64,000 bases of DNA. Source: Isurus oxyrinchus (lineage: Eukaryota). The translations under genes were made by a program, and so were the position numbers. This document shows positions 1 to 64,000 of this stretch, piece by piece (the first letter of the stretch is position 1; each line of letters starts with the position of its first letter). The DNA is taken from NCBI GenBank assembly GCA_026770705.1, contig JANJGN010000002.1, forward strand, positions 175,956,001 through 176,020,000, in the 5' to 3' direction. The notes under the pieces were generated by a model that did not search any database, had not been told where the DNA came from, and worked only from the letters and a program-made list of their open reading frames with translations.

Positions 1-2629
1 GATGGTCACCATGCTGAAGGCCTCATGAAGGGGGAGGCAGAAAGAGTTGAAGAAGCTTTGCTCTAATGGTAATTTGTACTGTAAACAAACAAGAGAAAAC
101 CAACATAAATATACTACTACGAAATAGTGCTATTCAGTTCAAGTCACAATGGTACAACAACTTTCTGTCACTATGAGGTGTAGGAGAACAATGGACTTGC
201 TTAAGTTAGGTGTTTCTTAGTTCTGTACTTTATTTTAATTAATATGTTATCTTAATAAATGCGATAGTACAGCGCTATCTTCATTGGGCATTACCATAAG
301 CTAAATTAATTAAACCATTGCTGCTTCTGCCATAAAGTAGTAAAGGTTGCAATTTAAATTACTAGAACCTTCTTACAACTTCAAATGCACTTGGTTTTAA
401 AATTCCTTTTCCTTCTACTTGCTGCTGATTCTTTTTTATTCCCAATTCTATCCATCCTTTTTTGGTAATTTATTTTTCATAATTTTAAATCTGTACACAA
501 AATAATTGCACATCAGCTTACAATGTTATTTATTTCACAAGTGAATTTAATTTTCATTTTCCTATCAAAAACAAATAGTTTGGCTTGGAAACTTTGAATA
601 GTAAGTAGCTTCAGTCAAGCACCTGTATAAATGGTGCAATCAGTTTTATAACATTATATAACTACTGCCTCTCATCCTGTGATCTGATAGTTACAAAGTT
701 GCTACACTGTTTGTACTGATCTGCTCATTGATTTATTTTTTTTAAAAGACAGTTGATAAGTATTGCTAAAAGTTTTACCAAGTTTTTAATGTGTCAATGG
801 TATGTTGTACTGAAAAACAGCAATTGCTGAAATATTGATGGCAAGTTATTCACTTTATTTACACAAAGTCCTTCTCAGTTTCTTTGATAAAAGCAGTTAA
901 ATCTTTTTACTCTTTCATGTTTTGTCAGAACTTGATTTCTTTTGTCCTCTGGCTATTTGCCTAGCTGCGGACAATGATGCAGGAAGAATAGAAGCAGATT
1001 GTTGGAATGGTCTTCAGTGAAACTAATTATGACATGTTGACTGCACTCACCATGACATATTTCAGAGATCCAAGCTTATTCAATTACCCTTTCCAGATTT
1101 CCCTTTGAGAAATATTTTATCCTTTTGAGTGTTTGTATTTCTGAAGTGCATTTATGTTCAATCTGCAAGCACAATCCCCTGATCTGTGAGGGATCGTATT
1201 GTTACCGTTATTATACCCATTTCCAAATTAAGTAAACACCAATGGGATATTGAAGACATAATTTTGTTTGAAAGGCTTAGTGGCGAAGAAAAAGATTTTT
1301 TTTCTTCTTGTATTTTTATAGCAACTGTGATATTTTGTAGTTCCCTCCTTATGATGTGGTGCAAATCAAGGGGCATGATGCTAAGGGCTGATTTTTTTTG
1401 AGAGCTCACTTCTTGTTGAAATAAAACACATTACGTTTCATGTTGCTAATCACAACAGGCATTGACAGTTAGGTGAACACTGGACTTGTAATGCCTGACG
1501 ATCATGGTGTGGGTTTTGCAGATGCCAACTAACAGCAGCTGCTCAGCGAGAGTACATCAGAATAGGGGCAATGAAAGAAAGCAAAAACATCTTAGTTATA
1601 TAAGTTCTGAAAATATGAGTACTTAAGAACTTGGGAAATTAATTGAGACACTTAATGACTTGCACATAAATCTTAATGTTGCTTGAAAATTCCATGTCAT
1701 TTTGCAATGCTAAATAACTGTTTATTTATGATCATATTTATTTTAATAGAATTCCTTCCTCCTTTGAGTCCCCATACACCATGCATCACCAGCTAATTTA
1801 GAAGATGGTGTTAATCTGTTCCCAGGTCTCTGCCAGTACTGTTCTGTTAGTGGCTGGTAAGATGTGCGTAAAATTGGTTCAGGTTAACTCACCCCTGATT
1901 ATCTTTACTGCACTGAGGGGCAGTGCCTCATACAACCCCACCCCCCCCAACCCTGCACCCCCCCACCCAAAACCCCGCGTCCAAATATAGTGGAAAGTTT
2001 ACAGCATACAGAATGCCAGACTCCAACATTCATCCTACCACTCGGAGTTGGAGTTGCTGTTTGTCTGACTACAGCATTTATTAATTAATACAGCTTCTCT
2101 GCACAAACATGCACTCTGTGTCACAGAGAAGCACAGTATAGGAAATATTGTGCTTGAGAAATTTGCAACTGAAAACAACTTATGTTTTCAGTTTGTAAAA
2201 TGAAATACAGCAACAGACAAGGAAAGATAGCACGTGATACTTTGCCAGTGATCGATAAAGCATCCCACCAAAATATATTTTCCTGTTACGCCTCTCAGGT
2301 TTCTTTCACTTAAAATTGTACTTATTAAATAAGGATAGCCATGAGAGTTTGAGGGGGTCAAGTTCTAAATTAGTTCCCCTAATAACTTAGGGATATAGTG
2401 AGATAGGAATAGTACAAAAAACATTCAGTGGTATGGGAGGCTGGTCCAACCCTGACTTGTACTCCAGTGCCCATCCAATGAGTCCTTAACACCAGATTGG
2501 CTAAGGTGGAGACAAACCTGCCTCTTCCACTTCCCCTAGCCCACTGGGCCAAACTTCCTCTAAGGCTTCCACACCCCAACCACCCACCTCCCCAAACTTA
2601 GCCCTGAGCTCTCCTCTTTTTCCTTATTC

Positions 2630-4275
2630 TTTCCCGTCTCCCCTCATGCTTTGTCTGGGCTTGTCTTGTCCATAAGATCCACGCCATTCCCCCTTAGTCC
2701 AATTCCCACTAAACTGCTGAACACCCCTAAATGCCCTTCCTGGTGCCATGTTAGTGGATATTGTTAACAGGTCACTCTCCGCAGGTATTGTCCACTGTCC
2801 TTCAAATCTGCCATCATCATCTTTCTCCTCAAAAATTAACCCTTTATCTGTCCATCCATGAAAACCACCCACCACCTCAACCCCCACAATTTCCAACCTT
2901 CTTGTCCCCTTCAAAGTTCTTGAACGCATTGTCACCTACCAAAGTAGTGCTCACCTTTTCCAGAACTCCAAGTCTGAATCCCTCCAATTGGGTTTCTGCC
3001 CCATCACAGAACCCAAATGACTCTTATCAAAGTCACAAATTAATCCCTACATGATTGTGATGAAGGCAAATTATCGCTACTCACCTTTCTCAATTGTCTG
3101 CAGCCTTTGACATGGTTGATCACTCCATCCTCCTCCAACACCTTTCCACCATCATTCAACTGGGTAGAATAGCACTCACTCAGTTCCATTTTTACCTTTC
3201 TAATTGTAGCCAGAGAATTGCCTGGAATGGTTTCTCTTCCCAACCCTGCACAATTATCTCTGTCCCATCAGGATCTATCCTCAGCCCCCTTGTATTTCAC
3301 ATCCACAAGCTGCCTCTCAGACCAGTTTTCATGTATGTTGATGACACCCGGCTCTGCCTCACCATCACCTCCCTCAATCCCTCCTCTCCCTCTGAATTAT
3401 CAGACTGCTTGTCAGATATCCAATGTTAGATGAGTAGAAATTTCTTCAAACTAAGTATTGGGAAGATCAAAGCCATTGTCCTTGAACCCCACCACAAATT
3501 ATATTCACCAGCCACCAACTCCATCCCTCTCGATGGCAGCTGCCTAAGGCTGAATTAGACTGTTCAGAACCTTGGTGTCATATTTGATACTGAGAAGAGA
3601 TTCCAAACACATGTACTTGATGTCACTAAAACTCCCTATTTTGACCTCCAAAACGTTGACTGACTCCACTCCTAGCTCAGCTCACCTGCTCCTGAAACCT
3701 TCATCCATGCCTTTGTTACCTCTAGACCTAACTATTCCAATACATTCTGGCAGACCTCCCACATTCTACCTTTCATAAACCTGAGGTCACCTAAAACTCT
3801 GCTGCCCATGTCCCAACTCACAGCAAGTCCCATTCACGCATCACCCCTGTGCTCACTAAGGCGTACTGGTTCCTGATTAAGCAATGCCTCTATTTTAATA
3901 TGCTCATCTTTGTTTTCAAATCCCTGCATGGCCTTGTCCTTCACTATCTTTGTAACCACCCCCAGCCCCACAACCTTGCGAGAGATCTGTGCTCCTCAAT
4001 TCTGGATTCTACAGCATCCCAGTTTTAATTGCTCCAAGATTGGCAGCCGAGCCTTCAGCTGCCTAAGCCTTAAACTCTGTAATTCCCTCTGCCTCTCTAC
4101 CCCTCTTTTCCCTGTTTAAAGCCACTCTTAAAACCTACATCTCTAACCAAGCATTTGGTTAGCAGCCCTTAAATTTCCTTATGCAGCTCTGTGCCAAATA
4201 TCGTTTGATAATACTTGGGATGTTTTACGATGTCATATGATGTTAAAGATGATATATAAATACATATTATTGTTG
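2630..4275 (+). mobile_element. Decayed L2-clade LINE (RT region to 3' tail)
   Basis: Broken RT peptides LSAAFDMVDHSILL, VPSGSILSPLVF, MYVDDTRL, IGSRAFSC; ends ...ATATAAATAC..TTGTTGTTG, an L2-type tail; many stops and frameshifts. Confidence 0.85.
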
Positions 4276-7200
4276 TTGTGGTAATGGTGACAACCAAAGA
4301 TGAAGCAAATCTTTGCAGATCTGAGGGCTAGTCAATATTGGCCACTCTAGACTGATTAATTGTGCAAATGCTTGACACCAGCACACCTTCTCAGTACACT
4401 GTAGTTGATGGAATTGGGGAATTTAAGGAAAGAATGTTAGTAAGGTGTCTAACTGTGGGAGAAACATTGACCTTATTGCAAATATTATAACAACTATTTG
4501 TGATTTATCTGCTGTTTTAAAGGAGATGGCGCCTTGTTAATTTTAAAATTAACCTTTGTTGAAGTATCAGGGAGAGGAATTTCATGTGAACTGCGGACTG
4601 CACGCTATTCCTACAATTTAATTTCAAGGCCTTAAAATCTTCTGGTGCACGCAACTTCAAACTATTCAATTTTATGTGTTCAACTGCCCCACCAAGTATT
4701 TCAATACTGATTTCCTGTGGATTATCAAACTTCAAAATTGTTCATAAAATTAACTCTGAATGTACACACAGAAAAGACAGTTTGACCAAGATTGGTGTTC
4801 TTCTCTTTCACTGGGAACCGCTAATCCCTTTTATTTCTCTGAATTTTGCCTGGGAATAGCCTAGTTTCTAGGTGAAGGGTTAACCTATAACTGTCTACAT
4901 TAAGCAGAAGCACAATGTACTTGGTATTTATGTGAAACACCTGTGCTCCACAAGTGATTTAGCTCATTGCATAATAACACATGGTGCAGACTGTTACACC
5001 ACTCTCAAGTGCTGCTGCCTTCGATAGTTATTTCATTAGGATCTGTAAACCATCCTTTAGTGCATTCATTTCCAAAATATGGTGTGAGTCAGTATGAAAT
5101 AGGCAATTACTATAAAGTTAATTGAAGTGTATGAGCCATTGAAAACCAACCGCATTTCCCACTCAAAATGCAAGGGCCTGCTTTCAAAATTTGGCTTCTC
5201 TATGCACAAGTTACTAATGACTTTTGTAGATGTTTTCAAAGTTGCACACTGCTATATTGGACTAATTAACTGTTCTGTATAAATTACATTTTTATATTTG
5301 GTACAGTCAGATGTCAAGGCATTTTGTGCAGCTATAATCCATCACGCAAAAAAAGAAACAAATTACATTTTAACATCGACAAATAACACAGGATAGAATC
5401 CACCAACAGCACTGCACCAATCCCTAGTCATAGCAACAGAAGCAATCTCTAGATCTCTCCTTCAGGGAAGAAGTGAATTTTCTGCTATGTACTCCATTTA
5501 CCAGAACAATTCTATCAGTTATAACTATTTTGTTTAGCCACATCACTACCGAATATCTGTTGATACCTTTTTACATTTCCTTTGTAAAATATTTTGTTCA
5601 CGATATATTCTTGACTCATACTTAAAATATGTTGCTCTGATACACTGTAGCATAGCATTTCCCCCTGTGAGCTGAATGTAAAACACAAGGAAATGGTTAT
5701 CAAAATATAGCAGGTTGTATGTAGTTTGTCATGGATATTCCATTGTCTTCCTGACTAAATCTAAATGAATGTCAAATCTCAGTGAGCAACATGTTACACT
5801 GCATGATCAATCAAAGAACCTTTAACCACAGAAATCAAAAACATGCAGTGAATGACAGTTCTTTTGCAAGAACAACATCAAATCTGAAGAATTAGTAAAT
5901 GTTCAGCATTTAGGTAATTAAATATATATCTCTGGTTTCCCATTCAATTCCTGATAAGTTAAAACGAGTGCCACTCATTTTCTCACAAATTGATGATCTA
6001 TAACCGTTCAAGATTTTGAGAATCACCCACCAGTGCTGATGTTTCACCAGATTACTTCCAGAAGTTGTGTTGGAACTTTACTTTATGCAATTACAACACT
6101 TGTACTCAAACTGACATTTTTAAAAAAAAGTTGAATACAGCAGAAAAAAATAGTTGTACACATAATTTTCACATCAACAAAAACGCTACAAACAGCACTG
6201 TGGAGCTGCATGCATGTAGCAACCAGGGATGCACTCCAAAATTAGAATTGTGGAAGTTTGAATGATATGGCAGTAATTTTAGTTGTCACAAAATAATTCT
6301 CTCAAGTTCCACAAGAAAATAATCAGCCCCATGCCTTAATTCGGAGAAAAAAATTAAACTGCAGCATTGTCTAATGTGCAATCTAAAGCAGAGTACATTA
6401 CATTTTGTAGAGCATAATTGGCAGATTTTTGCAGACACTGTTATTGCAATGGGCAATTTTGAATTTGCAGAACAATTGGTAGTGACATTACCAAAGAAGG
6501 AGTAATAGTCAAAAAGTCCTGAAGAAGTCATCTGTTATGGCGTGAAGTTATTCAAAGCAGAACACAACAACCCACCTTTAGGTTAAACTGATGATTTATC
6601 CCAATCATTCGTCTAACTTGTTATTAGTGTACAGTGTACTTAAGTACATTGATCTTTCATTCCCTGTATCCTTTTACCATATCATTTTACAAGGGAAGTG
6701 ATGAGAATAATTAAAGCTGAAAAGGCTTCTTGCTCCTTTATAATTATTTTCTGGATTTTCTCTTGGTTCAAAGACAGTTCAGGGATGGTTTAAATGCATA
6801 GTCGTGAAAGCCTTCTTAGTAATTTCCCAAATCTGGTGTTGATTTTAGGTAAAGGGTTTAGAAAAAGTGAAGAAAGAGAAAGTGCCCCACAGATGGGATT
6901 TATACCAAACAATTAAGATCACAATGATTTTAGTGAGAACTAGCTCTAATCAGATGTTTATTTTAAATCACAAACAAAGCATTTCTATTATGAATTTAAA
7001 TGAGCCAGTCATATGAAACCATAAATCATACTACTGAAGTTACCATTCCATACCATTAACTTAATTCATTGTAAACTGTGAACATAGATAAATATAATGT
7101 ACCAACCACATATTCAGTTTTACCATTTTCACTCAACTATTTCATTGTCCAATTGAGTTAATGATTAAATTGTGAAGACTTACATTAATGATGTTTTCCA

Positions 7201-8689
7201 CTTACAATATCCTACGTTAGACACAATAAAGATTCCCTCTCTCTAATCAGTGTAAGCCAAAAAGATAGAGCTTTGATCCCTGTTGTTAAAAGGCAATGAC
7301 AATAGAAGCTGAGCAACTAGGGGCTGAGCTACTGGCCCCTCTTCACACAACAATAGCATCAACAAACAAGTACTTGATCAATATTTGGCCAGGGCAACTG
7401 AAAAGTTTCCTTTCAGATTTTAATTCCAGGTTGTAAAATAGCTGCAGGGCAAAGAGGGACATAAAACTGCAATGAATTCACTTGTGAAGTACCTTTTCTG
7501 TCTCCTTAGCTGTAAATATCTGCATGATCACAGCCATCATCAGCATATTCTGCTCTGCAGGATTTTAATAGGGTATAATTAGTGACCATGCATAAGCATC
7601 TTATTGCACTTTGTCCTGATTCATGCAGATTTCACAAATATGGTATGGTTTGACAAAGGAGTTAATATTGGTCTATTGCCTCACTTGACCGAAACCATAG
7701 CATGTGCTGCAGGTACTCTGAATAAAAGCAACAAGACTTTCATGTAACAGTAATTAGCTGGATTCATTTATGTTCACAAGAGGTTCCTTCTGATAAAATC
7801 TTACCTCATATTGTCATTCACTTCCTTACTTCAGCTAAAGTAAACTTCTGGTTGGTAAAATGAACATAATTAAGCTAAATTAATGTTAAATGAAGTTGAT
7901 TCATGTATTTAAACAATTGTGTGATTCAAGGCATTAATTTGATACACATGATACCAGTCAAGGTATATTGTGGAACAGAGAAATATAATATTTTTTAGTT
8001 CAAGATTGCTATCTAATCAATCCTTGTTGTCTTTATGTTGGTGCATATTATTAAAGAGGGAAGTGTAAACTGCTATTCTGTTTAAGTGATTCCTTTTACT
8101 GCACTTCAGTGTTTAATTCATGGGCCTACACAAAAAAAAATCATCTTAGACATGCCCATTGAGACAGTAATTGTATGTTCTTTGGAATCAACCCCATTGA
8201 AATTGTTTGGTTGATTTTGATCATATTGCTAAAGTATGTCAAGGATTAAAGATCAAGGGAATGATTACAACTGGTTTATTTATCAGCAAAGCAGCATTTA
8301 ATGGGAGCAAAAGCTGACAAATAAGAAATTCCTCTCTGTCCCTTTAAAATAATCTAAATCATTCAGCTTTTGCATATGTATCCAGTTATAACACTAAAAG
8401 GTAAGCCCAGTAAAATCACTTTCTTTCTAATGTTGTAATCCCTAAACAAATGTCAATCTGTATGCCTTTATATCCAATTTATCTTCATACCTGAAGTAAA
8501 ATTGTTTGATTTATATCACTTCTTATGATAGGATAACCCCTGTTAGTGATAAGTCTAGCTGCAGGTGCAATGGATCATTTTGTGTTGTGCATATAAGGCA
8601 GCCATTCACCTCATTGAGACATACATTGCACTTTATTTCTGTTGCATTTAAAGTGCATGAAATTAAAAGGAAAATTCTGTATTTTCCTT

Positions 8690-8870
8690 TGTTCACTGTC
8701 ACTGGGTCAAAATCCTGGAACTCCCTCCCAAACAGCATGTGGGTGTACCTACATCACATGGACCTCAGTGGTTCAAGAAGGCAGCTCACCACCACCTTCT
8801 CCAGGGTAATTAGGAATGGGCAATAAAAATGCTGGTCTAGCCAGCGATGCCCATGACTGAATTTAAAAAG
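8690..8870 (+). mobile_element. 3' end of a LINE (5'-truncated)
   Basis: FTVTGSKSWNSLPNS C-terminal LINE ORF2-like peptide followed by tail GGGTAATTAGGAATGGGCAATAAAAATGCTGG..GATGCCCA..GAAT. Confidence 0.7.
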
Positions 8871-9639
8871 AGAAACTCAACATTAACCCAGTGTGCTGCT
8901 TGTTGTGATTATTTTGAGAATAATTACTAGCAAATAGTAATCCAGCAATTTTATAGAAGTGACAATGTAGAAAAGTTTATTTTATAGCACATTATATGGC
9001 AATTATTGTTATTTCAAAGTTTATTTTACTGCAACAAATGAAGCAGAAAATGGAATATAAATTTTGTGTATTCAAAATACAAAACCTGCAAAACATCTGA
9101 TTTGAAAAATTGTGTTGTGAGCTATGGACACGGGTAATGCTCCCTAGCAATTAAATGCCTGCTGGCATAAAGATACTGATGCCATCACCATGTGGCATTG
9201 CACTGCAGTGTCTCTTGAGTGATAGCTCTACCTCTGGAGGGGTGAGATTTCACGCTGGTAATTAGACAAGCTTATGTGACCAATTTCACTCCAGAATAGA
9301 ATCCACACCAGGTTCCATCCTACTTAATATGAACAATGAAAACAATTATGGCAGCCTTTGTTTTGCCCCCAGAATTTCAGAATATTTGATAGCTCTCCCT
9401 CATGCCAGTGTCTTTACCGAAAATAGTTTCTTTCTTCAGTTTATGAATGAATAAAATTCAAATGAACTATACTTATAAAATCCAGAATATGGAGGAGAAA
9501 TGCTTTGGAGCACCAAAACCAGGGTATGAAACAGATTGGTATAAATATTCACTCCTACTTTAATATACTTTTCTTCACTTCTCCTCCTCTCCTGAAAATG
9601 TCAACTTCTATGTGTTCTGATCACCAACTGCGTCTCACC

Positions 9640-9935
9640 CACGTGTCCATTTGTCACGTGAGCCGAGACAGAGAGTGTTGGCAGTCGACTCAACTGTGTG
9701 GAGCATTTCAACCAAGTCTGGTCTTGTCACCTCCTGGCTTCCATACATACACAATCAGACTTCCACTAAGTGCTATTAGATTGCCACCAAGGCTGGGAAC
9801 ACTAGCTAAATTTCCTCTGTACAGTTTAGAGGTGCTGAAACTAATTATTTCACCCCTACCTCTAACCCAGCTGAGATCAGTTAGCACAACCCAGGAATCA
9901 AGTTTGAGCCTTTCTGGTCTGTATGGTATGCCTTT
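9640..9935 (-). mobile_element. Old SINE-like repeat (family unnamed)
   Basis: Reverse complement resembles the element at ~51650-51850 (TTAGC.AGTGTTCC.GC.C.TGGTGG...CAG.TGA.T..C.GCCAACACTC) and the one at ~44010-44310. Confidence 0.45.
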
Positions 9936-10349
9936 CTCAACTAAGTCATCAATAAATCTTAATTATATTCTAACTGGGTGGGCTAATTTTTTTGTAATTT
10001 CAGAATTCAAGTTACATGTGTAGCATATATTTATAATTATTTTCCATGACACCAGTCTGACATAGTACAGTCCCATTTTCCTTTCTTGTAAAGTTCCAAT
10101 AATCCTGCAACTAGTTGGCTTGGAAGGTCTCTTGGTTAAAATTGCCTTTCACTTCTTTCCAGACAGAACAATCATTTCTCGCATTTGTTGCTATGTAAGC
10201 AAAGTACAAGAGCTAACTTGCACAGAACGAGGAGAGAAATGACCATCTAATTTCAAAGGCCAAAATCAAGAATTTCATCGGAATTCCGCCAACCGCTGGC
10301 GGGAATCTCCTAGGAAATTCCAAGAGCGATGGATCAGTCCTGCTCTGCG

Positions 10350-10470
10350 ATCATTTCCACCCATCTCGTCGGAAAGACAGCACCTGCAGCAGTGATGCAC
10401 CCCCATAGCACTGCGGCCCAGCTAGAGTCCAGAATCTAACCACATCTTCGGCCATTGGCTCCCTGAGACA
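10350..10470 (-). mobile_element. Deu-domain SINE fragment
   Basis: CATCT..TCGGAAAGACAGCACCT.CAGCAGTG.TGCACCCCC..AGCACTGC is the reverse complement of the corresponding segment of the SINE at ~30310-30365. Confidence 0.5.
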
Positions 10471-10899
10471 AATGCTTTGATTTTTACAACATTCTTTCAA
10501 ATGTTTGTACGAAAAGGGGAAAGTGTACCAGTATCGTGACTCCCCAAAACATTTTTGTTTTCTGTAAATATGAATAGCTTGATGCCCATAAATTTCAAAT
10601 GTTGCAGTAAGTTTTCTAAGGTAACTAACCATGGTTAGAATGAAGGGTCATATTGCGTCGGAGAATTAAATGGGAACATGTGTTGGGAGTATTGTTTTTT
10701 ATTTTTTATCTTACCACCACAGATATGGTTCGTTTGTTTAATGCTGTGATTAACTGATTAGCAGCCAAATGTGATTAAATGTGATCGAAGGAAAACTGCC
10801 CGAGGAGTGGTAACCAGCTTGTCATTTTAGTATCTACGAAATCTTCTCAATTTTAAAATAATTTAATTTAAACGAATTGCATAAACAAGTTAAAATTGT

Positions 10900-13460
10900 G
10901 AAAGCAGGATCGGCGAAGGGCTTCACTTTACTCCAACTTTACTCAACCCAGTTTTTATGGGCTTTTCGGGTTATGTCCTGGTGTTTCTCCGTTGATCCTA
11001 ATGGGTCATTTAATATCATTGCGAGGGCGGCTGATGGTCACAAGGGTCTGTCTTCGTATAAATCACCATTTATCGACTCAAAAGTTGTAGCTGGCCACAC
11101 TTAGCTTGTCTCGAGATCTAGAATATATTCTTACAAGAAAAAAGGCCTTATCTGCATACTATCGCACTTTCAATCTAATTGCCTTCTCTCATTCGCCCTT
11201 CCAGTCCCTATGTCTGTTACTCCGCAAGCCACTCGCATCCAGCCAAAGTCAATGAACACAACTGTAATTGTAACTTTACATCTAAATATTAAGATAGGGC
11301 CCCGGAGTCGCGTGTCTGCAGTACACAGTTATCAGCTGTCAGGAATTCCATTACTACATGAACCAAAAAATGCTTCGGCTCCTTCAAAACTCCCCACATT
11401 CCGCAAAACTTATTTCATCTTGTCCCCTCTCACAGCTTTACTTGTTAGCTGAATCCAACAGCAGTCCCAGCCAGAGAGAGAAAAAAAGGGGACAGAAATT
11501 TCACGAATTTTTGCCCCGGGCGAATTGGAGGCGGGTCGGGAAAAGATGAAAGTGAGAAGAAATAAAAGGCTCGATTTAATCAGCTTTAAAAGGCTTCGGT
11601 CCGGGTTTCTGATTGAATTTTGGACCTGCGCATGATTGCGGATAAATCGAGCCTGACCACGCCTGGAGCTCCGGGAAAACACAGTGTCCCATTCAAACTG
11701 GCGCTGGCAACCTCAATACACTCTTCAATCATTAAATATAACAGAAATATTTATAGCGCCCCATCCGGGATTTTATTTTTTTTAAAAAAAGGACTACCAG
11801 AAAGAATTAAGAACCACGAGGCAGTTTCAGCACGAGCGTCCTGTTTTTTTTAAGTTTTAAAAAAATAAACCTTCAACATGATAAATCTCACTTAAAACCG
11901 GCAAAATCTCGGCTTTCCATGTTTGCAAAGTGCCCTCCCCCCCCCATACTCACAAATATAGGCAAGTGTTCACAACTTATTTTTTTCAATTGTTTTTAAT
12001 AAATTACAATTATCTTTTGTTGCGATCTTGGGAGTAGTGTCACTCTAGACTTGGGCAAGACGTGCTTAAATGCAAATAGCGAGGCTTCCTCACGCCAGTT
12101 ATTAGTTATAATCAGCAAACTGGCGCACCCCATGGTCGAGTGCCTCATGTGTCACTCGCTAGCGCAACTCGGAAATGTTACCGGGGCGGTAGCGAGGGAG
12201 AGAAATCTCCAGTGGATGGGCAGTTTGTTTACTTATGAACTTTAGGTTAATTACAACCTAAACTGTTTGCTGGAATGATTAGAATGGAAAGCTGGCGTTT
12301 CATCCTCCCCACCCCCGGCCAAAGTTTTCTTCCCTCCTTAAACTAATGACACTGTAATGACCAGACTGTCCCAGCTTTTACACATCTCGAGCTGCAATCT
12401 TTCGCAAAACATAATATTACGGCGATTTGCCAAGGTTGAGCTTGAGTCTATTTGCTGTAGGAAATCGCCGGCATTCTTTGCAACTTTCTCTCCTCGCCTT
12501 CCAACCTAACGCCAGCCCCTAAATCAAAGCCTTCGCTCAATCGAATGGTGCCAATTGTATTTTTTTTGAATGACAGTCGGCATCTTACACGTCTAAAAAG
12601 ATGGCAAAAGAAACATTTTGTAGGTGAAAATGGCTAGTTTTCCACGGTGGCGAGAGAGTCCATAAAACTGCAAGGACTGGCTGCTACTGGCGATCACTGA
12701 ATAATTCATCCCTCATTGCAAGCCCATAATGTCTTTTCTCAGCCTTTTGTTTGGACGGTTTCTGTTCTTTTTTTCCCTGAATTACAAAAAGGTTGCCTTC
12801 TTTTGTTGCGACCAAGCTGTCACTAGCGTAGGCTTTGTCCTTCCGAGCCTAAAGTGTAACTTTCAATGGACTCACGCTTCTTTGTTTTCCAAGTTCATCT
12901 CCAAGTGTGGATTGTGTATTCAAGGACTTCTTTGTATAGCTGGAAAAGTTGTACAAATGTTTGACCAGCTCATTTGGTCGTTTTTGTCTACTCAAGATCC
13001 TATTTGCAGAGAAATTCGGGCAGGTCTATGGACTCCAGCAACAAGCGACACTTTGTGCCAAAGCTTGTGCGCAAGGCTAATGTTAAGGACTTAAATTTAT
13101 ACACTCTTTCCAAGAGTTTTCTAGCCTTTTTTTATATAGATTCGATGTTTTGATTAACAAAACATGTCTTTGCGAAAAGGTACTTTGTTAGTGGGGGAAA
13201 AAGATAATCGAATCGCAACAATGCCCAACAAGTTAAAACGGGGCACTGTGATACCTTTTCTTGTTGCTGTTATGATGCAGAAAGGAGCTCGCCAAATACA
13301 CACCAGGACAACTCAGATGGCAAATATGGTATATTACTCAGATCAATAAACAATGCAGACTACAAACGAGCTCTCACGCTTCATGAACCTGGTCACAGGC
13401 AGCTTCACCGTCGCCTCCAGTTCCATAGCCAGTCCCATGCAGACTGCGCCACTCATTCGG
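10900..13460. promoter_or_regulatory. Cluster of candidate conserved non-coding enhancers in proximal intron 4
   Basis: Repeat-free and CpG-rich; TTTATGG 10954-10960, ATAAATCA 11058-11065, TGTTTAC 12226-12232, ATCAAAG 12523-12529, CCATAAAA 12660-12667, TCACGCTTC at ~12872 and ~13374. Confidence 0.45.
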
Positions 13461-13670
13461 AGCCACTTTTCTGGTGTGATTTAACAAAATATTTCAGCGA
13501 ATTATCATTTCCACATTGCCCGCTAAAGATTTTAGCAAACTACTGTGGACTGGATAGCAGACTTTTAGCAAGTAATTTAGGAACAATTTGCTTTTCTCAG
13601 TTAATATCTTATAACCGAAGTCTACATATTTCGAAGTACGTACAGATTATAACTGGAGTATATATGGGTA

Positions 13671-13692
13671 GGGGGGGGGGGGGGGGGGGGGG
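13671..13692. repeat. Poly-G homopolymer (poly-C runs also at ~14117-14137 and ~16700-16714)
   Basis: Run of 22 G. Confidence 0.9.
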
Positions 13693-16001
13693 ACATGTTG
13701 GGTTCTGTTTAATTTTAGCAGTTTAGTCTTGCACTATTAGTTATGCAAGAGCTCCACAGTCAAATATGCGAAATGTCATCTACATTCAAATATTAGACAT
13801 CGTTCGACAACCCTTCAATTACAATTAAAGCCTTATGTGAATCTGTTAAAAGGGTTAGTTGCGTATTTAAACGTAACTAAAATCAAAGTGCAAAACATAA
13901 AAATGTCACTAAAGTATATTCGTTAACCTTACGAGAACTGACCAACCTTCTAATTTTTTTGAGAAGTAGTCTAGTTTTATATCTATAAATGAATCATTTC
14001 TTTGCCTTTGGCATCATCTTAAATACAGTCTGGAGCTGCTGATACATGTGGCAAAGAATAGATAGCGCACTTAGTTCACAAAGGGTTAACCACCACCAAC
14101 TCCCCACATCAACACACCCCCCCCCCCCCCCCCCCCCGCCTTTCCCAAACTTCCAAGAAAGAAAGCAATCTGCTGAGGTCCCTTAATACTGCCTGTCCCT
14201 TGTCTCTGAAGTGCTTTGTGGTACTTTTCAGTAACATCGATGTTCGATATGTCTTAAGATATATAGAACAGAAATGTTGGGTGGATTTCACAGATACCTC
14301 ATGAAATTCAATCTATGGAAACAACTCAAATGCTGTGAATTTCCAATTTCAGTGAAATGTTAATGACTATCAAGCATTTACTTAACAGTCACTATAAATG
14401 TTTTCTTTTAAATACAGCTTTGAATTGATTAAAACATTTAAGGGCATCAGAAGATTTCTTTCGTTCTGCTGTTTATACCAGATGCATTTCGAACCTAGTT
14501 CACATTAAAAAAATACTTTTGGACTTCGGTTTTCTTTAAAGATTCCCTTGTTTCTCACAATTTATAATTTCATGTTTTCCCAGTATTAGAAAATAAAAAA
14601 TGTAATTCTAACCAAAGCAGCACGAGATCATTTCAACTTGTCAGGGCCTCATTGAAGCAGAATCTACTAATTTAGCCCAGTTCTGATCTAAAATCGTTCT
14701 GTAAAGGAGTGATAAAATTAGCCCGCATAGGCGCAGAAGACGAGACATTTGTCTCCTTTATAATGCATTTATCGCTCTGTTTTCTAATTGTGCAGCAACT
14801 TTATATCGGTATGATTGGCCGTTTCAAAGAATAAAATATAATGTTAGTTGATTTAAATTTTGATGGCGATTCTGGCAATGATTTGATTTGGATATTTGCA
14901 TCTGCGTTCATCATCGGTCCGAATTTCATCTTGGAAAACCGGTTCTAAGCTTCTTAAAGAGAAGAAATGTTTAAAATCGCAGAATTTGCAAAATGCTGTA
15001 ATTATAGAAGTTTACGGAACTGTTTAAAAATTAACAATTGGACTTTGAAATCGATACTGAAATCGCTTTCTATTCCTCAAAATAGCTTGGGGTTATTAAT
15101 AATGTCATTCGGTTGAGTCTATTTCCACATGTTCCTCACATTGAGGAAAATGTACTTACACGTGCACATATTTTACCTGCTGTCTGAGTTTGATTTCTGT
15201 GCCTTTGAATTTAACAGGAAATGGGGTAAGAATGAACTGATCTGCTCCAAACGGACGTAAACTGTTGATTTTCCTGGTGGAGCTGACTCAGTGTAAATGG
15301 TGCTATCATAACCATTGTAAATGGTCTACAGTACATGGGAACCCCATGCAACAAAATTAAACCCATTCCTCTGGACAACATTCTCGGGCAGTAAATGAAA
15401 TTGCAGTCAGATGGTAAAGATTGAAAAGTATCTCTTATTCTCTGCGCACAAATAAAGCGATAAACTAGCAACAGGTTGCTGCGCTGAGAGGGGTTGTGCA
15501 GGCTGGATATCCAACTTTGATATCGCCGCCCCTCGCTACACTTTTTGAATTGTTTTAACACCTTGGCGTAAACTTTACCACCCGAACAAGCTCAATAAAA
15601 CTCCCAGGACAAAACAAAAGTAGTACTTCCGGCCAATTCCCCTCACTTTGTAAGATACCAGAGCCACAAAACAAAGCTGAGGGCATCAAGCCATTTACGG
15701 CTGGAGGCAACTGTGTTCGTGGTCATTCTGTTGAAACCGTCCAAGGGGCAGCATGTTCGTTACTACCCGCAGTGTGGGGTATATGAACTTTCATCCATAT
15801 ATACCACATTGGTTAAAGTCTCTTTTTGCCTAAGCTTGTACGAAAAGCTGTCTTTTCCCCATCAAAGCAAGTAAAACAGACAATATTTAATCGCTCTGGG
15901 ATTCCCTAATGCAAGTCTATAAAAATAAATATTGATATAAATATTTAAAACGTTTGAATCGCTAATAATACCCAAGTAATTAGATGAATTCCGCCTCTTA
16001 C

Positions 16002-16136
16002 CCTTGTTTGCCAGAATGCCGTCTATACTGTGTTTGGTCTTTTTATCTCCCTCTTCATATTCCTTTCTTTCACAGTCATCCTCTTCGTCCTCTTTCTTTC
16101 CGAATCTACTCCTCAGAATACGGCTTATTGAACTCA
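16002..16136 (-). CDS. pax3: Pax3 exon 4, end of paired domain, acidic segment and octapeptide
   Basis: [45 protein letters not shown]; octapeptide HSIDGILA; acceptor AACAAG|TGAGT, donor AAGG|GTAAGA; 135 nt; exons 1-4 sum to 586 nt in one frame. Confidence 0.93.
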
Positions 16137-16745
16137 CTTGTTTGAAAGAAAATGTTTTTTTTAAATCAAACATTTTATTCATTTTAAATACCAGAACAAT
16201 TTTACCTTTGTGCGACAAAACATCAAATAATGTAGGATTCAATCATTGGTTTAGAATTTCGAATAAAGCTGTTCAATTTTATACTTTTCTTGCTACTTTT
16301 TTAAAAAAAATAGAATCAAATTAACGTAGGGTGAACATTACATTTCATAGTCAATATCTTCGGGAAAAGCAGATTCAAATTCCTGCAATGAATTATTTTC
16401 TCTGTGAAATATACAGGATATAATTTCAGTCTGTAGAAGAGTAAATTATTATCACAATGTTACACTGTTTCCTGAGAGTTCTAACATAATAATAGCATTT
16501 CATTTAAGATAGTAATTTTTGAATTCGAGGTACTGAAGTCCGGAACCTACTTGAAATAATTTGTTAACACCATGACGTATTTATGCTTTCTTTATTAGTT
16601 TGTGCAGCTGGACACATTTAACATTTACAGGCAATTCTTGGCTTAGGTGGAACAAGTGTAGTTATTTTTCTATGTTAATGAAATTGTTCCTGGATACCAC
16701 CCCCCCCCCCCCCCAATTCGCGCAAATCATCAATATTGAACCAAC

Positions 16746-16875
16746 CTGAGGGGATGGTGTTTCGGTCACACATGCCGTCTTTCAATAACTTATCCCGGAT
16801 TTCCCAACTAAACATTCCAGGATTCTCTTTCTTGTATTCTTCGATCTTTTTTTCCACGTCTGGTATTGCCATTTG
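16746..16875 (-). CDS. pax3: Pax3 exon 3, paired domain C-terminal (RED) subdomain
   Basis: [43 protein letters not shown]; RDKLL and CDRNT are Pax3-type (Pax7 has RDRLL, CDRST); acceptor TAAAAG|CAA, donor TCAG|GTTGGT; 130 nt. Confidence 0.93.
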
Positions 16876-18396
16876 CTTTTATTAAATGTGTTTTTTGCAA
16901 GAGAGAAAAAAAGGAGGGTTATTTACAACCGTGCTTCATTCCGACCTGCAAACGAACCTGACCTGTGCGTTATTTGCAGTCATATTCGGATATGCAAATT
17001 TGAAATAAGCAACAATGTATTTCCAAGTTCCAATTATTCCCGATATAACGTACTGCTGTTACACTTTCTTATAAAAGTCCTGGAAAAATTCGGTTGCACA
17101 TAAGATCATTTAAAACAAAACTAAAAGCGTGATGAACTTTTCAGATTTAATATGTAATGTGCTTTTTATTTGTCGAAAGTTTCCCTCTCTGAAGCACACA
17201 AAATTGGTTGCTGATCTAGGCTTTTTATTTAATGAAATTGGCTTACAGTGAACGAAAGTCAAATTGGACAAACAAAATCGGGTGCAAACTCTTTACTGAC
17301 TGGGAACTGTAGGTCAGTACTTGAACTTTGCAGACTCTTTATTGAAAAATGTGGTGTAGCTGTAATACAATTTCTGTGTTTAATGGTCTATATTACGATG
17401 ATCGCTGGTCATTATAGCCTGCGTGTTTAATTGCCTGTGACAAAACCATCCACATTACAGATTAAACTGCGAATCAAGTACTAGCGTGCGTTTTTGGCAA
17501 TGTAAACGAGCTTTGTACAATTTTGACTATCCTGCTCAACAGTGGTGAAGCAGTGTTGCCCGACAAGGAAATGCTGAAAGGCATTTAAATTAGCCGAGAT
17601 CCTCTTAATTTCACATGTTCTAATGTAACATTCTCTACCAAAAGGTTAATTAAAATTCCAAGTTTATTACACACAATGAAAATATCAAACAACTTTCACT
17701 AGATATATTTTGCATATCCGAGGAAGATAGACATTAAACTGATGATAATTCTGATATTTAATAAATCCCGTAACTATAATGAACATTACATTTAGTGTTA
17801 TTTGCAACACACAAATTGTGAATCCAATATATAAACACGCTACATCTCTGTAAACTCATCATTTTAATTAACGAATTCTTACACGTATCTTCAATTTTTT
17901 TAAGGATTATGTTGTTAGTTCCTCAAAATGCCTGGCATATTCCCAGTTTCAGATGATCAAATTTTAATACACCTTTCCAATAAAACACGTTGAATAAATG
18001 GAATTGAACGATATGGGCCACAAAATACAGATCTGATAATTATTATGTTCCAATATTTTAATGAATAAAACTCAAATCGTTTGCAATACCTCAACTGTGA
18101 CAAGCATTTGCGAGTATTACACTTGTACGTGTATGCACATATATAGATGGGACACATTCTGCAAATGCAGAATTTGATTTACAGTTTTAAAAAGTGATAC
18201 TACACTCCTCAGGTGGTTTTAGTCGATCTAACTTGCCTGCATTAGAAGTGCCTTTGAAAAGTACAGATAGTAGCACACTTTGTAGGTAAACCATAACAAC
18301 GTCTTTCGTGACGCTGTAGCTTGCATCAACTAAGTTCCAAATCTTAATCTTAATAAAGCAATTTGTGGACTGGCTGAAGACTTTAGTCCGGCTTAC

Positions 18397-18629
18397 CCTC
18401 GGTTTGCTCCCAGTGGCCCCTGGTCTGATAGAGCCCGTCTCCTGGTATCTGCAGAGGATTTTAGAGACACAACCGTGGGAGACCCTGAGCTGCCGAGAGA
18501 TGACACACGGTCTGATGCCGTGATGGGCCATTTCCACTATCTTGTGCCTGATGTGATTTGGCAGAGGCCGGCCATTTATAAAAACTCCTCCGAGCTGGTT
18601 CACTCTCCCTTGACCTAAAGGCGTTGACA
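18397..18629 (-). CDS. pax3: Pax3 exon 2, paired domain N-terminal (PAI) subdomain and linker
   Basis: [78 protein letters not shown]; acceptor AAATAG|TGTCA, donor AGG|GTAAGC; 233 nt, ends phase 0. Confidence 0.95.
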
Positions 18630-19569
18630 CTATTTGCAGTAAAAATGGCAGCATTAATAAACCTGGTCAAACTTAATCTCGCGGATAGAGAAGTGGAGAG
18701 GAAATCAAAAGATATCACATCAATGCTAAGAACACATCAGTCGACACAAGTGTTTATATATTTTACGCCATTCATTTGCAGGAAACATGCTCAAATGAGA
18801 CAGATTCTTGTTCCAGAACTTACCTTTTTTCCCTGCTGTCACTTGACAATAATATTTTAAATCGCACGATAAAGTTTGGACCTAATAGTTTGGAGCTATT
18901 AATTCATTTCTTTTGAATGATTGCTACTCAAGCTCTGTCATTACAATACTTAAATATAAATCAGGTCCCACCCATCACAAACATTTTGTATCAGCAGAAA
19001 AATCCCACAGTTGCCTTAAAATATGCTTTCAATCCCATTTAAAAACAGTTCACGAATCGGGCGCAGCCTCTATTTACAATTAACTGTCTTAGCTCAGGGA
19101 CCGGGCGCCCAGCGTTTTGATAGTGGTCAAGGAGCAACACACAGGACTGTAAAAACAAACTAAAGATATTTGAAACAACAAAGGAGGTTTGTTTCTGATT
19201 GATTTCACAGTTTGTCTCCATCAACTTTAAGGTGAGCCTATTGCATGTCATGCACCAATAAACTGTTGAAACACGGCTGTAGAATCTACTTACTGCATAT
19301 ATTGAACATGATACAGAAACATTTAAAAAAGGCTCTCTCCGGCGTGGGGGTGGGGTGGGGGGGGGGGGGAGACCAAGACAGTTACAGCTACATATCGAAA
19401 TGCATTACTGAGAGAGTGCAAGAACTTATAATGTATCGCCGTTGCCTCGCACAGGAGAGTTAATGTTCTGCGTGTGCGCGTTTTGCGGCTCCTTTTTTTT
19501 CCTCTTTAATGAAGTGCTGGGGTAGAAAACGAAAGTGCGCTCCGTCAGCTAAAGCATGTGCAGGCTCAC

Positions 19570-19657
19570 CTTCCAGTGGGAAACCGCTGCTGCGAGGATA
19601 ATTCTGTCCCGGGGCTGGCCGCATCATTCTTGGGACCGGTCCAGCCAACGTGCTCAT
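19570..19657 (-). CDS. pax3: Pax3 exon 1 coding part ([29 protein letters not shown])
   Basis: ATG at 19657-19655; translation matches the Pax3/7 N-terminus, and MSTLAG resembles Pax3 MTTLAG rather than Pax7 MAALPG; donor GAAG|GTGAGC, phase 1; 88 nt. Confidence 0.93.
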
Positions 19658-20035
19658 TTTTAAACACGTTCAGTCCCAGATTTTCCTGTGGGTTGTCGAA
19701 TGGGGGCGGGGAGGGAGGGAGGGAGAGGGGGGTGGGGGGGGAGGGTGTGGGGGGGAAAGGCAAAACAATTTTTTTTTTAAATTTAAAAATGAATGAACAC
19801 TTTTAGGTAAATCCACGTAGGCCAGCCGGACTTCAGGGAAGCCGAATAGTTCTTTCAGTTCTTCTGAGTAGATGAGATACCCCAAACACTAAACCGGCGA
19901 GGGGAGAGAGAAAGTTGGCAGTTTTTTTTTCTCTCGTTGTCGAAGTTTCGGAAGTCGGTGCGGATGTTCGTGTGTTGCTCTGGTATGTGTGACAGGTACA
20001 ACTGTGGTCCAAGGGTTAGGAATTGTAGTCACAGC
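19658..20035 (-). other. pax3: Probable Pax3 5' UTR (TSS approximate)
   Basis: Lies between the TATA-like element (~20066-20071) and the ATG; no upstream ATG on the minus strand in this interval; contains a C-rich tract (G-runs on + strand 19702-19756). Confidence 0.55.
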
Positions 20036-20039
20036 CAGG

Positions 20040-20170
20040 AGTCGATGGGACGGTGACCTGGAGAATTTATCAGTTCTCCCACCCCTGGCTCCATCGAGAC
20101 CCCTGCCTTCTGATTGGCGAAGAGGCGAGATTCTTCTCTATGGAAACGTGTGCTTTGATTGGCCAATCCC
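20040..20170 (-). promoter_or_regulatory. Pax3 core promoter: TATA-like GATAAAT plus CCAAT boxes
   Basis: Minus strand GAACTGATAAATTCTCC (~20060-20076); CCAATCA at 20111-20117; palindromic ATTGGCCAAT at 20158-20167; about 400-500 bp upstream of the ATG. Confidence 0.65.
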
Positions 20171-20559
20171 CGCAATCTTCCTTTCCCATCACTGGAAATA
20201 TGATTTTTAAATGAAAAGTGAACGTGCGGCCGCAACAGTTAAAGCAACCTGTCCCATTGCCTTTCTAACACACGACAGCTTTCATTCATTATCAGCCACA
20301 AATCTAAAAATATATCCTTTTCTTCAGAGTAGATTGCCTACGGGGCAAAGTCTGTGTTTGGAGTCAAATGAAGAACTTCTCTGAAGGCAGCTCCCCATTC
20401 TTAGACACTCTAAACTATTATTAGTAATAGAATTCGCCAACAATTAGCCCACAAGTGTCTAAAACCAAGCTCTATTTTGGCAAAATGAAGTTGCTGTTTG
20501 GGGGCGAATTGTAGGACACTCCTACTGGAGGAGAACTGAAAAACAAAAGGCTCTCAGGT

Positions 20560-20910
20560 AAAAGGCAGGGCACTGTGATTATCACAGACTAATCAAGCCT
20601 TCGCATATTCTGGGGTTTATATGTGTAGTATTAAGAACCAAAAAAAAAGAAATGGTCTGGCTGAGAGCAGAAGCGCCACAGCAGGATATGACGCCAGGAC
20701 TGTTGTAAAGCCCGTCTGTCCTCAGAGAAGGTACTATTGTCTGAGTCCTCTATTTATAACTTGGTAACTGCCGGTAAACTCATCCTTTACACTCTGATCT
20801 TCAAGCACAGCCATCCAAGTGGGCTTTATTTGGAAGTGGCTATTCAAAAAACCCTGTCAGTCTGGCGCGGAACTTTATTCAAAGCCTTAATCAATCAAAC
20901 GATGAGATAG
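20560..20910. promoter_or_regulatory. Candidate proximal neural-crest-type enhancer (Meis + Pbx-Hox + Cdx-like sites)
   Basis: CTGTCA 20854-20859, ATCAATCA (TGATTGAT on minus) 20890-20897, TTTATT at ~20825 and ~20873, within 1.3 kb of the ATG where mouse Pax3 neural crest elements lie. Confidence 0.5.
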
Positions 20911-23900
20911 TTAAGACTATGCTTTGTTTGAGAGACGGTTGCAAAAGAGAAACAACCTCCTTTTGGCAAAAAGTCATCGCTTTCACTTACTGATTCTTAA
21001 TCTCAACAATTGTTCTCTTATACCAGAACACAATGATTATCCAATGACGTAACACAAAGAAAGATTAAAAAGAGTCATTCGCTATTATATTAATTCCCCC
21101 TTTTAAGTTGTTTAAAAACAGCACTTAAAACAGCATCACCCTGCTTACAGTGATCATCCTGTCCAGGACCAGAATTAACCTATAGTATAGAGAAAGAATG
21201 GTCCCTGCATTTTGGGGATTGAATCAGCAACCAATTACTGCAACAGAATTCCTCCAACAAAATTTTCCTCAAGGATTTATTTCACTTTTGTTCAGAAGGA
21301 TTTAGATTCTTTTTTTTCGTTTTTGGCTGTGTGAATTGATACACGTAACGTGCAACCAGTCCACCCTTCCCTTTCGTTTACTTTACAAACTATATCAAGT
21401 GTACAGCCAGGTTGGATTATGCCCCGTTACACACGTGGATTTTTTTTAATAGCACGCGCTTGCAAATTATTCAAGAAAGGAAAATTGTATTCATAAGCGA
21501 TGTGACAGTTATTGCATATAATAAAACGCGCTAGTTTTAAGGGATGAAGTAAATTAGGTGACAAGGCATGGGTGGGGATACAAAATGCCGGAATTGTCAT
21601 TAAAGTAACCAGGGAAATATGAATTATAAAACAGACAATACACCCCAATAATTTAAAGAGACCCTCCGGACCAGGTGCCATTTAATTGGATCAGGGTTTG
21701 GGATGAATACGGTCAGTGGCTACCAGTTACATCAATCAAGCATATACGGTTTAAAAAAAGAGTGGACCTTGAAATAACATTCTGCCATTCGTTTCAGCTC
21801 GGAAAACTTTTGCAAATATGTGTCCATTGGATTTTTATTAAAACTAGAATATTTTTAAACAAGGGACAATGGGTGGATCTTAAATACAAATAATCGAAAT
21901 TCTAAGTGTTGTACATTACGTTCAACAAAACTTCGATGTTTACGGTATTTTTACATGTTGTTTGTTGGACATGTTGGGCTTTGGAGAAAGCACAGTTCAC
22001 AAATAAGATATCATATATGTTAAACGTCTGCCGTTTCCAATAGAGGGACCACAAAGATATGTTGCAACATCTCGTTTTAAACTACAATTATAAATTTAAT
22101 AAAAAATAACGTTTGATCTGTTACATTTCGTTTTATCTCATCCCTTGCAACTATTGGCATTCAGGTCGTTTCGTCTCGCTTTATTTTCGTTTAACATATC
22201 ATTTGTCTCAGTAACACATTAACAACTAATTTCGAGCATAATTATAATTATTTGCTGTTATCCAATTATGGCTCAAACTATTGTTATGCAAAATGCACAA
22301 TGATCTTTTAAAACTCCATCAAGTTTAATTGTAATAATTTCTTGCAATCTCGTATCTAGCTCAAAAATATTAGGAAACCATTAAACAACGCTACATATAA
22401 TCAAAATAGTTAACTAATTACCAGTTAACACATGATATGTCAAATTAATAAATTAATGTGATAGATGGCATTTAAGGAATAATCATGCAAGAAATAACAT
22501 ACAAAAACAGCAATTTTGTGGAATTCAAGGAATTAATTTATAACAAAACATTCGCAAATAACATAAAAAACAAAATAGATACTTCCTCCAAAATAATCAA
22601 TAGTAGTTATTAACAGATTTATCACGTCATATCTTTTAAGGCACAAGATTAACTTTTTCTGTTGTTGAATTATCTTATTTCTAATAAAAGGAAAATAATT
22701 ATCACTACTGATATTTAAAGTTATATATCAACAACACAACAAATGTGTTCTAATGATGCTGTCACCTGGGTCCTAAGATTGCATTGTTTTGTCTCTAAAG
22801 CAATTTTAACACTTTATTTCTGTCCATCCCAACAGATACCTAACTGATTTCCCTCACTCAACATGTTAGGAAAATATAGAATGCAGGCTTCATTCATTGG
22901 TTTACTTCTGTTTGGAAGGGGATGGGGATTATTGGCAATGTTTTGCATTCAATAAAATAAGCAATTTTAGTGCTTGGGAATTGAACTATATCCATATCAG
23001 AAGCCCTGCATCAGCCACCAGCTCTCCCATGCTATTTGCAGCACAGTTAGATGGAGAATAAAACTCCCTCCGCCCTGCCTTAAGAATGTACTTAAAAATT
23101 CCAATTTCAGAGAGCACTTCCTATTCCACCAGGATGGCATTGCTTTCATTTCCCACTCCAATCATCCTTGTTTCTCCCCAGTTGAATTGTCAATTAGTGT
23201 TAAATTAGGGATAGTTTTGTGTCAAGGGGCCCATGCTCTTTTGGAACTAGGTTAAGGCCCATTATAACTAGCAGTTGGAAAATATATTTATCCCAACAGT
23301 TTGAGTTGGATTAAAAGGGGTCCTGTTAGGAAAAGGTCAGTATCTATTGATTGCATTATCCAGTTTCCTATATAGATGATTTAAAACAACTTAACAGTGC
23401 AGTAGATCTGACCTAGTTTTTGAAAATGGCTCTGCCTTTGTAGTGGGATAAACTAAGAATATAACAATGTATAGAGCAAGAAAGAGCCATTTGGTTCATC
23501 ATACCCATTGATTATACAGACCATGCACAATTCTTTCTTTCAGGATTTCTGTCCAAGTAATTTCATCTTTTAAGGAGATGGTCTGCAAACATGATCCCCA
23601 TTCCTCAAGTTCCCTCTCCCAAAAGATAAATCAAGTGAACTTCTAGGTTTAATGGTCAAAGAGACAATGCAGACAAAGCATTAAGAATACCTTACAAAGG
23701 AAGGTAGATTAATAGTTTATTTATATTATATTTACTGCGATTGCAGTACACTAAAGTATAAATCTCGGATGAGGGCCCAAACTAACTCCAGCTTTTGGCA
23801 ATGTGAGAATTTCTGGTGGAGATACCTTGAATTGCTATGTATACATGGAGTACTCTGTGGCTTAAACCCATTTGGCAGCAATAACTAGTACTGGTTTCAA

Positions 23901-24549
23901 CAAACTGGCCAACTGCTGATTCAATAATAGCACATATCACATTATATCATCATCCACATGATTTATCCAAGCACTATAAATCATTTTTTTCACATTATAT
24001 ATTACTGAACACAAGAAGACTTTGAATGTTGGGTTGGCATTTATGTGGATGCAAAACAATCAATGAGTTTGCAAAGAACTATATCACACAAAGTTATAAA
24101 TTGCATCACTTGTTATCTGAGCAGTTAGCTATTACATTTAATACTGTAAACATGTATGTTTCCAACCGGTATCAATGTGTTTCTAATACAAAAAGAAAAC
24201 AATTATTGATATTGTACTGCGAAATGAAGTGGAGCAAATAACTCCCCTGACAACAGAACAATTGAGAAATTGTGAGCACAAAATCATTACATTCAATGTG
24301 AAAACAGAAAAGGATAATGAAGAGTGAAAGATAAGGGTGTTGGACTTGGGGGGAGGGGAAAGAATCAGTGAGATAAGGGTGGGGTCAAAATTAACTGAAC
24401 AGGTAAATTGGCAAATACAACAGCTGATCAGCTGTAGGGAATCTTCAAATGTAAGGCAATAAGAGTGCAACATATACATAAAATGAAATTGGATATATCA
24501 AATTGTAGAGTATTAAGGGTGAATAAAGAGATTACAAACTAACACTTAA

Positions 24550-26300
24550 AATTAGACATCTCATAAAACTAAAGTTCACATTACCAAAGGAAATTGTAAA
24601 GACAATAAAGGGCCAAATAGTAATATAAAGGAAAATAGTAAGGACTTTTTATAGTGTAAGTAAAGAAATGATCCAAAAGGAGGCAGGGTTGCTCAGGGAT
24701 GAAGGGGACAATGTAGTTATGAGGATGAAAATATTACATAAATATCATGAAAATGTTAAATAATTGTGAGTGAGCTCTTACAAATGATAAATAGAGACTG
24801 TTGTTGTATTAGAGAATGAGATGGAATGTCATTGAGGGAAACAAACTAAAAAAAACAGCAGAACTCAAAATGGTTAAGTCTCTGGGCCCTAATATGGATG
24901 GAGCTGTTGAAGGAAGCCTGAGAGGATTTTACAGAGTTCTGACCACATTTTTTCAATCATCCTTAGATATGTAAATTATGCAGAGGATATGAAGGTTAGA
25001 CAATGTTCAAGAAAGAAGAAAAGGGTTTGTTGGGTAACTATAGAATATTTGCTGTAATGTCATTTGTGGGCAAATGCTTAGAATTTATAATGTGATATGA
25101 AATTACATTTGGAGAATTATGGGATAATCAAGGACAACCAGCAGAAAGGTGATATTTGGCAAATTTATTTTTTTAACTGACAAGAGGTAAAGGAAATTTG
25201 ATATGGCTTAGATATATTTTCAGAGAGAATTTGATAAGATGTCTCGAAGGAATATAAAAATTCAGGTATATGATATCGAAGGTGAGCAGCATGGATAGAA
25301 ATTTAATCAATGGATAGTAGGCAAGGAGTTAGGATTAATGGGTGTTGCTTGTATTCAAAAAAGACTGGAAGAGGTGCACCCCCAAGGTTCAGTGCTGTGT
25401 CCAAATTCATCTTCTTACATTTAGATCATTTGGATTTAGGCATGGGGAACTTGACTGCAAAGCTTGCTGATGACGCAAAAGTAGAGATTTGGGAAACAGC
25501 AAGAAGGACTGATATAAACTTCAAGAGGAAATAGGGAGGTTAGCAGAATGGGCAGAGAGGTGACAAATGCAATTAATTGTGGAGGAGTGTCCTTTTATTT
25601 ATCCTGGGAGGAACAAAAGGGAATGGGAGTGTGCATATGAAGGAAGGACATTGAAGATTTTGGATAAACAGGATGACCTAGGGATCCAAGGACTTAATGC
25701 AACTGTGAGTATATAAGACCACAAAAGGAGACAATTGTGTTTCATAAGTAATGAAAAAGTACAAGAATAAAGAAGTAATGAAAAATTAATAGTTGGGGCA
25801 CAGATAGAGTGCTTTGTGTAGTTTTGAGCACTCGAATATTGAAAGGAGATTAAAGATATAGAGACAGTATGACAGGATGATACTGGGAATGGGAAACCAT
25901 AGTTCTGAGGGGCGCCTATTTCCAATAGTACAGATAAGGCTATGAGGAAAGTAAAGGTTTTTAAAATTCTGAAAGGTTTGAATTAAGCGATCAGGGAAAT
26001 ACTTCCCTCTGGTTGAAAATTCAGTGTTGAGAAGTCATCAGCATGGGATTGTCACTAAAATGATGAGGAGAGAAGTTAGGAGAAATTTCTTTACTCAGAG
26101 AATTGTTGGAGCACAGAATTTTCTGCTATAGGGTGTGGTTGAGGCTTTTAAGAGATAAGTAGATAAATATTTGAGGCAGAGGAAGATATAGAACTGTGGA
26201 GTTAAAGCTTTGGGGTCTGTATTGGAATACTCTAGAAAAGAGCTGTCAAAGATGCAATAAGCCAAATGGACTCCTCCTGTGCTGTAAGTTTCTGTGTCTC
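24550..26300 (+). mobile_element. Highly decayed CR1-type LINE
   Basis: Remnants such as RQGVRING..G.P, KLADDAKV (FADDTK motif), AGGAGAAATTTCTTTACTCAGAGAATTGT and tail GCCAAATGGACTCCTCCTGTGCTGTAAGTTTCTGTG. Confidence 0.75.
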
Positions 26301-26919
26301 CAAGAGTATAAAAATCAAAAAGGCATTGAGTCCAACTAGGTTATTCCTTATCGTGGGTTGATGTGCAGGACCTGAAAAACAGTTTAATTTCTGCCCTGCC
26401 CTGATGTCAAGTCCCCTCCCCATCAAATCAAGAATTCTGTTTAATTCTTCAAGTAAGATTGGTAACAGTACTAGATGGCAGTGAGTTCCATATGATAGTA
26501 ATTCTGATTAAAGGCTTAAGTTATAATTAGTTCACACTTTTCTTAGCTTATTATCTTGGATCTTTTTTCACTCTGAATAAATAATTTCTCCAAACAGGTG
26601 CACTATCTCCATGTACAATATTAACCAGTGGACCATATCTCCCTTTAATCTTTATTCCAACGAGACTCTAGTATGGAATCCTGAAAATTGTATTCAAAAA
26701 GAAGCTTGCAAAAAATCCTGTAAATATCATATGTTAGCAGAATGACTATAGTGTATTGAAAAGTATACTATTTATCACACAAGTAATATAATTCACTACT
26801 TCCATCAGCTTTCATGCATTATTTAATCCAAAGACACATGGCACTGAAGGTTCCAATTACCATTATCTCTTTCAAGTTCCTCATTTACATTTACACAGTG
26901 TATCTCTGTTTTCCTAAAG

Positions 26920-27365
26920 CTCTGATCTCATGTCCCCCCTGCTCACAACCCTAGGCCTTAATCCTTCTTGCATTTCTTCACCAGTAACCAGAAAGTGAGG
27001 AAATCAGACCATCGCCAGAAAAATTATGCTGTAGCAACATCAGCTCCACGCATGAGCCCAACACTTTCATTTCCATTTTATTCTCCTTCTTTCCTGTTTA
27101 CCATTCCTAGACCTCACACTCCAGTCTCTATCATTGTCAGATATGCTTTCAGCTGCCAAGACTCTAATCCTGGATTTCCTTGTTTAATCTTGTCCATTTT
27201 TCCACTTTAAGACGCTCCTTAATGCCTACCACTTTGACCATGCTTTTGGTCATCTGTCTTTATATCTTCAGATGCGTTTTGGTGTCAAATTCTGTTTGAT
27301 GGTACTTCTGGAGCACTTGGGGCATTTTACTGTCATAAAGGTGCTATATAAATGCAAGTTGTTGC
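26920..27365 (+). mobile_element. L2/SINE-type 3' tail fragment
   Basis: Parallels 4020-4275; ends AAAGGTGCTATATAAATGCAAGTTGTTG. Confidence 0.65.
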
Positions 27366-27818
27366 ATAAAATTCCTTTGTCTGTTATTTTAAGAAAGTCA
27401 TTAATCTATTTACTTTAAATTGTCTCATGTTTCTGTTAAAACAGTGAAAAAAGTAATTTAATATAAACATGTTAAGCATCAGTACACTATTATTGCAAAG
27501 CATAAATCAAAAACATGTTTCACTACATTTTTATTGCTCAGGTATAAATGAAAAAAGATACGAAATGAGCAAGCGAGACATAAAATGTGGGCAAAAACAT
27601 GAATTTAGCATAAACTGGAGAATAATATCAAGTTGTCCAAAAATAATTGAATATTAGAGAAAATTGCATATAAAAGTTAAGCCATTGACAATGCCAACCA
27701 TAGGAGACTGTTAGACTGAAGACATTTAAAAGAAGGGACATTGCACAACATAGACCCAGAAAGATATTTATTGCATAGTTCATTAATCTAAGTCCGTGTC
27801 AAATAAAGGAAATTAGAT

Positions 27819-28008
27819 AAAAAAAACAAAAATAAAAATAGCTGGAAAAACTCAGCAGGTCTGGCAGCATCTGCGGAGAGGAACACTGTTAACGTTTCGA
27901 GTCCGTATGACTCTTCAACAGAACTAAGTAAAAATAGAAAAGAGGTGAAATATAAGGGGGGGGCATTTGTGGGACAGGTAGAGCTGGATAGAGGGCCAGT
28001 GATAGGTA
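27819..28008 (-). mobile_element. Short Penelope-like terminal-repeat insertion with hammerhead-like motif
   Basis: CTCAGCAGGTCTGGCAGCATC family; flanked by 10-bp direct repeat GAAATTAGAT (27809-27818 / 28009-28018). Confidence 0.75.
27887..27925 (-). ncRNA. Minimal type I hammerhead-ribozyme-like motif (variant core)
   Basis: AGUU-CUGUUGA-A-GAGUC-AUACG-GACUC-GAAAC-GUU-AAC: stem I GUU/AAC, 5-bp stem II, palindromic AACGUU stem III. Confidence 0.55.
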
Positions 28009-29774
28009 GAAATTAGATGGTAGGCATATCTGTACCAATCAAGAAGCCAGTTTGAAACATAATAAAGGATTTCAAAATTAGGATCTAGTTTGAAAGCAAT
28101 AGTAAATGATTATGCTACTCAGCTGTCTTGAGGTCCTGGATGCGCTTGCTGCACTGTCACCTGGAGGGACCACACACCGGCTGTTGACTTCCTTCGTCCA
28201 CTTCCATCCATGACATCTCCTTGGTGGAGCTTATCTTCCTGCAGCTTCTCAGATTCTCCAGGTAAGAGTGAGAGACCAGGGAAGACACTTCCCCAGGTCG
28301 CCTCTCCATTCCTGCAGTTGCTGCAATTTGAAAAATCCAAGTGCTGCTGCACTTTTCTTAACCATGCTGTGGTCCCTTTAATTAGAAATCATTCCTCTGA
28401 CAGAATGGGTGCATAATTTTGCTTGCCTTTCTTAATCGGTCATGGAGCACAGACGTGTGATGACAATTGTTTTGCTCTGGTAAAGAGCAACTGGGTTCAG
28501 AGATTTGGGTTCAAGACCCAAAAATGGTCCTACCATTGTGGTAGGGGCTCAGGTGAGAAGATTCTGAGGAGCCTGATATGCCAATTACTGCCAGCAGGTG
28601 GCACATGTGCAGTAGGAAAAAAGTTTTTCACACATTCTCGTCTTGGGTTTACTATCAATAATCAATCAGTACGATTTGCCTCTTTGCTAGCCCAATGACA
28701 CAGAGGCAGCAGAAGTGTCCTCACTGCTCCCTCAACTTAAGATCAGATACTATTAAAACTCACTCACTCAAATCCCCTTAATCTTAATTCTCAGCAAAAT
28801 TCAAGGCGTGGAAAATGGTATCTGGACGTTTGTGTTTTGCATGTAGAACAGGCACAAAGCAAATCAATTTAGCAGTGGGATGTCCGGTGCCAAATCTGCA
28901 CAAGCATTTATCCTACTGCTAAATTTGTGGGTGCCTTTTTATAGTCATCCCAGACAGACACCTAAAACGGGCATTTGACTCCTTAAGTATTAAAATTAGG
29001 GAACTAAGGTTTGTTGAAGAAACCTATTAATAAATCAGTCAGTAATGAGTGGGGCAGGGTAAGGCCTACCCTGCTCAGAATTCTTCAGCAGCTTCCACAG
29101 CCACCAACTCCACATATGTTACAAAAAATATTCTTTTAAGAAAAAGCGTCCCATGGAGTTTTTGATCAGATTCCCCCCATAGTGTTTTCCAATCCCTTTC
29201 TCTTTACCTGAGGACTGTTGCTTATGAAGCAGGCAGCCCGACATTGAAGTCTTTGCTCAGATGGGATGTGTGTGAAGGCACAATCAGAGGCAACAGATCG
29301 AGGCAAGTCCATTGAAGAGGCCCAAGAACCTTTTTCCGTTAGTCCTCAGGCCTCTCATTATTTCGAATGTGCTGGTCATGCATGCATCAAGTCTCAGCTC
29401 ACTTAATTTCCAGGCCTAAGTTTCTACCTTTTTTAGCAGTTATATTTTGAAATGTTTTGGTATATACCATTACTATGTCAATGGAATTCCAGTGAAACAA
29501 AAGGTTAGAATTTGTTTGATAGCCTCTACTTTCATCAATGTTCACATAAGACAGACTTTTTTTGTATTTTTGCCTTAAAGTATTATTTTCTTGGGTAAAT
29601 AAAGAATAAAATATTAGTCTGTAATTTATATGTGTGAGCTAAGGATTGTATGCATTTCTGTAATCTATTCTTCCTTATATAAGGAGACTAAAACAGCACA
29701 CAGTACTCCATGGGTAGTCTCACCAGAGCACTATATAATTGCAGCAAGCCTTCCATACTCTTATACAAAAACAT

Positions 29775-30006
29775 CTAATGATGGCCATAAAACCATTGCC
29801 AATTATTGTAAAAACCCATCTGGTTCACTAATGACCTTTAGGGAAGGAAATCTGCCGTGCATACCTGGTCTGGCCTACATGTGACTCCAGGCCCACATCA
29901 ATGTGGTTGACTTTTAAAATGCCCTCTGAGCTAGGGCAACTAGGGATGGGTAATAAATGCTGGCCTGGACTGTAATGCCCACATCCCATGAATGAGTAAA
30001 AAAAAA
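29775..30006 (+). mobile_element. SINE (5'-truncated) sharing its 3' tail with the LINE at 8690
   Basis: Non-coding body followed by GGGCAACTAGGGATGGGTAATAAATGCTGGCC..ATGCCCACATCCCATGAATGAGTAAAAAAAA. Confidence 0.7.
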
Positions 30007-30204
30007 CACCAAACCTCTTGCAATAAAGACTATCATACCATTTTCCATGGTTCCATGATAAAAATCCAAATAAGTACAACAATATGAAACTTGAGTGTAC
30101 TTAACATGAATCTCAGGAAAAGAGGAGCTCAGTTATACATTAGACATGTCATGTGGTTCTTCATTGATGTTAAGGGATGTAGAAGGTCCACTGAACAAGC
30201 GTCA

Positions 30205-30615
30205 ATGAGCTGTCAGCTGTGGTTCAGTTGGTAGTGCTCTTGCTTCTGAATAAGAGGGTTGTTTTCAAGTCCCACTCCAGCATTTAAACACAAAAATCAG
30301 GGCTGACATTCCACTGCTATATTGAAGGGGTGCTACACTGTTGGACGTGCCTTCTTTCAGATGCAATGTTAAACCAAGGCATCATCCCAAGGTGGGATTA
30401 AAAGATCCCATGGTACAACTTTGAAAAAGAGCAGGCAAGTTATGACTGATGCCCTGTCTAATGTTTATCCCTCAATCAACATCACTAGGACAGATTACCT
30501 GATCATTATCACAACGATTTTGTGGGATTTGCTGAGTGCAAACTGACTTCCCTACTTAACAGTGACTACACTTCAAAAGTACTTCATTGCTGTAAAGTGC
30601 TTTGAGAGGCCTGGT
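30205..30615 (+). mobile_element. tRNA-headed Deu-domain SINE (SacSINE1/AmnSINE1-like)
   Basis: Box A-like TGGTTCAGTTGG and box B-like TTCAAGTCC head; Deu-type core AAAGATCCCATGG..TTTGAAAAAGAGCAGG..TTTATCCCTCAATCAACATCAC; tail CAGTGACTACACTTCAAAAGTACTTCATTG.CTGTAAAGTGCTTTG. Confidence 0.75.
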
Positions 30616-32397
30616 GTTTTTTTTACTGAGAAATATAAGTGAAATGTCATGGCACATAGCATAGGACACTAGCCAAAAGCATATTGAATTGATGCAGAAA
30701 CTGCCATGCAGGGTGTAAGTGATTTATTAGGACTATAGGCTGTAGTCCAAAGTTGTCATAAAACATTGCAATTGACAGAGTTTTACAGTGAGCGTGATTT
30801 TTGAAAACTTCTTGCCTGTTTTAATCCTCTATGGAAATTCCTAAAATTTGGCCCTAACCATCTGAAATATATTTTAACCCCTCTACCTGCTTTCTCTCCC
30901 AGCCTTTAAGTATTTTCTCAAAGTGTATTCATAATCCATGTGTTCAGCTACCTAACTCTCCTAGTTGGTCAGCACTTACTTTCTCACCTGTGAACCATCT
31001 TGGAGTGACTTTTGGATGCTTTAAAAATGCACATTGTTCCTGTTGAATTCATAGACCCACTACTCCAATATCTATTATTGCTACAATCGAACAGTAGAAC
31101 ACCAATAGCCTGTTCTGTGGATCAGAAGCTTAAATTCCAATAACTTTCCAAATACTCTTTAAGCCATCATTAGAATATTCTAAACTCTGTAGATTTTAAA
31201 TTGTTAAAATCTAGCTTATTGTAGATATTTAAACAGTAAGTTATATCATATAATTGTTGTAATTACAAACAGGAGATAATTTGGTAAAATCAATGCTAAC
31301 CCTAATTAGAGTGAACTAGAAGCAAACAGAATTTTGACCAAATAAATTCTAAATTAATTAGCATTGGTTGACTTCTTCCTGCACATGAACAAACATTTCA
31401 GTGGAAATCATTCCTTGTGTTTAAATTGCTCCATGACCTGGCCCTACCTCCATATTAATGTAATATTGGAATATTATTCAGAAACATTGGAATCTAGTCA
31501 TTGAAAATTAGGGTTCATTTTGAAAAAAATTATTTTGGAGTTTATGAAAAGTAATAAAATGGAATCTGTGGAGTTTGAAAATATCAGAATCTCTTCAATG
31601 TTAAATTGAGTCTTCTTCATCTGTGATGCACCCATCCCCTCACTGAAGTACTTTCCAACACTTCCACTGAGGTGTTTTTTTTAATACTTCTATCACAACT
31701 GAGGAGTGTTTTCCACCCACTTCCGTACCCACTGTTTCATCCTGAGGTAATTACCCCCAGTTCTTGTTTAAATAATTTTCCAGCCTCTCACGCTAAGGGA
31801 CTTTTCCAGACCCCTTGCCTCCTAAGTACTTTTCTATTTCTCCACGGAGATAGTTTCCCCCATTCCCTTGTCCCATCCACCTCTCCTCACCTAATTTGCC
31901 ACTCACCTTTCCTCTCCCTCCTGTCGCCTCCTTGCAGCCTGTTCCCCCACACCCTCATTCCATCCTTCCTCTGCTTTGAGTATTTTCCCCACCTTCTCAT
32001 CCTGCTTGATCTGAAGGCAGCACTGGAACTTGACAACCCATGTGCAACAGGAGGTTGACCAGTTGTACTAAAAAAATGACTAAAAGGAACAGTGGAGCCA
32101 CAGTAGGTGGAATTAAATGTACGCAACAGCCGGCAGGAACCTTGCATCACATCTTTCTGGGAAGGCCTGCTACATAAAGTGCCAATCAGACAACACCGAT
32201 AGGGCTTGCATTTTGGGCTCCCCAGGTGGTGACTCCTCCGTCTGCTGCTGGTGGAATATCAGCAGTGGTAGGACGTGGCCGTCAAGTCGGCATTGCCCAC
32301 TTAAGGACCTTAATTGGTGGTGGGGCAGGAAGGTCATCCATAAGCTTCCTGCCCCAAACTTAATCAGGACAGATGCAGGATGGCAGCTGGGTTTAAA

Positions 32398-33157
32398 TAT
32401 TATTTAAATGGAGAAAGACTGCAGAAAGCTGCAGCACAGAGGGATTTGGGAATCCTCGTGCATGAACTCCAAAAAGCTAACATGCAAGTTCAGCAGGTAT
32501 TAGGGAAGGCAAATGGAATGTTGGTCTTTATTTCAAAGGGAATAGAGTATAAAAATAGGGAAGTCTTTCTAAAACTATACAAGGCACTATTTAGACCACA
32601 TCTGGAATACTGTGAACAATTTTGGTCCCCTTATCTAAGGAAAGATATACTGGCATTGGAGGCAGTTCAAAGAAGGCTCACTAGGTTGATCCCAGGTATG
32701 GAGGGATTTTCTTACGAGAAGTTGAGTAGGTTGGGCCCGTAATCATTAGAATTTAGAAGAATGAGAGACGACCTTATTGAAACATATAAGATTCTTAGGG
32801 GGCTTAACAGGGTAGATTCTGAGAGGCTGTTTCCCTTGTGGGAGAGTCTAGAACCAGTGGGCATAATCTCAGAGTGAGGGGGCACCCAGTTAAAACAGAG
32901 ATGAGGAGGAATTTCTTCTCTCAGAGGGTAGTGAATCTGTAGAATTCTTTACCTCAGAGGGCTGTAGAGGCAGGGTCATTAAGTATATTCAAGGCTGAGA
33001 TAGACAGGTTTTTAATCAGTAAGGGGATCAAGGGGAAAAGGCAGGAAAGTGGAGTTGAGGGTTATCAGGTCAGCCATGATCTCATTGAATGGCAGAGCAG
33101 ACTCGATGGGCTGAATGGCCTACTTCTGCTCCTACGTTTTATTGTTTTATGATCTTA
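32398..33157 (+). mobile_element. CR1 LINE 3' fragment (relatively well preserved)
   Basis: ORF 32380-32742 YYLNGERL..QRDLGILVH..LYKALFRPHLEYCEQFWSPYLRKDILALEAVQRRLTRLIPGM, the CR1 ORF2 C-terminus; tail GGGCTGAATGGCCTACTTCTGCTCCTA..TTATGATCTTA. Confidence 0.92.
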
Positions 33158-33935
33158 TCACCCCCACTCCCTACTAAATGCCCCCCTGCCAATAAACTCA
33201 TCATGGGGAGGGAATTAAATTCTGTTATTTTTCAATAGGACAAGGCTTTCTAACAATCACTGTTTTCATACCAGAAGGAGCAAGTCTTCAGCATATGAGG
33301 TAAAGGCAAAAGATTAAACAGGAGCTGGCAGCAAATGGTAGGGAGAAGGGGAATAGAAACTGACCCTCTTCACATAATGAACAGGGAGGAAGTGGGACTG
33401 TTCTTCCATAGGTGTTGCCTATAGGCATAAAGAAACTGGATTCATTTTAAATTTAAGTATCTAGAACTAATCACTTCTATAGTTAGGGAAGCTATTACAG
33501 TTTAAATACAACATGAGGTAGAGACAGAACAATTTTACTGTTTGAATAATACCTTGCCTGCCTTATTTCCTGCGAGAGAAATGTTATGTCTTTAAACTTA
33601 AATGCATCCAGATAAGTGCGCTTTTTAAAAAATAGTCATGTGTAATTTCAAGTAAAAGAATTTCATGTATCACGTCTGACAACATAATTACGGTTCAATA
33701 CACCTAAGGTGTCCAATTATTGAGCGACCCAGGAACCCGTACAACATGGTAGATAGCTTTTTCTTCTACATGATCTCTATGCTCATTAGGATGTATCAAG
33801 CAGAAGAGTAGTTGTTGTTTGCAGACCCAGGAGAGGAACTGCTACAGCCCCTGAGCCTGATTGGTAAATTACAAACATTGAAACTTATCTCATCTCCGGC
33901 AGTTTGGTCCAAATCCTAGTCATCATATTCTCAAC

Positions 33936-34003
33936 CTGCTGAGTTTTTCCAGGTAATTCTGTTTTTGTTTTGGATTTCCAGCATCCGCAGTTTTTTTGTT
34001 TTT
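33936..34003 (+). mobile_element. Very short Penelope-like terminal fragment
   Basis: CTGCTGAGTTTTTCCAGGTAATTCTG...CAGCATCCGCAGTTTTTTTGTTTTT; 11-bp direct repeat ATATTCTCAAC (33925-33935 / 34004-34014). Confidence 0.8.
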
Positions 34004-35164
34004 ATATTCTCAACTTAGTTGTGTACAAATGATTCCTTTGTGTACAAAGCCACATTTAAAGAATTTCCACCAGTGAATTTAATGACTACAGATGAAAGTG
34101 CTCCCATGCCTCACAAACTAAGCTATATATTTAAATGTAATATACATAAAAGCACTGAACAACCTCCAAGTTAAGTTACACACATTGAATTTGTTGGCCT
34201 GTTTTATTTCCTGTTTTTTTTTATAATGTGACAGATGATTGGCCTGTTTCACTTAGATAGATGCTCATTTCTCAGTTCATTTGGATTTACTTACTAATGG
34301 AGGACAAGCACCAAGAATAAACTTTTCCAAATTGTCAGGCTTGCAAATTGAAACAGATGAAGACAATAATCAGAAGTAGAACCAGAGTTGGCAGCAATAG
34401 AGGATTGCAGGAGACTAAGACACCTGGGCTTTATTTTACAAGCCAGATTAATAATGTGCATGGGCTATGAAAGGTCTGAAGGCCATAGTATGGACATATC
34501 CAACCTGTGGAATGATGTTCTCCAGGGATCTTCAACTCTTGACAAACACCTTTCATTAAGTGGTTGGCCTCAAAGATCCAGAAACTCACTTGACCCAAGA
34601 ACCATTTTGGAATGAGAATTGTGCTCCAATTCTGAAACATGAGCTTGACAATTTGCATAAATTAAGATGGCACCTGCTCGGGAGTGGGGGTGAGGGGTAG
34701 GTTTGCAGGGAATGTAACTCTGTTCTGCCACTCTAATGAGATAAAGTTAATTTGGTTGAATCAGCAGTCAAAAGTTGAATCAGCCCATGTTATAAGAAGG
34801 ATGATATCAGTAGGACCAAAATTTCTACTTTAGAGCACCCTCAACCATCCATCCAGACTGAGCACAGCACTGGGGTAAGTTTTGGCTGTTCCCGGTAAGT
34901 GGATACTGGTAGAATGGATTCTGGTGAATGATGGCTTTCCAAAAACCTTACCTCTTATTCAAATACTGGATTTGGGGGCAAAGGGCAGGGCCAAATTTCC
35001 ACTCACCCTGTCACCCAGGAAAAGCTGCCATGATGTGCTTTTTGGGGCAGAGATGTTATGTTGTCACAGCATGCTCCATTCCTTCTTCCAATCTCCCTTC
35101 ACTGACTGGGGCATTTCCTCTGATATACCATAGCCCCTGAGAAGATTCAGGGACAGGAGATATA

Positions 35165-35813
35165 GGCCTGAATTTTTCCTTTGGCCGGCACACCCGATCA
35201 GCAGGCCTGGGGGCGGACAGGAAACGGACCGCTGACCACGATCGGCCCCCAACCCCGATTTCACGCTGGCTGGCCAATTAATGGGGCGGGTAGAGGACGG
35301 GCAATAACCTCATTGCAGACGCGCGTGAGCGCTGCGAGAAAGCTCCCTGAAGGCAGACAGCTGTCTCAAGGAGGTGCAGACTTCCAAACCATCAAATAAA
35401 GGTTTTAAAAGCTGAAAACAAAATGTCCATGCATCATAATCAGGCACCTGAAAACGTGGCTGATAAAAATGCTGCCCACATATATTTGTTTTTATTTTAT
35501 TTAATAACGGAAATCTCATGCCCCACTTGGATGAGGTTTAATGAAAAATGCAAAGGCCGCCTGGCCAATTTGCCCGTCCGCCGACTGTAAGGTTCGACAG
35601 GCCACGAGAAATCGGAGACAATTGTGCAGTTAATGGGCTTAACTGCCCTCGTAATTGTCGGTGGGTATGCTTCAGGTATTTCCTCATGCCCACCGAGCGA
35701 AATATTGCGCGAGTGTGTGATGACATCAGGACACTCGCCCGACGACTTCTGTCGTGATTTTACGCTCGATCGGGCCATGTGCGCGTCTGTCCGTGGGACG
35801 TAGCATTCTGCCT
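35165..35813. mobile_element. MITE / non-autonomous DNA transposon (PIF/Harbinger-like)
   Basis: Imperfect TIRs GGCCTGAATTTT...AGCATTCTGCCT; flanks ATA/ATG; internal similarity to the elements at 37917, 40595 and 42796. Confidence 0.7.
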
Positions 35814-37354
35814 ATGGTGTTGCGAGCAGGGGAACATTTTTTTGATGGTATGGTATGATATATGTTAAAGACATCACATGCTGGTGTCACGCATACACTC
35901 ATCATGTGATGGATGCTGGATGTACAACTCCATTTTTCTACCAATTTCTTACATGTATCGATTAATTAGCACTAAAGACTTATGAAAAAGATAAACCAGC
36001 TGCTCGCAGGAAGAAAGTTCCACCAGTATAAGGAAGAAGGAGAAAATAGTCAAATCATGGGAAATATTTTTTTTGAAAAACTTTTTTGCTTCCATCATCC
36101 TTAATTCATCAAGTTAAGTGCCTGTAACTGGAATTGCATTTTGAGACACAATAAAGACATAACTTTTTGGTAACTTTGATAACTTTTATTAAATACATCT
36201 ATACAATAATATTTTGTGGTTAAAGTATATCTAACAATGTTTTCCACTGGAGGCTTGTGGTCGTCTGAGGGATGAATTGTGTCTGTGCCTACGATCCCCA
36301 GGTTATTTGAGTGGTGGAAGATTGACCATTCACAAAATGTGTCAGCCTGCCACTATTTTGGTTGATGAGGTAAGGATAATAACATATACAAGCAGCAAAG
36401 CTTGGCTTAATTTATGAGTGCCCGGGGCCTGCTGTCAATCATTTAAAAAAAGTCTGGGCAGTTTTTCAAAGATTACAAGTAAAGCAGGAAAACATTTTAA
36501 ACTGGAATTTGCATCTTTGTACAAAACATTAACATAAGCTAAAGCACCTAAGGAATTCAAACATTTTCCAAGAACTTTTCCTGAAAAAATGTAAATTACT
36601 ATATTAAATATGTATATCAGTATATTACTGATTTATTTAGCAAATACACTATGGTCAGGATTTTCCCCTTGGTGATTTGGGGGCGGGGCCAGGTCGCCAA
36701 GGGGAAAATGACTCGGGATGACGTCAGGAGGAAACTTTGTTCGTCAGCCCCTGATTTCACTCCTATTCTTGATAGTTCAATTAATTGAATATAGTACATC
36801 GGCTTGGTGTCCTATTCTACTGTGACTGAGCTTCCAACTCCATACCCACTTCTAAATCCAATGTTCTCCTGGGCAGCCTCTCACTCTCCATATTCTTTAA
36901 ACTTCAGCACATCCAGAATCTGCTGCCCAGGTCCTATACTTGTCAAGGCCTACTCATATATCTGCCCTGTACTTGCTGACCCACATTTGATCCCAACTCC
37001 AACCTTCCAATTTAAGTTTGCATGCTCATGAACTAAACCTCTTCATGGGCTTCATTTCTCCCTATTTCTGTAACTTACACCAAACTAACTCTTCCACCAA
37101 TCCGTCCCACTCCACACACAAATCTCTATTCCTGCGACTCTTGACCTTTAATTACACTTCTGTGGAGCATTTTGGAGGTGCTATATAAATAAACATTGCT
37201 TTAATTGTCGTATGTTTATTCTGTTTATTAACTTTAGTAGAATAGCTTTGAGGGATCACAGTGCATGAGTGTTTTGGAGAATTACCTTTACATATACAGT
37301 TTAAACGACAACAAGCCCACAAAACGTTCCAGGTTGATATATCTATAAAACAAT

Positions 37355-38785
37355 AGAAACAATTTATATTTATATAGCATCTTTATTATAATAAATTGTC
37401 CCAAGATGCTTCACAAGAGCAATTTTAAACAAAATCTGACATTGAGCCACATAAGAAGATATTAGATCAGGGAATTAAAAACTTGGTCAATGAGATACTT
37501 TTTAAGGAATATCTTAAAAGGTGATAGAGAGAAAAATACTTAGGGAGATAAATTCCAGAATTTAGGGCCTATACAATCAAAGGTATGGCCATCAATATTG
37601 GAGCAGAGAAAATGGGGTAGCACAAGAACCTAAAATTGGAGAAGTGCAGAGATCTCGGAGAGTTGTAAGGTTGTAGGATGTTACAAAGATTGGAAGAGCA
37701 GAGGCTAAGGAGGAATTTGAAAATAAGGATGAGAAATGTAAAGTTGAAGAATTTCTAGACCTGGAGCCATTGTAGGTCAATGCAGGACCAGAGTGGTGAT
37801 GGATAAATGGTGATGGGTGATGGGACTTGGCATAAGTTAGGACATGGGCAGTAGAGTTTTATATGATCTCACTTTTACAGAAGGTGAATAATGGGAGGCC
37901 AACCAGGAGAGCATTGGGGCAGAATTTTGCCCTTGGCGGGGACGCTCAGTAGGGGTGGACAGGAAGCTGATTAAGGCCCACCCAGCGTGAAACATGAGCG
38001 GCAGCGCTGAGCGCTGCTTATGCGGTGGGGGGTGGGGGAAACAGAGGGGGGAGCGGACCAAGCGTGAACTTCATGCATGCTTGCGAGTGAACGCTTCACA
38101 ATCTCCCTGAGGCACTGAGCTGCCTCAGGGAGATGAAGAGATATTTTTAAAAATAATTTAAAATATAACTCTGTCACATGAGCAGGAACATGTTATTAAT
38201 GAAAAATTAAAGTTTTTATTTTATTTTTATTTGCTCTTGGAAACCTCATCCTGCCCGTGGAAGAGGTTTCCAAAAAAATGCAAAGGCTGCTTAGCTTTTT
38301 CACCTGCCCGTCAACCATTAGGTTGGGCCGGCAGTGAAAATTTTATTTTAATTGATTATTTAATGGTCTTAACAGGCCTTCTAATTGTCGGCAGGTGCGC
38401 TACCGGCTCTGGCACGTGCCCACCGACCCGAACTTTTGTGCAACTGCGCGTTGACGTTGGCACACTTGGCCAATGTCAACGCGTGTCATTTCATGCTTGA
38501 GTGGGTCGGGCCGGCCGCCAAACAAAAATTTCTGCCTTTGGAGTAGTTGAGTATGAATGAGTGTGTCAGCAGCAAATGATCTGACCTGAGGCATAGGAGG
38601 GCAAAGTTACAGAGGTGGAAATAGGCTGTCTTTTTGATGGAGAGGATGTGGTGATAGAAGTTCAATTAAGTGCTAAATAGTTTACCAGCACTGCGAACAG
38701 TCTGGTTCCACCTCAGACAGTGGTCAGGGAGAGGGATGAAGTCAATGGCTAGGGAACAGAACTTGTCCCAGGGACTGAAGACAAT
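37355..38785 (-). mobile_element. Decayed L2 LINE 3' part, interrupted by a MITE
   Basis: Reverse-complement similarity to 3430-4275 and colinear similarity to 54250-54915 on both sides of the MITE. Confidence 0.75.
37917..38537. mobile_element. MITE (PIF/Harbinger-like)
   Basis: TIRs GGGCAGAATTTT...AAAATTTCTGCCT; 3-bp TSD TTG (37914-37916 / 38538-38540) splitting L2 sequence GAGCATTG|GAGTAG. Confidence 0.8.
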
Positions 38786-40594
38786 ACCAAATCAGCATTC
38801 TCACCTTGCTCAGCTTGATGCTCACTTGAAATCAGTTTATCCTGATAATGGCAAAAAAACTAACCATACTTATTGGTTTAAAACTGTGTTATCATGTCTG
38901 GCAATGGATTATTTTATGCTGGAGTGATTGAAACCACACTTTTGACTGACCTTTCAATGTTATATGTAATTAGCTGCTCACATTTTTCCTCATCAATGAC
39001 TTGCATGAAAAACGCGTCCCGCTGACATTGAAGAAAAAAGCAATGGAACGACTTTGATAATAAGCTAAACCTGAACTTAGTTTTTAAATCATATTTTACT
39101 GAATTGGATCCAGCTTAGCAATCATCTGGTCGGTTTCTGGAGTAACAGTTTCAACTGAATCCAAAATTAGCTCTATAACACCAGGTTGCCTTCCTCAGAT
39201 GTGACTGGGCAGTTATTGTGGTTGACATAGGCAGAAAGTGCCATGTTAAAGTCATGTTCGTTTTAGTACCCAGACAGACCTAAATTATGTCAATTCCTGT
39301 TGAAAATAATTGATTCATGACATTTTATCTATTTATCATCAACATTCAAATATCAAATTATTGTCAATACCTGTGAGAATCTTTGGTTGCATTGTCTTTA
39401 ACTTCTGGTTAACTTTAATGGAATGTTTTCATTTCTTTATCTTTTATACCCTTTGGTCTTGATAATTAATGATACCAGTAAAATGAATGTGGATACTGGC
39501 TCCAAATAACTTGAGATGTGCTTTTAGTAAATTGTATAATCTGTATTGAAAGATACTCAGTAAGCAATTAAAATGATTCAGTTAATGAGAATCAGTTCAA
39601 TGGTGCAACTGTTACATTTTATCAGCTTCATGAATCTTGCTTGCCCTCCCCCGGTTTTAAATGATATATTGATCTACAGGGAAAGAGAAAGGAAGAAGCA
39701 GGTAGAATTCAAAGGTTCCAATAATCAATATGCATCTGACAGGTGCATTTCCGTTTGTCTAAGGCTCTGTAAACTAATGTATAATTTAACACATAATAGT
39801 AGCAGTCTTTCATTTGAAATGAAAGAATTTCCCATGGCAATATTTCATCAAACTCAAACTAGACACTACAATGAGGCAAGAAGAAACTTTTAGGATCGCA
39901 ATATATCAGAATCACTTTTACTTTTATTATTATTCATTGGCAAAATAATATTTCCTACTCACAGTGCTAACTACTTTTGAGCAGACCCAGGAATGGTGTA
40001 TTCAGTGTGTTTAAGATAGGCATTACACAAGGATTTGAAACTTGGACTCCTTGAATGTCAATAATGATTTTTATAATGAAAATAGCACTTGCAGATAGAG
40101 TTCAAATCCAAGTTGTGCTAGAAAATGCTGTAGGCTTGTGCACAAAATAGATATGCAGCAGAGTAATTTAAACCACAAGGACAGGCATTCTATACAAAAA
40201 TATTCCATTAAACAGACATTTCCATTTGGTTGCTCATATCTCCTGGCAGCAGCCATTGATTTCCATGTGGAGAGTATCACAGGATGAATTCGTAACCAAA
40301 AGATAAAGATCACTGATCAACTGTATAGGATTGTACTAGAAATAGAAATTGCTTTAAAAAATCTGTAATATGGTGTGTGTGAGATAGTGAGGTATGTTTT
40401 AATTTGAGCCACCCAGTGTAAATGAGCCAGCTGTAGTGCACTAGAATACCTATTCAATAATTAGCTCTCTGTTTTCGCTAGCATTCCTGCTGCTGCTATC
40501 CTGAAAGTGGCCTACCACAGGACATTTGAGGGCCCTGGCTTGTTTGAACAATAGGCCCTTTTAATAAGGAGATTGGGGCTTCAGGACACACATG

Positions 40595-41249
40595 GGACAG
40601 AATTTTTCCCTCATCGGGCAGGGGCGTGCCCAACCCGAACGGGAGAAAAATAGTGTGTGATGACATCGGGCAAGAGTCTCGATGTCATCGTGCACTCACA
40701 ATATTTCGGTCAGCGGGTGCACACAAGAGGCAGCAGCGCACCTCCCGACAATTAAGAGGCCTATTAAGGCCCTTAATGAATTAACTGAATTGAATTTTTC
40801 GCCGCCTGTCCAACCTTACGGTTGGTGGGTGGGAGAATAGGCCAAGCAGCCCCTGCATTTTTCACCTTATCCACGGGAGGGATGAGGTTTTGACCATTGA
40901 TTTTTTAAAAATGAAAACTTTAAAAATTCATTTGTAACATGTCCATGCTCACGTGACAGAGTCACATGAGGGGACATGTTTTCCTTAATTTTATCATCTT
41001 TATTTGTAAAGTTAAAAATCTTCAGCTCCCTGAGGCAGCTCTGCACTTTCAGGGAGCTTTCAGTGAGCACACCCATGCTCTTGTGCTGACTTCCACGCTC
41101 GCCCTCCACCCAGGCAGCACTGAGCATTTCAGCGCGCGATTCAGACTGGCTGGCTGTTAATTGGCCAGCCAGCGTGAAATTGTGATTGGGGCCCAATTGC
41201 AGGCAACAATCAGTTTCGCAGCCCACCCAACAGGGTAACAATCCTGCCC
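40595..41249. mobile_element. MITE (PIF/Harbinger-like)
   Basis: TIRs GGACAGAATTTT...AACAATCCTGCCC; 3-bp TSD ATG (40592-40594 / 41250-41252). Confidence 0.8.
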
Positions 41250-42581
41250 ATGTTTGTCATTTTGGGAGGTAACTGGGTGGAGTGAGCCTACCTATCTACA
41301 AGCCCAACCTATCAAATTACATAAATTTTGTTCAAAGCTATCAATCAAAACTAGCAAGAACCACAATTGAGTCCCTCAACAATGTTTTATGACTTCAGCC
41401 TCCATTTTCTTTGTTCGTGTCAGTAACTACAGATTGAAATAACATTTATTACACACATACAAAAGTACATAACTCAGAAAAAAACTCTCTCAGGGATCCA
41501 CGGCTTGAATTCTATTTCATTTGCAGCACCAGGAGTTTCACTTGGGTTGCAAAGGAGGATTTTCAGCTCATGGTGACAAATTTGGTCTGTGTGATACAAA
41601 AACATCCGAAGGTGCTTTTCAATAATGCTTAATGTGCCCAACAACAATCTCAGTCACATGGCCACAGGTTAAAATGAAATAAATAATAAAGTACTAAAGG
41701 AAATATTACAATTTCGCGATGGGGCGTAGAGAAAAATAAATCTTGAAACCTTAGTAAGAGAGAGAGAAAGATTTGGGAAGGTAAGAATTACAAAAGCTAC
41801 ATGTCTCCTAAACAAGTTTTGTAAAGTAAATAGTGTTAGAAATATTGGCCAGGAATGTGCAGTCAGCACAAAAGTGGTGGTATTTATCACTGACCTCGAA
41901 GAAAACTGCCCACAAATACTTAGCAATCTCTGTGCTATGGGTTAATTTTTCCCGGTTTTAAATTAATTCTGGTGCCAAACATGGGAGATCTCTAGCATCC
42001 AAGAACAGTGATGTCATGATGCAGGGCAAGTAGCAAATCACATTAAAGAATTCTCACAGGCTGAAAACCGGGAAGTAAAATGTATTGATTATCCATCACT
42101 TTTTAATCATTTTACAAAGTGTGAGGTAAAGATTGGGACATTAACATGGTATTAAGGTAAAAGCTGAAGGATCACAAACACACTTTAAGAAATATATTAT
42201 TACATTAAAACCTATGGATTATTTTAATCATAATGGAGAAATTTGACATACCACAAATATAAAATTAGTTTTTCTGGATCAGAGAGGTTTTTCAGCAGCA
42301 CCTCAGACTAGTATGCTATTAAATACCCAAATACACCCCATTCAAAAAGACAAAGCTTTTTAAAGGTTTCTTTACAATGAGACTAATAATGTATCAGTGG
42401 AAGTTCATGTCAATTCAAGAGATTTCAAAAGATTTCCATCTGTGGGACTTCAAAAGCATGTCCTGTGAAGGAGCAAGCAATCACTGATAGAAACTTCTGA
42501 ATTTCCATGTTTAAGTAAAAGTTGCCGTCAGTTTCACAGTTGTAATAATGGTGAATACTGACAGCTTTTCTGTCATTACAA

Positions 42582-42585
<4 letters not shown>

Positions 42586-42626
<41 letters not shown>

Positions 42627-42654
42627 ATATATATATATATATATATATCTATAT
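42586..42654. repeat. (TA)n microsatellite, slightly interrupted
   Basis: About 70 bp of TA repeats. Confidence 0.95.
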
Positions 42655-42795
42655 GTGAGACACTGTCTTTCAATATCAGTAATGAGAAAGATACCTGCTC
42701 ACTGTGTGAGTCACATGATTTGTACTGCAGCAGTGGGAAATCGGTTGTTGCATTTACGTATAAAGGCAACAAATATCAGTAAAAAAAACCCCCAA

Positions 42796-43438
42796 GGGCA
42801 GGGAGCAGCCGTGAAACCAACCTTGCCTGCGATCGGTCCCCGACCATGATTTCACGCTTGCTGGCCAATTACAGCCAGCCAGTCTGAATCGTGCACTGCA
42901 AAGCTCAGCGCTGCCTGGGTGGAGGGGAGGAGAGCGAGGGCGAAAGTCAGCGCATGCTTGCAGAAGTGCTCACTCAAAGCTCCCCGAAGGCACAGAGCTG
43001 CCTCAGGGAGTTGAAGATTTTTAACCTAACAAATAAAGATGGTAAAATTAAGGAAAACATGCCCCCTCATGTGACACTGTCATTTGAGTAGGGACATGTA
43101 AAAAAATTAGTCTTAAAAGTTTTTATTTTTTTAATCAATGGTCGAAACCTCATCCCTCCTGTGGATGAGGTTTCGCCAAAAAGGCAAAAGCCACTTGGCC
43201 TATTCGCTCACCCATAAGGTTGGACAGACAGTGAACAACTCAGTTCAATTAATTGATTAAAGGCCTTAATAGGCCTCTTAATTGTCAGTGGGCACGCTGC
43301 CACCTCTCGCGCATGCCCACCGACTGAAATATCACACGAGTGCACGATAACGTCAGAACTCGCCCAACATCATTGCTGACTATTTTTCTCCCGTTCAGGT
43401 CAGGCATGCACCAGCCCAACAAGGGAAACATTCTGCCC
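42796..43438. mobile_element. MITE, same subfamily as 40595-41249 but inverted
   Basis: Ends GGGCAGG...AAACATTCTGCCC; 3-bp TSD CAA (42793-42795 / 43439-43441); the ORF track shows the shared peptide QSCLRELKIFN on opposite strands. Confidence 0.8.
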
Positions 43439-45969
43439 CAATCCTGGATTACCCATGATGAATACCAGGGGTCATTTACTCATCTAGTACACAGAAATCA
43501 CTGTTATTTAGCTACATAATCATACAGACCCATTAATGTACAAGCGTACAAAAACATTTTCCTCAATATGTTTACATATGTAATATTTTACCTGGTTTCT
43601 AAAATGGGTAATGCATTCTCTGTGAGCTTCACATCTATCTTTGATATCCATAGCACCTTTCTTAAAAAAAACATACTGCCATTGCAAGGGATGTTGGCTT
43701 CTGACATTTTTCTGCACAGTTTACTAAGCTCCTGGCAACACCAGCACTCCCAATCACTGGGCATGCCACCAGACAATGAGTATTGGTGCCAGGCTTTATT
43801 TCCCAGCCATGTAACTGCTGATTCTGGAATCTCATTCTCACTTGCACTTTTCTTCTGAAATTACTGGATGATCAATCTACAGGTCGCTTAGTAATAGTTC
43901 AAAATCAAATACTTCTCGGTAGGATCTTTGGAAGAGAAAAAAAAAACAAAAATAGTGAATTATATTTTCCAAAAGTTATTTGTTTGAAAAGAAAATACAG
44001 CCAGAAATCAAAGCTTCCCCATTGGTCTAATGGGTAAAGGAGTTTCCTGATATCGCACTACTCCACAGAGAACCCCCAGTAGACCCAGGAATTGATTGCT
44101 GTTTGGGATGTGTCAGTCCTCTCAGTTAGGGTGATATAATTGACTGCTTTCCTGATTGCTATCAAATGACTCCTACTGGAAAATTCATTTGCATGGATGT
44201 CAGGTGATCATTTGGTGGGGTGCAGTCTTTCAATGATCACTGTTTGGCCTCAAATGTGGAAAAAGAAGAATACCTGTTTCATTGTGTCCCAACAGGAGTA
44301 GATGCCATCTGAGTCAATGGGAGGGGGAGAAGAAATCTATTTATGCACCATAGAATTATTGAATGTATTTAAATTTAACATGAAATCAATCATGTCAACA
44401 GCAGACTTTTTTGCAGGGGAAGAAATATAATCAAAAAAGTTATTAATAAAAAGGCTAACCTTACACAAAAGAAACGAACAATAATCAGAAGGATTAATTT
44501 ACTAAATACCAAATAAAAGAAAATTCTAGTGAAGGATCCCAACTGAAATATTAACCTATCTTTCAGATGCTAACCAAACAACATTCACTTTAATAAAGCT
44601 ATTTTTTTACTTTTAATCCCAGTTCCCTGACTGCTCTGCTCTGGATTATAAGAATGTTGCGGTTCAGAGACCCTTTTCCCAGGCTTCAGTGGGTGCTGTT
44701 CAGCAGGGATCAGTCCTTCCCAATAACAGCAGCCAATTAGTGTTTTAAGGACATTAAGGATATATGAATTCACGGATCTGTATAATGTCAGCAAAGACAG
44801 CTCATAAAATGCTAATCCACAGCTTCAGGACTGTTGACACATCAAGGCTATATTACATGTGCAAACTGGGCAAACCCAATCAGCAAAAGGGAGTTGAATT
44901 AACCGGGGCAGGAATTGCATTCCATAACAGGCAGGAGCTTCACTTAACTATTAAAACATAGTGTATTACTTCCTGGTGTGAGGAAAGTATCCATTTATAA
45001 TTATGCCCATTAGAAATGAGTATCCAAGGGCACAGATAACAGTAAAAATACAAAGTTCATCTAAAGGAGATGATGGTAAGGTAAGTGTATTCTCATAATT
45101 TCTTGACTGTTTTACTACTGATTTCTTAAGTGCCTGCACTGGCACTTTTTTTTTCCACAGGCCTTTCCATCAATGGTTCTTCTAATCATTTCTAATCCTG
45201 CTGGATTTCCCAATTGAAATCTCCTTCTTAGTTTTCTCTCTACCTAAGCACAAGTTAAATCTGGAATAATGCCTTAAATATATTCATAACTATCTTGTGA
45301 TTTTGCAACAGTGTCGTCACTCCATTGTTGAATGGTATACTAATGTTATTTGAATTATTACCAAAGGATTAGAGGTGGATCATTACAGTGATTTCACAGG
45401 TAGGTCTAATATACAGTGAAGATCATTGTAAATAATTTTTTTGCTGTTTTAGAATACACACACTTGAAGCATATTTAGATAAAAATTTAAAATATCATTG
45501 AAAATTCAGGAAAGCAGTCATAAACAACTGGTTAAAAAAATTGAAAGATGTATTTCAATAATGGTTATAAGGAGAAGATGGGAAAAAACAGCTGATACAA
45601 TGGGGTTGATTTTAATCCTACCCAGTTACAGAAATCCATTCATTGATAATTAAGTACCCAGATTGCTTACCCAGACAAGAGGCACTGGGACAAGATGATT
45701 CCCAGTTTTCACCTGCTCAGGTGAGCAGACAAAAGCGGCAATTGTCCAAAGCCAAAAGTGTCCTTTTAAACACATGGATTTTGGATCATAACAATGTCAT
45801 CAGCCAATTTTAATTCGGCAGTTTGATTAAGAAACTGCAGTGAGTTTCCCACCAAGACAGCATAGGAGCAGATTACAGGCAGAATAGACTCTAAAAAGGA
45901 CTTAAAAAAAAAACAATGTCCATGTTAAGGACAAGAGGTGCACCTAAACCTTTCCTGCTGCAGACTTGC

Positions 45970-47572
45970 AGCCCTCCTTCCCACCTTTCTCCTTCCCTCC
46001 TACCTTCCCCTCCCCTCCACTATCTTCCCCCCCCACCCCTCCCCTCCCCACATGTTTCCCACCACCACTCCCCTCCCACCATCTTCCCCTCCCCTTCCCT
46101 CCCCTCTCATATTTCCCTCCTCTCTTCCCCTCCCCATCTTCCCCCATCTTCCCATGCCCCCAAAGCTTCCCTTGCCCCCCAGCTCCCCCTCGCACCCCAG
46201 CTTCTCCTCACCTCCCCAGCTTCCCCTTGCCCCTCCCCTATATTCCCCCTCCCATCACCTCCCCTCCCATCTTCTACTCACCTCCCCTATCTTCCCCTCT
46301 CCTCCCCTCTCCTCAGCTCTTCCCCTCCCCTCTTCCCCTCCCCTCCCCATTTCCCCACCCAACTTCCCCTCCCCTTCCCTCTTCCCTTCCAGTGATCCCT
46401 TCCCCTCCAATCTTCCCTTCCTCTTCAATATTCTGCTTCTCTTCTCCCTCCCCTTCTATTTTCCCCTCCTGTCTCCTCCCACCTTCTCCTCCCCTCCGTT
46501 CCACACCCTACCCTCTTCCCCTCCCCTTCCCCACCTCTCCCCTCCTTTCATCCCTTCCCTCCCCCTCTTCCCTTCCCTTCCAATTGCTTCCCATCTTCCC
46601 TTCCCCTCTTCCCATCACTTCCCCTCTTTGCTTCGCTTGCCCTCTTCCTTTCCCTTCCCCCTTCACCTCCTTACTTCACCCCCCACTCCCCTCTCCACTT
46701 CCCTGCCCCTTCCCCTCGCCTCTCATCCCCTCTGCTGCTCCCCTCACCTCTGCTCCCATCTTCACCTCGACTCCCTTCTTCCACTCATCTCCCCTCCCTT
46801 CTTCCTCTCCAATCTTCCATTCCTCTTCTCCCCTCCCCTCCATGCCTCTTCTCCCCTCCCCTGTATTCCCATCTTTTCCTCCCCTCCCCATCTCCTTCCC
46901 CTCCAATCTTCACTTCCACTCCAATCTTCCCTTCTCCTCCAATCCTTATTTCCACCCCAATCTTCCATTCCTGTTCTCTCCTCCCCTCCCCTCTTCCCCT
47001 CTCATATTCCCCTCCACTCCAATCTTCTCTTCCCCTCCAATTTTCCCCCCTCCAATCTTCCCTGCCCCTCCAAACTTCTCATCCCTTCCAATGTTTTGCT
47101 TCTCTTCTCCCCTACCTCTCCTCCTCTGCTCCCCTATTCCCTTTCCTTCCCCACTTCCCTTCTCTTCCTCTCTTCCCTTCCCTTCCCTACACCCCCTCCC
47201 CACTTCCCCTCCTCACTTGCCCTCCCCACTTCCCTTCCCCTCACTTCCCCCCCATCTTCATCTCCATTCCCTTCTTCCACTCAACTCCCCTCCCTGCTTC
47301 ACCTCCAATCTTCCCTTCTCCACCAATCTTCTGCTCATCTTCCCCCTCCCTTCTTCCCCTCCCCTCCCCTCCCCTTTCTCTTCCAATCTTCAGCTCCTCT
47401 TCCCCATCCCTGTCCCCATCTTCCCCTCCTCTCCCATCTTCCCCTCCCCTCCCCTCCCATCTTCTCCCTCTCCCATCTTCCCCTCCCCCATCTTCCCCTC
47501 CCCTCTCCTCCATTTACCCCCCTACCCTCCCCTCCCATCTTCCCCCCTCCTCCCACCTCCCATCTTCCCCAT
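45970..47572. repeat. ~1.6 kb low-complexity polypyrimidine tract (CCCCTCCC / ATCTTCCCC-type degenerate units)
   Basis: Plus strand almost entirely C/T with scattered A; gives spurious P/S/L/F-rich ORFs. Confidence 0.95.
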
Positions 47573-47619
47573 TAAAACTAGTCAGGATATAAAGGCTTTC
47601 ATCTCAACGTTCTAAATTT

Positions 47620-48700
47620 GTAGAACCAAATGATGACACAACAAGGAAGGAGGCCATTCAACCCATCATGCCTGTGTCTATGCAGTAGAGCTAACCAATT
47701 GGTTTCACTCCCTTGCTCTTTCTCATAATCCTGCATTTCTTCCTTCCCTTGAAGTATTATCCAATTCTCTTTTGAATATTACTATTAAAATTGCTTTCCC
47801 CACTCATTCAGGCAGTGCAACCTACATCACAATAACTCCCTGTCTAAAAAATGGTTCCTCATGCCGCCATTGGTTCTCTAGCGAATCACCTGTGTCCTCT
47901 GATTACAAACCCTTCTTTTTCTCCTTATTTATCTATCAAACCTTAATGATTTTGAACACCTCTATTAAATCTCTCTGTTAACCTTCTCTGCTATAAGGAG
48001 AACAGCCCCAGCTTTTCCATTCTCTCCACATGACTGAAATCTCTCAACCCTGGTACCTTTCTAGAAAATCTGCTTCCTTTCCATGGCCTTGACATCTTTT
48101 CCAAAGTGTGGTGCCCAGAATTGAATACAACACTCAAGCTGAGGCCAAAGCAGGGATTTATAAAGTTTTAGCATAGCTTCCTGGCTTTGTATTGTATTCT
48201 CTAGTAATAAAATCAGGGATCCAATATATATTTTAACAGCCTTCTCAACTTGGCACCTTCCATGATTTAAGTACTTATACCCCCAGGTTTCTCTCTGTTC
48301 CTGTGCCCCTTTAAGCTCACACCATTTATTTCATAGCACCCCTCTTCATTCTTCCTACTAAAATGTATCACAACACTTCTCTGCATTAAATTTCATCTGC
48401 CCATTTCACCATTCTATGTCTTCCTAGAGTCTGATACAATCCTCCTCATTGTTTATGTTATTTCTGAGTTTCATATCACCTGTAAAATGTGAAATTATGC
48501 CTGGTGTACTCAAGTCCAGGTTATTCATATATATCAAAGAGCAATGGTCCTAATACTGACCCTTCTGGAAACGGTACTGGATACGTCCCTCCATTCTGAC
48601 AAACAACGATTCATCGCTATTTTAATGCTTTATGCCCCTTAGCCAGCTTTGTATTCATGTTGTCACTATCCCCTTAATCCCACAAATTTTAATTTTCTAC
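47620..48700 (-). mobile_element. Decayed CR1-type LINE
   Basis: GGAGGCCATTCAACCCATC (reverse CR1 tail), GTGTGGTGCCCAGAATTGAATACAACACTC (reverse of LE.CIQFWAPH), GGTCCTAATACTGACCCTTCTGGAAC (reverse of VPEGSVLGP). Confidence 0.8.
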
Positions 48701-48714
48701 CATGGTCTAGACTG

Positions 48715-49025
48715 ATGGAGTGCTTCATTGTTTATATTCAGGTGAAATTGTAAGCCTTGGTCCCAGTTACTTGTTTAGTAGATACAAAAGATACTTTGTG
48801 AAGAGTAAGGACTTCTTCTGATTCTCTAATCAATGTTCTTACTTGAACCAATACTGGCAAAAACAGATTAAGTGAAGAGTTATCTCATTTATTTTCTGTA
48901 GGATCTTTCTGTGCACAAATTGGTTGTTGCGTTTACCTACTATACTGTAAAAGAAGTCATTGGCTTTGAAACTTAATAGAATCTGAGAATGTGAAAGCTG
49001 TTATATAAATGCAAGTCCTTTCTTT
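48715..49025 (+). mobile_element. Decayed Deu-domain SINE
   Basis: AAAACAGATTA..GTTATCTCATT..GTAGGATCTT.CTGTGCACAAATTGGTTG..; tail GTGAAAG.TGTTATATAAATGCAAGTCCTTTCTTT. Confidence 0.6.
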
Positions 49026-49143
49026 GAAACTATTTACACAAAATATAATGCTATGCATCATTATGTAGGTCTTCAATTTCCTCATCATCATTTAACCGAA
49101 TTAAGGAACCTATCTGTACATAAAGTAGGCAACTGAAGATGTT

Positions 49144-49280
49144 AAAGACAAAACAAAACTGCGGATGCTGGAAATCCAAAACAAAAACAGAATTACCTGG
49201 AAAAACTCAGCAGGTCTGGCAGCATCGGCGGAGAAGAAAAGAGTTGACGTTTCGAGTCTTCATGACCCTTCGACAGAACT
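49144..49280 (-). mobile_element. Young short Penelope-like insertion with hammerhead-like motif
   Basis: Near-identical to the copies at 49931, 60039 and 33936; direct repeat AACTGAAGATGTT (49131-49143 / 49277-49289). Confidence 0.8.
49242..49280 (-). ncRNA. Minimal type I hammerhead-ribozyme-like motif (variant core CUGUCGA)
   Basis: AGUU-CUGUCGA-A-GGGUC-AUGAA-GACUC-GAAAC-GUC-AACU: stem I AGUU/AACU, stem II GGGUC/GACUC, palindromic ACGU stem III, GUC cleavage triplet. Confidence 0.6.
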
Positions 49281-49930
49281 GAAGATGTTCTTTGTTACTG
49301 GTTATGAAGGGAAGTTACTACATGACACAGGAAAAGTGACTTTATTACATCAGAGATGTTGCGTTCTGATTTCAATGTTTTTGGAATTCGTCAGGTTCAA
49401 CTTTCATTTTGGGTTTGACCTTTCAGCAACGTGGTGTCCATGGAGTTTAACATGTATCCTACTTGCATATTATTAAATGAACTCTAGGTGGCACCCTGTT
49501 GGGAGTAAGCACATTGTAGCAATTACACTACAAGATCTCTCTTGTATTGATTTTGTAATTTCTTGGCAGGGCTTTTCTGGAGCCCCTGGAAATAAAATCA
49601 TGTTGTAATTACCAAACCAGTTTATGCTCGTTCAGACATAACAAGATTTAATCCTATTCCGATGTCTGATTTATTAAACAGTATCCAATAGGTACTCGCT
49701 GTATATAGGTCCCTGGCCTCTTGCTTTTTATCATTCCACTACTAAAATATGGGATTGTGATATTCCTTTAAGAATTTATAAAGTTTTTTTTCCGGAAAAG
49801 GAATATATTTAATAGAAAATAAAATAGTCCAAAGGGATCCACTGAAATGCAAATTGTTGCCTTTAACCTATGAGTAAATTGTTTGCTCGTACGGGAGTAA
49901 AAACGTATCCAACAAACAGCATATGTTTGA

Positions 49931-50052
49931 TAAAAACAAAAAAAAACTGCGGATGCTGGAAATCCAAAAGACAAACAGAATTACCTGGAAAAACTCAGCA
50001 GGTCTGGCAGCATCGGCGGAGAAGAAAAGAGTTGACGTTTCGAGTCCTCATG
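49931..50052 (-). mobile_element. Young short Penelope-like insertion
   Basis: Same family; direct repeat CATATGTTTGA (49920-49930 / 50062-50072) with a short filler before the right copy. Confidence 0.78.
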
Positions 50053-50159
50053 TTTTTCCAACATATGTTTGAATTTTTTTAAACACTGCATTTTTTACTA
50101 AGCACATTGAGCGCTTGGAATCCAGATTCAGTTTCTTAATGATAAATTTTGCTCTTTGA

Positions 50160-51500
50160 ACATATCAGAAGCAAACCTGATTCAAACTGTCAATCCTACT
50201 AATGATTAATGGGTAGAAACAGACAAAGGAAAAGCAGCGAGTGTTTGATTTATGAATGACCTTGATATACAATACTGTTTTTATAAATGCAAGAAAAGAC
50301 TATCACATATTTAAGAGATCACGTGTACAAAACGTTTAAATGTTGGAACCCTGTACGCATATCTAATCGATTCTCTTCATATCATTTAAAAGCTACAACT
50401 GCTTATATAGCTGACAGTCATTAGCTGGATGGATGAATACATGTGTAGGAATGTTAAGGCTGACTGACTGGATCCAGCAGGTCTTTTCACGGTGTAACGA
50501 TATCCTGGATACACAAGATTTTTAATTATCCAAAAGCCGTGTAATTTAGAATTTACAGTACTTCCCTAAACCATTAAATGGTACATGAATTAATGTCATT
50601 CGGAGGATATGCAGTATCTCAAGTCAAATTACGTTATTTTACACGAAATTCTATATTGTTGGACCCTTCAGTTAACATCAGACATGTGTTATCTGACCAA
50701 TTGAAAAACTTCGACTTGCACACCCATGGTCCATATCACATTTGATTTAATCCCACTTGAAGCCTTAAATATGCGACGCTGGTTATTCCTTGCAATTGTA
50801 AAACCGTATTGTGTATCACAGTCATTAGTCAATCAGCCGCTAACCCCGCTCCTGTCTCCAGTTTAAACCATTAATCAGAAGTGAAATTGACAGTGCCTTA
50901 ATCGGCGTTATTTCAGATACTTTCAAACAGCAGAAGTCAACTCGGTCTCATCTGTTTGAGGAAGGTGGCGCGTTCAGTTTCTTTGTTGGAGATAGACAGC
51001 TTTCCTTGCGAAGTCAGAACGATAGACGCTGAGTCAGAATGGATCTCGCCAGATGGTTAAAAAGTCAAACCCAATAAAAGTGTCCAAATTCCTTCCTATT
51101 TTTCTATCTGAAGCTTTTTTTAGTTGTAATTTTCTGTGGAAAATACAGTCTTACATCCTCACTGGAAGATATGTTTTGACAGACATGTGGATCATTAGTT
51201 TAACACATCACAGATCTGTCACAATTTATTCTTCCAGGTGTGAGCTCTCCGGCGAATCTTTCTCATCTACAGTATCGCCTGAATGGGCACATAAGTAAGG
51301 CAAGGCGAGTGTCATTGAACAGGGTGCCTCGAATCGAGGACACTGGTGCAGCAGGCTCGGGAACGATGTAACGGGGGTTTCTTCCGTCATTCTCGGTTTC
51401 GCGTGGTCATTCCGCTGCATTACTTGAATGTGATGGTCCCAGAACCGGCGTCAGCCTGTCTTGCGACTTGAAAAAGATGAAGCACCATTTAGGTAGAAAT
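50160..51500. promoter_or_regulatory. Candidate distal enhancer / CpG-rich block about 31 kb upstream of Pax3
   Basis: ACTGTCAAT-N8-TGATTAATGG at 50186-50212 and in reverse orientation at 50868-50894; TGATTTATGA 50246-50255; TGACAG 50412-50417; locally many CpGs. Confidence 0.5.
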
Positions 51501-51559
51501 TTGAACCAGCCCCCATCGTCACCATTGCACTGCTGAAAAATGTTGTTTCAACTTGTTAT

Positions 51560-51935
51560 CTTTGTAGAACGATCGCCATACTCCTGGCAGCTAGGTGTAG
51601 CTCATCCAGGAAGCTCCCCAACTCTAACCCCGAGTACAGTACGGATTTAAACTACTCCCAGCTGGGGCGGCGGCAAGGGCACTGCTATTAGCCCAGCACC
51701 CCCAGATTAAGATGAGGAAGTTAGCCAGTGTTCCTGCTCCTGGTGGTTTTCCAGGAACCCCTGCTAGAAATAGATTTTGGGTGAGAAAAGGATCAGGCCA
51801 GGTTGTGATGACCCATGCAGCTGAATAACCAGCCAACACTCATGGTCCAATCATACATATGAGGAATGTCATTTGATAAGGCATCAAAGGTGGGTGAAAC
51901 AGGTAGAACCACAAACTCACAAGCAGCCTTGAGGA
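51560..51935 (+). mobile_element. Old SINE-like repeat (same family as 9640-9935)
   Basis: Shared motifs with the reverse complement of 9640-9935; ends GAGGAGAGGAAGGAAGAAAATTG. Confidence 0.45.
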
Positions 51936-54249
51936 GAGGAAGGAAGAAAATTGTTCAAAAAAATAAGAAGTACATCCAGAGTTAATGTATAATCAACCAG
52001 GTTCACAGTTATTAACAATAAGTAAAAAGAAAACTCCAAAGAAATTTCCTTTCAGAAAAACTAAACATGCTCCCAATCAAGAAAATAATTCAAAACTTAC
52101 AGAAAAGCAATGGAGCTTAAACAGGAATATCAGGTTTGCTAATATTATCTTCCTATTGGAATTACATCGAAGATACAATTTGTGTAATTACACATAACCC
52201 AATGGAGAGGGAAAAAAATGAAGTCATATATATTTAACTATTTATAAAATGATCTTCAGAATGGTAGAGAGATATTCTGATTTTCAAAAAAACTATCAAT
52301 TTCGGTCAACATTGGAGTCTTCACATTGTTCTAATAAGCTGGTAGAGCCATGGAGACTAGTTAAAATCATTTTAAAATTAATACTTGCCTTAGAGAGTGG
52401 CAAAGCATTGATAGGCCAGTGACCACGAGAGCACCAGAAGAACAAAAGGCTGGTATTAAATAGCAAGAGGTGCATTCCTTGCACCTAAATTACTCCAGAT
52501 TAGGAAGAAGAGCTACAAACTTCCTTGCCAGAAATCTATGTAACATTGAGAGTCCTCACTGGAAACATTACACGTGCACATATTCTAAGGATTGATGCTA
52601 ATACAAGCTATTAAGGAGCTTGCAGAACAAATGAGCAAGAGTTGTCTTCAGTGTGGGCACTGTAGACATTGGCTATCCAATGCAAAAGTCAGGGGCTCTC
52701 CTACTTTTGAATCCAGAGCTCAACATGCTCTAATAGCGTAGTGGTATCCTATTACTAAAAAACATTGCTGTTTATGTACTTTATTTCACTCCAACTAAAC
52801 AGCAACCAAATATTTTCCCTGAAAATTGTGTTTGTTATAATATTTTGGCATAAAATATCATATTTTATGCTGCAGCAGAAGTACATTATATTGAGAGATA
52901 AATATCAGAAAGTAAGCAAAAATAAGATGAGATACTTTTTTTCTGTTAATTTCACCCTATATGTTGAACAGATTAGTGTGCAGCATATGTTTGATACATT
53001 TCAGAAACAAAATTTAAATACTTGCAATCAAACAGTTAATGTTTTTACTCATTCATTTCTCACAATCTTATGACAGAATCTAGCATTTATTTCAGGATGG
53101 CATTTGAGTTACGACATGCTTTTGGAGAATTGGCCAAACTTGAAGATGTCTGTTTTTAACCAGTTGATGAAATTAAAAGACCTTTATGAATTATACATTA
53201 TTGAAGTTTGAAGAGACTTATGTTTGTAAAAGAGGGCATTGTGCTTACAGATTTTTAAGATTCATTGGTGCATTGATGCTTGTAAATGAATAATAAGTTT
53301 AGCACAGTTTTTGTTATTTCAGAGACCTCACAAATAATGGATTCCATTAAGAATCAAGTGGGAAGACTTAAATCATTATGTCAATTTGCAACGGTTTTTG
53401 AAAGGAAGCTGCTCATTGACTGTATTATCATCAAGAGTTAAAATTAAGTTCTTGGATGGTTAATGGAACAGTAAGTCATCAATTAGAGTCATGAATTTAA
53501 AACAACTCTCAATATTTTTATGTTCCTATGCACATTGGCTCAAATTGTCAATGCTTGGCCTATTTCATAAGGCCATGAGGTAATTTTCCAAGTGAATGGG
53601 TGGCAGATGAGGAATCCAAAATGCTGAAGTGGTATAAGTTAGCATATTTTTTCTTCTGTAGTGATCCTTGGGTAGTTTCCAGAACCATTTACCAGTGACT
53701 AGAATTCTGAATATGTAGCACTTATATTTGCAAATTAATACCTCTAAAATCTTTCAAAAAATTACAAAATTTAAAAACTGCTTTTGTTACACGTATTTAC
53801 CTCATGAGTGTGTTTTTCTCGTTTTGCTCCAATGGCAAAATTAAACAGCCCACTGTTTGAAACTTCTCCAGTACAATCATTTTTCAATGTAAAATAACAC
53901 TGCAATTGGATGGAACCATTCACTCACTATATTTAGCAAAATTTTAAATATCACATTTTCTCCAATTGTTAGTTCTATTAAAATCTCATCACTCGTTCCT
54001 TTAGAATGGGTTTGATCACTTTCCTAGTAATAACACAAGAAATCTCCCTATTAGGCTTACCACAACATAAACATTAAGTGACCAAAGGATATCTTTCCTC
54101 ATGGTAATTGCACAGTTGTTGGAAGCTTCGATTGAAAATTAGTTCTGATCCTTTTCTAGAATGCAGTGAAAAGTGTTTTATTTCTGTTTTCAAGGACTGA
54201 TAAAAAGGCTGCCAGTTATGGAGAAATGTAAGAAAGAAATGGTTTGTAT

Positions 54250-54915
54250 TTATAACAACAATTTGCATTTATCTAGCATCTTTAACAACAACAGCAACTT
54301 GCATTTATATCACACCTTGTATTGTAGAAAAACATCTGAAGGTGCTTCACTGGAGCATTATCAAATAAAATTTTACACTGAGCCATTTGAGGAGATATTT
54401 GGATAAGCTCAAGTTTATGAAGGGTGGAAGATGGGAGGCCAGCCAATAGAGCATTGGAATTGGCAAAGCTGGAACTAGCAAAGACATGGATGAGAGTTTC
54501 AGCAGCAGCTGAGCTGAACTGGGGCAGAGTCAGACAATGTTACGGCAGTGGAAGTAGGTTGTCTTAGCGATGGCGCAGCTATGTGGTCAGAAACTCATTA
54601 TGGAGTCAATTATGACATGAAGATTGCAAAAAGTCTGCTTCAGCCTCAGACAGTTGCAAGGGAGAAGGATGGAAATGGTGACTAGGGAACCAAATGTGTG
54701 GTGGGGACAGAAGACAATGGTTTCAGACTTGCCAAAATTTAGTTAGAGAGCATTTCTACTCACCAGTACTGAAGGAGTCAGTGGAGTGGGTGAGAGAAAT
54801 GATGGAGAGGTAGAGTTGGGTGTCATCAGCATACATGTGAAATCTGATGTGTTTGGCTGATGTCATCAAGGGGAAGCATGTAGATAACGAATAGGAGGGA
54901 GCCAAAGATAGATCT
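54250..54915 (-). mobile_element. Decayed L2 LINE fragment with duplicated 3' tail
   Basis: AACAAC..TTGCATTTAT.TAGCA tail present twice (54254-54320); GTGTCATCAGCATACATGTG is the reverse of HMYADDT. Confidence 0.8.
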
Positions 54916-55469
54916 TTAACATTCAATTATATGTCCCTTAGCTATAAGGGAACAGAAATGACGGCTCTACCAGGAGGATGGGCAGGATGAGAAAGTAATT
55001 GTTTTAATAGGGACTAGAGGAACAAAGGTGATGGAGCTGAGGTGTGATTGAGATTGGTCACTTCAGAAATGTCAGGGTGAATGGTGGGACAATGGCTAGA
55101 CAGTTGGAATTTGAAATTACAGTTGTAAGTGACTTGGGGGAGAGTCTCTTCCAGGATAGACATCATAGGAAGCGGAGCTGGGAAGGGGTAAGCTAATGTG
55201 GGTGAAGTACGATAGAAGGAAGTGATGAAAGATAGCCTTATCTGTGAATGACACAATCAGGATAACAAGGCCACATTAGCTGGCAAGGTCAAGGGAGACA
55301 TGCAATTTATTTACAGTAAATAGAACAGGGTGGAATAAATGATATATGACAAGGTTTTACTAGGAATGGAGCGAAATATAAAATGTCTTCCTTTTGGGCA
55401 AGTACTTTTTATATGTCCATCAGACCATTTGCTACAATAATAAATCTAGTTCCAGATGGCTGTGTTTCT

Positions 55470-56090
55470 TCAAAGTTCCACATAAAAGGCTACTAGTAAA
55501 GCTCAAACTTGTGAAGATTCAAGGAAAATTTTATGGAATGAATAAGAAATTGACTAAAGGGAAGAATACAACAGGTACTTATTAGACAAGTTATGTTGTG
55601 GTGGAGAAGGCACTAAGTTAAATGCCTCAGGGATTGATAATGGGACGGCTGCTGTTTCTAATTTATGTGAATGCCTTGGATTCAGAAACTCAATGTAAAT
55701 TAGTTACATTTGCAGATTATGCCAAGCTAAGAGTGGCAGTGGAAACTGAGGAAGCAGCACAAAAGTTACAAAATGAGTTGAATAAATAATAAGTGGGCAG
55801 AATAAAAATCACAGATTAAATTTAATTTAGACAAGGTAAGATGCTGAACCTAGTGGGAAAAACATTTTTGACATGTCTACTCCTTGTTGAAATAACTAAG
55901 GATGAAGCTGAAAAATACAGGAGTTTTAGTAGAATCGACTCAGACACAACACAAACATTCCCAAAATCTGCAAAATATCAATTGACAAAACCAGTAGATT
56001 ATTCAACTACATAGTCAAAACAGTGAAATACAAGTCTAGAGGAAGTCATGATGAAATAGCAGTGCTCTGGTCAGACACAATCTTTTAATG
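55470..56090 (+). mobile_element. Decayed CR1-type LINE RT fragment
   Basis: FKVPHKRLLVKL, ATGCCTCAGGGA (PQG), TTTGCAGATTATGCCAAGCTA (FADxxKL), GCTCTGGTCAGAC (ALVR). Confidence 0.7.
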
Positions 56091-56119
56091 TGTCCTCTTC
56101 TGATCAATAAAACATTGGA

Positions 56120-57690
56120 GTGCTGTGTTCCCCAACATGCCACCCCCCACCCCCCACCGTTCCCATCGACTAATAAGCTGGTCAGAGCCTATCCAGGACA
56201 AAGTCAGCTGCCCCACAATCATTTTACGCTCAGCAAGGCATTAATTGGCTCAGGAAAAACTTCCACCCACTTTTGTGGAGGAAGTCCCACCTTAGAGAGC
56301 TGCCATCCAATTGGATGGCTGGCAACTCTGTCATCTCAGCAGCGCCAGGTTTAAGTGGTGGCCACAGCTGGGACTACAGCCAATCCAGAGGCTAAACTGA
56401 AGATGAGACTGGTGGGCTGGTGTTGAGCAAGGTGTGGCAAAACTTCCTTTGAGGATGCTCATCAAAGGCCCCCACCCGAGTTCATTCCCCCATTTAATCC
56501 TTCCGCTGGACTCTGAAACCCATTATGGCAAGGCCTGGCTGGCAGGCCCCAGTGAGAGAGCTGAGAGGGGGGGCGAGGGGGGTCTGGGTTTCAAAGCCCA
56601 GGAAGAGGCTTAAATGGGGGGGAATGACCTTGAAGGGGGGGCGGGGGCCTCTGATGAGCCCACAAAGGAAGTTTTGCCACACCTTGCTCAATTCCAAGTT
56701 GCCCACTTGACATGGGTCTCCTCTGCCACATTTAAGATATTGGTGAAAGCAGGATGGGGCCCTTATGTGGCTATTAATTGGCCATTTAAGGGCCTCAATA
56801 GGTCCAAGGGTGGGTGGGCCATCCAATGTCTCCACCATGCCCCATAAAATGGGAGGCAGATCAGGGGTGGGCAGGAAGGCAGCAGGCAGGCAATGCACTG
56901 CATTTTCGAGCCCCCCCAGCCCAACTTTCAAACCCACCACTGGGGAGTGTAACATCCAGCCCATCGTGCCAGCCAGGGCCCACCAATACACCAGACTTAA
57001 CTTCAGTCCAGCCCCATGAACCTCCCATTCTACAGGAAGTGCCTGTGGTCCCAACAGTGGCCACTGTTTGAACATGGTTCTTCTGGGACTACAGAGTTGC
57101 TGGCCAATTGAATTGGCCGGCAGCTCTCTGGGTGGGACTACCTCCCCAGATGGGGGTGAAAGTCTCAGCCTGAGCCAATTGATGCCCTGCAAGTGTAAAA
57201 TGACTCCAGGGCAGGCGTGTTTTTCATGGGTGGGCTCCTGCCCAACTTTTTATTTGTGGTTCAGGGAACAGAGCGAGATATAAAATCCAGCTAATGGGCT
57301 AGCTTTTACATTTGCCCATTGGTGGTTTGAAGGCAGGGGAGCCTTGTAAAATCCAATGTGGCCAACCCGCCGCCTACCTGCCCAATCCCAACCTGTACGA
57401 AATTTTACAGGGGATGTTGGAGGTGTCAGGTGGCAAGCCCATTCTTGGGCCTATTGAAGCCTATCATCCCACCTCCACCACTGTTTTACCCGTGGCACGG
57501 GGAGGCCCATGTCAAGCGGGTAACCCAGTAGCTTTAGCTTTGTGGGCTGGTGCCAGGAAAGGATGGGGGAGCTACTTTTGTGAGTCTCCCTGTGCCATCA
57601 GAGGCACAGTCCCCAAGACCCCAAGATCTTGCCTTTACCCTCCACTCCCCCACCTTCCCCAAACCTCATCAAAATCATCACCAACAGTTG
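56120..57690. mobile_element. Cluster of decayed GC-rich MITE-like fragments
   Basis: Motifs shared with the other MITEs (TTAATTGGCC, TAAAAT.CAGC, GGCCAATT); candidate end TAAAATCCAGC at ~57281-57291. Confidence 0.5.
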
Positions 57691-57714
57691 CCAAACAAAA
57701 AATAAAAAGGGGTA

Positions 57715-58610
57715 GACATCTCAATATGAAATCGTTGAACTCAATGTTGATTCCAGAAGGCTGCAAAGTGCTTAATCAAAAGATGAGATTGTGTTCCACA
57801 AGCTTTCATTGAGCTTCATTGAAACAGTATAGGCAGCCAAAGACTAAGAGGCCAGAGTGAGATTAGGGCAGAGCAACCAAAAGTTCAGGGTCATGTTTTC
57901 AGCCTGATTGGAGGTGATCTGCAAAGCGGTCCCGCAACCTGCATTTGGTCCACTCAGTGTAGAGGAGATTGCATCATGAGCAAATAATACAGTATACTAA
58001 ATTGAAAGAATTACAAATAAATCGCTGGTTCAGCTGGAAAGAAATGTTTGTGTCCTTGGACAGCGGGAAGGAAGGAGATTTTGCAACTTCTGCATTTGCA
58101 TGGGAGGAGGAGGGTGTTAAGATCATTGGGGAATGGTCCAGGGTGTTGCTAAGGGAGCTGCCCCTTTGGAATGCTGCAAGTGGAAAGGTGGTTTGGTGCC
58201 AGCATCATGCTGGAGGGGTGGAAATGGTAAGGGATAATCCAGTAGCAGGGGTGGTGGGGTGGAAGGTGAGGGAAAGGGAAACCCGATCATGCTTCTTGGA
58301 TGGAGGAGAAAGGTGAGAGCAGAAGTTTGCGAAATAGAAGTGGCACAGTTAAGGTCCTGTCAATCACGGTTGAGGGAATCTTCGGTTGAGGAGAAAGGAA
58401 GGCATATTAGTAGAGCTTGTGTGGAAAGTGGCATTGTAAAAACAGATGCAACAGAGACCGAAGAAATTGAGAGATAGGAATAAAGCCCTTTAATAGGGTG
58501 CTCATCAAAGGCCTCCACCCAAGTTCGTTCCCCCGTTTAAGCCTCCCTCTGGGCTCTGAAACCCATTCTGGCAAGGCAGGGTGGGAGGAAATGTAGTCAA
58601 GGTGGCAACT
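57715..58610 (-). mobile_element. Penelope-like retroelement remnant (GIY-YIG endonuclease region)
   Basis: Minus-strand translation near 57920-58040 gives FQLNQRFICNSFNLVYCIICS*CNLLY..WTKCRLRDRFADHL, matching the PLE GIY-YIG pattern (NxVYCIxCxxCxxxYIGETxRxLxxRxxEH). Confidence 0.75.
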
Positions 58611-59708
58611 CGAGAAAGAACTTACATTTATATAGCACCTTACAGAATCCCAGAACAACCCAATGAACTTTACAGCCAACAAAGTTAATTTGACATGTAG
58701 TTACTGTTGGAATGTTGGAACAATAGATCCTGAGAGTGGCCGGCGGGTTTATTTTTAGGAAGGGTCATACATTACTTCCTAAAAATTAAATCATATACCC
58801 ACGTGCAGGTTTCCATTAGGATTATCACATTAATAATAACATTCCTTCAAGCCAAAAACTCTGAGATGAATGTTCTCCCAAGAGAAAATATGATGATCAA
58901 CCCTGAAGTGGCTTTGGCTACTGATCAGTTAGTCTCCTGTTGACAATTCATAAATCATTCCCTGTTCAACTCCCATTTTTGTCACTGACACCAATATTGT
59001 CCTGTAAAATGTAATGTACTGTATGACAGTATAGTTACAATATATATAAGTTGTCACATAGATTTCATATCTGTACTTGGCATGGAAAAGTAAGTTAATT
59101 AGATTGTAAATTAAGATCTAAAAGAAAAATGTTCAAGGACCTGGATAACTGAATCAACAAACCTGGAAGTGCATCCAATTAAAGTAATTGAAGATTGGTT
59201 AACTTTTTCTGCTTTCCTAACTCAAAACAGTAAATGGCTTTAACATCTGCTTACAGGCTGAAAAGGCCAGCATGCACTCATTACAGTAAATTGCTGTGAT
59301 TTCCCTCACTTCTTCAAGCATTCAAAATATTCTTTTATTGTTTAGATAATTTCAGTTAGTCAGGTTTCCCACAAACTAAAATCACCCACCCAAGCTGCCA
59401 GCTTCAAATATATTCATTTTCATAGACACCTTCTTTTGAGGTTTGTGTGTTGTGTTTGGTTTGGGTAAACCTCTGCTTAAGTGTTTCATGCTCTGCTTAA
59501 AAAATATCGTTAAATCTTTAGAAGCAGAAGTGAATCATTTGCAAATGATTATCTTAGTTTCTGAAACTGTAACATTTCAAATTCCAAATGGCTTATCTGC
59601 AAAGTTAACTAGTGAGTTTGACTCTAGCCTGTTGTTAAGCAGCCAACATGCTAACGTCTTTATGTAAGTTATTGAGAACAGTAATTCTTGTCTTCATTAG
59701 ATTTAGAT

Positions 59709-60843
59709 TGTTTTGACCAAATGAGAAGGAGTGAACTGGCTCCCCTCTATTCAACCTCCTCAGTTGGTCACAACAAAGGTTTAAGACGTTTTCTCACAAG
59801 GATATGCCTTTTCAAATCAGAATGTATTTACTTATTTAAGCTGTGAGCAATAAGGAGCCAATCAAACAAGGTTTTCTTGGGTCAAAGCAGGAATTTATTA
59901 ACACTAAACCTGAAAAAAAACAATAAAAACATGACGTCAAGCATTCAGCCATCATGCAGCCATTCAGGCCTACACACACGCACAAGTAGCAGAAATGAGG
60001 GGAGCTAGAGTCCAAAAGAAAAAGGTAAAAGAACATACAAAAACAAAAACAGAATTACCTGGAAAAACTCAGCAGGTCTGGCAGCATCGGCGGAGAAGAA
60101 AAGAGTTGACGTTTCGAGTCCTCACGACCCTTCGAGGACTCGAAACGTCAACTCTTTTCTTCTCCGCCGATGCTGCCAGACCTGCTGAGTTTTTCCAGGT
60201 AATTCTGTTTTTGTTTTTGTTTTGGATTTCCAGCATCCACAGTTTTTTTGTTTTTATATATATGTAAAAGAACATACGTTCCCTTTGATTGTCCTTGAGG
60301 CGTAGATTTTAAATGCTGTGGCCAATTTGGTTAGCTGTTTTTTGGATGCGGTTAGATGTAGAAGATGTTACAATTATTACGAGATCTCGGTGCACTGGTA
60401 AATTTCTGGTGCAGTTGATTTTTAGAACTGGGTGGCATGTTTATTCCAAGAGAGAGAGAAGGAGAGAGACCAGCCCTGAGCCTGTTTCCTCTGCAGAAGA
60501 CTTTCTTAACACCACCTCTGTCACTTGCAATCTCTCTTAAGTGGCTGAGAAGCCTTGCCTTGAAACACTTCACCCATTGTGAATTTCCATGAGCAGCCAT
60601 TGTTTCAAGATCCAATATTTTGCATTTTTAAAGTCTCTTCCTTAGACAGTTACGAGTTTTGGTGGGCATTTGGATTATAGGAATTGTCTCTCTCTTCTCA
60701 CTCTTCTGAAGGTGATTTCTTTGTTTCTCATCTTTAACTTGGAATATAGTTTGCTCTGTCTCAGTTCAAATTGCAAAATTTCCAGTCAGTTGAAAGTTGA
60801 ACAATCATATCTTCAAAAAATAAAGGGGCATAGCCTTGTGACA
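59709..60843 (-). mobile_element. Solo LTR (probably Gypsy/Metaviridae type)
   Basis: Starts TGTTTTGA, ends TTGTGACA (TG...CA); 4-bp TSD AGAT (59705-59708 / 60844-60847); AATAAA on the minus strand about 190 bp from the left end (orientation tentative). Confidence 0.75.
60039..60263. mobile_element. Palindromic (inverted-dimer) Penelope-like insertion nested in the solo LTR
   Basis: Perfect arms 60037-60123 / 60134-60220 with a 10-nt loop; 14-bp direct repeat GTAAAAGAACATAC (60025-60038 / 60264-60277). Confidence 0.88.
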
Positions 60844-61164
60844 AGATTTACTAATATATTTGATTGCTAAATCTTAATGACTAACTAAGGAATTTATTAT
60901 GTTTTTGTGTTGAATGGATGCTCAGTTCATCTTCAATCTTTTTGGTATTATCACAAGTTTCCAAACTAAATTGAAGGTAAATAGCATACTCAGACTAAGA
61001 ATTAGTGTTGTAGATATTGTTTGAATGTTTATTTTGAATTAGTTAATGCCTCTGCTAACATGCTGACAAAACATGGGAGATGTTATGGAGATATGGTAAA
61101 TATCCATTTGCTAATATTGCTGAAAGTAATTAATAAACAGTTGCTTGGTAGTATGGAATTTAAA

Positions 61165-62215
61165 TATTGCTGAAAAGAGAGACATGCTGCTGAAGATTTT
61201 TGTCTTGCACTCATTAGGACAAACCCAAAAATGCCAAATTTCAAATGATCGTAACAGTTTATACTACAGGAGAAAAAGTGCTGATTGGTTGGCAGGTTGA
61301 CACTGATTGGCTCGGGTATTGCCATGATGAAAGCAATGGGAAGCTATAAACTCCCCAAACTTCATGATAATTCAAAAAAGGCATAAGGCTTGAACATACT
61401 CCATTTGTTTGCAGAGAACAGGTCCCTGCATATGAATGTATATTGCTTCTAGAAAGCACAAATGAGCCATGTTATGAGCTTATCTTAAATTGATCATTTG
61501 TGCAGCTATTAACCCACTCAGGATTGTTCAGAAAGTGCTCCCCAATTGCAGAATTACATCTAACAGTAGACATTTTGTTTTGGGTTTTCCGCGTGTGGGC
61601 TGGTTGAATACAGTCTGCGCTCTGCCTATTACGAACAACCAAAGGAACATGCTGTTTGATTCAATCAGCCAGTCTCTGGGACAGAGGGCCTGTGTACCTG
61701 GCATCACATTGGCACTGAAATTCATACATGACATTACTCAATTGTATGGTAGACAGAATGTCTTTCTGGACTGAAAGCAGCATCCTGTTAGTGGAAAATA
61801 TCTCTCACGTAGCCATTGCATAGTAGCAGCATGGAACAGCTTCCTTAACCTTTTGGTCAAATTATTGAGATGCTTAATTTGAGGTAGACCAGACTTTCAG
61901 GTCTGAAAGTGATGGCCTTTGGCATTTGTGAGTATCTGTGATTCACAGTGAACAATGACCTGATTAGAAAAGCTTTGATGCACTCTATTTTTGCATCAAG
62001 CTTGCAAGATGGGCAAATGGCTAGGGCCCTATTTACAAGATTGCTGATAAGGCCAATCTTATGGCACATGGAGCTACCTGAATCCCAACATGTATACTGA
62101 CTGGTGAAGGTAGACAGTAATAGCGAACCCATCTGCAGATTTCTCAACTAGCAATTTGAGGAAAGGGAACACATTCGAACTCCATCTCAAAAGTGAATTT
62201 GAACATGGCTTGGCG
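61165..62215 (-). mobile_element. Penelope-like retroelement remnant: RT C-terminus, GIY-YIG and 3' terminal repeat
   Basis: KFTFEME..PFLKLLVEKSADGF..TFTSQYTCWDS..KIGLISNLVNRALAIC; then SNVMYEF.QCQCDARYTG.LSQRLAD*IKQHVP; decayed hammerhead CTAATGAGTGCAAGACAAAA near 61195-61220. Confidence 0.85.
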
Positions 62216-62221
62216 TGTATT

Positions 62222-62785
62222 ATATTCTGTCTAAAATACAATTGAGCAATGTTATGTATGAATTTCAGTGCTGGTGCAATGCCAGGTACATAGGCCATAT
62301 GTCTCAGTGGTTGGCTGATTGAAACAAACAGCATGTTCCTTCAATTGTTCATAATAGGCAGAATACAGACCGCATTCAACCAGCCCATGTTTGCAAAACC
62401 CAAAACAAAACATTTACTGTTAGATATGATTCTGCGAGTAGGCAGCACTTGCTGAACAATCCTGAGTGTGTTCATAGCTACAACCAACTTAACATAACCA
62501 GTCACTTGCATTTGCTATAAGCAACATACATTCATATATAGTGCCCCATTCTCTGCTGACAAAAGGCACATGTTCGAGCCTTGAACCTTTTTTGAATTAC
62601 CCAGGAGCTTCGGGCATTTACAGTCCCCCACTGCTTTTTCCATGGCCATGCCTCAGCCAATCAGTGCCCTTTTCTCACTGCATAAATTGTTGTGATCATT
62701 TGAAATTTGGCATTCTTGCATTTGTCCTGATGAGTGCAAGACAAAAAGTTTCAGCAACATATCTCTCTTTTCAGCAATATTCAAG
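62222..62785 (+). mobile_element. Inverted 5'-truncated second copy of the same Penelope-like element
   Basis: SNVMYEFQCWCNARYIGHMSQWLAD*NKQHVP at ~62245-62340; reverse complement of ~61165-61765; CTGATGA-GT-GCAAG-AC-AAAA hammerhead remnant at 62727-62750. Confidence 0.85.
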
Positions 62786-63409
62786 TAATTTATAGTTTCA
62801 ATCCTCTACTGATTTAACATGACAGAAACAACGATGCTATATAAGTGCTCTATCATCAATGCAACTATATATGGAGAAAACCAAATGGTAAGGTTTCTGA
62901 ATCTCAGCCAGTAATGTTATATTAGAGAGAATTTGGCAACATTCCCAGTATATCTATTACTGAGGATTTAATGTTTAAAGAAACATTCTGAAGTGGAATT
63001 AGGTTAAAAATAACATGGCATTCTGTCTCATCTAGGGATTCCTGAATATGCAGTGAGATTCAATAGCTTTCAGACAAGATTATTAATGGTGTATCAAAAT
63101 TAATTCCACAACAATTTTTAGGAAATATATATCTCATAGATGGCAACAAGAAGCTTGTTATGGTACCATAATAATGAAATATTTATTTGGCGGCCCTGCC
63201 CTTCAGATCCAGGTTGTTTTTCTTGTGATAGCTTTTACTTTTAAATAAGACATACTAAAATTTCCATCAGATTTCAATTTTTCGGGCCAATCAGCAGGAA
63301 CGTAAAAGTTGGGCGCAAGATGAAGCTTATCTATATAGACTTTATCATGAACCTGAACAATGAAACAAGCTAGGTAGGTTAAATGGCCTGTTTCCATTCC
63401 TACTTTCAA

Positions 63410-63605
63410 AGAAGTGATGGGGCCTTCTCCTCAGTGTCCTTGTCAATATTTATCCCTCACCAAACGCCACTGAAATAGATTTTCTGGACATTACATTGTT
63501 GTTTGCGGGATTTTGCGGTGCAGAAATTGGCTACCATGTGTCCCTACTTTACAATGATGACTAACTTCAAAAGCACTTAATTGGTTGTGAAGTGCTTTGG
63601 ACGTT
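63410..63605 (+). mobile_element. Deu-domain SINE 3' fragment
   Basis: GTGTCCTTGTCAATATTTATCCCTCA..CTTCAAAAGCACTTAATTGGTTGTGAAGTGCTTTGGACGT, parallels 30450-30610. Confidence 0.7.
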
Positions 63606-63609
63606 CTGG

Positions 63610-63830
63610 GCTCACGAAGCTTCATGTATCCTGAAGGCCATGTTTGCAGGAAGTACTCTTGCTACTCAAACTCACACTGAGAGTTTCTGAGCTTGATGGG
63701 CAGCTCGATTTACCGCAGGGCATACTTGTTGCTGAGTGGTCCCTGGATTGTAGGTTCCTGGAGATGGTCACCCTATAGCCAGACAGAGTTCAGTCTAGCA
63801 AGTGGGTGGGCACTGTAAGTAGGGGAGAGG
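63610..63830 (+). mobile_element. Possible CR1 ORF1 fragment (zinc-finger / coiled-coil region)
   Basis: With one frameshift reads PEGHVCRK..LLLKLTLRVSELDGQL..I..AE.SLD.RFLEMVT, resembling the CR1 ORF1 N-terminus. Confidence 0.5.
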
Positions 63831-64000
63831 CGGACAGTGCAGGAATCCTCCAGGAGAATGACACACCCAAAATGCTTTTTGACACTGAGTACCAGTGATG
63901 GTAGTGTTATGATGCGGCAGGTGATATGTGTCAGGTGAACCCAAATCCACAAGGGGAACTTGGCCATGTCATCACAATGGTTTTGCCATTTGTATTTATT

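What the first reader, a model, noticed from the sequence alone, without database searches (positions are those of the whole stretch)
18397..18423. Paired-domain linker altered: GAIGGSKP reads GATGSKP (I>T plus loss of one Gly)
Seen: the minus strand reads CCA GGG GCC ACT GGG AGC AAA CCG AGG|GTAAGC, so exon 2 is 233 nt rather than the 236 nt of human PAX3, while the rest of the exon matches human PAX3/PAX7. Known: the IGGSKP linker is nearly invariant across Pax proteins and makes minor-groove DNA contacts in paired-domain crystal structures, and nearby PAX3 substitutions cause Waardenburg syndrome. Inference: this is either a real lineage-specific change in DNA recognition by a neural crest/muscle regulator, or a consensus error at a G-run. 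The in-frame 3-nt loss plus a substitution is more than a simple 1-nt homopolymer slip.
Basis: partly seen in the sequence, partly recalled or inferred. Interest (0 to 1): 0.78.

Follow-up and report, generated by a model that had tools for sequence, protein, structure and literature searches.

The report
Shark-and-ray Pax3 with rebuilt DNA-binding linker
The muscle and neural-crest regulator Pax3 of all 15 sharks and rays whose proteins were seen has lost one glycine from a nearly invariant DNA-contacting linker, and always carries a glutamine a few residues on that returns the linker to standard length, a likely compensation that would leave a working protein with somewhat altered DNA contacts.

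Summary
Pax3 exon 2 (18629-18397, minus strand, 233 nt) ends GATGSKPR. The same bases stand in a same-sample contig, in a spliced contig from another study of the same species, and in a second species. The same linker is in 26 of 26 listed Pax3 proteins from 15 named sharks and rays. Eight of 8 other Pax genes of this genome keep IGGSKP. The change reaches into exon 3: GAIGGSKP(K/R)(Q)V(T/A)TP became [13 protein letters not shown]. The exon 3 acceptor reads AAG|CAA ATG, with no second AG, so the Q+/Q- splice choice known from mouse and zebrafish Pax3 is not available here. Glycine loss plus fixed Q gives the standard subdomain spacing (31 residues in 25 of 25; other Q+ forms 32). Best reading (0.55): compensated remodelling, with a working Pax3 and modestly changed minor-groove contacts. 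No binding was measured, and the chimaera state is unknown. The sequences are public; ten literature searches found no description. New variant of a known kind.

The parts
19570..19657 (-). Pax3 exon 1, coding part ([29 protein letters not shown]); one residue longer than bony-vertebrate Pax3
   Evidence: tblastn with elasmobranch Pax3, 97%; alignment; X15 contig joins it to exon 2 (loose end)
18397..18629 (-). Pax3 exon 2, 233 nt: PAI subdomain and first half of the linker
18397..18423 (-). Altered linker, 5' half: P-G-A-T-G-S-K-P-R; Ile68>Thr and loss of Gly69 or Gly70 (paired-domain numbering; PAX3 I101, G102/G103)
16876..16880 (-). Exon 3 acceptor AAAAG; the only AG in the 54 bases before the exon, and the next AG lies 15 bases into the exon (out of frame): no tandem acceptor
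   Evidence: used in the X15 spliced contig
16861..16875 (-). Altered linker, 3' half: CAA ATG GCA ATA CCA = Q-M-A-I-P (fixed Gln, Val>Met, Thr>Ile)
16746..16875 (-). Pax3 exon 3, 130 nt: end of linker, helices 4-5 of RED
16002..16136 (-). Pax3 exon 4, 135 nt: RED helix 6 and octapeptide HSIDGILA; no GL insertion

Best explanation
This is an intact Pax3 gene whose paired-domain linker reads [13 protein letters not shown], as in all 15 named sharks and rays seen, and the lost glycine is likely offset by a glutamine that is locked in because the exon 3 acceptor has no second AG. Shown: Ile68>Thr, loss of Gly69/70, Q in every listed protein, Val>Met and Thr>Ile, and a PAI-to-RED spacing equal to the standard (Q-minus) one. 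Inferred: the ancestor had the Q+/Q- tandem acceptor; after the glycine loss a Q-minus form would have been one residue shorter than nearly any paired domain seen, so loss of the distal acceptor was favoured or tolerated. Predicted: both helix-turn-helix units, PAI being unchanged, still dock on a standard bipartite site, while the minor-groove contacts in the middle of the site are changed, giving a modest, site-selective shift in affinity and no splice switch.
For: Fixed in 26 of 26 listed proteins, 7 batoid and 8 shark species. Spacing from Pro65 to WEIR is 31 in 25 of 25 elasmobranch Pax3, all Q+; among 135 other vertebrate-type Pax3/7 it is 32 in 106 Q+, 31 in 28 Q-, and 39 in one odd model. 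In diverse representatives it is 31 in 107 of 118, 32 in 9, shorter in 1, and 39 in 1; five unnamed proteins with a different linker sequence (GTSGSPKP) show the same length by count from that output, so length looks more constrained than sequence. Pfam PAX positions 1-125 match exactly 125 residues. No tandem AG at the acceptor; the X15 contig splices to Q. PAI has no elasmobranch-specific change. All eight exons sought lie in order on one contig. Q- binds bipartite sites better than Q+ in mouse (review PMC5852603, passages). PAX6 G73D loses one site but keeps two (PMC7046147, passages). Pax3 is expressed in shark and skate dermomyotome and fin-muscle precursors as in other vertebrates (passages).
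Against: No binding data. Equal net length may be coincidence: if GSKPR keeps its usual DNA register, the slack sits on the wrong side (PAI side one short, RED side one long as in Q+). The acceptor was seen as DNA in this organism only; elsewhere only through annotated proteins, 26 of 99 cluster members listed. Zero Q- among 15 species has a rough chance of 0.03 at the 21% Q- share of other entries, and those entries are not independent. Q+-only use occurs without any glycine loss (zebrafish Pax7; mouse pituitary Pax7). The residues after Q vary among teleost Pax3, so V>M and T>I may be drift. The order of events is not shown; no chimaera sequence was found.
Confidence: 0.55

Rival explanations
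1. Real but uncompensated: GSKPR stays in register, the PAI-side contacts are weakened, RED stays loosely engaged as in Q+, and Pax3 works mainly through PAI plus homeodomain. The fixed Q is incidental.
For: GSKPR is kept letter for letter in 26 of 26. RED is described as dispensable for PAX3 binding (PMC13024339 passages). PAX6 G72C, S74G and P76R lower affinity under two-fold, G72S 2.8-fold. An independent Ile68>Thr stands in an Austrofundulus Pax7 copy.
Against: The new linker is itself invariant across sharks and rays but for one A/T site, which argues for constraint on the new state; RED is well conserved; the length lands exactly on the standard value.
Confidence: 0.27
2. Adaptive respecification: the new linker reads different central bases and gives shark and ray Pax3 its own target set, apart from Pax7.
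For: Four marked changes fall within 11 linker residues while PAI has none. The PAX6 linker reads four central bases, and G73D is site-selective.
Against: Expression looks conventional. No target, motif or selection test supports it; codon data for the clade were not available.
Confidence: 0.15
3. A decaying or redundant Pax3 copy under relaxed selection.
For: The motif is otherwise nearly invariant, and such lesions suggest loss of function.
Against: One locus with all exons in order; full-length proteins with paired domain, homeodomain and C-terminal domain; 97% identity between two distant sharks; spliced contig.
Confidence: 0.02
4. Consensus error at a G-run in this assembly.
For: The Pax7 paralogue of this assembly does carry a 1-nt G-run insertion in exon 2 and a frame break in exon 1.
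Against: Same bases in four runs of four studies and two species; same protein in 15 named species.
Confidence: 0.01

Closest known systems
Vertebrate Pax3 (group III paired-box protein), Q+ and Q- isoforms
   Same: Identical PAI subdomain, octapeptide, homeodomain, Pax3-type termini and exon layout; best non-elasmobranch hits are Pax3 at 83-86%. Length equals Q-, the Gln equals Q+.
   Different: Ile68>Thr, one Gly lost, QMAIP for QVTTP, and no tandem acceptor, so one form where mouse and zebrafish make two.
Elasmobranch Pax7
   Same: Same PAI and GSKPRQ.
   Different: Keeps GAIGGSKPRQVATP, spacing 32.
Solved paired domains: Prd 1PDN, PAX5 1K78, PAX8 2K27, PAX6 6PAX
   Same: E 3e-37 to 4e-27 to exon 2 alone.
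   Different: The three alignments shown (1PDN, 1K78, 2K27) keep VIGGSKP, and the query opens a one-residue gap there; no structure with this linker was found.
Human PAX6 linker disease alleles G72C, G72S, G73D, S74G, P76R
   Same: Same motif positions (paired-domain 69, 70, 71, 73).
   Different: Heterozygous disease substitutions of unchanged length; here a fixed deletion with a second-site length correction.
Austrofundulus limnaeus Pax7 copy (GATGGSKP)
   Same: Independent Ile68>Thr.
   Different: Both glycines kept; Q+ and Q- sized forms (253 and 252 aa) are both annotated.

Membership tests
Pax group III (Pax3/7) | Complete paired domain | tested here: met
   PF00292 1-125/125 in P0011 and P0137; window exons 2 and 3 match profile 1-74 and 75-116; exon 4 carries helix 6
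Pax group III (Pax3/7) | Octapeptide | tested here: met
   HSIDGILA in exon 4
Pax group III (Pax3/7) | Paired-type homeodomain downstream in the same gene | tested here: met
   Exons at G000:C2:175923262-471 and 175919617-805, minus strand, 96% and 90% to P0137; PF00046
Pax3 rather than Pax7 | Pax3-type termini and nearest relatives | tested here: met
   Window exons 88-98% to proteins named Pax-3 by NCBI; exon 1 is 97% to Pax3 against 66-79% to Pax7; a separate Pax7-like locus lies on C15
Pax3 rather than Pax7 | Conserved synteny | not tested
   Neighbouring genes were not examined
Canonical paired-domain linker | Ile68-Gly69-Gly70-Ser-Lys-Pro | tested here: not met
   Thr68 and one Gly in 25 of 25 against Gly-Gly in 164 of 164 others
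Canonical paired-domain linker | Standard PAI-RED spacing | tested here: met
   31 residues, as in Q- forms and in 107 of 118 diverse paired domains
Pax3/7 Q+/Q- splice switch | Tandem acceptor at intron 2/exon 3 | tested here: not met
   Single AG, then CAA ATG; DNA seen in this organism only
Paired-domain DNA binding | Binds standard paired sites with linker in the minor groove | not testable with these tools
   No protein-DNA assay or model available; DNA-free models leave the linker below pLDDT 50

The most novel reading that the evidence does not exclude
The ancestor of sharks and rays re-engineered the Pax3 paired-domain linker: it deleted a minor-groove glycine, abolished the Q+/Q- splice switch to restore length, and so gave Pax3 a different readout of the middle of its binding site, separating its targets from those of Pax7 in neural crest and fin-muscle precursors throughout the clade.
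Probability: 0.2. Interest if true: 0.75.

Novelty: new variant of a known kind. Interest (0 to 1): 0.5.

Why it matters
The IGGSKP linker is among the most conserved parts of Pax proteins, and substitutions there are human disease alleles in PAX6. A whole vertebrate clade carries a deletion there in its Pax3, apparently with a second-site fix through splicing. It is a natural experiment on whether linker length or residue identity sets PAI-RED cooperation, and on what the Q+/Q- switch is for. It also gives a rare indel marker for elasmobranchs, and warns that catshark and skate Pax3 may not stand for the ancestral jawed-vertebrate protein. If binding proves unchanged, it is a conserved curiosity that shows tolerance in the linker.

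Tried and rejected
Assembly error and pseudogene readings: rejected. Chimaera Pax3: no holocephalan entry among the 120 rows listed in each, nor among 15 listed of 88 cluster members (searches gave the same 15); the supplements of PMC3759438 list its presence but hold no sequence. State unknown. AlphaFold2 on P0125 with 24 and 112 sequences: both subdomains fold, residues 101-107 stay below pLDDT 50; helix 4 starts at 108 in one model and 112 in the other, and no canonical control was folded, so nothing is drawn from it. No holder was on record as RNA (X15 is RNA by guess). Pax7 exon 3 was not found in this assembly (an N gap follows exon 2), so its acceptor could not serve as an internal control. 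Primary papers Vogan 1996, Vogan and Gros 1997 and Xu 1999 are not held. Earlier findings of the scan: none.

Full report
Observation. The exon is 18629-18397, 233 nt, and ends [12 protein letters not shown]. Against Prd, PAX5 and PAX8 the alignment opens a one-residue gap at this place. Enumeration shows that no single contiguous 3-nt deletion turns Gly-Ala-Ile-Gly-Gly-Ser codons into GATGS, so at least two events are needed.

Is it an error? No. Four runs were laid on 18150-18900. X1, possibly the source sample, is identical. X15 (same organism, other sample and study, RNA by guess, depth 3-3.7) has no other letter across the exon, and its loose ends match the end of exon 1 and the start of exon 3. 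Organism B, in two studies, differs at 7 substitutions and 2 indels, none in the linker. The doubt was reasonable: the Pax7 paralogue of this assembly has a 1-nt insertion in a G-run of exon 2 and a frame break in exon 1 (not checked against reads).

What gene? Exons 1-4 lie in the window; exons 5-8 follow in order on the same contig and strand. Termini, octapeptide and nearest relatives are those of Pax3. Synteny was not tested. The eight other paired-box loci whose linker was read (Pax7-, three Pax2/5/8-, two Pax1/9- and two Pax6-like; my labels) all keep IGGSKP.

How widespread? A search with exon 2 gave three clusters at 100% identity, all named Pax3 of sharks or rays. Of their 99 members 26 were listed, and 26 of 26 carry GATGSKPR; the 25 that extend further read QM(A/T)IPD. 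They come from 7 batoids (Hemitrygon, Hypanus, Mobula, Pristis, Narcine, Amblyraja, Leucoraja) and 8 sharks (Stegostoma, Rhincodon, Chiloscyllium, Hemiscyllium, two Scyliorhinus, Mustelus, Heptranchias). The query was the variant itself, but full-length and short-form searches showed no other elasmobranch Pax3 cluster among 120 listed rows each. The change therefore likely predates the shark-ray split (some 250 million years or more; recalled). No chimaera sequence was seen, so the change may be elasmobranch- or chondrichthyan-wide.

How unusual? Of 339 stored proteins, 189 passed a pattern for a complete paired domain; among the 164 that are not elasmobranch Pax3, both glycines are kept in 164 and Ile68 in 162, the two exceptions being isoforms of one killifish Pax7 copy (about 34 of the 164 are models lacking exon 3). 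In a broader set, 133 new representatives of 150 listed, 125 of 132 linkers keep Gly-Gly; the 7 that do not are unnamed and none has this form.

Exon 3 (16875-16746, 130 nt) begins AAAAG|CAA ATG GCA ATA CCA. Mouse and zebrafish Pax3 splice here with or without a glutamine, and the mouse Q- form binds sites that use both subdomains more strongly (review PMC5852603, passages; the primary papers were not held). That this rests on a tandem AG whose second member ends the Gln codon is recalled. Here the Gln codon is CAA, no other AG lies in the 54 bases upstream, and the next is out of frame. The X15 contig splices to Q. Counting from Pro65 to WEIR, elasmobranch Pax3 has 31 residues in 25 of 25; other vertebrate-type Pax3/7 have 32 when Q+ (106) and 31 when Q- (28), with one odd model at 39. 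Diverse paired domains have 31 in 107 of 118, and the Pfam profile's 125 positions match 125 residues. Lamprey Pax3/7 has the Q, so Q itself is old.

Mechanism. Shown: sequence, fixation in the species seen, loss of the tandem acceptor in this organism, standard net length, unchanged PAI. Inferred: after the glycine loss a Q- form would be 30 residues, a length not seen or 71 (one protein has 29), so fixing Q kept the two subdomains at standard distance. Predicted: binding to paired sites is retained with altered central contacts. In PAX6 the linker lies in the minor groove; on site P6B Kd goes from 0.41 uM to 0.58 (G72C), 1.2 (G72S), 0.489 (G73D), 0.70 (S74G) and 0.74 (P76R), and G73D loses a second site entirely (PMC7046147, passages). 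That fits a modest, site-selective effect. Against it: the length match may be chance, since GSKPR may hold its register; Q+-only use is known without any deletion; RED is called dispensable for PAX3 (PMC13024339, passages); and residues after Q vary in teleosts. Shark and skate Pax3 expression is conventional (PMC8505881 and 10.1101/644062, passages), which fits a working gene and speaks against no rival but decay. DNA-free models do not resolve the linker.

Novelty. The proteins are in NCBI. Ten full-text searches listed no paper describing the change; the strings GATGSKP and ATGSKPR had 0 occurrences in the 3 papers listed of 4 counted. Figures, subscription journals and bioRxiv supplements are not searched, so an alignment in print may show it. 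Other papers seen as passages only: PMC10415112, PMC4901127, PMC3759438 (four supplements searched), PMC4488758, PMC10931086, PMC12939336, PMC7056646, PMC3559089; none of these passages mentions it, and none gives a Waardenburg allele at this linker.

Verdict. Real, clade-wide variant of Pax3 (about 0.97 that it is genuine and functional); compensated remodelling 0.55; a changed specificity of biological weight 0.15-0.2. Interest 0.5.

Noticed in passing
window 19570-19657 (-), exon 1: Elasmobranch Pax3 has one extra residue before the paired domain (RSSGF, RSGGF, RGSGF or RNGGF against RSGF), in all five elasmobranch Pax3 rows of the alignment.
   Followed up: partly
L019:2251-2340 and 3900-4138 (G000:C15, Pax7-like): Frame break in exon 1, an extra G in a G-run early in exon 2, and a 100-base N gap at L019:4583-4682: probably assembly errors.
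   Followed up: partly
G000:C171, C997, C306: Pax7-like 3' exons lie on other contigs than C15, each found twice with identical scores, suggesting unplaced or duplicated haplotigs.
   Followed up: no
P0303 and P0338 (Austrofundulus limnaeus Pax7 copy): Independent Ile68>Thr with further linker changes (GATGGSKPRVPTLD).
   Followed up: partly
P0413, P0415, P0425, P0431, P0435 (unnamed): A Pax3/7-like family with linker GTSGSPKPRVITKD, of standard length but without Gly-Gly.
   Followed up: no
window 46007-47561: Long C/T-rich low-complexity tandem tract.
   Followed up: no

Follow-up and report, generated by a model that had tools for sequence, protein, structure and literature searches.

The 64,000-nucleotide stretch of the Isurus oxyrinchus genome analysed here, referred to as the window, contains two minus-strand segments that read as minimal type I hammerhead ribozymes, except that both have a U at core position 6 in place of the canonical A. 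This raises the question of whether two copies decayed independently or whether the substitution is the state of a whole family, and of what a motif with such a core does. The original prediction had read both motifs from the letters and linked them to Penelope-like elements (PLEs); direct reads agree with its description, and both the motif layout and the placement in a pseudo-LTR agree with the assignment. The features of the motif are as follows, with copy 1 denoting the one at 49.2 kb.

49242..49280, minus strand: minimal type I hammerhead motif of the youngest subfamily (U6, C7, C17), read directly and from family counts
49280-49277, minus strand: stem I 5′ arm of copy 1, direct read
49276, minus strand: C3 of copy 1, direct read
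49273, minus strand: core position 6 of copy 1, U replacing the canonical A, direct read and lineage consensus
49268-49264/49258-49254, minus strand: stem II of copy 1, direct read
49253-49250, minus strand: G12-A15.1 of copy 1, direct read
49246, minus strand: C17 of copy 1, direct read
49245-49242, minus strand: stem I 3′ arm of copy 1, direct read
49245..49246, minus strand: predicted cleavage site after C17, placed by hammerhead numbering
27887..27925, minus strand: the same motif in the oldest U6 subfamily (U6, U7, U17, A-U pair at 10.2), direct read

The motif at 49242..49280 makes up the first 39 bases of a short insertion and its stem III is a palindromic remnant of two bases, while the copy at 27925-27887 has three stem I pairs only. 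The family has the stem I, the stem II with G10.1-C11.1, the extra base after A9, the palindromic 15.2-16.2 and the NUH triplet of the minimal hammerhead, but the core consensus CUGANGA is found only in its older subfamilies. Folding prediction gave a probability of ~0.99 for stem II and of ~0.4 for stem I. The folding energy of the isolated 39-mers was not better than that of shuffles (z −0.04 and −1.18), and the hammerhead dimer fold was absent from the thermodynamic dimer minimum, a method that is uninformative for motifs this weak. An Rfam search of the window up to E=10 returned no hammerhead family match, in line with the earlier expectation that standard covariance models may miss the motif; the Rfam matches at the palindrome, e.g. 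mir-3202 on the inverted pair at 60037..60259, are false. A PDB sequence search gave 0 matches.

We counted the letters at core position 6 across the 4.98-Gb genome by exact matching, in which old copies are under-represented. A 30-letter family pattern had 101,901 exact matches, with 0 for the reversed control. When stem II was left free, 106,973 matches had U6, 10,380 had A6 and 3,548 had C6 or G6 (controls 82, 65 and 62, respectively), with U6 making up 88% of the total of 120,901; the motif type at 27887..27925 had 2,356 exact matches. U6 is the family consensus, and these counts rule out the independent decay of two copies, so that the proposed persistence of A6U as a family state holds in a genome-wide comparison of CUGUNGA with CUGANGA. 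Core variants were counted genome-wide at positions 4, 5 and 6. Among the copies listed for one flank type, C6 made up 43 of 100 (hand count; L201-L220), and with one flank variant it was present in 8 of the 8 listed. The double variant U4G+U6 was seen in 70 of the 100 matches listed from a total of 413, corresponding to ~290 dispersed copies (L221-L250). Because U4G+U6 copies share one common flank and the variant is found on both arms of inversions, it was present in the source RNA. The 972 variants at G5, with transitions in ~72 of 100 as in the background spectrum, look like ordinary post-insertion mutation. The family is also present in assembled contigs from public sequencing runs of three organisms.

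The two window motifs are the minimal hammerheads that an autonomous Penelope-like retrotransposon carries in its pseudo-LTR. At one genome locus (L063), an uninterrupted 918-aa frame with reverse transcriptase (RT) and GIY-YIG domains lies between two U6 motifs, and at another, head-to-tail tandem units of 3,353 and 3,340 bp are found. The protein matched RVT_1 (E 3e-6) and GIY-YIG (E 2e-4), both slightly below the Pfam cut-offs, and the nearest atlas protein clusters carry RVT_1, HTH_animal and GIY-YIG (0.98). In the translation, the GIY-YIG motif is preceded by a cysteine linker C-X4-C-X2-C, which we take to be the exact spacing of the Neptune/Nematis linker. The motif lies ~400 bases past the stop codon and ~170 ahead of the next start codon, that is, in the pseudo-LTR. 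As in EN+ PLEs, a single ORF encodes RT and then GIY-YIG, and tandem pseudo-LTRs, inverted 5′-truncated copies and the optional tail of 30-40 bases are present, the latter with two end sites ~35 bases apart. A Zn-finger-like cysteine linker between RT and EN marks Neptune/Nematis PLEs (passages of PMC8557442), and PLE pseudo-LTRs are known to house minimal hammerheads (passages of PMC4209133).

The window contains, besides the two motif copies, three further remnants of the same repeat. The features that accompany copy 1 and these remnants are listed below.

49144..49241, minus strand: leader and tail 3′ of the motif, ending at the distal tail site, from the window read and genome copies
49277..49289, minus strand: upstream copy of a 13-base target-site duplication, read by eye
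49131..49143, minus strand: downstream copy of the target-site duplication, read by eye
49928..50052, minus strand: young copy truncated within stem II, from repeat comparison
60037..60259, no strand assigned: head-to-head inverted pair of young copies with the joint inside the motif, from repeat comparison
33934..34007, plus strand: tail-only copy without the motif, from repeat comparison

With a length of 137 bases, the insertion at 49280-49144 starts on the first base of stem I, and the last four bases of the upstream target-site duplication (49277..49289) coincide with the stem I 5′ arm. In full-length copies, the leader continues to the ORF start, ~170 bases past C3. Copy ends in the public sequencing runs also fall on two tail sites. 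The 27.9-kb copy (about 27820-28020, upstream limit by eye) retains part of the 3′ UTR upstream of the motif.

Grouping of 147 fetched copies by their flanking letters yielded a succession that runs from the A6 groups A, B and B2 to the U6 groups C, D, E, F, F2 and G; the subfamily consensuses rest on 3-37 copies each, several chosen by core pattern. Consensuses of the ORF were built from 55 of 62 ORF-reaching copies, the other 7 being misgrouped, intermediate or duplicate. Between these consensuses, dS was 0.08 from B to C and 0.15 from C to G, the oldest and youngest U6 groups, with a dN of 0.027 over 366 codons for the latter pair. Copies diverged from their own consensus by 4.7% in the A6 group B (3 copies), 4.0% in C (14 copies), 1.6% in F (9 copies) and 1.3% in G (14 copies). 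A6 marks the older subfamilies and U6 is found in all younger ones. The succession, the ORF divergence and the low divergence of the youngest group together indicate that U6 apparently arose once, in an element that stayed coding, and that the youngest and largest wave carries it. Because flanks and ORF distances give one succession, two independent subfamilies that each retained U6 are ruled out: the 27.9-kb copy is of type C and the 49.2-kb copy of type G, so the two subfamilies postulated in the original prediction exist, but as successive stages of one U6 lineage. Its view of a recently mobile family is supported by the youngest divergence and by the intact 918-aa frame, which make the family both young and autonomous. 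In the youngest subfamily (L063:6565-6583 and others), the segment made up of the stem II 3′ strand and the bases that follow it has been nearly duplicated just upstream of the motif, a gain that could provide an alternative partner of the stem II 5′ strand or be a duplicated DNA site.

We compared where copies start with the predicted cut, counting as starts those copies in which three mismatched letters are followed by 28 matched ones. In total, 5,804 starts fell on the first base of stem I, 58 eight bases upstream of stem I and 240 at the predicted cut, with 114 and 68 starts three bases and one base before the cut, respectively, and 109 one base after it; 83,585 copies read through the cut. 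Starts at the stem I edge were ~20 times commoner than those at the cut site. On inspection, 23 of 30 fetched stem I-edge loci were true starts, mostly inversions, and of 67 incidentally fetched copies, a set that is not fully unbiased, 17 started between −15 and +2 of C3 and 0 at the cut. Contigs of the public runs break or rejoin at the stem I edge, too. For the A6 ancestor, we counted 867 starts at stem I, 204 at the cut and 35 one base on. The start counts show that templates were overwhelmingly uncut and had a common 5′ end at stem I, which would most simply be a transcription start. Because the A6 ancestor has the same start pattern, copy ends do not show that A6U altered the cleavage rate.

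A strong cleavage footprint was not found in the genome-wide copy-start counts. The excess of cut-site starts in U6 copies was two- to threefold over neighbouring bases, and 30 cut-site loci examined by eye included 7 short internal deletions, 5 inversions joined through stem I and 4 clean direct starts; this excess is partly due to microhomology. The raw proportions of cut-site starts were 204/4,744 for A6 and 240/83,585 for U6, and ~21 of 30 fetched A6 loci were later deletions or point changes as judged by eye. The modest excess, seen with A6 as well as with U6, may stem from traces of cleavage or from microhomology.

Other origins of the stem I-edge starts were considered as well. A structural block of the reverse transcriptase at this edge is unlikely because such a block is expected elsewhere, namely at the 3′ foot of the stem. 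An extra G from cap copying was not enriched (12 of 100 among the matches listed). Splicing was rejected because the starts include AG, direct copies lack a common upstream exon and the contigs contain no splice joint. In older subfamilies, the 25 bases upstream of stem I do hold a pyrimidine run whose final AG lies at the edge, resembling a 3′ splice site, and a donor-like junction lies ~80 bases past C3; the intron of D. virilis Penelope ends in a comparable pyrimidine run and AG (passages of PMC4209133). Template jumps landing on the first bases of stem I (L015/L016, run X19) were also observed, among them 127-base head-to-tail joins of motif and tail (three contigs).

From C to G, the motif changed at N7, at two loop bases, in stem II (A-U to G·U) and at position 17 (U17 to C17). 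All five changes are at sites that hammerheads tolerate (P about 0.004 for random changes), while the absence of changes in the 12 core sites is not significant alone (P 0.165). With regard to the claim that the stems are kept, the changes do spare pairing, but covariation is weak, since the lineage consensuses contain a single one-sided stem II change and none that is two-sided and compensatory. The best reading of these substitutions is that the motif would still be constrained in the long term, although C6 and U4G+U6 side lineages also spread, which speaks against strict constraint. Because a ~35-base block directly downstream is as conserved as the motif, the constraint is not necessarily related to a ribozyme.

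Constraint could instead act on the DNA if an initiator-like start and, downstream of it, elements of an internal promoter overlap with the motif, with the ribozyme left as a relic. Copy starts that mark the stem I edge in both A6 and U6 families fit such an arrangement, as do the conserved downstream block and the D. virilis Penelope promoter, described in passages of PMC2377424 as internal and TATA-less with downstream elements. We nevertheless regard a purely DNA-level constraint as quite unlikely, because the sole stem change keeps pairing and the others hit the loop, N7 and N17, a distribution that an RNA fold explains without extra assumptions.

The fold might also be catalytically dead since A6U and be kept as a 5′-leader hairpin or as a protein-binding fold that serves RT/EN recognition, translation or RNA stability. 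The uncut templates and the mobility of the U4G+U6 lineage are consistent with a dead fold, and Naiad PLEs thrive without hammerheads (passages of PMC8557442). In folds predicted for older U6 copies, U6 permits the core to pair with the GAAAC/stem I side, but C7 in the youngest group breaks this U6-dependent pairing again. Moreover, the unpaired core letters are fixed on the main lineage: the non-stem changes avoided the eight unpaired core sites in 4/4 cases, with P about 0.04 if only stems mattered (hand calculation, 70/1820). The change from U17 to C17 is a shift to a better cleavage triplet, and there is the faint excess of starts at the cut. A dead fold is thus a doubtful explanation in our view, though one that deserves to be weighed.

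To the reading that we prefer we give roughly an even chance: the motif would be the 5′ end of the element RNA and a weakened ribozyme, the cutting of which would be dispensable for each jump. Transcription from the pseudo-LTR would begin on the first base of stem I, and the RT would prime internally at one of the two tail sites, ~100 and 135 bases downstream. Where the RT runs off the uncut 5′ end, short and inverted (head-to-head) copies would result, whereas priming in the downstream pseudo-LTR would yield long ones. Cleavage would strip a 35-base leader, presumably capped; A6U would slow it, and a low activity, probably assisted by dimerization or protein, would keep the remaining core sites constrained over the long term. 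For the anole PLE, internal priming has been shown in vitro, where hammerhead mutants still insert normally and cleavage needs protein (passages of PMC11167929). A natural A6C hammerhead is slow in Mg (PMC7151607; PMC3088659), and every CUGA single mutant was low in activity in a mutational scan (PMC9901934); the passages of these three papers used here contain no A6U rate.

Full activity of a non-canonical ribozyme would require that position 6 is free in a dimer or protein-bound form and that the element depends on cleavage at a different step of its cycle. Source lineages saw two substitutions at position 6 (A to U and U to C), whereas no other core site changed on the main lineage. Because uncut templates dominate even with canonical motifs, as in the A6 ancestor and in passages of PMC11167929, uncut templates would not measure activity on this argument. 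However, position-6 changes are strongly deleterious in the tested hammerheads covered by passages of PMC7151607, PMC3088659 and PMC9901934, minimal hammerheads of PLEs have weak activity even when A6 is present (passages of PMC4209133), no compensating change is visible and the predicted dimer minimum differs from the hammerhead fold, so we hold full activity to be decidedly improbable. The original alternative of an active dimeric ribozyme or a structure without catalysis is therefore shifted on both sides: full activity is disfavoured by the low published CUGA mutants, the uncut templates and the spread of U4G+U6, and structure alone is mildly disfavoured by the fixed core letters. That the motif marks the likely 5′ end of the RNA goes beyond the original prediction.

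A more far-reaching idea, to which we assign a low probability, is that the hammerhead would act as a tunable decapping switch exactly at the transcription start, removing the capped 35-base leader. Position 6 would be the dial, turned down from A to U and then, in a side branch, from U to C, which would raise the pool of intact, translatable and copyable RNA and drive the expansion to >100,000 copies, with trace protein-assisted cleavage under selection.

The motif works like, and descends from, the PLE minimal hammerhead, but fails its core consensus. As described in passages of Cervera and De la Pena 2014 (PMC4209133), minimal hammerheads of metazoan PLE pseudo-LTRs share with the shark family the position, the short stem I, the extra base after A9, G10.1-C11.1, the palindromic 15.2-16.2, the NUH triplet and the occurrence as mostly single truncated copies and inverted pairs. 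The representative alignment rows examined in supplement file 2 of that paper all have A6, in contrast to U6 in the shark family; its reported core variant is U3-A8, and it gives up to ~9,000 copies per genome compared with ~107,000 here. The natural A6C hammerhead of phage Bcep176 (passages of PMC3088659 and PMC7151607) is substituted at the same core position, and the shark family has a C6 side lineage, too. The Bcep176 case is one phage motif for which slow cleavage, favoured by Mn, was measured, whereas the shark A6U is fixed in a minimal motif of an amplifying animal retrotransposon. In the published literature searched, we found no natural A6U hammerhead; Lunse et al. 2017, which was outside the scope of this search, may list such variants, and the papers in which 'A6U' and 'hammerhead' occur together deal with other RNAs, judging by title.

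The Poseidon PLE of Anolis carolinensis (Frangieh et al. 2024, passages of PMC11167929) resembles the shark element in its RT and GIY-YIG frame, tandem pseudo-LTRs, two tail end sites and copying of uncut RNA. The Poseidon motif has a canonical core and overlaps the start codon, whereas the shark motif precedes the ORF by ~170 bases and lies at the likely 5′ end of the RNA; the shark protein has a Neptune/Nematis-type cysteine linker. Non-LTR retrozymes (passages of PMC7229834 and bioRxiv 10.64898/2026.07.22.740005) are likewise PLE-related type I hammerheads in short non-coding repeats, but they form tandem arrays and are thought to pass through cleaved circular RNA, whereas the short shark copies are dispersed or inverted, have target-site duplications and start upstream of the cut. 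A non-LTR retrozyme was rejected because the window copies are single or inverted, tandem units are full coding elements and short head-to-tail joins are rare.

Earlier work has seen the PLE hammerhead as a signal for processing, as a late step assisted by protein or simply as a passenger (passages of PMC4209133, PMC11167929 and PMC8557442). A single genome here holds a dated series from canonical A6 to U6, with C6 and U4G side branches, together with intact autonomous copies, so that natural alleles allow a direct test of PLE hammerhead function. Strict descriptor searches reject a core with which a lineage can be massively successful, and vertebrate hammerhead counts are therefore underestimates. 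Genomic copies alone, moreover, locate the likely 5′ end of the RNA.

The window has further features apart from this family. Another dispersed repeat is present in direct and inverted orientation at 35221-35697, 38105-38427, 40593-41217 and 42823-43440, and a long imperfect inverted repeat with arms 74-88% complementary spans 61160-62784. At 45965-47615, a C/T-rich low-complexity repeat of ~1.6 kb yields spurious long open frames. The minus-strand segments 15862-16242 and 18187-18666 are, as we assume from their translation, Pax3/7-type exons for the paired domain and the octapeptide region, respectively, and the hammerhead copies sit 8-40 kb upstream of this Pax3/7-type gene.
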